Program-made: the position numbers and the translations under genes
From: a virus
Length of the DNA: 31,339 nucleotides
Virus record (IMG/VR): IMGVR_UViG_3300045988_041366
Span: 1-31,339 of that record
Reading direction: 5' to 3' (one strand)
In this document: positions 1-31,339 of the stretch, piece after piece
Numbering within the stretch: the stretch's first letter is position 1
Layout: every line of letters starts with the position of its first letter
The notes under the pieces: model-generated
Told to the model about the DNA's origin: nothing
Seen by the model: the letters and a program-made list of their open reading frames with translations, nothing else
Databases searched by the model: none

Positions 1-55
1 AAAACGCCACGCTTGTAAACCATTGGAACACCGATTATGCCGTGATAGAAAAAGA
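1..55. repeat. 55-bp exact terminal direct repeat (copy 1), identical to 31285-31339; assembly overlap of a circular or circularly permuted genome
   Basis: Bases 1-55 (aaaacgccacgcttgtaaacc...gatagaaaaaga) are repeated exactly as the last 55 bases of the window. The reading frame of the last gene is preserved across the junction (31284 is divisible by 3). Confidence 0.9.
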
Positions 56-383
56 CAACGCGAGATTCCGCACAAAAGTAGAGGTCAACGAGTCTTTAAG
101 TGTTACGAGTGGCGACGCTATCGGATTTATTTGTCACGCGCCGTTTGGGGCTAAAGATATAAGCGTGGAGCTTGGAGCAAAAAGCAATGCGCACGGCATT
201 TTGCAGCTGGGCAACAACACGGACGGCACTACCCCCGCGAGAATGGAATTTTACTCAAGCGGAACAGGCGGAGCTGGAATGGCGTTGGAGCTTATCGGCT
301 CGAGCGTTAGCGGCAGAATCTTCGTTGACACTGGCGGTATCTACGCGCAGTTCGGAGGCGGTACAGCCGTAAAACTGGCATAA
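1..383 (+). CDS. C-terminal end of the tail-associated (Tal / prophage-tail endopeptidase family) protein that starts at 29577 and wraps the circular junction
   Basis: The frame is open from base 1 and matches 29577..31339 after removing the 55-bp overlap. The stop TAA is at 381-383. The ORF-track peptide starts ...VIEKDNARF, which is the same text as the last codons of the window. Confidence 0.75.
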   Translation, partial: NATLVNHWNTDYAVIEKDNARFRTKVEVNESLSVTSGDAIGFICHAPFGAKDISVELGAKSNAHGILQLGNNTDGTTPARMEFYSSGTGGAGMALELIGSSVSGRIFVDTGGIYAQFGGGTAVKLA

Positions 384-386
384 CAC

Positions 387-414
387 TTGATTTTTATATC
401 AAAAGTGATACAAT
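387..414 (+). promoter_or_regulatory. Extended -10 promoter (TTGATT-16-TGaTACAAT)
   Basis: TTGATT lies at 387-392, TG at 406-407 and TACAAT at 409-414. The site sits in the intergenic gap after the tail gene. Three other sites share this architecture (1773, 12291, 22321). Confidence 0.55.
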
Positions 415-441
415 ATAAATATAAAATCATCGGAGGCAACA

Positions 442-603
442 ATGGACTATAAAAAAAGGCTGGAAGAGCTGAAAAACACGCTGAAATATTTTGAAGCGCA
501 GGCAAACGCCACACAAGGCGCAATACAGCTCTTGCAGGAAATCATCGCAGAGGAAGACGCCGATGACGGAAATGGAAATGGAAAATCTGGAAAAAAGGCT
601 TGA
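442..603 (+). CDS. Small hypothetical coiled-coil protein (53 aa, MDYKKRLEELKNTLKYFEAQ...)
   Basis: ATG at 442 is preceded by GGAGG (432-436). The ORF is too short for the ORF track and overlaps the next gene by 41 nt. Confidence 0.4.
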   Translation: MDYKKRLEELKNTLKYFEAQANATQGAIQLLQEIIAEEDADDGNGNGKSGKKA

Positions 604-793
604 CGAGCGATATGTCAAGCAGTCAACTTGCAATCAGAATCACAGAGAAATAGCGAACAAACTGGCTAACGACGATAAGCGAATAGAAATCGGGCTGGCG
701 AAGTTAGGCGTTGTCGAAAAGCTGATGTGGACTATTGCAACGGCGACAATAGGAACACTTATCGCAACAGTGTTTGGAATTATTTTCAAATAA
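563..793 (+). CDS. XhlA-like (hemolysin XhlA family) membrane protein: N-terminal coiled coil plus C-terminal TM helix
   Basis: The internal ATG at 563 of ORF 491..793 has GAGGAAG upstream. MTEMEMENLEKRLDERYV...DDKRIEIGLAKL is followed by the hydrophobic stretch LMWTIATATIGTLIATVFGIIFK. This architecture matches XhlA of PBSX-like lysis modules (from memory). Confidence 0.5.
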   Translation: MTEMEMENLEKRLDERYVKQSTCNQNHREIANKLANDDKRIEIGLAKLGVVEKLMWTIATATIGTLIATVFGIIFK

Positions 794-808
794 CAGTAGG
801 CGACGGAT

Positions 809-1588
809 ATGTTTTTGCCCGACGATACGCCGATTATTTTTAAACTTCCTCGCGACAAGGAATATGCGGACATATATTTTATTCACGACCTGCATTACGG
901 CTCGGAGCTGTTTGACGCGAAGAAGTGGAATAATCTAAAAGCACAGATAATCGCAGACCCTAACGCATATATATGCTGGGTGGGTGACCTAATGGAGGAC
1001 GCTATCCCAAACAGCAAGTCCGACATATTTACGCAGACCGCAAGCCCTGCGCATCAGAAAGAGTGGGTCACAGAACAGCTGTCCGAACTGAAAGAAAAGA
1101 CTATAGCAGTTGTTCCAGGCAATCACTGTCACAATCGCGCTACAAAGACCTGCGGACTTTATCCTCTGTATGACTGCTGCTTAATAGCAGGAATCGGGGA
1201 AAAATACCGCGACACAATAGCGTTCTTGAACATAGCAATCGGGGAAATTAAACCGTCGAGCACAAAGCAGATACACTACTTCGGGCAGCTGCAGCACCAG
1301 GCAAAGGACATCAAATCAGTTCATTCTGCCGACTATACGGACGGTATAGACTTTTTCGCAAGCGGTCATGACCACGAAGCAAAAGACCGCCCGAGGGCGA
1401 AGCTTGTATTTGACAAGTACAACAACAAAATCACCAAAAAGAATATAGAATGTATCAACTGCGGCTCTTTCTTATCGTTCGGCGGTTATGGAGCGAAATC
1501 GGCGTATCGTCCGCAGTCTGACAAGCTCTATGTCCTGCGGATATCGGGCAGAAAGAAATCTATGAAAACAATAGGCTTTTATGTATGA
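809..1588 (+). CDS. Calcineurin-like metallophosphoesterase
   Basis: Ordered phosphoesterase motifs are present: IHDLHYG (DxH), WVGDLMED (GD), VPGNHCHN (GNH) and ASGHDHE (GH). Confidence 0.7.
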   Translation: MFLPDDTPIIFKLPRDKEYADIYFIHDLHYGSELFDAKKWNNLKAQIIADPNAYICWVGDLMEDAIPNSKSDIFTQTASPAHQKEWVTEQLSELKEKTIAVVPGNHCHNRATKTCGLYPLYDCCLIAGIGEKYRDTIAFLNIAIGEIKPSSTKQIHYFGQLQHQAKDIKSVHSADYTDGIDFFASGHDHEAKDRPRAKLVFDKYNNKITKKNIECINCGSFLSFGGYGAKSAYRPQSDKLYVLRISGRKKSMKTIGFYV

Positions 1589-1637
1589 TTGACACTATTA
1601 TCCCGCGAAGAGCTGATAATAAAATATCCGTAAAGGC

Positions 1638-1666
1638 TTGACAAATGACAAGCAATGCTTTATAAT
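1638..1666 (+). promoter_or_regulatory. Perfect sigmaA consensus promoter TTGACA-17-TATAAT with no ORF downstream
   Basis: TTGACA lies at 1638-1643, a 17-nt spacer follows, and TATAAT lies at 1661-1666. Confidence 0.65.
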
Positions 1667-1673
1667 ATCTATA

Positions 1674-1716
1674 GTGACTGTTAGGGCTTTGGTCACGATT
1701 GTTCTTTTTTTGTTTT
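1674..1716 (+). terminator. Weak hairpin plus T-run (terminator-like) about 8 nt after the 1638 promoter -10
   Basis: GTGACTG (1674-1680) pairs with TGGTCAC (1690-1696), including G.U pairs. It is followed by gattgttctttttttgttttt. Confidence 0.35.
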
Positions 1717-1736
1717 TCTCCTTTCATTTTGGCAGA

Positions 1737-1768
1737 GCAGCATCGAGAAATCGGTGCTGTTTTGCTTT
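1737..1768 (+). terminator. Intrinsic terminator
   Basis: A 9-bp stem forms between GCAGCAUCG (1737-1745) and CGGUGCUGU (1752-1760), with a 6-nt loop, then TTTGCTTT. Confidence 0.55.
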
Positions 1769-1772
1769 ATGC

Positions 1773-1800
1773 TTGACTTTTTTATAATATGTGATACAAT
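1773..1800 (+). promoter_or_regulatory. Extended -10 promoter (TTGACT-16-TGaTACAAT) with no ORF downstream
   Basis: TTGACT lies at 1773-1778, TG at 1792-1793 and TACAAT at 1795-1800. The -10 region is nearly identical to that of the 387 promoter (gtgatacaatat). Confidence 0.55.
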
Positions 1801-1827
1801 ATATATGCTTCATGCGTGTCTACAAAG

Positions 1828-1861
1828 GTGCTCAGCTCCGGCTGGGCGCTTTTGTTTTTTT
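1828..1861 (+). terminator. Strong intrinsic terminator
   Basis: GGTGCTCAGC (1828-1836), tccg loop, GCTGGGCGC (1841-1849), followed by TTTTGTTTTTTT. Confidence 0.7.
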
Positions 1862-1921
1862 AAAAAAAGTTTAAAAAGTTTTTAAAAAACTATTGACAAA
1901 CGTAACAACATAGTATATAAT
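1862..1921 (+). promoter_or_regulatory. Phased A-tract UP region plus perfect consensus promoter (cassette copy A)
   Basis: A-tracts start at 1862, 1873 and 1884. TTGACA lies at 1893-1898, a 17-nt spacer follows, and TATAAT lies at 1916-1921 in the context actaTTGACAaa...TATAATATA. Confidence 0.75.
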
Positions 1922-1953
1922 ATAACTGCAAAACAAAGAAAGGAGACATTGAA

Positions 1954-2448
1954 ATGACGAAAGGATTTTTAACTATCGCCGCAGTGCTGGCACTTGTCCT
2001 GCTTTTCGCGGCGGCAGCGGTTCCTGAAGAAATCACGATACCGGAGACAGAACCGACTACCGCGCCTGAACCGACGGTATCGGCGCAGATACCCACAGCA
2101 CGCTACAGGTTGACCGCAGAGGAGCGAGAGCTTATATGCGAGGTAGTTATGGCTGAATCGGGAACAGAGCCGTTTGACGGCAAAATGGCGGTCTCACAGT
2201 GTATTTTGAATGCTTGCGAGCAAACAGGGAAAAGACCCGCCGAGATTGTGACCGAGTATGGTTACACCGAACGCCGGGTGGAACCGAACGCAGAGACGAG
2301 GGAAGCCGTCGCCGCAGTCTTTGATGCCGGCGAGACGGTGACAGACGCAGAGATTCTTTATTTTTATGCGCCTGAGCTTGTGAGCAGCGAGTGGCACGAA
2401 TCGCAGACCTATGTCTGCACGATAGGCGGTCACAGATTTTTCGCCTAA
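1954..2448 (+). CDS. Secreted or membrane-anchored SleB/CwlJ-type cell wall hydrolase (Hydrolase_2-like)
   Basis: RBS AAAGGAG. The N-terminal signal/TM is MTKGFLTIAAVLALVLLFAAAAVP. The core LTAEERELICEVVMAESGTEPFDGKMAVSQCILNA...GGHRFF resembles the SleB-type catalytic domain. Confidence 0.65.
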   Translation: MTKGFLTIAAVLALVLLFAAAAVPEEITIPETEPTTAPEPTVSAQIPTARYRLTAEERELICEVVMAESGTEPFDGKMAVSQCILNACEQTGKRPAEIVTEYGYTERRVEPNAETREAVAAVFDAGETVTDAEILYFYAPELVSSEWHESQTYVCTIGGHRFFA

Positions 2449-2460
2449 CTTACATAGAAA

Positions 2461-2490
2461 AGAGGCAGAGCTTGCGCCCTGCCTCTTTGT
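2461..2490 (+). terminator. Intrinsic terminator (repeated element, copy 1)
   Basis: AGAGGCAG (2461-2468) pairs with CTGCCTCT (2479-2486), then TTGTCATTT. The core ggcagagcttgcgccctgcct recurs at 4333-4353. Confidence 0.7.
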
Positions 2491-2509
2491 CATTTCACGA
2501 AAAAGCCCG

Positions 2510-2578
2510 AAAAAACTTTAAAAAAGTTTAAAAAATTTTAAAAAAACTATTGACAAGCGCGGCTATATGGTATATAAT
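2510..2578 (+). promoter_or_regulatory. Phased A-tract UP region plus perfect consensus promoter (cassette copy B)
   Basis: A6-7 tracts start at exactly 2510, 2520, 2530 and 2540. TTGACA lies at 2550-2555, a 17-nt spacer follows, and TATAAT lies at 2573-2578. Confidence 0.75.
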
Positions 2579-2610
2579 ATAGACAATGAAAGGACAGAAA
2601 GGTGATTAAA

Positions 2611-2865
2611 ATGACAACAATCAATGCAAAAATCAGAAATCAGGCAAACAAGATAATATCAAAGTACAACGGATACAGAAAGCCGCAGGACATCGCGAAG
2701 ATGTATACGGAGCTGTCAGAGATAGGCGTTACAATCCCGATGTTCGCAGGAAACATGACCGCTTTTGAATACAACGGCGAGGCGGTTGAAAATTCGAGAT
2801 TTGTTTATCAGGCTTACGAAATGCCCGAAAGCGACAACGTGGAATACAATATGTATATATCGTGA
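2611..2865 (+). CDS. Hypothetical early protein (84 aa)
   Basis: ORF 2602..2865. The ATG at 2611 is better spaced from AAAGGTGA than the GTG at 2602. No recognisable motifs. Confidence 0.55.
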   Translation: MTTINAKIRNQANKIISKYNGYRKPQDIAKMYTELSEIGVTIPMFAGNMTAFEYNGEAVENSRFVYQAYEMPESDNVEYNMYIS

Positions 2866-2875
2866 GGAGGTTAAA

Positions 2876-3307
2876 ATGTTAGTAACGGTTGTAGAGTATA
2901 AAGGCGAATATGTCTGCGTCGGACTTAGACCGCTGGAAAGCGGGTATCAGGCGTATTACCTTTATACTTTTAAAGGCAAAAGATATCAGACAAAAGAAGA
3001 AGCAATCGCCGCAATCAATCAGTTCAATCCGCATTTTGTTTATTTTGACACAAAAGATATCACGGGCTGGGAAGATTGGATCGCTGAGGACAACTACGAC
3101 GCAACGAAACAAATGACGCTTTTCGCGACTTATGACGGCGGCGCATTGTATCGGGTTAAATCGGATACGGGCGACTATCTCAAAAGCGTCAAAAAAGGCA
3201 GAAACAAAGCTGAAGTTTTTGGCGGCGTCGATTGGTTTTTGCTACAAAGAAAACGCTTTCCGGAGCTATACGGAGAAAAAAATTATCATATAGTGGAGGA
3301 TGTTTAA
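2876..3307 (+). CDS. Hypothetical early protein (143 aa)
   Basis: ATG at 2876 lies 5 nt after GAGGAGG (2864-2870). The longer track ORF from 2765 overlaps the previous gene and lacks an RBS. Confidence 0.6.
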   Translation: MLVTVVEYKGEYVCVGLRPLESGYQAYYLYTFKGKRYQTKEEAIAAINQFNPHFVYFDTKDITGWEDWIAEDNYDATKQMTLFATYDGGALYRVKSDTGDYLKSVKKGRNKAEVFGGVDWFLLQRKRFPELYGEKNYHIVEDV

Positions 3308-3308
3308 A

Positions 3309-3446
3309 ATGATTTTAAAATTTGCAATTCAAACGGTCTTTGAAATCCTGCTTGTTGTGGGTATTATTTACGGCTTCATCCACGAAGACAAGCTTATCGC
3401 ACTTGAGGATAAAATCAAAGCAAGCATCAAGAACAGGAGGAGATGA
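3309..3446 (+). CDS. Small membrane protein (45 aa, MILKFAIQTVFEILLVVGIIYGFIHEDK...)
   Basis: The ATG lies 1 nt after the preceding stop. It has one hydrophobic helix and exactly fills the gap to the next gene. It is too short for the ORF track. Confidence 0.45.
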   Translation: MILKFAIQTVFEILLVVGIIYGFIHEDKLIALEDKIKASIKNRRR

Positions 3447-3450
3447 TTAA

Positions 3451-4290
3451 ATGAGCATTAAAATGTTTGACCGTGCGGAAGTACTGAAACTTTTAAAGAG
3501 CGGTCGTAAAAAAGCAATCTTAGATTATGACCTCAGAGACGCAATCTTTACACGCGCAGACCTCAGAGACACAGACCTTAGCGGCGTAAACTTCACCAGC
3601 GCAGACTTTGAAGGCGCAGACCTTAGCTATGCAAACCTCAGAGGCGCAAACCTTAGTCGCACAGACCTCAGAGGCGCAAACCTTAGTTACGCAAACCTCA
3701 AAGGCGCAGAACTCACCAACTCGCTCCTCAAGGGCACAGACCTCAAAGGCGCAAACCTCATCAACGCATTATTCTTTGGCGCGGTTTTCGACGGCGCAGA
3801 CCTTAGCGGTGCAAACCTCAACGCTGCAGACCTCAACAACACAAACCTTAGCGGTGCAAACCTCAGAGGTGCAGACTTTAGCTGTGCATACCTCAGCTGT
3901 GCAGACCTTAGCGGTTTAGACCTTAGCGGTTTAGACTTTAGCGGTGCAGACCTTATGCGCGCAGACCTTAGCTATGCAAACCTCAGAGGTGCAGACTTTG
4001 AAGGCGCAGACCTCAGAGGTGCAAACCTCAACGGTGCAAACCTCAGAGTTGCAAACCTCAATGGTGCAGACCTCAGAGGCGCAAATCTCGATTATTCTTG
4101 TTATCCGCTGTCGAGCGGCAGCCTACACCTCAAAGCGGATAAAAGGCTTGCTTGCCAGCTTGCGTATCATCTGTGTTCGCTGCAGTGCGATGACGCAGAC
4201 TATATCAAAATGCGCAACTCTATTCTCGATTTTGCTAATCAGTTTCATCGAGTGAACGAGTGCGGCGAACTGGAAGAGAGGGAGATATAG
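3451..4290 (+). CDS. Pentapeptide-repeat protein (about 40 tandem A(D/N)LxG-type pentapeptides) with a roughly 70-aa Cys-containing C-terminal domain
   Basis: RBS AGGAGGAG. The pattern [53 protein letters not shown]... continues to about aa 210. Confidence 0.9.
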
Positions 4291-4330
4291 GCTCAGCTTC
4301 ACAAATTGTAGTCAATCATATAATACCTCC

Positions 4331-4360
4331 AAAGGCAGAGCTTGCGCCCTGCCTTTTTGT
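4331..4360 (+). terminator. Intrinsic terminator (repeated element, copy 2)
   Basis: AAAGGCAG (4331-4338) pairs with CTGCCTTT (4349-4356), then TTGTCATTTT. The loop is the same as at 2461-2490. Confidence 0.7.
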
Positions 4361-4422
4361 CATTTTACGATATAATTATAACCGGGGAAAAAGTGAACGA
4401 AGCGAACACGAAAAAAGCCCGC

Positions 4423-4491
4423 AAAAAACTTTAAAAAAGTTAAAAAATTTTTAAAAAAACTATTGACAAACACAGTCAAACAATATATAAT
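4423..4491 (+). promoter_or_regulatory. Phased A-tract UP region plus perfect consensus promoter (cassette copy C)
   Basis: A-tracts start at 4423, 4433, 4442 and 4453. TTGACA lies at 4463-4468, a 17-nt spacer follows, and TATAAT lies at 4486-4491. Confidence 0.75.
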
Positions 4492-4542
4492 ATAGTCACA
4501 AGGTCAAGGGAGACCAACAAAATAAAGAAAGAGGTAAAAACA

Positions 4543-4986
4543 ATGTTTATTTGCAAAGACTGCGGCGGCGTTTTTGAGTGCCCTGACTACACGGAAGAGA
4601 ATGTCGGCGAGTACTGCGGACAGCCCGCATTTCAGGCGGTTGACCTTTGCCCGTATTGCCACTGCGACGAGTTTGAAGAGGCGAGAAAGTGCGAAATCTG
4701 CGGCGAGTGGAAATCGGAGGACGACATGGAGTGCGATGTCTGCTATGACTGCATGAACGAGCGCAAGTACGATTTTGACTATTGCGAGAGCTTGTGCGGA
4801 GATGAGACGGAGGCGGTGCAGATTAACGCGCTGTATGCGTCGCTTTTAACACCGCGTCAGATTGACATGATACTGCGCCGTGAATTGAAACAGGCTAACG
4901 CGATTCAGCCGCTGGACTGCACGGAGTTCATCGACTCTGACCGCACATGGTTCGCGGATAAAATGATAGAAAAGGAGGCGAAATAA
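4543..4986 (+). CDS. Cys-rich (multiple CxxC) hypothetical protein, probable zinc ribbons
   Basis: RBS AAGAGG. CKDCGG, CPYCHC, CEICGEW and CDVCYDC motifs are present. Confidence 0.6.
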   Translation: MFICKDCGGVFECPDYTEENVGEYCGQPAFQAVDLCPYCHCDEFEEARKCEICGEWKSEDDMECDVCYDCMNERKYDFDYCESLCGDETEAVQINALYASLLTPRQIDMILRRELKQANAIQPLDCTEFIDSDRTWFADKMIEKEAK

Positions 4987-5106
4987 TGGAACATGAGATG
5001 ATAGCCGTACCGATGCCACGCGAACTGTATGAAAGCATCTGCAAGCTTGCCAAACAGAACGACCTAACAAAAGCGGCACAGACAAGAATACTAATCAAGA
5101 AAGGAC

Positions 5107-5123
<17 letters not shown>
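4986..5123 (+). CDS. Small ribbon-helix-helix (Arc/CopG-like) DNA-binding protein (45 aa)
   Basis: The start overlaps the previous stop (TAATG). In MEHEMIAVPMPRELYESICKLAKQNDLTKAAQTRILIKKGLEHIG, a beta-strand is followed by two helices, which is typical of RHH. It is too short for the ORF track. Confidence 0.45.
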
Positions 5124-6520
<1,397 letters not shown>

Positions 6521-6524
<4 letters not shown>

Positions 6525-6727
6525 TTCAAGAAGACTGTTTCGCATACTGGCCGAGCAGGTGCAAGGCATTAAAACGGATGGTCTGTGCAGAGCAAGATTA
6601 TTGCAAGTTTTACAAGACCAAAGAGCAACACAAGACGGATTTATTTAACAGTGAAGCGCGAATCCGCAAGCTTTACGGCGTTTCACCCGAAAAATTTTTA
6701 GAAGATAGAGGTATTATTGATGATTAA
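6521..6727 (+). CDS. Hypothetical Cys-containing protein (68 aa)
   Basis: RBS GGGAGG. The start overlaps the previous stop (ATGA). Confidence 0.5.
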
Positions 6728-7085
6728 CAATGTAACACTTATCGGAAGACTGACCGCAACGCCTGAACTCAGGAAGACCAACACAGGCAAAACAGTAGTA
6801 TCATTTTGTATCGCCGTGGAAAGACGATTTGACCGCGCCACATCGGATTTTATCAACATCGTGGCATGGAACAAGACCGCAGAATTTGTCAATAAGTATT
6901 TTGCAAAAGGCGATTTAATTGCCTTGACTGGCAGCATACAGACTCGCAAATATGAAGACAAGGACGGCAACAAGCGCACAGCGTTTGAAGTACTGGCGGA
7001 TGATGTCAGCTTCTGCGGTAAGAAAGAGAAGTCCTCAGAGCCTGATTTTGAGGAAATAAAGGTAAGCGGTGACTTGCCGTTTTGA
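6720..7085 (+). CDS. ssb: Single-stranded DNA-binding protein
   Basis: It has an OB-fold signature (MINNVTLIGRLTATPELRKTNTGKTVVSFCIAVERRF...NIVAWNKTAEF...GSIQTRKYEDKDGNKRTAFEV) and the acidic tail ...DFEEIKVSGDLPF. Confidence 0.9.
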   Translation: MINNVTLIGRLTATPELRKTNTGKTVVSFCIAVERRFDRATSDFINIVAWNKTAEFVNKYFAKGDLIALTGSIQTRKYEDKDGNKRTAFEVLADDVSFCGKKEKSSEPDFEEIKVSGDLPF

Positions 7086-7119
7086 TTGATGTCAAATGTG
7101 ATTAAATTTTAAAAAACGC

Positions 7120-7148
7120 TTGACAACTGCTCTAAAATCAGTTATAAT
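7120..7148 (+). promoter_or_regulatory. Perfect consensus promoter TTGACA-17-TATAAT (copy E)
   Basis: TTGACA lies at 7120-7125 and TATAAT at 7143-7148. An A-tract lies at 7111-7116. Confidence 0.7.
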
Positions 7149-7154
7149 AAAGAG

Positions 7155-7312
7155 GATGAGAGGTCAGGTTACAAGCCGCTTATCGGGTTGTGATATTGCG
7201 TGTGAGGCGGTATCGCAGCAACAACAAAATATCACAGCCCACGCCCTTTGCGTTGATTTGCTCACACCTTATCAATGCAGAGGGCTTTTACTTTAAAAAT
7301 GGAGGCAACAAC
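7155..7312 (+). promoter_or_regulatory. Roughly 160-nt structured 5' leader of the replication operon
   Basis: No RBS or credible ORF is present. Mutually exclusive pairings are visible: GUGAUAUU (7190-7197) with AAUAUCAC (7228-7235); GUGUGAG (7201-7207) with CUCACAC (7261-7267); AGCCC (7236-7240) with GGGCU (7282-7286) followed by UUUUACUUU. Confidence 0.4.
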
Positions 7313-7693
7313 ATGAAACAGACAATTGAGGGGTTTAGTCAGGAATATGCCATGACGCTTAAAAAGACCGTTGCGACAAGCAAGGGCGAAAAGACTATAA
7401 AAATCGACTGCACCGACCTTGTTATTTTACGCTGGTTTACGGATTCTCATCCCAATATGCGCAAAACAACAATCGACGGACGCGAGTATGTTATGGTTAC
7501 ACACAGCAAACTGCTGGAGGATTTGCCGATGATTGACATTTCAAAAAGAGCGTTTATTGATAGAATGCAGAAGCTGGTGGACTTTGGAATACTGGATTAT
7601 CAGCTTGTTAAAAAAGGCGGCACTTTTTCGTTTTACGCGTTCGGCAAGAATTATGAACCTTTATGCGGACGGCGCACAGTCGGAATAGATTGA
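7313..7693 (+). CDS. Putative winged-helix DNA-binding protein (replication-module accessory)
   Basis: ATG at 7313 lies after GGAGG (7301-7305). The track ORF from 7190 is a spurious 5' extension through the leader. Confidence 0.45.
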   Translation: MKQTIEGFSQEYAMTLKKTVATSKGEKTIKIDCTDLVILRWFTDSHPNMRKTTIDGREYVMVTHSKLLEDLPMIDISKRAFIDRMQKLVDFGILDYQLVKKGGTFSFYAFGKNYEPLCGRRTVGID

Positions 7694-7735
7694 GGCTAAA
7701 TACAAGAAAAATTATTGCGATTCGGAGGGAACAAA

Positions 7736-8587
7736 ATGAACGAAGTCACGGATAAAAATTACATAGTAATTCAAGCCTTTATGGTGTCAGAACTGGGCTT
7801 AAAGGGAAACGAACTGCTGATATATGCTATTATATTTAGCTTTTCACAGGCTACGGGACAGGCATTTCACGGCAGTTTGTCGTATCTCGAAAGCCGGATT
7901 AACGGCACGCGCCCCACGGTTATTGCGTGCCTTAAATCATTGGTAAAAAAAGGGCTGATAGAAAAAGAAGAACAGACGACAAACGGCGTTAAACTCTGTA
8001 GTTACCGCGTGTTAAATAATTTAGCAGACGGCGAGGAAGCCCCACAAGAGGCAGTAAAAAAATTTGACGAGGGTAGTGAAATTTCTTTACAAGGAGTAGT
8101 AAAAAATCTTAATGAAGGTGGTAAAGAAACTTTACACGAGGTAGTAAAAAATCTTAATGAAGGTAGTAAAGAAACTTTACATAATAATAAATATAATAAT
8201 AAAGTAGATAATAAAGTTGATAATAAAGTAGATAATAATATAGTCGAGAACTCCGAAAAGTATGACATGAAAGTCATAACAGAAATAGTCGACTATCTGA
8301 ATGAAAAAGCTCATAAGAATTACAGGTCTAACAACAAAACAACAATTAGACATATTAACGCAAGGCTGAAAGAGGGTCGAACCTTATCAGATTTTAAACA
8401 GGTGATAGACAATAGATGTGCAACATGGCTTGGTACAGACATGGAGCAATATCTGCGCCCGGAAACGCTGTTTGGCTCAAAATTCGAGAGCTACTTGAAT
8501 GCTCGTGCGCCAAAACGCAGAGGCTCAGATGGGCGACTATTAGGCGAAAAATCAAACGGATGGGAATTTGTATTTGGAGATGATTAA
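7736..8587 (+). CDS. Replisome organizer / replication initiation protein: N-terminal wHTH, repeat linker, conserved phage C-terminal (Phg_2220_C-like) domain
   Basis: RBS GGAGGG. The C-terminal region ITEIVDYLNEKAHKNYRSNNKTTIRHINARLKEGRTLSDFKQVID...YLRPETLFGSKFESYLN matches that domain from memory. Confidence 0.6.
   Translation: MNEVTDKNYIVIQAFMVSELGLKGNELLIYAIIFSFSQATGQAFHGSLSYLESRINGTRPTVIACLKSLVKKGLIEKEEQTTNGVKLCSYRVLNNLADGEEAPQEAVKKFDEGSEISLQGVVKNLNEGGKETLHEVVKNLNEGSKETLHNNKYNNKVDNKVDNKVDNNIVENSEKYDMKVITEIVDYLNEKAHKNYRSNNKTTIRHINARLKEGRTLSDFKQVIDNRCATWLGTDMEQYLRPETLFGSKFESYLNARAPKRRGSDGRLLGEKSNGWEFVFGDD
8051..8185 (+). repeat. Three tandem 45-bp units (15-aa repeats AVKKFDEGSEISLQG / VVKNLNEGGKETLHE / VVKNLNEGSKETLHN)
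   Basis: 8096-8140 and 8141-8182 are near-identical (one mismatch). 8051-8095 is a degenerate copy. Confidence 0.85.
8198..8233 (+). repeat. Three tandem 12-bp units (aataaagtRgat) within an AT-rich block at 8180-8243; candidate iterons
   Basis: aataaagtagat, aataaagttgat and aataaagtagat are read directly. They encode NKVDNKVDNKVD. Confidence 0.85.
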
Positions 8588-8588
8588 A

Positions 8589-9422
8589 ATGTTTGACGAG
8601 CTTATCAACGAGCTGGAGCAAAAATCAAAAGAAGCCGTCAAGACGAACGAGGGCGATTATATCGAAAACAATCTGCTGCACTGCGGCAAATGTCACACGC
8701 CGAAACAGTGCGAGGTCATTATCTGCGGCAAGCTTCGCCGTCCGTATTGTCTGTGTAAATGCGAGTCCGAGCGCGTGAAGGCAGAAGAGCAGGAAAAGAA
8801 ACAGCGCGAAAGAGAAGCGAGGATAGCCAAAAGGATAGAAATTGCGTTCGACGATTCGACGATGCGCGAAATGACTTTTGAAAAAGACGACAAGCTAAAT
8901 CCGAAGCTGTCAAACGCGTTTGAAAAGTATGTTGAAGACTTCGCGGCAATGCGCGACAGAGGACAGGGGCTTTTACTGTTCGGGGAAGTCGGATGCGGAA
9001 AGACCTATTATGCGGCGGCTATCGCAAACGCTTTACTTGATAAAGGCTATTCGGTCAGATTTACTAACTTCGCTCGAATAGCAAACGAACTCGGAGCAAC
9101 ATTCGACAAGCAGGATATATTCGACGAGTTAAACAGTTATAGTCTGCTGGTACTGGACGACCTTGCGGCAGAAAGAAAAACAGAGTATATGGCAGAAGTC
9201 GTTTACAATGTAATAGACGCAAGATATCGCGCAGGACTGCCGGTGATTATAACAACTAACCTGACGAGAGAAGAGCTGCTGTATCCAGCAACGATAACGG
9301 AGCGACGCATATATGACCGCATCCTCGAAAAGTGTGTGGCGGTAGAGGTAAAGAACGAAAACCGCAGGCAAAAGGATTTGGGCAAGAGTCAAAAAGAAAT
9401 GCGTGAATTTTTAGGATTATAA
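8589..9422 (+). CDS. DnaC/IstB-like AAA+ helicase loader with an N-terminal Cys cluster
   Basis: Walker A is LLLFGEVGCGKTYYA and Walker B is LLVLDDLAAE. The N-terminal region carries HCGKCH...CLCKC. The ATG at 8589 is better spaced from GGAGA; an alternative ATG lies at 8580. Confidence 0.75.
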   Translation: MFDELINELEQKSKEAVKTNEGDYIENNLLHCGKCHTPKQCEVIICGKLRRPYCLCKCESERVKAEEQEKKQREREARIAKRIEIAFDDSTMREMTFEKDDKLNPKLSNAFEKYVEDFAAMRDRGQGLLLFGEVGCGKTYYAAAIANALLDKGYSVRFTNFARIANELGATFDKQDIFDELNSYSLLVLDDLAAERKTEYMAEVVYNVIDARYRAGLPVIITTNLTREELLYPATITERRIYDRILEKCVAVEVKNENRRQKDLGKSQKEMREFLGL

Positions 9423-9424
9423 GC

Positions 9425-9463
9425 AAAAAAACTATTGACAAAAGCGGCGCGATGATATATAAT
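9425..9463 (+). promoter_or_regulatory. Perfect consensus promoter (cassette copy D)
   Basis: aaaaaaactaTTGACA (9435-9440), 17-nt spacer, TATAAT (9458-9463), then ATAG. Confidence 0.7.
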
Positions 9464-9485
9464 ATAGTAAAAGGAGGTAAACAAA

Positions 9486-9896
9486 ATGAAGATAGTTTTA
9501 GACGATGGAGCATACAAGCCCTACAAGGCACATCCCGAAGATGCAGGATTTGACATCATGTCAAGAGAGTGTCGGATAGTCCCGGCGCAGGGAAGCGCGA
9601 TATTTGACACAGGCGTACATATCGAGATACCGCAAGGGTTCGTCGGATTCCTCAAGAGCAAGAGCGGACTTAATGTCAAACACGGCATAACGAGCGAGGG
9701 CGTTATTGACGCGGGCTATACAGGCAGTATTTGCGTCAAGCTTTACAACAACACCCGGATTCCCTACATGGTCGAAAAGGGCGATAAGATATCGCAGCTC
9801 GTCATTTTGCCGATTTACAGCGACGAGCTTGAAGTCGTAGATAGTCTTGACGATACGGCACGCGGCAACAACGGATTCGGTTCAAGCGGGAGGTAA
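9486..9896 (+). CDS. dut: dUTP pyrophosphatase (trimeric dUTPase)
   Basis: AGFDI, GLNVKHGITSEGVIDAGYTGSI, the DKISQLVI motifs and the C-terminal ARGNNGFGSSGR are present. Confidence 0.9.
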   Translation: MKIVLDDGAYKPYKAHPEDAGFDIMSRECRIVPAQGSAIFDTGVHIEIPQGFVGFLKSKSGLNVKHGITSEGVIDAGYTGSICVKLYNNTRIPYMVEKGDKISQLVILPIYSDELEVVDSLDDTARGNNGFGSSGR

Positions 9897-9901
9897 ACAA
9901 G

Positions 9902-10066
9902 ATGAATGAAGATTACATGAAGCTCAAAGAGTTCGCACAAAATCGCCTCAACGATAGCTGCAGAAACGACGATGACTACGATATTAGATATTGGGGCGGC
10001 TATATCGACGGACTGAATGCGCTGCATAAGAAAATGGTAGGTGAAGAAGATGAAGTGCGCGATTGA
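9902..10066 (+). CDS. Small hypothetical protein (54 aa). Coding in the downstream stretch 10050-10207 is ambiguous.
   Basis: The ATG lies 5 nt after the GGGAGGTAA embedded in the dut 3' end. Two competing short ORFs follow: ATG 10050 (43 aa, RBS AGGTGA), and the same-frame continuation after TGA 10064-10066 (Cys-rich ...CRKNFTFLCKDCKKFVNYETYSYCEEYDG...). Confidence 0.4.
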   Translation: MNEDYMKLKEFAQNRLNDSCRNDDDYDIRYWGGYIDGLNALHKKMVGEEDEVRD

Positions 10067-10213
10067 AGCGTTGAAAGAGTGCATCTCTGCAGAAAAAATT
10101 TTACATTCCTTTGCAAGGATTGTAAAAAATTTGTCAATTACGAAACTTATAGCTATTGTGAAGAATATGACGGACTTGTGAAAGAGAACGCTATTGCAGC
10201 AGGATAAAAATAG

Positions 10214-10255
10214 ACGGCACGGGGCAATAACGGATTCGGCTCGAGCGGGAGGTAA
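10214..10255 (+). pseudogene. Remnant of a second dUTPase 3' end (encodes TARGNNGFGSSGR-stop)
   Basis: 38 of 42 nt are identical to 9855-9896, and all four differences are synonymous in the dut frame. Stops lie immediately upstream. Its GGGAGG serves as the RBS for the methyltransferase. Confidence 0.8.
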
Positions 10256-10258
10256 GAA

Positions 10259-11488
10259 ATGGATTGGAACAAAACGGTGACGAAAAGTGGAACGCCGATT
10301 AAGCTTTTAATTGGAGGTAGCCCTTGCACAAAGTGGAGCATAGCACAGAAAAACGGACGCGAAGTTCTGCCGGAAGGTATAGGTTGGGAGCTGTTCGAGA
10401 ACTATCGGATAGCGAAAGAGAAATTCCAGTCCGACATTTTCTTATATGAGAATAACAAGTCGGCAGCTCAGCCCATAAAAGACGCGATTTATTCTGCCCT
10501 TGGAGGGGGCAAAGACTCATCAGTTCGGCTTACGCACATAAACAGTGCGTTGGTTTCGGCGCAACATCGTGAGAGGTTTTATGTTACGAATTTTGGCGAT
10601 ATAGAACAGCCGGAAGATAGAGGAATCTTGTTACGTGATGTGCTTGAGACTGATTGGGCTACCGGGCGGGATAATTATTATTGGCTTGGGTCGGTTGTAC
10701 CAGTCAATACGACCGCCGACGGCAAAGCAAGGACTGTTAAAGCGCAGTATTATAAAAGCGGGATGGCTAACTTTGTTACAAATGGCGGGTATTCCGCAAC
10801 CGCTGTTGCAACGCCGATACGCATAGGAACTATAGAGAGCAATGCAAAGAATAAGTCGCACGACAGCAAACAATATCGTGTATATAGTCCCGACGGAAAA
10901 GCAACTACGCTTTGTGGACAAGGTGGCGGAGTCGGCGCAAAAACTGGATCGTATGCCTGCCCCACAAACGAAATTGACGGCAAGCCAATATATATGGTTA
11001 AGAATGGACTAATAACCATTAAGGACAAACAATACCCGATTAAGCTCGCCGATGGCTATTACCTTATACGAAAGCTTACGCCTACAGAATGCGAGAGATT
11101 GCAGACCATGCCGGACGGCTACACTGCCGCAGTAAGTAACAGCCAAAGATATAAAGCTCTCGGCAACGGATGGACGGCAGAAGTTATTATACATATCTTG
11201 AATCATGCTCTTAAAGATGTCCCGAGAGACAAAGAGCTTGTAGTCCTGTCTATGTACGACGGCATAGCAACTGGTCGGTATTGCCTGGATAAAATGGGCT
11301 TTACGAATGTTAAGTATTATGCCTATGAAATAGACCCCTATGCGATAAAGATAGCGATGTCAAACTATCCCGATATCATCCAGTTAGACTGGGACGGTGA
11401 AACGGTGTTTGTGCGGGGCGAATTCAAAGATTTGTGTCCGATGTGCATGGAAAAGCTAATGAAATGGTTTGAAAGCGAGGATGATTAA
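10259..11488 (+). CDS. DNA (cytosine-5) methyltransferase with circularly permuted motif order (IV, VI, VIII, TRD, IX, X, then I, II, III)
   Basis: Motif IV is LLIGGSPCTKWS (aa 16-27). Motif VI is FLYENNKS (aa 61-68). Motif VIII is INSALVSAQHRERFYVTN (aa 94-111). Motifs IX and X are RKLTPTECERLQTMPDGYT and RYKALGNGWTAEVIIHIL. Only then come motif I VVLSMYDGIATG (about aa 328-339) and motifs II/III YAYEIDPYAIKIAMSNYPDIIQL. Confidence 0.75.
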   Translation: MDWNKTVTKSGTPIKLLIGGSPCTKWSIAQKNGREVLPEGIGWELFENYRIAKEKFQSDIFLYENNKSAAQPIKDAIYSALGGGKDSSVRLTHINSALVSAQHRERFYVTNFGDIEQPEDRGILLRDVLETDWATGRDNYYWLGSVVPVNTTADGKARTVKAQYYKSGMANFVTNGGYSATAVATPIRIGTIESNAKNKSHDSKQYRVYSPDGKATTLCGQGGGVGAKTGSYACPTNEIDGKPIYMVKNGLITIKDKQYPIKLADGYYLIRKLTPTECERLQTMPDGYTAAVSNSQRYKALGNGWTAEVIIHILNHALKDVPRDKELVVLSMYDGIATGRYCLDKMGFTNVKYYAYEIDPYAIKIAMSNYPDIIQLDWDGETVFVRGEFKDLCPMCMEKLMKWFESEDD

Positions 11489-11917
11489 ATGGCTGATGCA
11501 GACAGATGCGTCTGTTGTGACGCGATAATTCCCGAGGGACGACAGATATGTCCGCAATGTGAGCGCAAAAGATATATATACACTATCCCCGATATCCCAC
11601 CGTCGTTAAACAAGTTCGCGGGGCGTGAAAATGTATGGGCTTACAGAGCGGACAAAAAGCAGTGGCAAGCCCTTTGCGCGGTGTACTGCCGCCCGAAGCC
11701 CGACATTCCGATAAAAAAGTGCGTTGTCAGAATTACATACTTTTTCCGCACAAGGCAACGGCACGACCCGGACAATTACAACGGCAAGTTCATCCTTGAC
11801 GGCTTGCGGGAAGCCGGGATAATCGAAGATGACAGCTTTTCAAATGTCGAGCTTCAGCTCTGCGGCAGCTATGACAAAGAAAACCCGAGAACAGAAATAA
11901 TGATAATGGAGGAATAA
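11489..11917 (+). CDS. rusA: RusA-family Holliday junction resolvase with an N-terminal zinc ribbon
   Basis: CVCCDAIIPEGRQICPQC is followed by IPPSLNKF...RHDPDNYNGKFILDGLREAGIIEDDS (RusA catalytic Asp region). Confidence 0.7.
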   Translation: MADADRCVCCDAIIPEGRQICPQCERKRYIYTIPDIPPSLNKFAGRENVWAYRADKKQWQALCAVYCRPKPDIPIKKCVVRITYFFRTRQRHDPDNYNGKFILDGLREAGIIEDDSFSNVELQLCGSYDKENPRTEIMIMEE

Positions 11918-11919
11918 CA

Positions 11920-12294
11920 ATGCACGAAACAAGAGATGCAGCGCGTGAGCTGCGAATGCAGGGCTTAACCTTTGCAGAAATAGGCAAAAGGCTTGGAGTG
12001 TCAAAACAGAGAATCGCACAGTGTTGCGCAGGAATGAACCCCGAAGCAACGGCTTGGGCTTGCCGCATAAAAGACCTCGACTGCATAATTTACCCAAATC
12101 TTAAAAAGTGGATGCTGGAAAACAAAGTATCAATATCTGAGATGATGCGCAGAACAGGACAGGACACAGGGAGCAGGCGTTCTGAAAGCTTCAGAAACAA
12201 ACTAAAGGGAAGAACGCAACTGACAATAACCGATATAAAAAAAATACTCGCCGTGACTGGCGGAACTTTTGAACAAATGTTCACAACTGATTGA
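11920..12294 (+). CDS. HTH DNA-binding protein (sigma-70 region 4 / LuxR-like HTH, then a second HTH-like segment); candidate transcriptional regulator
   Basis: RBS GGAGGA. LRMQGLTFAEIGKRLGVSKQRIAQ is present. The gene ends inside the -35 of the next promoter. Confidence 0.5.
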   Translation: MHETRDAARELRMQGLTFAEIGKRLGVSKQRIAQCCAGMNPEATAWACRIKDLDCIIYPNLKKWMLENKVSISEMMRRTGQDTGSRRSESFRNKLKGRTQLTITDIKKILAVTGGTFEQMFTTD

Positions 12295-12319
12295 TTTTTA
12301 TTGCTGGTTATGATATAAT
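12291..12319 (+). promoter_or_regulatory. Extended -10 promoter (TTGATT-17-TGaTATAAT)
   Basis: TTGATT lies at 12291-12296, TG at 12311-12312 and TATAAT at 12314-12319. Confidence 0.6.
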
Positions 12320-12337
12320 ATTATGCGGAGGGATATT

Positions 12338-12925
12338 ATGCAGATAATACAGAAAAAGCTTGCGGACATTGTGCCGTATGCAAACAACACAAAGAAGCAC
12401 GACGAGACGCAGATTAAAAATGTCGCGGAAAGCATCAAGAAATACGGCTGGGTTCAACCGCTTGTCATAGACGACGACGGAACAATCGTTATCGGTCACT
12501 GCCGCGCCCTTGCAGCTGAGAAGCTGGGAATGGAAGAAGTGCCTTGCGTAGTGGTTAGCGACCTGACGGAAGAAGAAATAAACGCTCTGAGAATCGTTGA
12601 CAACAAGACGAACGAAAGCCCGTGGGACTTTGACTTGTTGAGTGCGGAGCTGCCTGAAATTGATTTAAGCGATTTTGAGTTTGATTTTGACTTTGGCGGG
12701 GAGAATTATTCACCCGATGACTTTGGAGAAGATTTTAGTCTTGCAGACGGTGAAAAGCCGGAAATTTGTCAAATGACATTTACTCTGCACACGCGGCAGA
12801 AAGAACTTATCGAGTACGCTATTCAACAGGTGAAAGAAAGCGTTTCAGAAACCTTTGGAAACACGAACGCAAACGGCAACGGGTTGTACGAGGTGGTAAG
12901 ACAATGGGCAGAGCAAAAGAAATAA
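12338..12925 (+). CDS. ParB N-terminal (ParB/Srx nuclease-like) domain protein with an acidic linker
   Basis: RBS GGAGGG. LADIVPYANNTKKHDETQIKNVAESIKKYGWVQPLVIDDDGTIVIGHCRALAAEKLGMEEVPCVV..LTEEEINALRIVDN matches the ParBc pattern usually fused to phage methylases. Confidence 0.7.
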   Translation: MQIIQKKLADIVPYANNTKKHDETQIKNVAESIKKYGWVQPLVIDDDGTIVIGHCRALAAEKLGMEEVPCVVVSDLTEEEINALRIVDNKTNESPWDFDLLSAELPEIDLSDFEFDFDFGGENYSPDDFGEDFSLADGEKPEICQMTFTLHTRQKELIEYAIQQVKESVSETFGNTNANGNGLYEVVRQWAEQKK

Positions 12926-13365
12926 TAGTGAAGGTCATTCCAGCGAAAATCGCAGTGCCGTTTATAAAGAAAAACCATTATAGCGGCAAAGTTGTAAATA
13001 ACAGTTGTCTCCATTTCGGCGCGTTCCTTGACGGGAAGCTGCACGGCGTGATGTCATTCGGTCCAAGTTTGGACAAGGCGAAAATGCAGGGACTTGTAAC
13101 TGGAACAGGCTGGAACGAGTTTTTGGAGTTAAACCGAATGGCGTTCGACGATTACCTGCCTCGCAACGCGGAAAGCTATTGCATAGGAAAATGTATGCGA
13201 CTAATCAAAAAAAACGCGCCGCAAATTAAATGGGTTGTATCGTTTGCTGATGCGTGTTCTTGTGGCGACGGAACGATATACCGCGCAAGCAATTTTGTTC
13301 TTACGGACATAAAGCCCAACAATAATTTAGTCTTGCTTCCCAGCGGGGAAAAATTCACAAAATGA
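12904..13365 (+). CDS. Mom-family (GNAT-like DNA adenine modification) protein, N-terminal part; interrupted by a frameshift
   Basis: ATG at 12904 lies after GAGGTGG. KKNHYSGK...FGAFLDGKLHGVMSFG...ELNRMAF...PRNAESYCIG...WVVSFADACSCGDGTIYRASNF matches my memory of the Mom-family pattern (HHY, ELNR, N.ES, SyAD, G.IY.AsN). Confidence 0.6.
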   Translation: MGRAKEIIVKVIPAKIAVPFIKKNHYSGKVVNNSCLHFGAFLDGKLHGVMSFGPSLDKAKMQGLVTGTGWNEFLELNRMAFDDYLPRNAESYCIGKCMRLIKKNAPQIKWVVSFADACSCGDGTIYRASNFVLTDIKPNNNLVLLPSGEKFTK

Positions 13366-13685
13366 CGCTGGAAAGCAACCCCACATCGCCGCGGAAAGAA
13401 CTTGGTGGGCGGTGCTACTATGATATAACGGGCGGGAAATTTGATTTTAAAAAATATATAGACTATGTTCATGGCGAGGTGCTGCGTGGCTATCAGCTGC
13501 GGTATGTCTATTTTATTGACAAAAAATGCATAAAGAATTTAAATGCCCCGATTATTCCGTTTTCAAAAATAGACGAAATCGGAGCTGGTATGTATAGGGG
13601 CGAGAAAGTTTCCCAGCAAAAGCGGCATGAAATCAAAACCCCACAAGCGGGGGAGAATGAAAACAAGGAGAGCGTGAATGCTTAA
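13362..13685 (+). CDS. Mom-family protein, C-terminal part in the -1 frame
   Basis: It overlaps the upstream stop (ACA AAA TGA / ATG). The combined length of about 260 aa fits the family, and ...GYQLRYVYFIDKK is like the family C-terminus. Confidence 0.5.
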   Translation: MTLESNPTSPRKELGGRCYYDITGGKFDFKKYIDYVHGEVLRGYQLRYVYFIDKKCIKNLNAPIIPFSKIDEIGAGMYRGEKVSQQKRHEIKTPQAGENENKESVNA

Positions 13686-13741
13686 AAGAATAGCAAAGGC
13701 ACTTGAAATATGTGCTAAAATAAGCCTTGCGAGGTGATAAT

Positions 13742-14077
13742 ATGGCGAAGAAAATGCCGGAGGGCAGACCGTTCACAACAGAAACGGCTAAAGAGTGCGG
13801 ACACAACGGCGGGAAAGCGTCAGGGGAAGCGAAACGCAAAAAGAAGCTTTTAAAGGACTGCCTGAATGAACTTTTGGCAAGCGAAATCACTGACAAAAAC
13901 GGAGTGACGAGAACTGGAAGCGAAGCTGCTGCCGTTACGCTGTGGAAAAAGTTTATGAAAACGGGAGACCCGCGAATCTTTGAAGTGATACGCGATACGG
14001 CAGGAGAAAAACCCGTGGATAAAGTGGAGCAGGTCACAGAGATAAAAGTGGACTGGGAAGATGAAGATAACGATTAA
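13742..14077 (+). CDS. Putative small terminase subunit
   Basis: It lies directly upstream of and overlaps the large terminase. It is basic with a helical N-terminus (RPFTTETAKECGHNGGKASGEAKRKKK). RBS GAGGTG. Confidence 0.4.
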   Translation: MAKKMPEGRPFTTETAKECGHNGGKASGEAKRKKKLLKDCLNELLASEITDKNGVTRTGSEAAAVTLWKKFMKTGDPRIFEVIRDTAGEKPVDKVEQVTEIKVDWEDEDND

Positions 14078-15287
14078 CAAAAAAGGAATATTGCCGTGCT
14101 ACTTGCCGTATATAAGAGACTATAAAACGCGAGTCAATGTTTTTTACGGCGGCGCAGGCTCAGGCAAGTCATATTTTGTTATGCAGAAAATCATCTTGAA
14201 AGCGTTAGACAGTCAAAGAAAAGTTTTGATTGTGCGAAAGGTCGGAGCAACGCTAAAAGAAAGCGTATGGTCGTTGACGCTGGAACTCATACACACAGGC
14301 GGGCTTACTCCGACAGTAAAGCAAATCAACAAATCAGACTTAACAATAGAGTTTCTGAACGGAAGCGTCCTGCTGTTCAAGGGCTTGGACGATAGCGAAA
14401 AAATCAAATCTATCAACGGAATAACAGACATAGTGATAGAAGAGGCAACAGAGATAACGCTTGACGACTTCACACAGTTAAACCTCCGTTTGAGGTCAAA
14501 AAAGCCTAATAATCAGATACACTTGATGTTCAATCCCGTGTCAAAAGCTAACTGGGTATACAAGTACTTCTTTGAAACGAAGCCCGACAACTGCGTGATA
14601 GTCCAAACAACATATAAAGACAATCCGCACCTGCCGAAAGAGTATGTTGATTCGCTTCACGCACTGGAAAACAAAAATCCCGCCTATTACAAAATATATG
14701 TGCGCGGAGAATTCGCAACGCTTGATAAATTGGTGTTCCCGGTTATTCAAAAGCGCATAATCAGCGAGGACGAATTAACAGACGCATGGTTTTGGGCTGG
14801 AATGGACTTCGGATATACAAACGACCCGACGGCGATCACTTGGGGCTATTACAATCCCGTTCAAAATGACTTGTATATTACCGGGGAATATGATAAAATA
14901 GGGATGACAAATGATGTTATTGCGGAAACGCTTGTATCACTGGGCTTGAGCAAAGAAAAGATTGTTGCGGATAGCGCAGAACCGAAGTCAATAACAGAAT
15001 TGAGAAACCTTGGAATAAAAAGAATCATAGCCAGTGTAAAAGGCGCGGACAGTGTAAAGAACGGAATCGACAGAATGCAAAGGTGCAATATCATCATTGA
15101 CGAACGCTGCACGAAGACGATAGAAGAGTTTGAAAATTACACTTGGCAGAAAGATAGAAAGACAGGCGAATACATCAATCAGCCTGTTGACAGTTACAAT
15201 CACCATATCGACTCAATAAGATATGGCATACAAACGGTCATAAACAAGAAGCGCGGAAAAACCGCCGAATATAAATCAATATTGTGA
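14061..15287 (+). CDS. terL: Terminase large subunit (PBSX/Terminase_3-like)
   Basis: Walker A is VFYGGAGSGKS. IVIEEATE is Walker B-like. The C-terminal nuclease region has MDFGYTNDPTA and HHIDSIRY. Confidence 0.85.
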   Translation: MKITINKKGILPCYLPYIRDYKTRVNVFYGGAGSGKSYFVMQKIILKALDSQRKVLIVRKVGATLKESVWSLTLELIHTGGLTPTVKQINKSDLTIEFLNGSVLLFKGLDDSEKIKSINGITDIVIEEATEITLDDFTQLNLRLRSKKPNNQIHLMFNPVSKANWVYKYFFETKPDNCVIVQTTYKDNPHLPKEYVDSLHALENKNPAYYKIYVRGEFATLDKLVFPVIQKRIISEDELTDAWFWAGMDFGYTNDPTAITWGYYNPVQNDLYITGEYDKIGMTNDVIAETLVSLGLSKEKIVADSAEPKSITELRNLGIKRIIASVKGADSVKNGIDRMQRCNIIIDERCTKTIEEFENYTWQKDRKTGEYINQPVDSYNHHIDSIRYGIQTVINKKRGKTAEYKSIL

Positions 15288-15296
15288 GGGAGAAAT

Positions 15297-15614
15297 ATGA
15301 CGGAATCAGAGCTGATAAAGCGTATAACAGATATGCGCGACGAAAACAGACGGTATGAAAAAGAGATAGCAGACCTCGAAAGAATCGTTGAAAGGCTGGA
15401 CGCTGAGAAAAACGAGTTAAAGGATATCAAGGCAGACCTTGAAGACGAAAATAGACACCTTTCAGAGCGCGTCAAACTGCTGGAACACAAGAGAGACGAA
15501 CTGCTTGACGAGCTGAAGAGAGTCGGCGGGGATAAGGAGCGCGACATTGTCGTGGGTCAGCTGATGGCATACCGTCAAATGTTTAGAATGATTTTAGACC
15601 GTGGCAAGGAGTGA
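15297..15614 (+). CDS. Coiled-coil hypothetical protein (105 aa)
   Basis: RBS GAGGGA. The sequence is highly charged and heptad-like. Confidence 0.5.
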   Translation: MTESELIKRITDMRDENRRYEKEIADLERIVERLDAEKNELKDIKADLEDENRHLSERVKLLEHKRDELLDELKRVGGDKERDIVVGQLMAYRQMFRMILDRGKE

Positions 15615-15641
15615 TTTAATATTAAAACTTATCAGGATTTA

Positions 15642-17168
15642 ATGGAAGTCGGCAACAACGAGAAAGCGCGAATATCCTTTGTGCTGGACGCGATAAACGA
15701 GCACAAGGGAAGCAAGGCTTACAGAATCGCGCTTGACGCTGACGCATACTGGCGCGGTGAAAATCCGACCATTATGAAGTATGAAAAAATCATCTACGAT
15801 ATGCAGGGCAGAGCCCATATCGATAGGTGGACGGCGAATCACAAGATAGCGACGAACTTTTTCTATTTTGCGGTAACGCAGGAAAATCAGTTCTTGCTGT
15901 CAAACGGTGCTAACTTCGGCAAAGAGGACACAAAAGAAAAGCTCGGCAAAAACTTCGACACACAGCTGCAGAAACTGGGTATATATGCCCTCTGCGGCGG
16001 CGTGTCTTTCGGCTTTTTTAACCTCGACCACATTGACGCGTTTTCTCTGCTCGAGTTTGTCCCGCTTTATGACGAAGAGAACGGCGCGTTAATGGCTGGC
16101 ATAAGATTTTGGCAGATAGCAGACGACAAGCCGTTGAGAGCGACTCTTTATGAGCTGGACGGTTATACGGACTATATCAAAGACAAGACCGCAAGAGTGC
16201 TGAACCCGAAAAGACCGTACAAGATACAGATAGCCCACACAGAAGCAGACGGCGACTATATCTATGACGGCGAGAATTATCCCGAGTTTCCTATTGTGCC
16301 GATGTGGGCGAATGACAAAAAGCAGTCGGAGCTTGTTGGCAGACGCGGAACACTGGACGCTTTCGACTTATTAAATTCTAACCTTGTCAACAATGTTGAG
16401 GACGCGAACCTCATATACTGGGTTCTGACAAACTGCAACGGAATGGACGAGGTAGACGACGCGAAATTCATCGAGCAGATTAAGTCAAGTCATATCGTAC
16501 ACGCGGACGGCGACGCAGGAGCAAAAGCAGAGGCGCACAGCGTAGAAGTGCCCGTGAGTGCGTCGGAGCTGTCAATCGAGACTATACAGGATAGACTATA
16601 CAAAGACTTTATGTGCTTCAATCCCACTTCGCTTTCGGGAGGCAACAAGACCGCAACGGAAATCAACGCAGCTTATGAGACGCTCAACAATAAGGTAGAC
16701 GCTTATGAGTATTGTGTCAATGAGTTTGTTATGGCAATACTCAAAATTGCAGGGATAGAGGACGAAGTCTCTTTTACCCGCTCGCAGCAGTCAAACAAAG
16801 GAGAGCAAATGGAAATGATTTTGTCAGCTGCTGAATACCTTGACGATGACACCATAACAGAACAGGTCTGTAATATCCTCGGACTTGGCGATAGAGTCGA
16901 CGAGATAATCGCTAACAAGAGGGCGGAGGAAGTCGATAGAATTGAACCCAATAACGCGCCCGACGATATACAGGACGCGGGAGAGGCGATTGACACGGCG
17001 GAAGATGTCGCGGGTAGGCAGTTAAACGGTGCACAGACGCAGAGCCTTATACAGGTGCTCGGACAGCTTAGCGCAGGCACACTGTCGGAGGGTCAGGCGG
17101 TTAATGTTATTAAAACGGCTATCGGCGTAACAAAAGAAGAAGCGTTGGCGATTATAAGGGGTGACTAA
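15642..17168 (+). CDS. Portal protein (SPP1 gp6-like)
   Basis: It follows the terminase and is 508 aa long, with an acidic C-terminal extension. The overall pattern resembles SPP1-type portals. Confidence 0.75.
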   Translation: MEVGNNEKARISFVLDAINEHKGSKAYRIALDADAYWRGENPTIMKYEKIIYDMQGRAHIDRWTANHKIATNFFYFAVTQENQFLLSNGANFGKEDTKEKLGKNFDTQLQKLGIYALCGGVSFGFFNLDHIDAFSLLEFVPLYDEENGALMAGIRFWQIADDKPLRATLYELDGYTDYIKDKTARVLNPKRPYKIQIAHTEADGDYIYDGENYPEFPIVPMWANDKKQSELVGRRGTLDAFDLLNSNLVNNVEDANLIYWVLTNCNGMDEVDDAKFIEQIKSSHIVHADGDAGAKAEAHSVEVPVSASELSIETIQDRLYKDFMCFNPTSLSGGNKTATEINAAYETLNNKVDAYEYCVNEFVMAILKIAGIEDEVSFTRSQQSNKGEQMEMILSAAEYLDDDTITEQVCNILGLGDRVDEIIANKRAEEVDRIEPNNAPDDIQDAGEAIDTAEDVAGRQLNGAQTQSLIQVLGQLSAGTLSEGQAVNVIKTAIGVTKEEALAIIRGD

Positions 17169-18179
17169 ATGATTAAACTTGCAGACGGCAGAGGAAGCCT
17201 ATATCAGTGGGACACAGGCAGACAGGTTGAATGCGACGCTGAACAGGTGCATTTTTCCAATCATCACTACGGCACAAGCATAGATGTAGATGTTCAAAAC
17301 GGCAAGGCAACAATACCGAATCAGCTGTTGACAAGCGCAACACCGATAAAGGCGTGGGCTTGGGTTACAGACAGCAACGGCGAATACACCAAAGAAGAGC
17401 AGATATTTATAGTTGCAAAAAGAAATAAGCCTTCCGATTATGTGTACACGCCCCCGGAAATAAAGACTTGGCAGGATTTGCAGAATCAGATAGGCGATTT
17501 AAGCAATCTGACAACCGCACATAAAGACAACCTTGTCAACGCAATAAACGACGCAGCAGAAAGCGGCGGTGGAGCATCCGACTTCATAATCAAAATGACG
17601 GTTACAAGCGATGACGACGGCAATTATACGGTCACGTCTTGCGACGCAACAGTCGAGCAGATAGACGCAGCAGTTGCCGCCGAAAAAACGGTCGTTGTGA
17701 GAGCTTCTTATGGCGGTATCATCTTTGAACTGCCAATGCTCGAAGGCGTTGAAGGCAACACCTATTATTTCGGAATGTTCCTGAAGGGTCAGGTGATAGT
17801 TTCGTTCGTGGAGAAAATCGGCGGGAACACAAGCGAATGGCAATTCTCAGTGACCCAAATCGAAGCGGAATCTGTGAGCTACTCCAACGCCGCACTGCCG
17901 AACATATCTACAGTCGGCGGCGCACTCGACGAGCTTGTCACAAAATCCCACACCCACGCTAACAAAGACACACTCGACAAGCTCTCCGACTCTGACGGAA
18001 AGCTCCAATATAACGGCTCCGATGTCGGTTTAAAGGGCGACAAGGGCGATACAGGAGCAGCAGGGGCGGACGGTTACACGCCCGTCAAAGGTACTGACTA
18101 CTGGACAGAAGCAGACAAGGCAGAGATAGTCGCGGACACGCTTGCCGCTCTGCCGACATGGACGGGAGGTAGTTACTGA
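17169..18179 (+). CDS. Tail-fibre-like protein with a short collagen-like Gly-X-Y run
   Basis: LSNLTTAHKDNLVNAINDA and HTHANKDTLDKLSDSDGKLQYNG are motifs common in fibre proteins. A GLKGDKGDTGAAGADG run is present. Confidence 0.55.
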   Translation: MIKLADGRGSLYQWDTGRQVECDAEQVHFSNHHYGTSIDVDVQNGKATIPNQLLTSATPIKAWAWVTDSNGEYTKEEQIFIVAKRNKPSDYVYTPPEIKTWQDLQNQIGDLSNLTTAHKDNLVNAINDAAESGGGASDFIIKMTVTSDDDGNYTVTSCDATVEQIDAAVAAEKTVVVRASYGGIIFELPMLEGVEGNTYYFGMFLKGQVIVSFVEKIGGNTSEWQFSVTQIEAESVSYSNAALPNISTVGGALDELVTKSHTHANKDTLDKLSDSDGKLQYNGSDVGLKGDKGDTGAAGADGYTPVKGTDYWTEADKAEIVADTLAALPTWTGGSY

Positions 18180-18967
18180 TGGCATACGACAAAGTCGTTG
18201 ACTCCGCCGCACTCGATGCAGCTATGACCTACACTGCTAACTGCATCCGCAACAAGACAGGCGGCACAGACCAGATAGCATGGGATTCCGCCAAAGGCTT
18301 TGGCGACGCGGTTGACGCTATAACGGGCGGCGGTGCAGACCATTCGGTAGAGGACGCTATTATTACTCGTTCGATATCGGGCGCATATTCAAACGACCGT
18401 ATAACGACGGTCGGAGAATGTGCATTTTTAGGATGTCAGGCTCTTACAGCGATTGATTTGCCGAACGTCACTCAAGTTAAACGAAATGCTTTTGAGGCGT
18501 GCAATCGGTTACAGACAGTAAATCTTCCCGAGGCTACCGAGTTTGGCAGAGAGGTTTTTACAAGCTCCGCAATACAACAAGCCAATTTCCCTTTAGTGAC
18601 AACAATAGGAACCGGGTGTTTTTATGTGGCGACAAATCTGACATCTGCAAACCTGCCTCTTATTACGGATTTACCCGCTGATACCTTTCGCCTCTCGTCA
18701 ATTCAGACAGCCGATTTTGCGGCGGTAACAAATATAAACCGAACGGCGTTTACCGACTGTACATCCCTTGAAACGCTCATTATCCGCACTCCGTCCGTTT
18801 GTGTAATATCCGACATTTCGGTTGCGCTGCGCGGAAGCAAGATAGCATCGGGCACGGGGTATATTTATGTGCCGGATAACCTTGTTGACAGCTACAAGGC
18901 GGCGACAAACTGGGTTACTCTTGCAAATCAAATCAAGCCGATTTCGGCGTTGGAGGCGAGCACATGA
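18179..18967 (+). CDS. BspA-type leucine-rich repeat (LRR_5-like) protein
   Basis: There are about 6 repeats of roughly 23 aa (ECAFLGCQALTAIDLPNVTQVKRNAFEACNRLQTVNLPEATEFGREVFTSSAIQQANFP...). Confidence 0.65.
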   Translation: MAYDKVVDSAALDAAMTYTANCIRNKTGGTDQIAWDSAKGFGDAVDAITGGGADHSVEDAIITRSISGAYSNDRITTVGECAFLGCQALTAIDLPNVTQVKRNAFEACNRLQTVNLPEATEFGREVFTSSAIQQANFPLVTTIGTGCFYVATNLTSANLPLITDLPADTFRLSSIQTADFAAVTNINRTAFTDCTSLETLIIRTPSVCVISDISVALRGSKIASGTGYIYVPDNLVDSYKAATNWVTLANQIKPISALEAST

Positions 18968-19170
18968 TAAAAACAGAGACGCGTACCGATGGACTTATCT
19001 ACACTTACAGCGATGTCGGCAAAAAAATCCAAAAAATCGGTACAGACGAGATATATGACACCGCCATAGATTTGCCGAATGCCGGATATACCTACGCGGA
19101 GACCGATGCGGACAGCGAAATATCCGACTCCGAGGCACTGAAAATAATCACAGGAGGTGCAGATATATGA
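18964..19170 (+). CDS. Small fibre-associated protein (XkdX-like C-terminal ...SEALKIITGG)
   Basis: Overlapping start and stop codons. The family call is weak. Confidence 0.4.
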   Translation: MIKTETRTDGLIYTYSDVGKKIQKIGTDEIYDTAIDLPNAGYTYAETDADSEISDSEALKIITGGADI

Positions 19171-19595
19171 CGCGAGCAGAAGCAAAAGCTTATCGCAACA
19201 AGATAGATGGCGTGTTGAAGAAGGTCACTACGGACGCAGAAGCTTTGGAGTATGCAGAGCTTTATCCGCTCTGGAGCGGGTATATCGATTATGCTGTCGG
19301 CAGTATAGTCCGCAGACCGAGCGGGCTGTATAAGTGTTACAACGCCATAACGGCAAATCCGACATGGTTGCCGGAAAACACCGCCGCGCACTGGGAGCCT
19401 ATCACAGTCGGCGAAGACGGCACGATAGATAATCCTATTACAGCGGCGGCTGGCATGCGGTATTACAAAGACAAGTACTATCTTGACGGCGGCAAAACAT
19501 ACAAGTGCATACGCGACGACAGCAACGGTCAAGGTACTATACTGCACTATTTGCCGTCGCAGCTCGTCGGGATATATTTTGAGGAGGTAAAGTAA
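19167..19595 (+). CDS. Putative carbohydrate-binding (CBM5/12-like) protein
   Basis: There are two W/Y-rich modules: YAVGSIVRRPSGLYKCYNAITANPTWLPENTAAHWEPI and YYLDGGKTYKCIRD. Confidence 0.4.
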   Translation: MTRAEAKAYRNKIDGVLKKVTTDAEALEYAELYPLWSGYIDYAVGSIVRRPSGLYKCYNAITANPTWLPENTAAHWEPITVGEDGTIDNPITAAAGMRYYKDKYYLDGGKTYKCIRDDSNGQGTILHYLPSQLVGIYFEEVK

Positions 19596-20597
19596 ATGAA
19601 TATCTGCATATCGATAGGTCACGGAAAATCAGCAAAAGGCGGCTATGACAGCGGCGCCCTTGGCGGGAACTATCAGGAGTTTAAAATAGCGCGCGAGATA
19701 GGCAAGTACATAGGCGAAGTGTTCAAGGGCTACGATTGCACCGCCGATGTCATCAACTATGACGCGACGCTTTATCTCACCGAAAGAATAGCCCACGTCA
19801 ACAAGCACGGCTATGACCTTGCAATGGAGATACACCTCAACGCTTCGGGCGGCACAGGCTCGGAGGTCTACTATAAGCACAAGAGCGCGACGGGCAAGAA
19901 GCTCGCGGCGGCAATCAGCAAGAACATAGCTAACACCTTCGGCATCCGCGACAGGGGCGCAAGGGTCAAAATCAACCCGTCAAACGGCACGGACTATTTT
20001 GGCTTTGTCCGCTCCTGCAAGTGCGAGAGCCTGCTGATAGAGACCGTGTTTATTGACACAGCGAGCGACCGCAAGCACGTCGAGACCGCCGCAGGACAGA
20101 AGCAGTGCGCGGAGGCTATCGTTAAGGCTGTCGCTGATTTTTACGGCATAAAGAAAAAGTCGAGCACATCGACTAACAAGCCTACGACGGATAAGCCGAG
20201 TGGCGGCAATCTTACAACAGTCAAGGCTGGCGACACTGTCAAGATAACCGGAAGCAAGTACGCGACAGGGCAGAAGATACCGATGTGGGTCAAGCTTAAA
20301 AAGCACACGGTCAAATCAGTCAGCGGAAACAAGGCACTGCTCAAGGAGATAAACAGCTGGGTCTATACCGCCGACCTTACTGTTTTGCAGTCGGAGATAA
20401 CCGTCGGCAGCAAGGTTACGATAAAGAGCGGTGCGGTCTACGGCGGACTTTCGTCAACGAGAGGCAAGGCAGTTCCGAAAGAGCAGCTTGCACCGAAGAA
20501 GCACACGGTCAGCAAAATAGAAACTCACAACGGCGTAAAAGAAGCACTGCTTTCCGATATCGTGTCGTGGGTTGCTATAAAATATTTGGAAATGTGA
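19596..20597 (+). CDS. Endolysin: N-acetylmuramoyl-L-alanine amidase (Amidase_3) plus two SH3-like wall-binding repeats
   Basis: ISIGHG...EIHLNASGGTGSEVYY...ESLLIETVFID is the catalytic part. The two C-terminal repeats are VKAGDTVKITGSKY... and ITVGSKVTIKSGAVY.... Confidence 0.85.
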   Translation: MNICISIGHGKSAKGGYDSGALGGNYQEFKIAREIGKYIGEVFKGYDCTADVINYDATLYLTERIAHVNKHGYDLAMEIHLNASGGTGSEVYYKHKSATGKKLAAAISKNIANTFGIRDRGARVKINPSNGTDYFGFVRSCKCESLLIETVFIDTASDRKHVETAAGQKQCAEAIVKAVADFYGIKKKSSTSTNKPTTDKPSGGNLTTVKAGDTVKITGSKYATGQKIPMWVKLKKHTVKSVSGNKALLKEINSWVYTADLTVLQSEITVGSKVTIKSGAVYGGLSSTRGKAVPKEQLAPKKHTVSKIETHNGVKEALLSDIVSWVAIKYLEM

Positions 20598-20606
20598 GGT
20601 AACACA

Positions 20607-20900
20607 ATGAACAAAATCAAGGACATTTTTGCAAACATCGGCAATGTTAAAGTCGGTACTTGGGTTAGAGGAATCCTGCTGATTATTTCGTTCGTCAACA
20701 TGGCTCTTTCGGCAGCTGGAAAAGCACCTATTCCCGCAGATTACAACGAGCTGTACACAATCGTGAGCGTTGTCTTCTCGGTGCTCGTCGGAATCTCGGC
20801 ATATTGGAAGAATAACAGCTTCACAGAAGCGGCACAGACGGCTGACAAGTTTCTGCATGAGCAGGGTACAGCTATAGAGGACAAGGGGGAAGAGGAATGA
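20607..20900 (+). CDS. Holin (phi-LC3 / Phage_holin_1-like)
   Basis: It has two TM segments and the WKNNSFTEAAQ motif, and it lies adjacent to the endolysin. Confidence 0.7.
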   Translation: MNKIKDIFANIGNVKVGTWVRGILLIISFVNMALSAAGKAPIPADYNELYTIVSVVFSVLVGISAYWKNNSFTEAAQTADKFLHEQGTAIEDKGEEE

Positions 20901-20992
20901 TTACAGCGATACTTTTTAACCTCTTGAATCTTGTCGGGCTTTACGGCGCAGGAATCGTCGTAGCAATTCTTAAACTTTTGGGAATGATGTAA
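20897..20992 (+). CDS. Small membrane peptide (31 aa, MITAILFNLLNLVGLYGAGIVVAILKLLGMM)
   Basis: It overlaps the holin stop (ATGA) and the next start (TAATG). It is entirely hydrophobic and too short for the ORF track. Confidence 0.4.
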   Translation: MITAILFNLLNLVGLYGAGIVVAILKLLGMM

Positions 20993-21942
20993 TGGATAAG
21001 GCGCATAGCGAGACGGACAAAATGCTGGAACAAATGGAGCGCGAGCTGACAACAATCTACAGCAACGCACACGCCAATGTTCAAAAAGAATGGCTGGAAT
21101 ATATGGAGTCTGCGTCGGACGAACTGGCAGAGCTGCAGGAGGCTTACGACAAAGCCAAAAAGGCGGGAGACACGGAAGCACAGCGCAAGCTCGGCAGAGA
21201 ACTCCGCGCAATGAAAAAAGAATACACCGTCCAAAATGACCGCTACAGACAAGTGGTAGAGAGAACTGCTTTAGAGCTGGCGAATGTCAACGAAATAGCG
21301 ACGGCATATATTAACGGTCAGCTGCCGCCCGTCTATGCGCTTAATTACAACTACTTTGCAAGCGGCTTTTCAAAGCATGGCATATCCTTTTCTCTGACTG
21401 ATGCAAACACGGTCAAATACTTGGCAACAACGGATAAATCACTTTTGCCGCAATACAAGCTAAATGTTAATAAAGATGTGAGCTGGAACACAAAAAAGTT
21501 AAATTCGGAAGTCCTGCAAGGGATTCTACAAGGTGACAGTATACCGAAGATAGCAAAGCGGCTTGAGCGTGTTGAAAATATGAACAAAAACGCATCGTTC
21601 AGAACTGCTCGCACTATGGTAACAAGCGCAGAGAACAAAGGCAGAATGGATATGCTCGAAAAAGCAGAATCCGAGGGAATCATATTTAAGAAAAAGTGGA
21701 TAAGCGCACATGACGCAAGGACAAGAGACTGGCACAGAGAGCTTGACGGACAACTGCGCGACAAGGATGAGCCGTTTGAAAATTCGGTCGGGAAAATAAT
21801 GTACCCCGGCGACCCGTCAGCAGATGCAGCTAATGTGTATTCGTGCCGCTGTACCCTTGGATATAAGATTCTCGGATTTAAAAAAGTGGAAGGGAGCTTG
21901 AAAAGTGAGCGACGAGTTCAAAGACAACTCCGAAGAGTATGA
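20992..21942 (+). CDS. Head morphogenesis protein (Mu F / SPP1 gp7 family)
   Basis: WISAHDARTRDWHRELDGQLRDKDEPF...YPGDPSADAANVYSCRC is the Mu F signature. Confidence 0.8.
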   Translation: MDKAHSETDKMLEQMERELTTIYSNAHANVQKEWLEYMESASDELAELQEAYDKAKKAGDTEAQRKLGRELRAMKKEYTVQNDRYRQVVERTALELANVNEIATAYINGQLPPVYALNYNYFASGFSKHGISFSLTDANTVKYLATTDKSLLPQYKLNVNKDVSWNTKKLNSEVLQGILQGDSIPKIAKRLERVENMNKNASFRTARTMVTSAENKGRMDMLEKAESEGIIFKKKWISAHDARTRDWHRELDGQLRDKDEPFENSVGKIMYPGDPSADAANVYSCRCTLGYKILGFKKVEGSLKSERRVQRQLRRV

Positions 21943-22324
21943 ATACCTATTAGTGCAAGCAATCAGGCACGGCTTGAGAGCTATTGGAATGGCTGCTGAA
22001 ACTTACGCAAAGGAAACCTGCCCGGTAGACACCGGCTACGCACGCAACAGTATCACCTATGCCTTATCAGGAGAGACTGCCGACATATCGTCGTATAAAG
22101 CGGATACCGGCAAAAACGGCGAACCGCCTAAAACCGGAAAATATAGCGGAACAATGGGCAATACAGAGGACAAATATGTTGTAATCGGCAGTAATGTTGA
22201 ATACTTCCCTTTTATTGAAGAGGGCGCGAGAGGAAGAAAGGCGTATCACACTTTGCGAAAAGCCGCAACAGACCACAAGGACGAATACAAGCAGTTGCTA
22301 ACCGATAGCATCAAAAACGCTTGA
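21905..22324 (+). CDS. HK97 gp10-family protein
   Basis: CPVDTGYARNSITY...VIGSNVEYFPFIEEG is the family pattern. GTG start. Confidence 0.55.
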   Translation: MSDEFKDNSEEYEYLLVQAIRHGLRAIGMAAETYAKETCPVDTGYARNSITYALSGETADISSYKADTGKNGEPPKTGKYSGTMGNTEDKYVVIGSNVEYFPFIEEGARGRKAYHTLRKAATDHKDEYKQLLTDSIKNA

Positions 22325-22349
22325 CAATAATTTTTGCTTGTGATAAAAT
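22321..22349 (+). promoter_or_regulatory. Extended -10 promoter (TTGACA-17-TGaTAAAAT) ahead of the scaffold and capsid genes
   Basis: TTGACA lies at 22321-22326, TG at 22341-22342 and TAAAAT at 22344-22349. Confidence 0.55.
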
Positions 22350-22421
22350 ACAAGTGGTAAACAAATGTTTGCCTATAATCGAATGGCGAAGCACTGCCAC
22401 CAAAGAATAGGAGATTATAAA

Positions 22422-23024
22422 ATGGCACTTACAAGAACGATTCTCGAAGCAATGGGAATTGAAGAGAAGAAGATTGATGAGATTATATCCGCACACGCTG
22501 AAACAATGTCCGCGCTAAAGCAGCAGCGCGACGACTACAAAGCGCAAGCTGACGAGCTTGCAGAAGTTCAGCGCAAATTGGATGAAGCAAACGAGACAAT
22601 CAAGGCTAATGACTCGGATGCGTGGAAAGTCAAGTATGACGCAATCAAAGAAGAGTACGACAATTATAAGTCCGACATATCCGCGAAAGAAACTACACGC
22701 GCAAAGCAAGCGGCTTATCGCGAAGTATTAAAGGCGGCAGGAGTTTCCGAGAAGCGGATTGATAGCATTATTAGAGTATCTGATATTGATTCTGTTGAGC
22801 TTGACGAGTCGGGCAAGATAAAGGAAGCCGACAAGCTTACCGAGAGCATCAAAAACGAGTGGGCGGATTTCATTGTTTCCACCAACACACAAGGCGCGAA
22901 CACTGCTACACCGCCGACTACCTCCAAAAAGTCATTTAGCCGAGAGGACATTGACAAGATGTCTCCCGACGAAATAAACAAGAACTGGGAGACAATCAAA
23001 AATTCACTCAAAGGAGACAGATAA
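22422..23024 (+). CDS. Scaffolding protein (GP20-like)
   Basis: ATG at 22422 lies after AGGAGA. It is a charged coiled coil directly upstream of the capsid gene. Confidence 0.7.
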   Translation: MALTRTILEAMGIEEKKIDEIISAHAETMSALKQQRDDYKAQADELAEVQRKLDEANETIKANDSDAWKVKYDAIKEEYDNYKSDISAKETTRAKQAAYREVLKAAGVSEKRIDSIIRVSDIDSVELDESGKIKEADKLTESIKNEWADFIVSTNTQGANTATPPTTSKKSFSREDIDKMSPDEINKNWETIKNSLKGDR

Positions 23025-23027
23025 CTA

Positions 23028-23882
23028 ATGGCTGTTACAGGTTTTATTCCTAAACTTTGGAGCGCAAGACTTCTTAACGCGCTTGATAAGTCCCATGTTT
23101 TCGCCAATGTCGTTAACCGCGACTATGAGGGCGAAATCAAGAAGATGGGCGACACCGTGCATATCAACACTATAGGCGCGGTCACTATCGGCACTTACAC
23201 TCAGAATACCGATTTTTCGTCAGGTCCTGAAACACTCGCTACTACCGACCAGACGCTCACGATTGACCAGGCAAAGTATTTCAACTTCCAGGTTGACGAC
23301 ATTGACGCAGCACAGGCGGCTGGCGATATAATGGACAAGGCAATGACCCGCGCTGCTTACGGTCTTGCGGACGCTTCCGACAAGTATATCGCGGGTATTC
23401 TTGCGGGCGCAGCTGATACGAGTAACCTCGTTTCTTCGAGTGCTGTTGCGCTCACATCCGCTAATGTCTACGAGAATGTTGTCAAGATGCGCACTATCCT
23501 TGACAAGGCAAATGTTCCGACTGCCGGACGCTGGCTTGTCATTCCCCCGGAGATGTACGCTCTTATTCTTCTTGATGACAGATTCGTCAAGACTGGCGGC
23601 GAGATGGCGGAAGGAATACTGAGAACCGGTCTTGTCGCTCAGGCTGCTGGATTTGACATCTATCTTTCCAACAACTGCGTGAGCGTTAACTCCAATAGCA
23701 CCGACACTTACACCATTGTCGGCGGCGTTGATTCGGCGGCAACCTACGCTGAGCAGATAGTCTCGACTGAGGCATATCGTCCCGAGAAGAGATTCGCTGA
23801 TGCGGTCAAGGGTCTCCATGTCTACGGCGCAAAGGTTGTTGACAAGGCTCAGCTTGCTTGCCTCAAGGCTACATTCGCATGA
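23028..23882 (+). CDS. Major capsid protein
   Basis: Called from position and size (284 aa). The N-terminus MAVTGFIPKLWSARLLNALDKSHVFANVVNRDYEGEI is typical of a coat family seen in Firmicute siphophages. Confidence 0.75.
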   Translation: MAVTGFIPKLWSARLLNALDKSHVFANVVNRDYEGEIKKMGDTVHINTIGAVTIGTYTQNTDFSSGPETLATTDQTLTIDQAKYFNFQVDDIDAAQAAGDIMDKAMTRAAYGLADASDKYIAGILAGAADTSNLVSSSAVALTSANVYENVVKMRTILDKANVPTAGRWLVIPPEMYALILLDDRFVKTGGEMAEGILRTGLVAQAAGFDIYLSNNCVSVNSNSTDTYTIVGGVDSAATYAEQIVSTEAYRPEKRFADAVKGLHVYGAKVVDKAQLACLKATFA

Positions 23883-23995
23883 TTTTAGAGCGCGGAAAAG
23901 AAACGGTTGAGATTCTCGACGCTGACCACGCCGCAGGATTTATCGCAAGCGGCTGGAAAATCGTTGAGGAAGTAAAGACCAAAAAAAAGAAGTAA
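23879..23995 (+). CDS. Small hypothetical protein (38 aa) after the capsid gene
   Basis: ATGA overlap with the capsid stop. It ends in KTKKKK. It is too short for the ORF track. Confidence 0.35.
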   Translation: MILERGKETVEILDADHAAGFIASGWKIVEEVKTKKKK

Positions 23996-24010
23996 GGAAG
24001 GCGGCATATT

Positions 24011-24409
24011 ATGCTGTATGAACTGTGCGCGGAAGTCCGCAATTGGTTTGTGTCTGAAAAACACAACGGAACTTTTACAGTCAAGGACGGCAATATGCCG
24101 CTTGACTTTTTACAGGACGGACAATACTTCCGCATCCTTGGGAGCGTCTACAATGACGGTGTGTATCAGTACCCCGCCGTTTTGACGGACGAGGTATTCG
24201 AGGGGCAGATATGGGCAATGCGTGTGCCTCCAGCGTTTATTGCCTTATCAGGGGAAATTGATGAGTATATCGCAAAGAACGCAGAGAGTCCTTATACCTC
24301 TGAATCATTCGGCGGTTATTCATACACTAAAGCTACGGGCGAGAGCGGAGCACCGCTTACATGGCGCGATGTTTTCGCCTCACGGCTTAACGCCTGGAGG
24401 AAGTTATAA
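24011..24409 (+). CDS. Putative head-tail connector/adaptor
   Basis: Called from its position after the capsid gene. RBS AAGGAAGG. Confidence 0.4.
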   Translation: MLYELCAEVRNWFVSEKHNGTFTVKDGNMPLDFLQDGQYFRILGSVYNDGVYQYPAVLTDEVFEGQIWAMRVPPAFIALSGEIDEYIAKNAESPYTSESFGGYSYTKATGESGAPLTWRDVFASRLNAWRKL

Positions 24410-24762
24410 TGTCTCTTTTATCAAGTGCAATGCAGAGATGCGTTTTTATGCACGAGCAGACAGCACCTGACCCGCAGGGCGGATTCACAATTACTTGGAC
24501 GGACGGCGCAGAGTTTGACGCGGCTATCGTGTTTGATTCTTCCATACAGGCAAGAACAGCAGAAAAAATGGGCGTTACCTCATTGTATTCCGTGACCGTT
24601 CCAAAGGGTGTGCCTCTGCGATATTATAGCGTATTCCGCAGACTTTCTGACGGTCTTACGCTCCGCATAACATCACGCGACACAACCGACAAGCAGACTC
24701 CCGAAAGCGCAAGTTTTCAGGTCTCACAGTTGACCGCCGAACAGTATGAGGTGACACGATGA
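24409..24762 (+). CDS. Head-tail joining / head closure protein
   Basis: Position, roughly 117 aa length, and a ...PDPQGGFTITWTD...LYSVTVP...LRYYS pattern like Phage_H_T_join. Confidence 0.5.
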   Translation: MSLLSSAMQRCVFMHEQTAPDPQGGFTITWTDGAEFDAAIVFDSSIQARTAEKMGVTSLYSVTVPKGVPLRYYSVFRRLSDGLTLRITSRDTTDKQTPESASFQVSQLTAEQYEVTR

Positions 24763-25118
24763 CCAAAGAGGAAGCACTTTATTCTTTTTATAGTCAGTTC
24801 GGCAAGGCTTACGAAGAAACGCATTTGCCAAAAGATGCAAGTATGCCTCGTTTGACTTATTCCGTGGCGACCGCCTCTTTTGGAGACGGTGATACATCGC
24901 TCAGCCTCTCGGTATGGACGCGCTCGACCTCTTGGGCGTTGGCTAATTCAATCACAAAACAAATCAGCGATACATTAGGACTGGGCGGCGTGATTATTAA
25001 CTGCGATGACGGTGCGGTTTGGCTTAAAAGAGGCACTCCGTTTGCTCAAAACATGGGCGACGATTCTGACGATTTAATCAAACGCAAGGTTATAAACATA
25101 ACCGCAGAATATATTTAA
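24759..25118 (+). CDS. Putative tail completion / terminator protein
   Basis: Position only. Confidence 0.35.
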   Translation: MTKEEALYSFYSQFGKAYEETHLPKDASMPRLTYSVATASFGDGDTSLSLSVWTRSTSWALANSITKQISDTLGLGGVIINCDDGAVWLKRGTPFAQNMGDDSDDLIKRKVINITAEYI

Positions 25119-25132
25119 GAAAGGATGAGAGT

Positions 25133-25723
25133 ATGAAGTATACTAAAATTCCGAGTGATACCTTTCAGAAGCTTCAGCTCAACGCGGCGATTATTGCCAA
25201 AAGTTTTACTCCTTCGACTGGCACGCTTGAAGCGGAAGACCAGATAGGCGCGACAACCGGCGGTATATCTTTTAACGCTGCTCCGACTTATTCGGATTTT
25301 GGCGAAGATATTGACAACTGCCCGAAGAACATGAAGGAGCTTAAAAAGCTCGATTCTTGGGAAGTTACAGCAAGCGGTACTTTCGTCACCGTTGACACTG
25401 CTACAGCAAAGTCGCTTATAGGCGCGGCTGATGTCGGCAGCCCTGACACGACAAAGGTAACACCGCGCAACGATGTCCTCGATGCTGACTTCTCCGACAT
25501 ATGGATTGTTGGCGACTATTCCGATAAGAACGGCGCAACAAACGGCGGATACATCGCGATCCACCTGATGAACGCTCTTTCGACTGGCGGCTTCCAGCTT
25601 CAGACCTCCGACAAGGCAAAGGGACAGTTTGCGTTTACCTACACGGCGCACTATTCAATGGCTGCGCAGGACACCGTGCCGTTTGAGGTATATATCAAAG
25701 CCGGAACAGCGGAAAGCGTCTAA
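25133..25723 (+). CDS. Major tail protein
   Basis: It lies immediately upstream of the chaperone pair and tape measure gene. 196 aa. Confidence 0.6.
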   Translation: MKYTKIPSDTFQKLQLNAAIIAKSFTPSTGTLEAEDQIGATTGGISFNAAPTYSDFGEDIDNCPKNMKELKKLDSWEVTASGTFVTVDTATAKSLIGAADVGSPDTTKVTPRNDVLDADFSDIWIVGDYSDKNGATNGGYIAIHLMNALSTGGFQLQTSDKAKGQFAFTYTAHYSMAAQDTVPFEVYIKAGTAESV

Positions 25724-25753
25724 AAATCACTAAAAATCATATGGAGGCAAACT

Positions 25754-26101
25754 ATGGTATTTTTATTTGACTGTGACAACGACGAAATTCTGCTCCCGAG
25801 AGCCTATGAGCTTATTGATGACTCAAAGGCGTTTATCGAGCTAATGAGAAAAACAGAGGTCAAGGATAAGGAAGTAGACAGCAAGGCGGCACTCAAAATC
25901 GTGCTCGAAAATATGCTTAAAAAGCACCCCGCCGAAACAAGCGCGTTTCTCAAGCGTTTTTGGATTCTCGACAAAGGGGAAAAAGCACCTAATGCGCTCA
26001 AGACTATCATTACGCTTTTGACAAGCGAGGGTGCAAACGATTTTTTTACCTCTGTCGTGCCGTTCCTTGCGACATTTTCAAAGAATGTCTCTGCCGAATA
26101 A
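25754..26101 (+). CDS. Tail assembly chaperone (gpG-like)
   Basis: Called from position and acidic composition. It contains the slippery site near its 3' end. Confidence 0.65.
   Translation: MVFLFDCDNDEILLPRAYELIDDSKAFIELMRKTEVKDKEVDSKAALKIVLENMLKKHPAETSAFLKRFWILDKGEKAPNALKTIITLLTSEGANDFFTSVVPFLATFSKNVSAE
26041..26047 (+). promoter_or_regulatory. -1 programmed frameshift slippery heptamer T TTT TTT
   Basis: In the zero frame the sequence reads gaT TTT TTT acc. The -1 frame is open from 25993 to 26370, so it overlaps the gpG-like ORF by 108 nt. Confidence 0.6.
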
Positions 26102-26370
26102 ATTTAAGAAGTTTTAGGCTGTTTGGCTGGGGCTATGTGAAGGACTTTTGCATAGCCCTTTATAAAAAGAGAACGGAAGATGAAATATATAGGGTCTATG
26201 TGACGGACTGTCTACGAATGATAAGCGAGAACACAGCAAATCAAGTCGGCGGGAAATTCATACAGAAACGCTATTATGATATATTGAATCCTCCGCCCGT
26301 TGAAACAAGAACAGCCGAAGAAATCACTCAAGAAATCGCAGATAACTGCGGAATAGAGGTGATTAAGTGA
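26047..26370 (+). CDS. gpT-like -1 frame extension (made as a G-T fusion 25754..26047 + 26047..26370)
   Basis: The track ORF 26137..26370 has only a GTG start and no RBS, and its frame stays open upstream into the gpG-like gene. Confidence 0.55.
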   Translation, partial: YLCRAVPCDIFKECLCRINLRSFRLFGWGYVKDFCIALYKKRTEDEIYRVYVTDCLRMISENTANQVGGKFIQKRYYDILNPPPVETRTAEEITQEIADNCGIEVIK

Positions 26371-26889
26371 ATCTATTTGAAGTATTTATAAAAATTGGAG
26401 CGGACACTTCAGAATCCGACAAGGCAATAAAGGATACTGGCGCAAAAACAAAAGAGTTAGGCGAAAAGGTTAAAAGCGGTTTAAAAACCGTTGCCAAAGT
26501 ATCCGCCGCTACAATGGGCACAATGGCGGCAGGCGTGGCAAAGGTAGTTAAGGACGCAACAGCCGCTTATGCCGACTATGAGCAGCTTGTCGGAGGCGTT
26601 GAAACTCTTTTCAAGCAATCGTCTGATACCGTCCTGCAATATGCAGATAACGCATATAAGACCGCGGGACTTTCCGCCAATCAGTATATGGAAACGGTGA
26701 CGAGCTTCTCGGCTTCGCTTTTGCAGTCATTGGACGGCGATACAGCTAAAGCGGCAAAACAAGCCGACAAAGCTATTACTGATATGGCGGATAACGCGAA
26801 CAAGATGGGTACGGATATTCAGTCAATCCAGTATGCCTATCAAGGATTTGCAAAGCAGAACTTCACGATAAACTTAATGTCCGCCGCGT
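26367..26889 (+). CDS. Tape measure protein, exon 1
   Basis: The GTG start overlaps the previous stop, with RBS AGAGGTGA. The exon ends in the conserved ...IQYAYQGFAKQNFT... block, then reaches a stop created at the proposed splice site. Confidence 0.75.
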
Positions 26890-27404
26890 AAGCGATTGCG
26901 CGGTCGAGCGTGCGTGAACCTGTCAAGGGTGTGGGAGCAATCCCGCTAACGAGGAAACCTAAGTCAAATGATATGGCAATCTCGTGCTAAGCCTCTTTGA
27001 GGAAAGTGTAACGACTATCGGTTCGTCACCGAGTACCTCCGCTATTGACACGCGGGTGGGAAGCGCGCACCAACTCTATGAGTTGAAGAAATAGTCTGAT
27101 TCTACGGGAAACCGTGGAGCAATCGGTTAGATAACCTTAAACTGGGTAGACAAAAAAATATGCCTTTAGCGGCATAACACCATTGCTCAGTATAAACCTT
27201 GTGAAAACGGTGAAACTCTGACCGAGTAATGTCGAAGAAAACACCGTGGCAAGCCTTGTAATCAAGGAAGCTGTGACGGCTATCCCGAAAGGGAGTACGC
27301 TCAAGCGAGTGGAAGCGCAAGGCTCTGCGAAAGCAGATGAAGAGATAGCCTGAACTGTATGGAAACATACAGCAGCCGAAAGGCGGTCACAGAGTAGCGA
27401 CCTG
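26890..27404 (+). ncRNA. Group I self-splicing intron (IA2, T4 td-like core), ORF-less. The 3' boundary is uncertain (G27404 keeps the frame; the td-like end is G27418).
   Basis: P1: CCGCGU (26884-26889) pairs with GCGCGG (26898-26903) with a U.G at the junction. P4: CGAGG (26950-26954) pairs with UCUCG (26980-26984). P7: GACUAU (27013-27018) pairs with AUAGUC (27091-27096). P8: CAACUC-uau-GAGUUG (27071-27085). Several GAAA-capped hairpins lie downstream. Confidence 0.8.
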
Positions 27405-28837
27405 TGGCGAACATAATGTATGGTGGCACAAAAGAAGAAATGCAACGCCTTCTGTCCGATGCTGAAAAGCTAACGGGCAAGAAGTTTGACATTTCAAGCT
27501 ATTCTGACATTGTCGAAGCAATACACGCTGTTCAGACTGAAATGGGCATTACAGGAACTACCGCAAAAGAAGCGGAAAAGACCATACAAGGCTCACTCAG
27601 TTCTGCAAAATCAGCGTGGCAAAATCTGTTAGTCGGCATTGCAGACGATAATCAAGACTTCGGCAAACTGGTTGATAACTTCGTGGAATCGGTTGCAACG
27701 GCGGCGGGCAATATTCTGCCCCGCGTGGAGCAGTCTTTGACTGGCGTTGTGCAACTCGTTGACAAGCTTGCACCCGTGCTTATTGAAAAGATACCTGATG
27801 TTGTCAACACGGTTCTTCCCGGACTGCTTGATGCAGCGGCAAATCTTGTGAGCAGCGTTATAGATGCGCTTCCTGCGTTGATAAGCGGACTCCTCCCGAC
27901 GCTGTTATCTGCGTTGTCCGGCATCGCGTCAAAGCTAATGGAGGCGGCAACTCAGGCGGTTTTGGCACTTGCTCAAACCTTGTCGGACCCCGCAAGCCTT
28001 AACGCAATGATTGAATCCGCGCTTAACTTGGTGCTTGCGCTTGTACAAGGGTTAATGGACGCTATACCTCAGTTAATTGCCGCAGTTCCGCAGCTTGTAG
28101 GAGCTATCACGGCAACGATAATCACGGAGCTTCCTAACATCATGGCGGCAGCCGTTGAGATAATGGTTGCGTTAATCCACGGACTCATGGAAGCGTTACC
28201 CGAACTGATGGCGTATGTGCCTAATCTTATTATAGCGATTACAAACGGACTGTTAAACAACCTTGGTACACTGATAAGCGGCGGCGTTCAGCTCCTGCTG
28301 GCTATTGCACAGGGTATGATTCAGGCGATTCCCGATATGGTTGCAATGATACCACGAATTATCGCGTCAATCGTTGACACTTTCCGCTCCTACAACTGGA
28401 GCAGCATAGGAAAAAACATCGTAGCCGGAATGAAACAGGGTGTTGCAAATGCCTGGAAAAATTTCAGAGAATGGTTTAAAAACCTCTTCGGAGACCTCAC
28501 AAACATCGCTAAAAAGATACTGGGCATTGCTTCACCGTCAAAGGTGTTCAAAAAAATCGGTCAGTTCACGACCGAAGGACTGGCAATCGGTATCGAGCAG
28601 GGCGGCAAAGACGCATTTTCTGCAATAAAGGATGTGTCGCAGGGTGTTATCGACAATTACGGCGCGTCCGTTTCGTCGGGATTTGGAGTTTCAGTCGGGG
28701 CGTCAAAGGGCGTTTCTCTAACTCTTAATATCGACACATTCAACAATTACACGCAGGAAGATATAAAGAGCCTTGCAGAAAGGCTGTCAGAAATGCTCGC
28801 AAATGCGGCAGAGAGAAAGGCGGGTGCTTATGCTTAA
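27405..28837 (+). CDS. Tape measure protein, exon 2
   Basis: It resumes the conserved block ...YGGTKEEMQRLLSDAEKLTGKKFDISSYSDIVEAIHAVQTEMGITGTTAKEA, followed by a long helical Ala/Leu-rich region. There is no RBS and no ATG at its 5' end. Confidence 0.75.
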
Positions 28838-29534
28838 CGATTATTTTACATGGAACGGCAAGAAGTCCTCTGACTTCGGCATAATCATCAAGCACAAAGA
28901 AATATATAAAGCACCCGTCCGCGATGTCGATTTTGTCGAAGTGCCCGGAAGAGACGGAGAAGTGATATTAGACAACGGACGCTATAGAAATGTTGATGTC
29001 ACTTATCAAGTCCGCGTTAAAAATGTCAAGTCAAAGCTGTTAGAAATAGCTAACTGGCTTTCCGCTGTTGGATATCATAAGCTGATTGATAGCGACGATT
29101 CCACGCACTACAGAATGGCGGCGAGGACTGGCTCAGTTGATTGGGACTATCTCGGAAAAGGCGAATGGGCTGATTTGGAGATAGCTTTCAACTGCAAGCC
29201 GTTCAGAAACCTCACGACAGGCGACGCAAAAACAACCTTGACGGCGGAAGGAAGTATCACAAATCCGACGCAGTACACCGCCCTGCCGTATTTTAAAATT
29301 TACGGAAGCGGCAACTTCACGCTCAAAGTAAATAACAAATCATTTGCCTTTAAATCGATATCGAGTTACATCGAGTGCGATAGCAGCTTGCAGGCGGTAT
29401 TTACTGGCACGAGCAGCAAGGCAGACCGCGCAAATTTTGACGACTTTCCGACGCTTAAAGCAGGCGCGAACTCTATCAGCTGGACTGGAACGGTGACAAA
29501 AGTGGAAATCGTCCCGCACTGGCGCGAGTTATGA
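28830..29534 (+). CDS. Distal tail protein (Dit, Sipho_tail family)
   Basis: The ATG overlaps the tape measure stop (ATGCTTAA). MLNDYFTWNGKKSSDFGIIIKHKEIYKAPVRDVDFVEVPGRDGE is a typical Dit N-terminus. Confidence 0.75.
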   Translation: MLNDYFTWNGKKSSDFGIIIKHKEIYKAPVRDVDFVEVPGRDGEVILDNGRYRNVDVTYQVRVKNVKSKLLEIANWLSAVGYHKLIDSDDSTHYRMAARTGSVDWDYLGKGEWADLEIAFNCKPFRNLTTGDAKTTLTAEGSITNPTQYTALPYFKIYGSGNFTLKVNNKSFAFKSISSYIECDSSLQAVFTGTSSKADRANFDDFPTLKAGANSISWTGTVTKVEIVPHWREL

Positions 29535-29576
29535 TAATCAGCAAGTCTATTTATATATTATCTTAAAGGTGATAAA

Positions 29577-31339
29577 ATGACTCCAATACTCTTAAAAGCG
29601 GACGCAAAAACAAAAATAGGCTGGTTGTCGGAATGCACCGCGTGCGAAGTGACGGAGGAGCGCAATGGGGTGTATGAGCTTGAGCTTGTATACCCCATCG
29701 GCGCAACCCATGCCAACGACATTGTGACGGACTGTTACATTAAAGCAAAGCCGAATCAGACAAGCGAAAATCAGCTATTCCACATCTATAAAGTGTCAAA
29801 GCCTATCAACGGCGAGTTTACGGTTTATGCGGAGCATGTTAGTTATATTCTTTCTGGATATCCAGTGCCGACTGTTTCCGCATCGGGCAACGCGCAAGTT
29901 GCGATAAACGCAATATTGACCGCTGCAAAAAATCAGCTCGGAAAAGCAACGGGATTCACAGCGGCAACAACTGATATAATGCTTTCCTCGTCTATCAATC
30001 TTTCCAATGTTTCAGCTCGTGCGGCTCTCGGCGGCGTTGAAGGCTCTGTGCTTTACACCTACGGCGGCGAATATGAGTTCGACAATTACACAATCAAGCT
30101 CCATAAATCGCGCGGCAAAGATAACGGCGTGAGAATAGCCTACGGCAAGAATATGACGGAGCTGAAATGTGATGTTGATATGTCCGCGTCATACACCGGA
30201 ATATTCGGCTATGTCAAAACGGATGATATCAACCTCACAAGCTCTTATAATGTCACCAATACAAGCGGCATCTCAACGCGCATTCTTGCCCGTGATTTTT
30301 CTTCCGACTTTGGGTCAAATACGCCGACGCAAAGTTCGCTTGACGCAGCGGTACAGAAATATGCAGAGGACAACGATATCAATTCTATCAAAGCTTCTGT
30401 GACCGTTTCTTTTGTCAACCTTGCGCAGTCTCCCGAATACGCAAACATCGCGCCGCTTGAAGCCGTCAATCTTTGCGACACCGTCACAATCTATCACAAA
30501 GAACTCGGCGTAAACATCAAGTCAAAAGTAATAAAAACCGTCTACGATGCCATAGCCGAAAAATACACAAAGATAGAACTCGGCAGTGCTCGCACGGATA
30601 TGTCAAGCATTATATCGCAGACGGTCAAAGAGGCAACGGACGCGAAAAACATCGCTATTTCAAGCAAGTCGGAAATCACAGAGGCGTATCAAGAGGCAAT
30701 AGCGAACGCAACGGCGGCAATCACAGGCAACAGCGGCGGATATATCAGACTTAATCCATCCGAAAATCCGCAAGAGCTGCTGATTATGAACACTGCGGAC
30801 GCAAGCACAGCGACAAAAATATGGCGGTGGAATTTGTCGGGTCTTGGATATTCGTCCACAGGCTACAATGGCACATATAAAACCGCAATCACGCAGGACG
30901 GTCATATCGTAGCGGACTTCATTGATACGGGCACACTGACGGCTAACATTATAAAAGCCGGAATAATGCAGTCCGCAAACGGCGAATTTTCTTTTAACCT
31001 CGAATCCGGTCATATCGAAGCTTCTGACATTAACATCACTGGCGGCGACATAAACCTTGACGGTGGTCAGCTGTCAATAAAAAACAGCGGATTTAAGACC
31101 GACTTGTCAAGCGGATATTTGCAGATGTATTACACTACAAATATGCAAAGTGGCGCAAATTATGAGTACTTTGACGTTAACAATACGATGATTGGCACGA
31201 AGTTTTATGCGACGCTCGCAGCGCTGAAGCCTGCCGCCGCGCTTGGCGTTACATCAAACGGTTTCCGATTTGGCGAGAAAGCAGAAAACGCCACGCTTGT
31301 AAACCATTGGAACACCGATTATGCCGTGATAGAAAAAGA
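29577..31339 (+). CDS. Tail-associated protein (Tal / prophage-tail endopeptidase family). It runs off the window end and continues at 1..383, about 696 aa in total.
   Basis: RBS AAAGGTGA. MTPILLKADAKTKIGWLSECTACEVTEERNGVYELELVYP is a typical family N-terminus. The frame is open to the last base, and the ORF is absent from the track only because it lacks a stop in the window. Confidence 0.7.
   Translation, partial: MTPILLKADAKTKIGWLSECTACEVTEERNGVYELELVYPIGATHANDIVTDCYIKAKPNQTSENQLFHIYKVSKPINGEFTVYAEHVSYILSGYPVPTVSASGNAQVAINAILTAAKNQLGKATGFTAATTDIMLSSSINLSNVSARAALGGVEGSVLYTYGGEYEFDNYTIKLHKSRGKDNGVRIAYGKNMTELKCDVDMSASYTGIFGYVKTDDINLTSSYNVTNTSGISTRILARDFSSDFGSNTPTQSSLDAAVQKYAEDNDINSIKASVTVSFVNLAQSPEYANIAPLEAVNLCDTVTIYHKELGVNIKSKVIKTVYDAIAEKYTKIELGSARTDMSSIISQTVKEATDAKNIAISSKSEITEAYQEAIANATAAITGNSGGYIRLNPSENPQELLIMNTADASTATKIWRWNLSGLGYSSTGYNGTYKTAITQDGHIVADFIDTGTLTANIIKAGIMQSANGEFSFNLESGHIEASDINITGGDINLDGGQLSIKNSGFKTDLSSGYLQMYYTTNMQSGANYEYFDVNNTMIGTKFYATLAALKPAAALGVTSNGFRFGEKAENATLVNHWNTDYAVIEK
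31285..31339. repeat. 55-bp exact terminal direct repeat (copy 2)
   Basis: Identical to 1-55. Confidence 0.9.

Follow-up and report, generated by a model that had tools for sequence, protein, structure and literature searches.

A predicted C5 DNA methyltransferase of a gut phage, circularly permuted between motifs III and IV, is a slightly damaged member of a large and apparently undescribed family

The open reading frame at 10259..11488 on the + strand of IMGVR_UViG_3300045988_041366 (409 aa plus stop, complete) very probably encodes a DNMT3-like, AdoMet-dependent C5 DNA methyltransferase of a temperate gut phage, belonging to a large circularly permuted family. In the following, the window denotes the whole stretch of DNA that was analysed, 31,339 nucleotides in length. 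The original prediction, of a permuted enzyme in which the catalytic half and the target-recognition region (TRD) precede the AdoMet-binding motifs, is borne out by Pfam and DNMT3A matches in swapped order, and the order IV–VIII, TRD, IX–X, I–II likewise places the breakpoint between motifs III and IV. The window gene belongs, as a slightly damaged copy, to a very large family of Clostridia phages and prophages from gut and rumen. This large III/IV-permuted family has apparently not been described so far.

The gene is located in the phage replication module, with dUTPase, SSB, DnaC-like, RusA, ParB/Mom and terminase genes as neighbours and no nuclease partner among them. In the relative L001, the dUTPase gene is directly adjoined by the methyltransferase gene. 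In the window, the second copy of a 42-nt repeat marks a 359-bp insertion that separates the two, and several further rearrangement scars surround the methyltransferase gene. As a TAA codon is found in frame upstream of the start, at 10253-10255, an upstream extension of the N-terminus is impossible. A six-frame comparison of the window with family segment profiles matched only ORF 10259..11488 and revealed no other methyltransferase segments, and the gene contains no internal repeats. Neither window positions 9400-12400 (megablast) nor the C-terminal tail described below (tblastn) matched the GenBank phage collection. The phage group is known solely from metagenomes and prophages, and its host is probably a member of the Clostridia. 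The features are as follows.

9855..9896, +: 42-nt direct repeat, copy 1, at the 3' end of the dUTPase gene, including an SD sequence and the stop codon (repeat comparison)
10214..10255, +: 42-nt repeat, copy 2, 90% identical, directly upstream of the methyltransferase start (repeat comparison)
10246..10252, +: Shine-Dalgarno sequence GGGAGG of the methyltransferase gene, inside the second repeat copy (sequence read)
10259..11488, +: permuted C5 DNA methyltransferase, 3' end fused to a foreign gene fragment (Pfam and PDB matches; identical protein on at least five contigs)
10259..10297, +: N-terminal extension, aa 1-13 (MDWNKTVTKSGTP), subfamily-specific (the wider family mostly starts 5-6 residues before GGSPC)
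10298..10339, +: motif IV, aa 14-27 (IKLLIGGSPCTKWS), strand beta-4 with catalytic Cys23 (PC aligned with DNMT3A; invariant in the family; pLDDT ~90)
10436..10456, +: motif VI, aa 60-66 (IFLYENN), ENV-type glutamate motif (E64 and N65 invariant across the diverse permuted family; within the PF00145 match)
10556..10582, +: motif VIII, aa 100-108 (SAQHRERFY), QxRxR type (S100, R104 and R106 invariant; DNMT3A alignment)
10649..11068, +: variable target-recognition region, aa 131-270, with two TRD-like modules (1-3 modules in varied combinations in close relatives)
TRD-like module B: around GKARTVKAQ, aa 155-163
TRD-like module C: around GKATTLCGQGGG, aa 213-224
11069..11125, +: motif IX, aa 271-289 (RKLTPTECERLQTMPDGYT) (Pfam and PDB matches; E277 invariant)
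11147..11203, +: motif X, aa 297-315 (RYKALGNGWTAEVIIHILN), the C-terminal helix of canonical enzymes (aligned with HhaI residues 271-314 and with DNMT3A; N303 and W305 invariant)
11204..11236, +: 11-residue linker, aa 316-326 (HALKDVPRDKE), bridging motif X, formerly C-terminal, and motif I, formerly N-terminal (spacing fixed in the family)
11237..11275, +: motif I, aa 327-339 (LVVLSMYDGIATG), strand beta-1 and glycine-rich AdoMet loop (aligned with DNMT3A/3B residues 6-20, VLSLFDGIATG; pLDDT 82-96)
11315..11356, +: motif II, aa 353-366 (YYAYEIDPYAIKIA), with Glu357 as the expected ribose-binding acidic residue (PDB match; E357 invariant)
11363..11383, +: first half of motif III, aa 369-375 (NYPDIIQ, strand beta-3), the last methyltransferase-derived residues (the family I-III profile matches positions 1-53 only)
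11384..11488, +: aa 376-409 plus stop (LDWDGETVFVRGEFKDLCPMCMEKLMKWFESEDD), a foreign tail corresponding to the 3' half of a zinc-ribbon gene (near-identical DNA in L007)

The motifs of the window protein do not run in the canonical I-to-X order. PF00145 matches aa 13-315 at model positions 59-320 of 324 (E 4e-19, 69.6 bits), well above its curated cut-off of 22 bits, while the TIGR00675 match (67.7 bits) stays below the cut-off of 100.65. Two PF00145 hits in swapped order had been anticipated; the catalytic part is indeed strongly matched, and the C-terminal piece alone aligns with positions 3-50, but at E = 0.27. In phmmer searches against the PDB, a DNMT3A chain is matched by query residues 12-118 at residues 74-179 (motifs IV–VIII), by 251-314 at residues 215-277 (motifs IX–X), and by 324-373 at residues 6-55 (motifs I–II). 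The III/IV-permuted clade was defined by a start a few residues before beta-4/GGSPC, a GNGW-to-DG distance of 30-32 residues between motifs X and I, and a chain end just after motif III. In the window protein Cys23 lies 22 residues from the chain start, the distance from G302 to D334 is 32 residues, and the AdoMet loop of motif I reads YDGIATG (aa 333-339). The earlier assignment of NYPDIIQL to motif III is correct as far as the beta-3 strand is concerned, but the Gly-Asp that follows in the family (QCGDAF) is absent.

The predicted structure is consistent with this layout. An earlier AlphaFold run based on a 44-sequence alignment of close homologues gave a mean pLDDT of 42, and the model from a deeper alignment was used instead. 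It shows pLDDT values of mostly 73-96 for aa 9-130 and 271-378, low confidence in the target-recognition region (aa 131-270), and strands and helices at the positions of motifs IV, VI, VIII, IX, X, I and II. The strand order of the sheet is assumed from homology to be that of the C5 methyltransferase fold. HhaI, with which a comparison had been suggested, is among the significant PDB neighbours of the model, which comprise HhaI, DRM, DNMT3A/B and HaeIII only. Foldseek against the viral predicted structures of BFVD returned generic cytosine methyltransferases only, at low TM-scores. Since the natural N- and C-termini of the fold are adjacent, the rearranged parts would be expected to assemble into an ordinary C5-methyltransferase structure. 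In such a structure Cys23 would attack C6 of a flipped-out cytosine with assistance from Glu64 and Arg104/Arg106, and AdoMet, bound by motifs I, II and X, would serve as methyl donor. The enzyme likely acts as an orphan methyltransferase that would protect the phage DNA against host restriction, a role supported by the lack of a restriction enzyme or nuclease partner among the neighbouring genes.

The permuted order is not peculiar to the window. The original prediction treated the protein as a singular phage enzyme; instead, all 120 closest homologues (70-92% identical) are permuted, as are 119 of 120 matches to the family profile, and among the best 150 representatives of 50% identity clusters 91 are permuted and 29 show the normal order. 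Intact permuted genes also occur in cultured isolates, namely Criibacterium bergeronii CCRI-22567 and, with a minimal length of 300 aa, Lachnospira eligens BIOML-A1, as well as in numerous metagenome-assembled genomes of Clostridia. The architecture is highly regular: of 187 permuted sequences, 173 have a motif X-to-I spacing (GNGW to DG) of either 30 or 32 residues, and 167 carry 5-6 residues before GGSPC, the window subfamily having its 13-aa extension. The diverse permuted family shows no variation in its catalytic and AdoMet-binding residues. It is under purifying selection, with an overall Ka/Ks of 0.08-0.125, and this includes the relocated motif I–II segment, where Ka/Ks is 0.03-0.09. 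Close relatives present a mosaic of 1-3 recognition modules, designated A1, A2, B, B2 and C across the family members, which suggests exchangeable and possibly multiple sequence specificities; 5mC formation and target sites of the family members are likewise inferred. Some relatives contain inteins inserted exactly before the catalytic cysteine. The JGI name of the protein is 'DNA (cytosine-5)-methyltransferase 3A'.

Family members starting with MPKGVGWELFEN seemingly lack the PC motif. An interpretation as truncated or split enzymes was rejected: in L011, the sequence IKILIGGSPC can be read in frame from the upstream DNA, where a canonical start codon is missing; such members are therefore attributed to gene-calling artefacts or to an ATA/ATT start. 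Gene callers sometimes omit the catalytic cysteine of permuted enzymes. A second methyltransferase gene beside P0109 in L011 was considered as a tandem-duplication partner but is an unrelated C5 methyltransferase of normal order.

The regularity of the family bears on two alternative accounts of the swapped order. Tandem methyltransferase fusions among the relatives and repeats in the region might suggest an assembly or annotation artefact, i.e. a collapsed tandem duplication or two adjacent fragments read as one. We consider this highly improbable, as the same single ORF and junction recur in independent ENA, JGI, Logan and NCBI assemblies, isolate genomes included, with a stop codon directly upstream of the start, a fixed motif X-to-I spacing, purifying selection on both halves and no repeats internal to the gene. 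Rather, a single event of tandem duplication and fusion, after which both ends were trimmed, is the most likely source of the permutation. The relatives include normal-order, tandem-fused (P0236, P0129, P0273), permuted, and permuted-plus-normal fused enzymes, and it is because of the tandem-fused relatives and the uniform motif X-to-I junction that tandem duplication is favoured as the family-level origin. As described in PMC5944983, Peisajovich et al. 2006 used tandem duplication and subsequent truncation in the laboratory to obtain M.HaeIII permutants that were active and had their start between motifs II and IV. Several origins, or reversions, within the DNMT3-like phage clade appear unlikely in comparison with a single one. 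Extant tandem fusions could seed new permutations, and the clean permuted/normal split of the BLOSUM62 neighbour-joining tree, which at first pointed to strict monophyly of the permuted clade, received a distance-tree bootstrap of only 33-63%, seven normal-order representatives falling inside or beside the permuted group in about half of the replicates. Monophyly was downgraded for this reason and is regarded as likely. Against multiple origins stand the clean split itself, the almost uniform linker length and chain ends of the 187 permuted sequences, and a mean core identity of 0.61 within the permuted group compared to 0.53 between the groups.

The damage to the window copy is confined to its 3' end. 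The methyltransferase genes of relatives (L001) are homologous at the DNA level up to nt 11383. Beyond this point the DNA is near-identical to a zinc-ribbon gene of 58 aa, of which it represents the 3' half and which occurs as a stand-alone gene in six IMG/VR phages, in 6/6 of the IMG/VR loci that carry the tail sequence. An illegitimate recombination at nt 11383/11384 deleted the last 10-16 codons, including the Gly-Asp of motif III, and the gene now continues in frame with the final 34 codons of the neighbouring zinc-ribbon gene. The fusion is recent, since tail and donor gene have hardly diverged at the DNA level. In L008, the stretch examined for an ancestral methyltransferase-to-zinc-ribbon arrangement contained no methyltransferase. 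The tail replaces the family end CGDAFxVR(xxDW..), the site of the motif III Gly-Asp. Where the family continues after beta-3 with QCGDAF or QLGDAF, the window protein reads QLDWDGE from the foreign gene, and the chain, instead of ending shortly after motif III (GDAFxVRxxDW), extends by 34 foreign residues; the Gly-Asp expected after strand beta-3 in motif III of a C5 methyltransferase is missing. MAFFT pairs GETVFVR of the tail with GDAFxVR, which raised the idea of a tail mimicking the lost motif. This was rejected because the likeness is weak: compared to random phage peptides, post hoc BLOSUM tests give P ~0.014 with the 7-mer and 0.07-0.11 with the 12-mer, and the comparison of the tail with the family profile is not significant (P = 0.45).

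The provenance of the tail also decides how the two chain ends are to be read. The original prediction saw a signature of tandem duplication in the pair ...IIQL-DWDGETV and M-DWNKTV. The ends do share a superficial DW..TV similarity, and DW also occurs in some relatives that end ...DDDWKIPD. However, DWDGETV belongs to a different gene, found as a stand-alone ORF in six related phages, and the wider family mostly begins MKILIGGSPC, without DW; that the two ends are relics of an ancestral duplication can be practically dismissed. The termini thus hold no relic, their likeness being attributable to the recent fusion and to coincidence, and tandem duplication stands as the most plausible origin at the level of the family. 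The loss of Gly-Asp by fusion leaves the activity of the window copy uncertain, and the enzyme would be either weakened in AdoMet binding or inactive. Whether the gene is a dead remnant, in which Gly-Asp loss and the 34-residue half-zinc-ribbon tail abolish AdoMet binding or folding and the ORF has survived only owing to the short time since the fusion, is finely balanced. The lost Gly-Asp is nearly invariant in the family, the near-identity of tail and donor DNA indicates a recent event, the tail shows a low pLDDT (<50 for aa 379-395), several other rearrangement scars lie nearby, and at 90% identity the protein forms a cluster of its own, whereas intact relatives number in the thousands. Moreover, P0054, P0072 and P0017 are further family copies that have decayed by truncation or frameshift, which makes a loss of function plausible here. 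Conversely, the reading frame is preserved across the fusion, the ORF shows no other damage and all other catalytic residues are kept; D377 and D379 are found at -1/+1 from the position of the lost Asp, followed by Gly-Glu. In class I methyltransferases, losing the adenine-contacting acidic residue usually raises Km and does not abolish catalysis. The exact protein was assembled from at least five independent contigs of different samples, and thus the phage lineage is circulating. Taken together, we regard retained activity of the window copy as slightly less likely than not.

As the window copy is damaged, the interest lies in the family and not in this gene itself. On balance, we lean towards an unrecognised third natural prokaryotic m5C topology with a beta-class-like order (catalytic half, TRD, AdoMet half) and a III/IV cut, which would have a single origin by tandem duplication and trimming in a DNMT3-like phage lineage and would have spread via gut and rumen Clostridia phages and prophages, with extant tandem intermediates, swapped modules and inteins at the catalytic cysteine. 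If so, the family would be the natural counterpart of permutants obtained so far only by directed evolution or design, and a topology first made in the laboratory would also be used by nature. With an abundant and conserved III/IV-permuted family, the m5C classes would number three, and the proposed stages of permutation by duplication would be visible side by side in living relatives. The modular recognition region may represent a natural toolkit for altering 5mC specificity. Profile-based annotation covers only about two thirds of the permuted proteins; together with the dropped cysteine noted above, this means that permuted enzymes may be missed or misjudged when methylomes of gut Clostridia and of their phages are assigned to genes.

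Among known systems, the DNMT3A/DNMT3B catalytic domains are the closest solved structures by sequence, matched in three blocks at E ~1e-10 to 1e-8, and they share the FDGIATG-type motif I with the window protein. Identity in structural alignments is ~17-28%. DNMT3 enzymes are eukaryotic; their motifs follow the canonical order, and their target-recognition region is very short. Plant DRM1/DRM2 are DNMT3-related and, as in the window family, have motif X followed by motif I: query aa 236-348 are collinear with ntDRM residues 142-252 across the X–I junction (phmmer against the PDB, E 1.4e-5), and DRM structures are among the top fold matches of the AlphaFold model. In DRM proteins, which are eukaryotic and carry UBA domains, the chain is broken between motifs V and VI (order VI–X, then I–V). 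In the window family, by contrast, motifs IV and V remain with the catalytic half; the window protein has motif IV in its N-terminal and motifs I–III in its C-terminal part. The Bacillus phages SPR, phi3T, rho11s and H2 encode orphan multispecific C5 methyltransferases of canonical motif order, the variable regions of which hold tandem exchangeable recognition modules, each with a T-[LVI]-type core. Compared to these, multispecificity in the window family is proposed solely from the module mosaic. DPPY/SPPF-motif methyltransferases show the same linear order (IV–VIII, TRD, motif X, I–III), but they differ in chemistry, have a catalytic motif other than PC and belong to other sequence families, with no Pfam match here.

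The BssHII-type enzymes (M.BssHII, M.Alw26I, M2.Eco31I, M.Esp3I and M2.BsaI; 'zeta' or class F) are likewise natural prokaryotic permuted m5C enzymes and, like the window family, join motif X to motif I in one chain. Their new N-terminus is located in the variable region, resulting in the order IX-X-I-...-VIII (PMC5944983). The window family, cut between III and IV with IV–VIII and the TRD before I–III, is set apart by this described motif order: motifs IV–VIII of the window protein are N-terminal, whereas BssHII/Eco31I-type enzymes place IX–X before I–VIII. According to Slaska-Kiss et al. 2018 (PMC5944983), natural permutations of C5 methyltransferases occur only in the variable region, and REBASE is without any natural Type B or C C5 methyltransferase; a December 2025 topology classification of prokaryotic methyltransferases (10.1101/2023.12.13.571470) holds two m5C classes only. 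The III/IV breakpoint is absent from the natural permutations described in these two sources, in agreement with the original prediction. In the literature searched, there are two natural prokaryotic m5C topologies, the canonical and the BssHII/Eco31I-type, and the III/IV breakpoint is only engineered or lab-evolved. The same III/IV N-terminus is found in the laboratory-made 'Type C' permutants cpM.MpeI/M.SssI (Slaska-Kiss et al. 2018) and in M.HaeIII permutants (Peisajovich et al. 2006), with tandem duplication as the producing route and some constructs active. Compared to these permutants, the window family is natural, abundant and under purifying selection.

The original prediction holds in part, both as an observation and as an interpretation. 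Pfam, phmmer and six-frame scans establish that the circularly permuted motif order put forward in the original prediction is real. The gene concerned is delimited by the following features:

10259..11488, (+): methyltransferase ORF, 409 aa (ORF reading)
10253-10255, (+): in-frame TAA upstream of the ATG (sequence reading)
6-7 nt 5' of the ATG, (+): GGGAGG ribosome-binding site (sequence reading)

Because of the in-frame TAA and the GGGAGG site, no upstream extension of the protein is possible. In the Pfam search, aa 13-315 aligned with positions 59-320 of the 324 in PF00145 (E 4e-19). The first 58 model positions are absent at the N-terminal side and were recovered at the C-terminal side by phmmer against PDB sequences, where query residues 324-373 pair with DNMT3A residues 6-55 (motifs I-II, VLSLFDGIATG), residues 12-118 with 74-179 (motifs IV-VIII), and residues 251-314 with 215-277 (motifs IX-X). 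The two partial PF00145 matches in swapped order that had been anticipated were thus obtained with unequal strength: the main part matched strongly, but the C-terminal piece by itself matched positions 3-50 only weakly (E = 0.27). A six-frame scan of the whole window with family segment profiles found no further methyltransferase pieces.

The permuted enzyme is a family and no accident of one gene. Different human-gut samples yielded at least five contigs that encode the identical protein, and all 120 best homologues listed (70-92% identical) have the same motif order. With the relative P0096 as query against 1.84 billion cluster representatives, 9017 matches passed E <= 1e-3, and 1053 of them also E <= 1e-30. 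Topology classes were assigned with three home-built segment profiles (IV-VIII, IX-X and I-III); among the best 150 representatives of the 9017, 91 are permuted likewise and 29 have normal order, the remainder being fragments. A profile search returned permuted proteins in 119 of 120 cases. In GTDB species genomes a relative is encoded at 19 loci, and at the majority of these the match covers query residues of about 14-375; Clostridia predominate (Lachnospiraceae, Acutalibacteraceae, Ruminococcus, Herbinix). Cultured strains with an intact gene are Criibacterium bergeronii CCRI-22567 and Lachnospira eligens BIOML-A1. Public members are DAT25388.1 and DAN15653.1, the sole name being 'Cytosine specific methyltransferase [Caudoviricetes sp.]', and the motif X-to-I junction is spanned in collinear alignment by two PHROG families, phrog_17284 (unknown function) and phrog_16427.

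About 20 of 120 close relatives are annotated with the start MP[KE]G[VI]GWELFEN, hence without the PC motif. At the related locus L011 (3929-4001; also L012 and L013), the upstream in-frame DNA reads I-IKILIGGSPCKKWS right after the TAA of the preceding gene, and no ATG, GTG or TTG start was found in this stretch. From these readings, the catalytic cysteine appears to have been cut off by gene callers, and such genes would depend on translational coupling or on a non-canonical start, ATA or ATT.

Selection, residue conservation and the predicted fold all speak for a functional family. Comparison of the window gene with three relatives gave an overall Ka/Ks of 0.08-0.125, and one of 0.03-0.09 in the relocated motif I-II segment. 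Conservation was scored across permuted sequences 46-81% identical to the window protein:

Residues with no or almost no variation among permuted sequences
Motif IV: G20, P22, C23
Motif VI: E64, N65
Motif VIII: S100, R104, R106
Motif IX: E277
Motif X: N303, W305
Motif I: S331, D334, G335
Motif II: E357
Motif III: Gly-Asp, absent from the window copy

In an AlphaFold2 model based on a 110-sequence alignment, aa 9-130 and 271-378 reached pLDDT values of mostly 73-96 and showed strands and helices as expected. Values were below 50 in the tail (aa 379-395) and across aa 133-270, the target-recognition region. Significant PDB fold matches were C5 methyltransferases only (HhaI, ntDRM/DRM2, DNMT3A/B, HaeIII). 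We infer from homology that the sheet would assemble correctly.

The permutation likely has a single origin. GGSPC is preceded by 5-6 residues in 167 of 187 wider-family sequences, and 173 of the 187 have 30 or 32 residues between GNGW (motif X) and DG (motif I). The corresponding stretch of normal-order relatives is ...GDVFxADFTxYxGxDxLIGGSPC..., which places the cut in the loop ahead of strand beta-4. Permuted and normal sequences separate cleanly in a neighbour-joining tree built on the re-ordered core of 94 representatives (244 columns), at a bootstrap of just 33-63% that varies with the unstable sequences left out. Two complete methyltransferase units stand in tandem on one chain in P0236, P0129 and P0273, and a permuted unit is followed by a normal-order unit in P0272; these relatives are the intermediates required by the permutation-by-duplication model. 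Fusion to a Dam-like N6-adenine methyltransferase domain (PF02086) was seen in the permuted enzymes P0275, P0276, P0317, P0320, P0322 and P0367.

The supposed duplication signature in the window copy, DWDGETV versus DWNKTV, is a coincidence, as its C-terminal part belongs to a foreign zinc-ribbon gene. Relatives end natively in ...NYPDI[IV]Q[CL]GDAFQIRNF* or ...GDAFRVRDDDWKIPD*. The window DNA is ~92% identical to that of the related locus L001 up to ...ATCATCCAG (IIQ, nt 11383) and unrelated beyond; from 11384 to beyond the stop codon it is nearly identical to a distinct gene of the IMG/VR phage L007, in the 3' half of that gene. Each of the six IMG/VR loci with this stretch has it as a zinc-ribbon ORF of 58 aa standing on its own, M[SA]LAKRCDKCGNIYVFRIRDKTTILDWDGETVFVRGEFKDLCPMCMEKLMKWFESEDD. 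The match to a separate gene and the homology break at 11383 show that an illegitimate recombination, with 1 nt of microhomology between the parents at the junction, deleted the last 10-16 methyltransferase codons and joined 34 foreign codons in frame. NYPDIIQL had been read as motif III; strand beta-3 is there, but the Gly-Asp is missing, and GETVFVR in the tail resembles GDAFxVR only weakly. The window copy is a recently damaged family member, and loss of enzyme function is plausible because the family has decayed copies elsewhere (P0017, P0054, P0072).

Further scars surround the gene. A 42-nt direct repeat (90% identical; 9855-9896 and 10214-10255), comprising the dUTPase 3' end, stop codon and SD sequence, brackets a 359-bp insert. 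Within it, a 54-aa ORF (9902-10066) is homologous to a 146-aa gene but truncated; in L001 that gene lies downstream of the methyltransferase, which there directly follows the dUTPase gene. Downstream of the 54-aa ORF, a slightly overlapping 42-aa ORF in a different frame (10079-10207, …CKDCKKFVNYETYSYCEEYDGLVKENAIAAG) may be the frameshifted continuation of the truncated Cys-rich gene, intact in L001 and L007. The 18-nt repeat GGAGGTAAACAA[AG]ATGAA (9473-9490 and 9889-9906) lies where the dUTPase gene and the 54-aa ORF begin; such conserved gene-boundary sequences may promote module shuffling. The window RusA gene (11486-11510) opens with ATGGCTG[AG]TGCAGACAGA (MADADR / MAGADR), as does an unrelated gene of 122/142 aa that follows the zinc-ribbon gene in the related loci L010 (about 6450-6470, (-)) and L007 (about 12400-12420, (-)). 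A second deletion was probably mediated by this common boundary and placed RusA right behind the fused tail. A 75-aa ORF in L010 (6628-6855, (-)) joins a dUTPase N-terminus to a YopX-like C-terminus; as another in-frame illegitimate fusion, it suggests that the region is prone to deletions in this phage group.

The window gene sits in the phage replication/recombination module, ordered DnaC-like loader, dUTPase, methyltransferase, RusA, helix-turn-helix protein, ParB-N and Mom-like protein, then terminase and portal. No restriction enzyme was found near the methyltransferase in the window or the related loci examined; the enzyme accordingly ranks as an orphan, and its most likely role is to shield phage DNA from host restriction. 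The phage has another putative module for DNA modification, a gene pair 0.9 kb downstream:

12338-12925: ParB N-terminal-domain protein, overlapping the next gene
12904-13365: Mom-like DNA modification protein (PF25680, phrog_1384), overlapping the ParB gene

Inteins occur in relatives exactly between GGSP and the motif IV catalytic Cys (...GGSP|CF..G...VVHN|CT[YH]WS), several with a LAGLIDADG domain; the +1 cysteine of the splice junction is therefore the methyltransferase nucleophile.

Intein-bearing relatives
Normal order: P0196, P0199, P0206, P0188, P0223, P0245, P0253, P0255
Permuted: P0134, P0138 (N-extein only about 10 residues)
C-side junction only: P0174, P0176 (HN|C present, GGSP-side junction not found)

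The variable region of relatives >70% identical holds one to three recognition modules in differing combinations (approximate counts by pattern: B-C 52, A1-B-C 26, A1-C 7, A2-B2-C 4, A2-C 3), recalling the tandem recognition domains of multispecific Bacillus phage methyltransferases. The motif X-to-I junction of the window family also occurs in plant DRM enzymes, but their cut lies between motifs V and VI instead of III and IV. A REBASE survey lists 27 natural permuted C5 methyltransferases, every cut lying in the variable region (BssHII/Eco31I type), and knows Type B/C topologies (cuts II/III or III/IV) solely from engineered M.MpeI/M.SssI and from M.HaeIII variants evolved in the laboratory (Slaska-Kiss et al. 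2018, PMC5944983); a topology classification preprint places m5C enzymes in classes C and F only (version December 2025, 10.1101/2023.12.13.571470). Both agree with the original prediction that the III/IV breakpoint is not among described natural ones, and the literature covered, with most subscription journals outside it and REBASE represented by the 2018 survey, contained no account of a natural C5 methyltransferase permuted at III/IV. Circular permutation of C5 methyltransferases is an already known phenomenon to which the window family adds a variant, and the interest lies chiefly at the level of this family rather than of its damaged member in the window.

Follow-up and report, generated by a model that had tools for sequence, protein, structure and literature searches.

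Tandem group I introns around a predicted 22-nt micro-exon in a phage tape measure gene

The interrupted tape measure gene

The stretch of viral DNA analysed here, referred to as the window, is 31,339 nt long. Downstream of a major tail protein gene and upstream of Dit, the list of open reading frames contains 26367-26891 (174 aa) and 27404-28837 (477 aa), which a preliminary description of the locus had read as two halves of one tape measure protein (TMP) gene; it saw no credible ORF in the 0.5 kb between them, and this holds. Intron-less homologues, for which that description had suggested a search, were found as uninterrupted alleles of 88-96% identity. They fix the junctions at U26869, 27126-27147 and 27419 and resolve the coding sequence into three segments:

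Exon 1: 26367..26869 (+), TMP codons 1-167 plus AU at the codon 168-169 junction, 3' end ...CAG AAC UUC ACG AU; the intron-less allele L001 aligns gap-free to 26869 and a PHROG TMP match runs across the junction
Micro-exon: 27126..27147 (+), 22 nt, GUUAGAUAACCUUAAACUGGGU, supplies the G of AU|G (Met), then codes for LDNLKLG; the same 22 nt occur in intron-less alleles
Exon 3: 27419..28837 (+), starts YGGTKEEMQRLL... and runs to the stop codon; aligned with L001 from 27419/27425 on

In-silico removal of both introns yields the sequence of the intron-less allele and an in-frame TMP of 647 aa, predicted to read ...QNFT-M-LDNLKLG-YGGTK... across the junctions. The corresponding doubly spliced RNA is predicted as ...ACGAU-GUUAGAUAACCUUAAACUGGGU-UAUGGUGG..., with the junction string ACTTCACGATGTTAGATAACCTTAAACTGGGTTATGGTGGCACA once both introns have left. 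Full length arises in silico from double splicing only, every other outcome being a truncation of 174-185 aa. The spliced product matches phrog_6900 (E = 5e-78), a TMP PHROG, over a segment that spans the junction; further TMP PHROGs match too, and its phage homologues carry the annotation tape measure protein. Megablast of the gene against annotated phages returned no match. At the level of sequence, the reading of a TMP gene interrupted by group I ribozyme sequence, with splicing needed to restore its frame, is supported.

Two ribozyme cores and the exon between them

The upstream insertion comprises the following elements:

Intron 1 (site B): 26870..27125 (+), 256 nt, group I, no ORF; identified by RF00028 and covariation
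P10 guide: 26873-78 (+), CUUAAU
P1 3' strand: 26879-81 (+), GUC
P2 hairpin: 26883..26904 (+), 14 nt downstream of the 5' splice site; covaries across the family
P3: 26910-16 / 27064-70 (+)
P3.1: 26919-29 (+); P3.2: 26931-46 (+)
P4-P6: 26949-27007 (+)
P7: 27013-18 / 27091-96 (+)
P7.1: 27019-31 (+); P7.2: 27038-56 (+)
P8: 27071-85 (+); P9: 27102-17 (+)
Terminal (omega) G: 27125 (+)

The downstream insertion has a comparable set:

Intron 2 (site C): 27148..27418 (+), 271 nt, group I, no ORF; identified by RF00028 and covariation
Optional L1 hairpin: 27160-75 (+)
P10 guide: 27178-83 (+), CACCAU
P1 guide: 27185-91 (+), GCUCAGU
P3: 27197-203 / 27316-22 (+)
P4-P6: 27207-71 (+)
P7: 27278-83 / 27345-50 (+)
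P7.1: 27284-93 (+); P7.2: 27298-307 (+)
P8: 27324-37 (+); P9: 27355-72 (+)
P9.1: 27375-84 (+); P9.2: 27386-408 (+)
Terminal (omega) G: 27418 (+)

The search with Rfam RF00028 (curated gathering score, 50 bits) proposed in the preliminary description gives a significant match at intron 1 (26839-27118, 53.6 bits, E = 4e-11 over the whole window) and a second one downstream at intron 2 (27138-27372, 41.2 bits, E = 2e-7 over the whole window), which lies below the gathering score; homologous site-C introns score 57.9 bits (L005) and 49.9 bits (L006). Both introns have a conserved P3-P9 core with the P3/P7 pseudoknot, and covariation indicates that it has been kept in evolution. Among 15 homologues of intron 1, 89.7% of cells are paired and 28 pairs have changed on both sides; controls with the pairing slid gave 35-44%, and none of 500 shuffles was as high. 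For intron 2 the values are 90.4% and 42 pairs with 16 homologues, against 31-43% for slid pairings and again 0/500 shuffles. The homologue alignments were collected partly by a P7/P7.1 sequence pattern, so that P7 and P7.1 of intron 1 are invariant by construction; P7 of intron 2 covaries.

P1 of intron 1, with a U26869-G26879 wobble, consists only of GAU/GUC plus one A-U pair (3-4 bp) and is invariant in 15/15 sequences, which makes covariation uninformative on this helix; in the window copy P10 forms five of its six pairs, with one mismatch. P1 of intron 2 has 7 bp including the U27147-G27185 wobble, is 99% paired in 16 sequences and contains three compensatory positions, and both its P1 and its P10 show compensatory exon/guide changes among homologues. 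Two other guide candidates for intron 1 were dropped, GCGUGAA (26911-17) for its overlap with the covarying P3 and GUCGAG (26903-08) for its lack of conservation in the family, where GUGAG or GUAAG stands instead. An alternative P3 built on the invariant GGUGUG was rejected by eye, as its would-be partner varies without compensation. P3.1 is listed as an optional pairing.

Much of the core proposed in the preliminary description is correct for the upstream intron, the quoted motifs being found within 1 nt of where it placed them: the P4 region ACGAGG...GUGCUAA (26949-26990) with its P4-P6 assignment, P7 as UAACGACUAUC (27009-19) with AAUAGUCUG (27090-98), and P8 as CAACUC-UAU-GAGUUG (27071-85). 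Its CCGCGU (26884-89)/GCGCGG (26898-903) hairpin is real and covaries across the family (CCGCG/CGCGG, CUGCAU/AUGCAG, UUAAUU/AAUUAA), but the label P1 was mistaken, this being P2 of intron 1. The 3' terminus GAACAUAAUG (27409-18) with G27418 is a genuine intron end; it belongs to the downstream intron.

Two extra pairings, P7.1 and P7.2, which separate P7 from the P3 3' strand, typify subgroup IA in the classification of Michel & Westhof. Both introns carry these hairpins, whose covariation is limited or blurred by alignment gaps, and from their sequences both are assigned to the subgroup-IA type. Each of the extracted and listed homologues at sites B and C likewise ends in an omega G. In sequence the two introns are unlike (BLAST gave no match of one to the other), and their nearest annotated relatives are TMP introns for intron 1 and, for the 3' half of intron 2, phage DNA polymerase introns. 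The T4 td intron is of subgroup IA2 and bears the GIY-YIG ORF of I-TevI in P6; the ORFs of introns related to ours are HNH, not GIY-YIG.

The 22 nt between the introns face both ribozymes: bases 1-6 pair with the P10 guide of intron 1 and bases 16-22 form P1 of intron 2. The LDNLKLG codons (27127-27147) lie between both RF00028 matches, and the preliminary description had itself placed this very peptide between QNYT and YGGTK. Among 14 distinct micro-exons of other phages, harvested by boundary-based extraction, 13 encode the same peptide, variable sites are all synonymous, and the last codon is almost always GGU where site C is occupied. This pattern shows, as judged from sequence variation, a micro-exon under purifying selection.

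Predicted splicing and its alternatives

Related phages reveal a third insertion site, which is empty in the window:

Site A: 26794..26795 (+), GAU|AAC; occupied by an intron of ~883 nt with an HNH ORF in L002-4, L165 and L170

Sites A, B and C fall within 97 nt of coding sequence, at spacings of 75 nt and 22 nt, and each is filled independently of the others, the patterns found being none, A, B, C, B+C, A+B and A+B+C. At every site, related phages show both introns with an HNH endonuclease gene and introns that have none. The ORF list holds no ORF within either window intron, and no HNH relative was found anywhere in the 31,339-nt window, so that mobility of the window copies is unsupported. 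Exon flanks follow intron presence, GTTAGA accompanying site B and CTGGGT|TATGGTGG site C. Interrupted alleles dominate the lineage, ~90 of the best 120 protein clusters being TMP fragments; at the TMP loci whose matches were over-long (L043, L044, L093), no group I match reached E <= 0.01. As far as sequences indicate, the tandem-intron layout is common among gut phages, and it varies between them.

How would a functional TMP be made from this gene? We consider it very probable that intron 1 and intron 2 are tandem, independent, ORF-less introns of IA type around a 22-nt micro-exon, that both self-splice, and that both descend from HNH mobile introns. Each ribozyme would find its splice sites through its own guide sequence. 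In intron 1, GUC (26879-81) would pair with GAU of exon 1 as a short P1 closed by the U26869-G26879 wobble, and CUUAAU (26873-78) with the first six nucleotides of the micro-exon as P10. In intron 2, GCUCAGU (27185-91) would pair with the last seven nucleotides of the micro-exon as P1, with the U27147-G27185 wobble, and CACCAU (27178-83) with bases 2-7 of exon 3 as P10. Since the micro-exon ends that they use are opposite ones, separated by 9 nt, the two ribozymes might act independently of each other and in any order. Self-splicing of both introns, initiated by guanosine, would link exon 1, micro-exon and exon 3 in an mRNA that encodes the 647-aa TMP; we infer splicing, its efficiency and its order, as well as past homing, from the sequences. 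The ancestral mobile introns, of which intron 1 and intron 2 would be reduced descendants that have lost their HNH homing endonuclease genes, may have had as their target the motif that is best conserved in this TMP family.

The preliminary description had instead proposed one td-like intron at 26890-27418, with CCGCGU/GCGCGG as P1 and the 5' splice site after U26889. That a group I ribozyme splits the TMP gene is borne out by RF00028 and the intron-less alleles; a single 529-nt intron is replaced by two introns and a 22-nt micro-exon. The hairpin is present, with a U-G pair at its end, one RF00028 match exceeds the threshold, and ...GAACAUAAUG is an intron 3' end, yet with 26889 joined to 27419 the frame is lost and a stop follows after ~20 codons. 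It would remove MLDNLKLG, which is invariant in homologues, and add INLMSAA. Alignment to intron-less DNA ends at 26869, which puts the 5' splice site there, whereas the TAA at 26889-91, ascribed in that description to the first bases of the intron, falls within intron 1, 20 nt from its start. In the family, where exon homology sets the 5' splice site, the hairpin covaries as P2; the 3' half contains a second complete ribozyme core, and alleles exist with the upstream intron only (L243) or the downstream one only (L168). Reading frame together with intron-less and single-intron alleles refutes the single-intron model, to which we attach practically no probability.

Decay is another matter to be weighed. 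The insertions might be non-splicing remnants, leaving a TMP pseudogene in a defective phage or a tail built from 174-aa and 477-aa polypeptides. Both introns have indeed lost their endonuclease ORFs, intron 2 scores below the Rfam gathering score, P1 of intron 1 is short, and gene callers predict two ORFs. We nevertheless hold this to be very improbable: the core helices are all intact and maintained by compensatory change, the guides co-vary with synonymous exon changes, and the micro-exon, untranslatable without splicing, varies at synonymous positions only among phages with 40-96% identity between their TMPs. The prevalence of interrupted alleles (~90 of the best 120 protein clusters) also speaks against decay, as does the position of the GTG with which the 477-aa ORF would start, inside P9.2 of intron 2 and with no ribosome-binding site noted there. 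Somewhat less improbable, although still unlikely, is that full splicing is accompanied by skipping of the micro-exon, whereby exon 1 joined to exon 3 would give a frameshifted N-terminal TMP fragment of a predicted 185 aa, either functional or a splicing error. Precedents cited in PMC10136302 are Twort orf142 with its 23-nt exon and Coxiella 23S rRNA, and a 24-nt exon is skipped by Tetrahymena introns engineered into tandem. Against skipping, the reading frame is destroyed, intron 1 and intron 2 are dissimilar, and their guides are not interchangeable, the P1 guide of intron 2 matching 3/7 positions at the exon 1 end and the P10 guide of intron 1 3/6 at the exon 3 start; distinct splice-site recognition elements were found by Ueda et al. 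to favour exon inclusion.

Implications and known systems

What might be the meaning of so many introns in so short a stretch? One scenario, which we rate as unlikely, is that the conserved TMP motif (...ITDMADN / FAKQNYTM / LDNLKLGY...) is contested among co-infecting gut phages and that ORF-less introns serve interference competition or immunity beyond mere parasitism. Three different HNH-carrying introns would home into sites 75 nt and 22 nt apart, and ORF-less copies such as the two in the window would persist because they split the recognition sites and shield the genome from the endonucleases of related phages. In this scenario the extreme closeness of sites B and C could also lead to some exon skipping and so modulate the amount of full-length TMP. 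The alleles form a natural near-isogenic series of zero to three introns, any of which may have or lack its endonuclease gene, and this series, together with guides that co-vary with synonymous exon changes, offers a convenient system for studying homing and co-conversion, the cycle of intron gain and loss, a 22-nt exon shared by two ribozymes, and whether intron endonucleases mediate gut phage competition. For annotation, gene callers break the TMP coding sequence into two 'genes' and cannot see the 22-nt micro-exon, and the hidden architecture sits unrecognised in public records.

One such record is Streptococcus phage Javan271 (MK448723), which shares this architecture, with GTTAGATAACTTAAAACTGGGT as the micro-exon between an intron at site B and one at site C whose guide is GCUCAGU. 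Lactococcus phage 38502 (KX160204) has a site-B intron, 77% identical to intron 1, between two 'tapemeasure protein' CDSs. Unlike the window copies, both site-B introns carry an HNH ORF. In the records the CDSs are split and an HNH gene is annotated ('# Phage intron' in Javan271), with intron boundaries and micro-exon unannotated.

The locus is no new kind of element, and its layout has precedents. Introns in TMP genes, of which the preliminary description was not aware, were described in 2008 as TMP-IVS1/2/3 in lambdaBa01-like prophages of the Bacillus cereus group (Tourasse & Kolsto 2008, PMC2504315). As presented in the parts of that paper on these introns, they are of type IA1/IA2, occupy three different TMP sites with patchy presence among related prophages, target conserved segments with guides adapted per site, and in some cases have no complete homing endonuclease gene. 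Unlike the 647-aa window TMP, the prophage TMP exceeds 1200 aa, and those parts of the paper describe no micro-exon. The exact core pattern of intron 1 was not found in any Bacillus genome.

A close layout is that of Staphylococcus phage Twort orf142, in which I2 and I3 enclose a 23-nt exon (Landthaler & Shub 1999, as cited in PMC10136302). According to that citation, these too are tandem subgroup-IA introns in a phage late gene with a very short exon (23 nt in Twort, 22 nt in the window) that has to act as 3' exon for the first ribozyme and as 5' exon for the second. From its sequence the tandem pair in the window is assigned to this type, both introns being complete and the 22-nt exon serving both ribozymes. 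In Twort the two introns strongly resemble each other and skipping of the exon was observed, in contrast to the dissimilar window introns with their non-interchangeable guides, where the host gene is a TMP gene and splicing is predicted. In Coxiella burnetii 23S rRNA, as outlined in PMC10136302, two group I introns of different type likewise surround a short exon, of 34 nt; the host gene is a bacterial rRNA rather than a phage protein-coding gene, and hence it is under no reading-frame constraint.

Intron boundaries and the predicted spliced reading frame

We propose, with high confidence from sequence comparison, a two-intron model of the tape measure protein (TMP) gene, in which an upstream intron (I1, at site B) and a downstream intron (I2, at site C) are predicted to be spliced out on either side of a 22-nt micro-exon. 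The preliminary description had placed a single td-like intron at 26890-27418, between ORFs 26367-26891 (174 aa) and 27404-28837 (477 aa). Both ORFs are present in the window, and the motifs it quoted lie at their coordinates or one base away. The Rfam group I intron model RF00028 does match the region above 50 bits, at 26839-27118 (53.6 bits, gathering score 50; E = 4e-11 for the whole window), but this match stops 300 nt before the 3' end then proposed, and a more permissive scan returns a second, complete match at 27138-27372 (41.2 bits, gathering score 50; E = 4.8e-9 in a 701-nt search and 2.2e-7 for the whole window), so the interruption is not one intron. Between the two matches, 27127-27147 reads TTA GAT AAC CTT AAA CTG GGT and encodes LDNLKLG, the peptide that the preliminary description placed between ...QNYT and YGGTK... 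of uninterrupted homologues. DNA of the intron-less allele L001 aligns to the window up to 26869 and resumes at 27419-27425, with exactly 28 nt between the aligned blocks, 22 of which are window 27126-27147; this fixes the exact junctions.

Features of the interrupted TMP gene, based on the L001 alignment
Exon 1: ends at U26869
I1: 26870-27125, 256 nt, final base G
Micro-exon: 27126-27147, 22 nt
I2: 27148-27418, 271 nt, final base G
Exon 3: begins at 27419

Conceptual splicing of exon 1, micro-exon and exon 3 gives an in-frame product of 647 aa. The unspliced gene, or removal of I2 alone, yields 174 aa, removal of I1 alone 184 aa, and joining exon 1 directly to exon 3 185 aa. The single-intron join 26889/27419 has length 1 modulo 3 and meets a stop after about 20 codons, and the hairpin at 26884-26903 that had been read as P1 is P2, which lies 14 nt 3' of the true 5' splice site and covaries widely. 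The earlier observation is partly confirmed and its interpretation partly supported: group I ribozyme sequence does split the TMP gene. The spliced protein matches tape-measure families among the PHROGs (phage protein families), best phrog_6900 (E = 5e-78), over residues 15-212 and across both junctions. In cultured phages the tblastn matches carry the annotation tail length tape measure protein, and the gene lies in a siphovirus late module of standard order: TerL, portal, head morphogenesis, major head, major tail, two small ORFs, TMP and Dit. A 333-aa ORF at 19596-20597 (+), between the portal and head-morphogenesis genes, matches endolysin PHROGs (phrog_435, E = 1e-48), an unusual position for a lysin.

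When the conceptually spliced TMP served as a protein query, the relatives retrieved fell into three classes: full-length proteins (647-652 aa, 88-96% identity) that carry ...QNFTMLDNLKLGYGGTKEEM...; proteins of 461-510 aa that are exon-3-only ORFs; and proteins of 501-503 aa. Among the 120 closest clusters only 19 are full-length, about 90 are exon-3 ORFs (P0019-P0106) and 4 further clusters represent the downstream portion of TMP genes interrupted at a third, upstream site, A. Interrupted alleles are thus the prevailing form in this phage lineage, and public protein databases, where these clusters are found, mis-annotate them systematically.

Core structures and guide pairings

For I2 we aligned 16 distinct ORF-less site-C introns from the same TMP codon position on different viral contigs. 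Standard pairs occupy 90.4% of cells, versus 31-43% in six shifted registers, and 42 pairs are changed on both sides, versus 24.1 ± 2.8 in shuffles (0/500 as high); compensatory changes fall in P3, P4, P5, P6, P7, P9, P9.1 and P9.2. P1, formed by the final 7 nt of the micro-exon and 27185-91, is the most informative helix; its exon and guide strands co-vary (ACUGGGU/GCUCAGU, ACUCGGU/GCCGAGU, ACUUGGU/GCCAAGU and AUUGGGU/GCUCAAU), with 99% pairing and 3 compensatory positions across the 16 sequences. Directly 5' of this guide, CACCAU (27178-83) forms P10 with AUGGUG of exon 3, and exon AUGGCG is compensated by guide CGCCAU. A hairpin within the P1 loop (27160-75) is optional, being missing in, for example, L242 and L202. 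The 3' half of I2 resembles DNA polymerase gene introns of many cultured phages. The P7/P7.1 core of the I2 and site-A type (GTRACGRCTATYCCGAAAGGRAGTA) is present in over 119 viral contigs (L274-L390), mostly outside TMP genes; L386 and L389 hold two copies each.

The degenerate P7/P7.1 pattern of I1 was found in 102 viral contigs, nearly all in TMP homologues (30-95% protein identity) broken at residue 168/169, which places I1 in a widespread family specific to this TMP site. Eleven species-level genomes carry its exact core, and almost all of them are gut Clostridia MAGs. In an alignment of 15 distinct ORF-less members drawn partly from the pattern matches, standard pairs fill 89.7% of cells versus 35-44% when slid, and 28 pairs are changed on both sides versus 14.7 ± 2.0 in shuffles (0/500 as high). 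Compensatory changes fall in P2, P3, P4, P6a, P8 and P9, with P3 strands such as GUGCGUG/CGCGCAC, GUGAGUG/CGCUCAC and GUAUGUG/UGCAUAC. The family has two hairpins between the P3 5' strand and P4, one short and, in most members, closed by a conserved UACCA loop (window 26919-29), the other variable in length with compensatory change (26931-46); I2 has neither. The P3-P4 interval is an uncommon spot for peripheral elements; 'P3.1' is a listed optional pairing of group I introns. The weakest element of the two-intron model is the short P1 of I1 (26867-26881), in which exon GAU pairs with GUC (26879-81) and A26870 with U26878; it is invariant in 15/15 members, so covariation neither supports nor contradicts it. 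P10, P2 stacking or a protein cofactor might help it define the 5' splice site. The I1 P10 strand, 26873-78 (CUUAAU; family consensus UCUAAU), lies directly 5' of the P1 guide and pairs with micro-exon GUUAGA; pairing reaches 92% across the family, and all changes are one-sided.

Predicted splicing and the micro-exon

How would so short an exon be retained? I1 and I2 are two complete group I folds, each with its own non-interchangeable guides: micro-exon bases 1-6 serve I1 and bases 16-22 serve I2, with 9 nt between. Each ribozyme would fold and splice alone through the standard guanosine-initiated two-step pathway, and either could act first. Some skipping of the micro-exon, which would give the frameshifted 185-aa product, has a precedent in the 23-nt exon of Twort orf142, as summarised in PMC10136302. 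We consider it unlikely here, because BLAST finds no match between I1 and I2 and their guides differ, and dissimilar introns with differing guides favour exon inclusion (Ueda et al. 2023; PMC10136302); inclusion is thus expected to be strongly favoured.

Fourteen distinct 22-mers were found between two introns, and 13/14 encode M-LDNLKLG, the one deviant (L264) probably being a parsing error. Variation is confined to third codon positions and to those first positions of Leu codons where a change is synonymous. Selection for synonymous change only across the 22 nt implies that both flanking introns must be precisely removed and that the micro-exon is translated. Against L001, the window micro-exon shows 7/22 substitutions, each of them synonymous; divergence in the flanking exons is about 8%. 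The segment starts GTTAGAyAAC in every allele with a site-B intron, and GCTCGACAAC in close relatives without it. Every allele with a site-C intron reads CTGGGT/TATGGTGG (slash, insertion site), versus CTTGGT/TACGCCGG, CTAGGC/ or CTCGGC/ where the site is empty. With site C occupied, the last codon (Gly) is nearly always GGU, which supplies the splice-site U; with the site empty it is GGC, GGG, GGA or GGU. This association of flank and intron fits selection for guide pairing as well as co-conversion during homing, and the two may act together.

Site occupancy, endonuclease genes and known systems

Site A, between 26794 and 26795, is empty in the window; site B follows 75 nt downstream within the same TMP motif, and all three sites fall inside 97 nt of coding sequence. 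In L002-4, L165 and L170 site A holds an intron of about 883 nt with a NUMOD4/HNH_3 ORF (L002 2106-2988), whose P1 appears to be exon GUCGGAU with GUCCGAU.

Occupancy of sites A, B and C in related loci
None: L001
A only: L002-4
B only: L243
C only: L168
B+C: window, L005, L006, L167, L169
A+B+C: L165, L170

A heuristic count over 262 TMP loci gave 159 empty, 69 B, 19 B+C, 6 A, 4 C, 3 A+B+C and 2 A+B, figures biased by locus retrieval; two TMP-protein-based searches gave 158/160 empty. At each site, long introns containing an HNH ORF exist alongside short ones, which look like clean ORF deletions; the window introns are the shortest, and no relatives of the HNH proteins of the three sites are encoded in the window. 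The ORF sits in the P8 loop at site B and in the P6 loop at site C, where it is preceded inside the intron by TTGACA-N17-TATAAT and a ribosome-binding site. Introns with endonuclease ORFs occur in L167, L168 (about 2171-3003; site C, as L167), L169 (2195-3003) and L006 (2889-3689), the stop codon of the last overlapping the P7 3' strand. At site C the HNH proteins belong to two unrelated families, phrog_2081 and phrog_59. Distant TMPs (L191, L193, L202, L224, L242) also have the tandem B+C layout. In other distant TMP loci (L043, L044, L047, L095, L093) matches span 2.5-2.8 kb for about 530 residues, an excess of about 0.8-1.2 kb; RF00028 has no match at E <= 0.01 in L043, L044 or L093, and this surplus may represent introns whose cores are split by ORFs, or plain insertions.

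TMP-gene introns, thought unprecedented in the preliminary description, have been described in Bacillus cereus-group prophages, at three sites, of type IA1/IA2 and in some cases without a complete endonuclease gene (Tourasse & Kolsto 2008; PMC2504315). Cluster J mycobacteriophages have introns in capsid and tail genes. The micro-exon layout also has a direct precedent in very short exons between two group I introns, 23 nt in Twort orf142 and 34 nt in Coxiella 23S rRNA, both as summarised in PMC10136302. A limited literature search returned no description of a 22-nt micro-exon combined with a TMP gene, of three sites clustered in one conserved motif, of how widely this intron family is spread among uncultivated gut phages, or of a near-complete set of occupancy states. 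The publicly annotated prophage Streptococcus phage Javan271 (L392, MK448723; 1571-2485 and beyond) has, as the window does, a site-B intron, a 22-nt micro-exon and a site-C intron; its site-B intron carries an HNH ORF, and nothing beyond two 'minor tail protein' CDSs and an HNH gene is marked in its record. In Lactococcus phage 38502 a site-B intron is flanked by two 'tapemeasure protein' CDSs.
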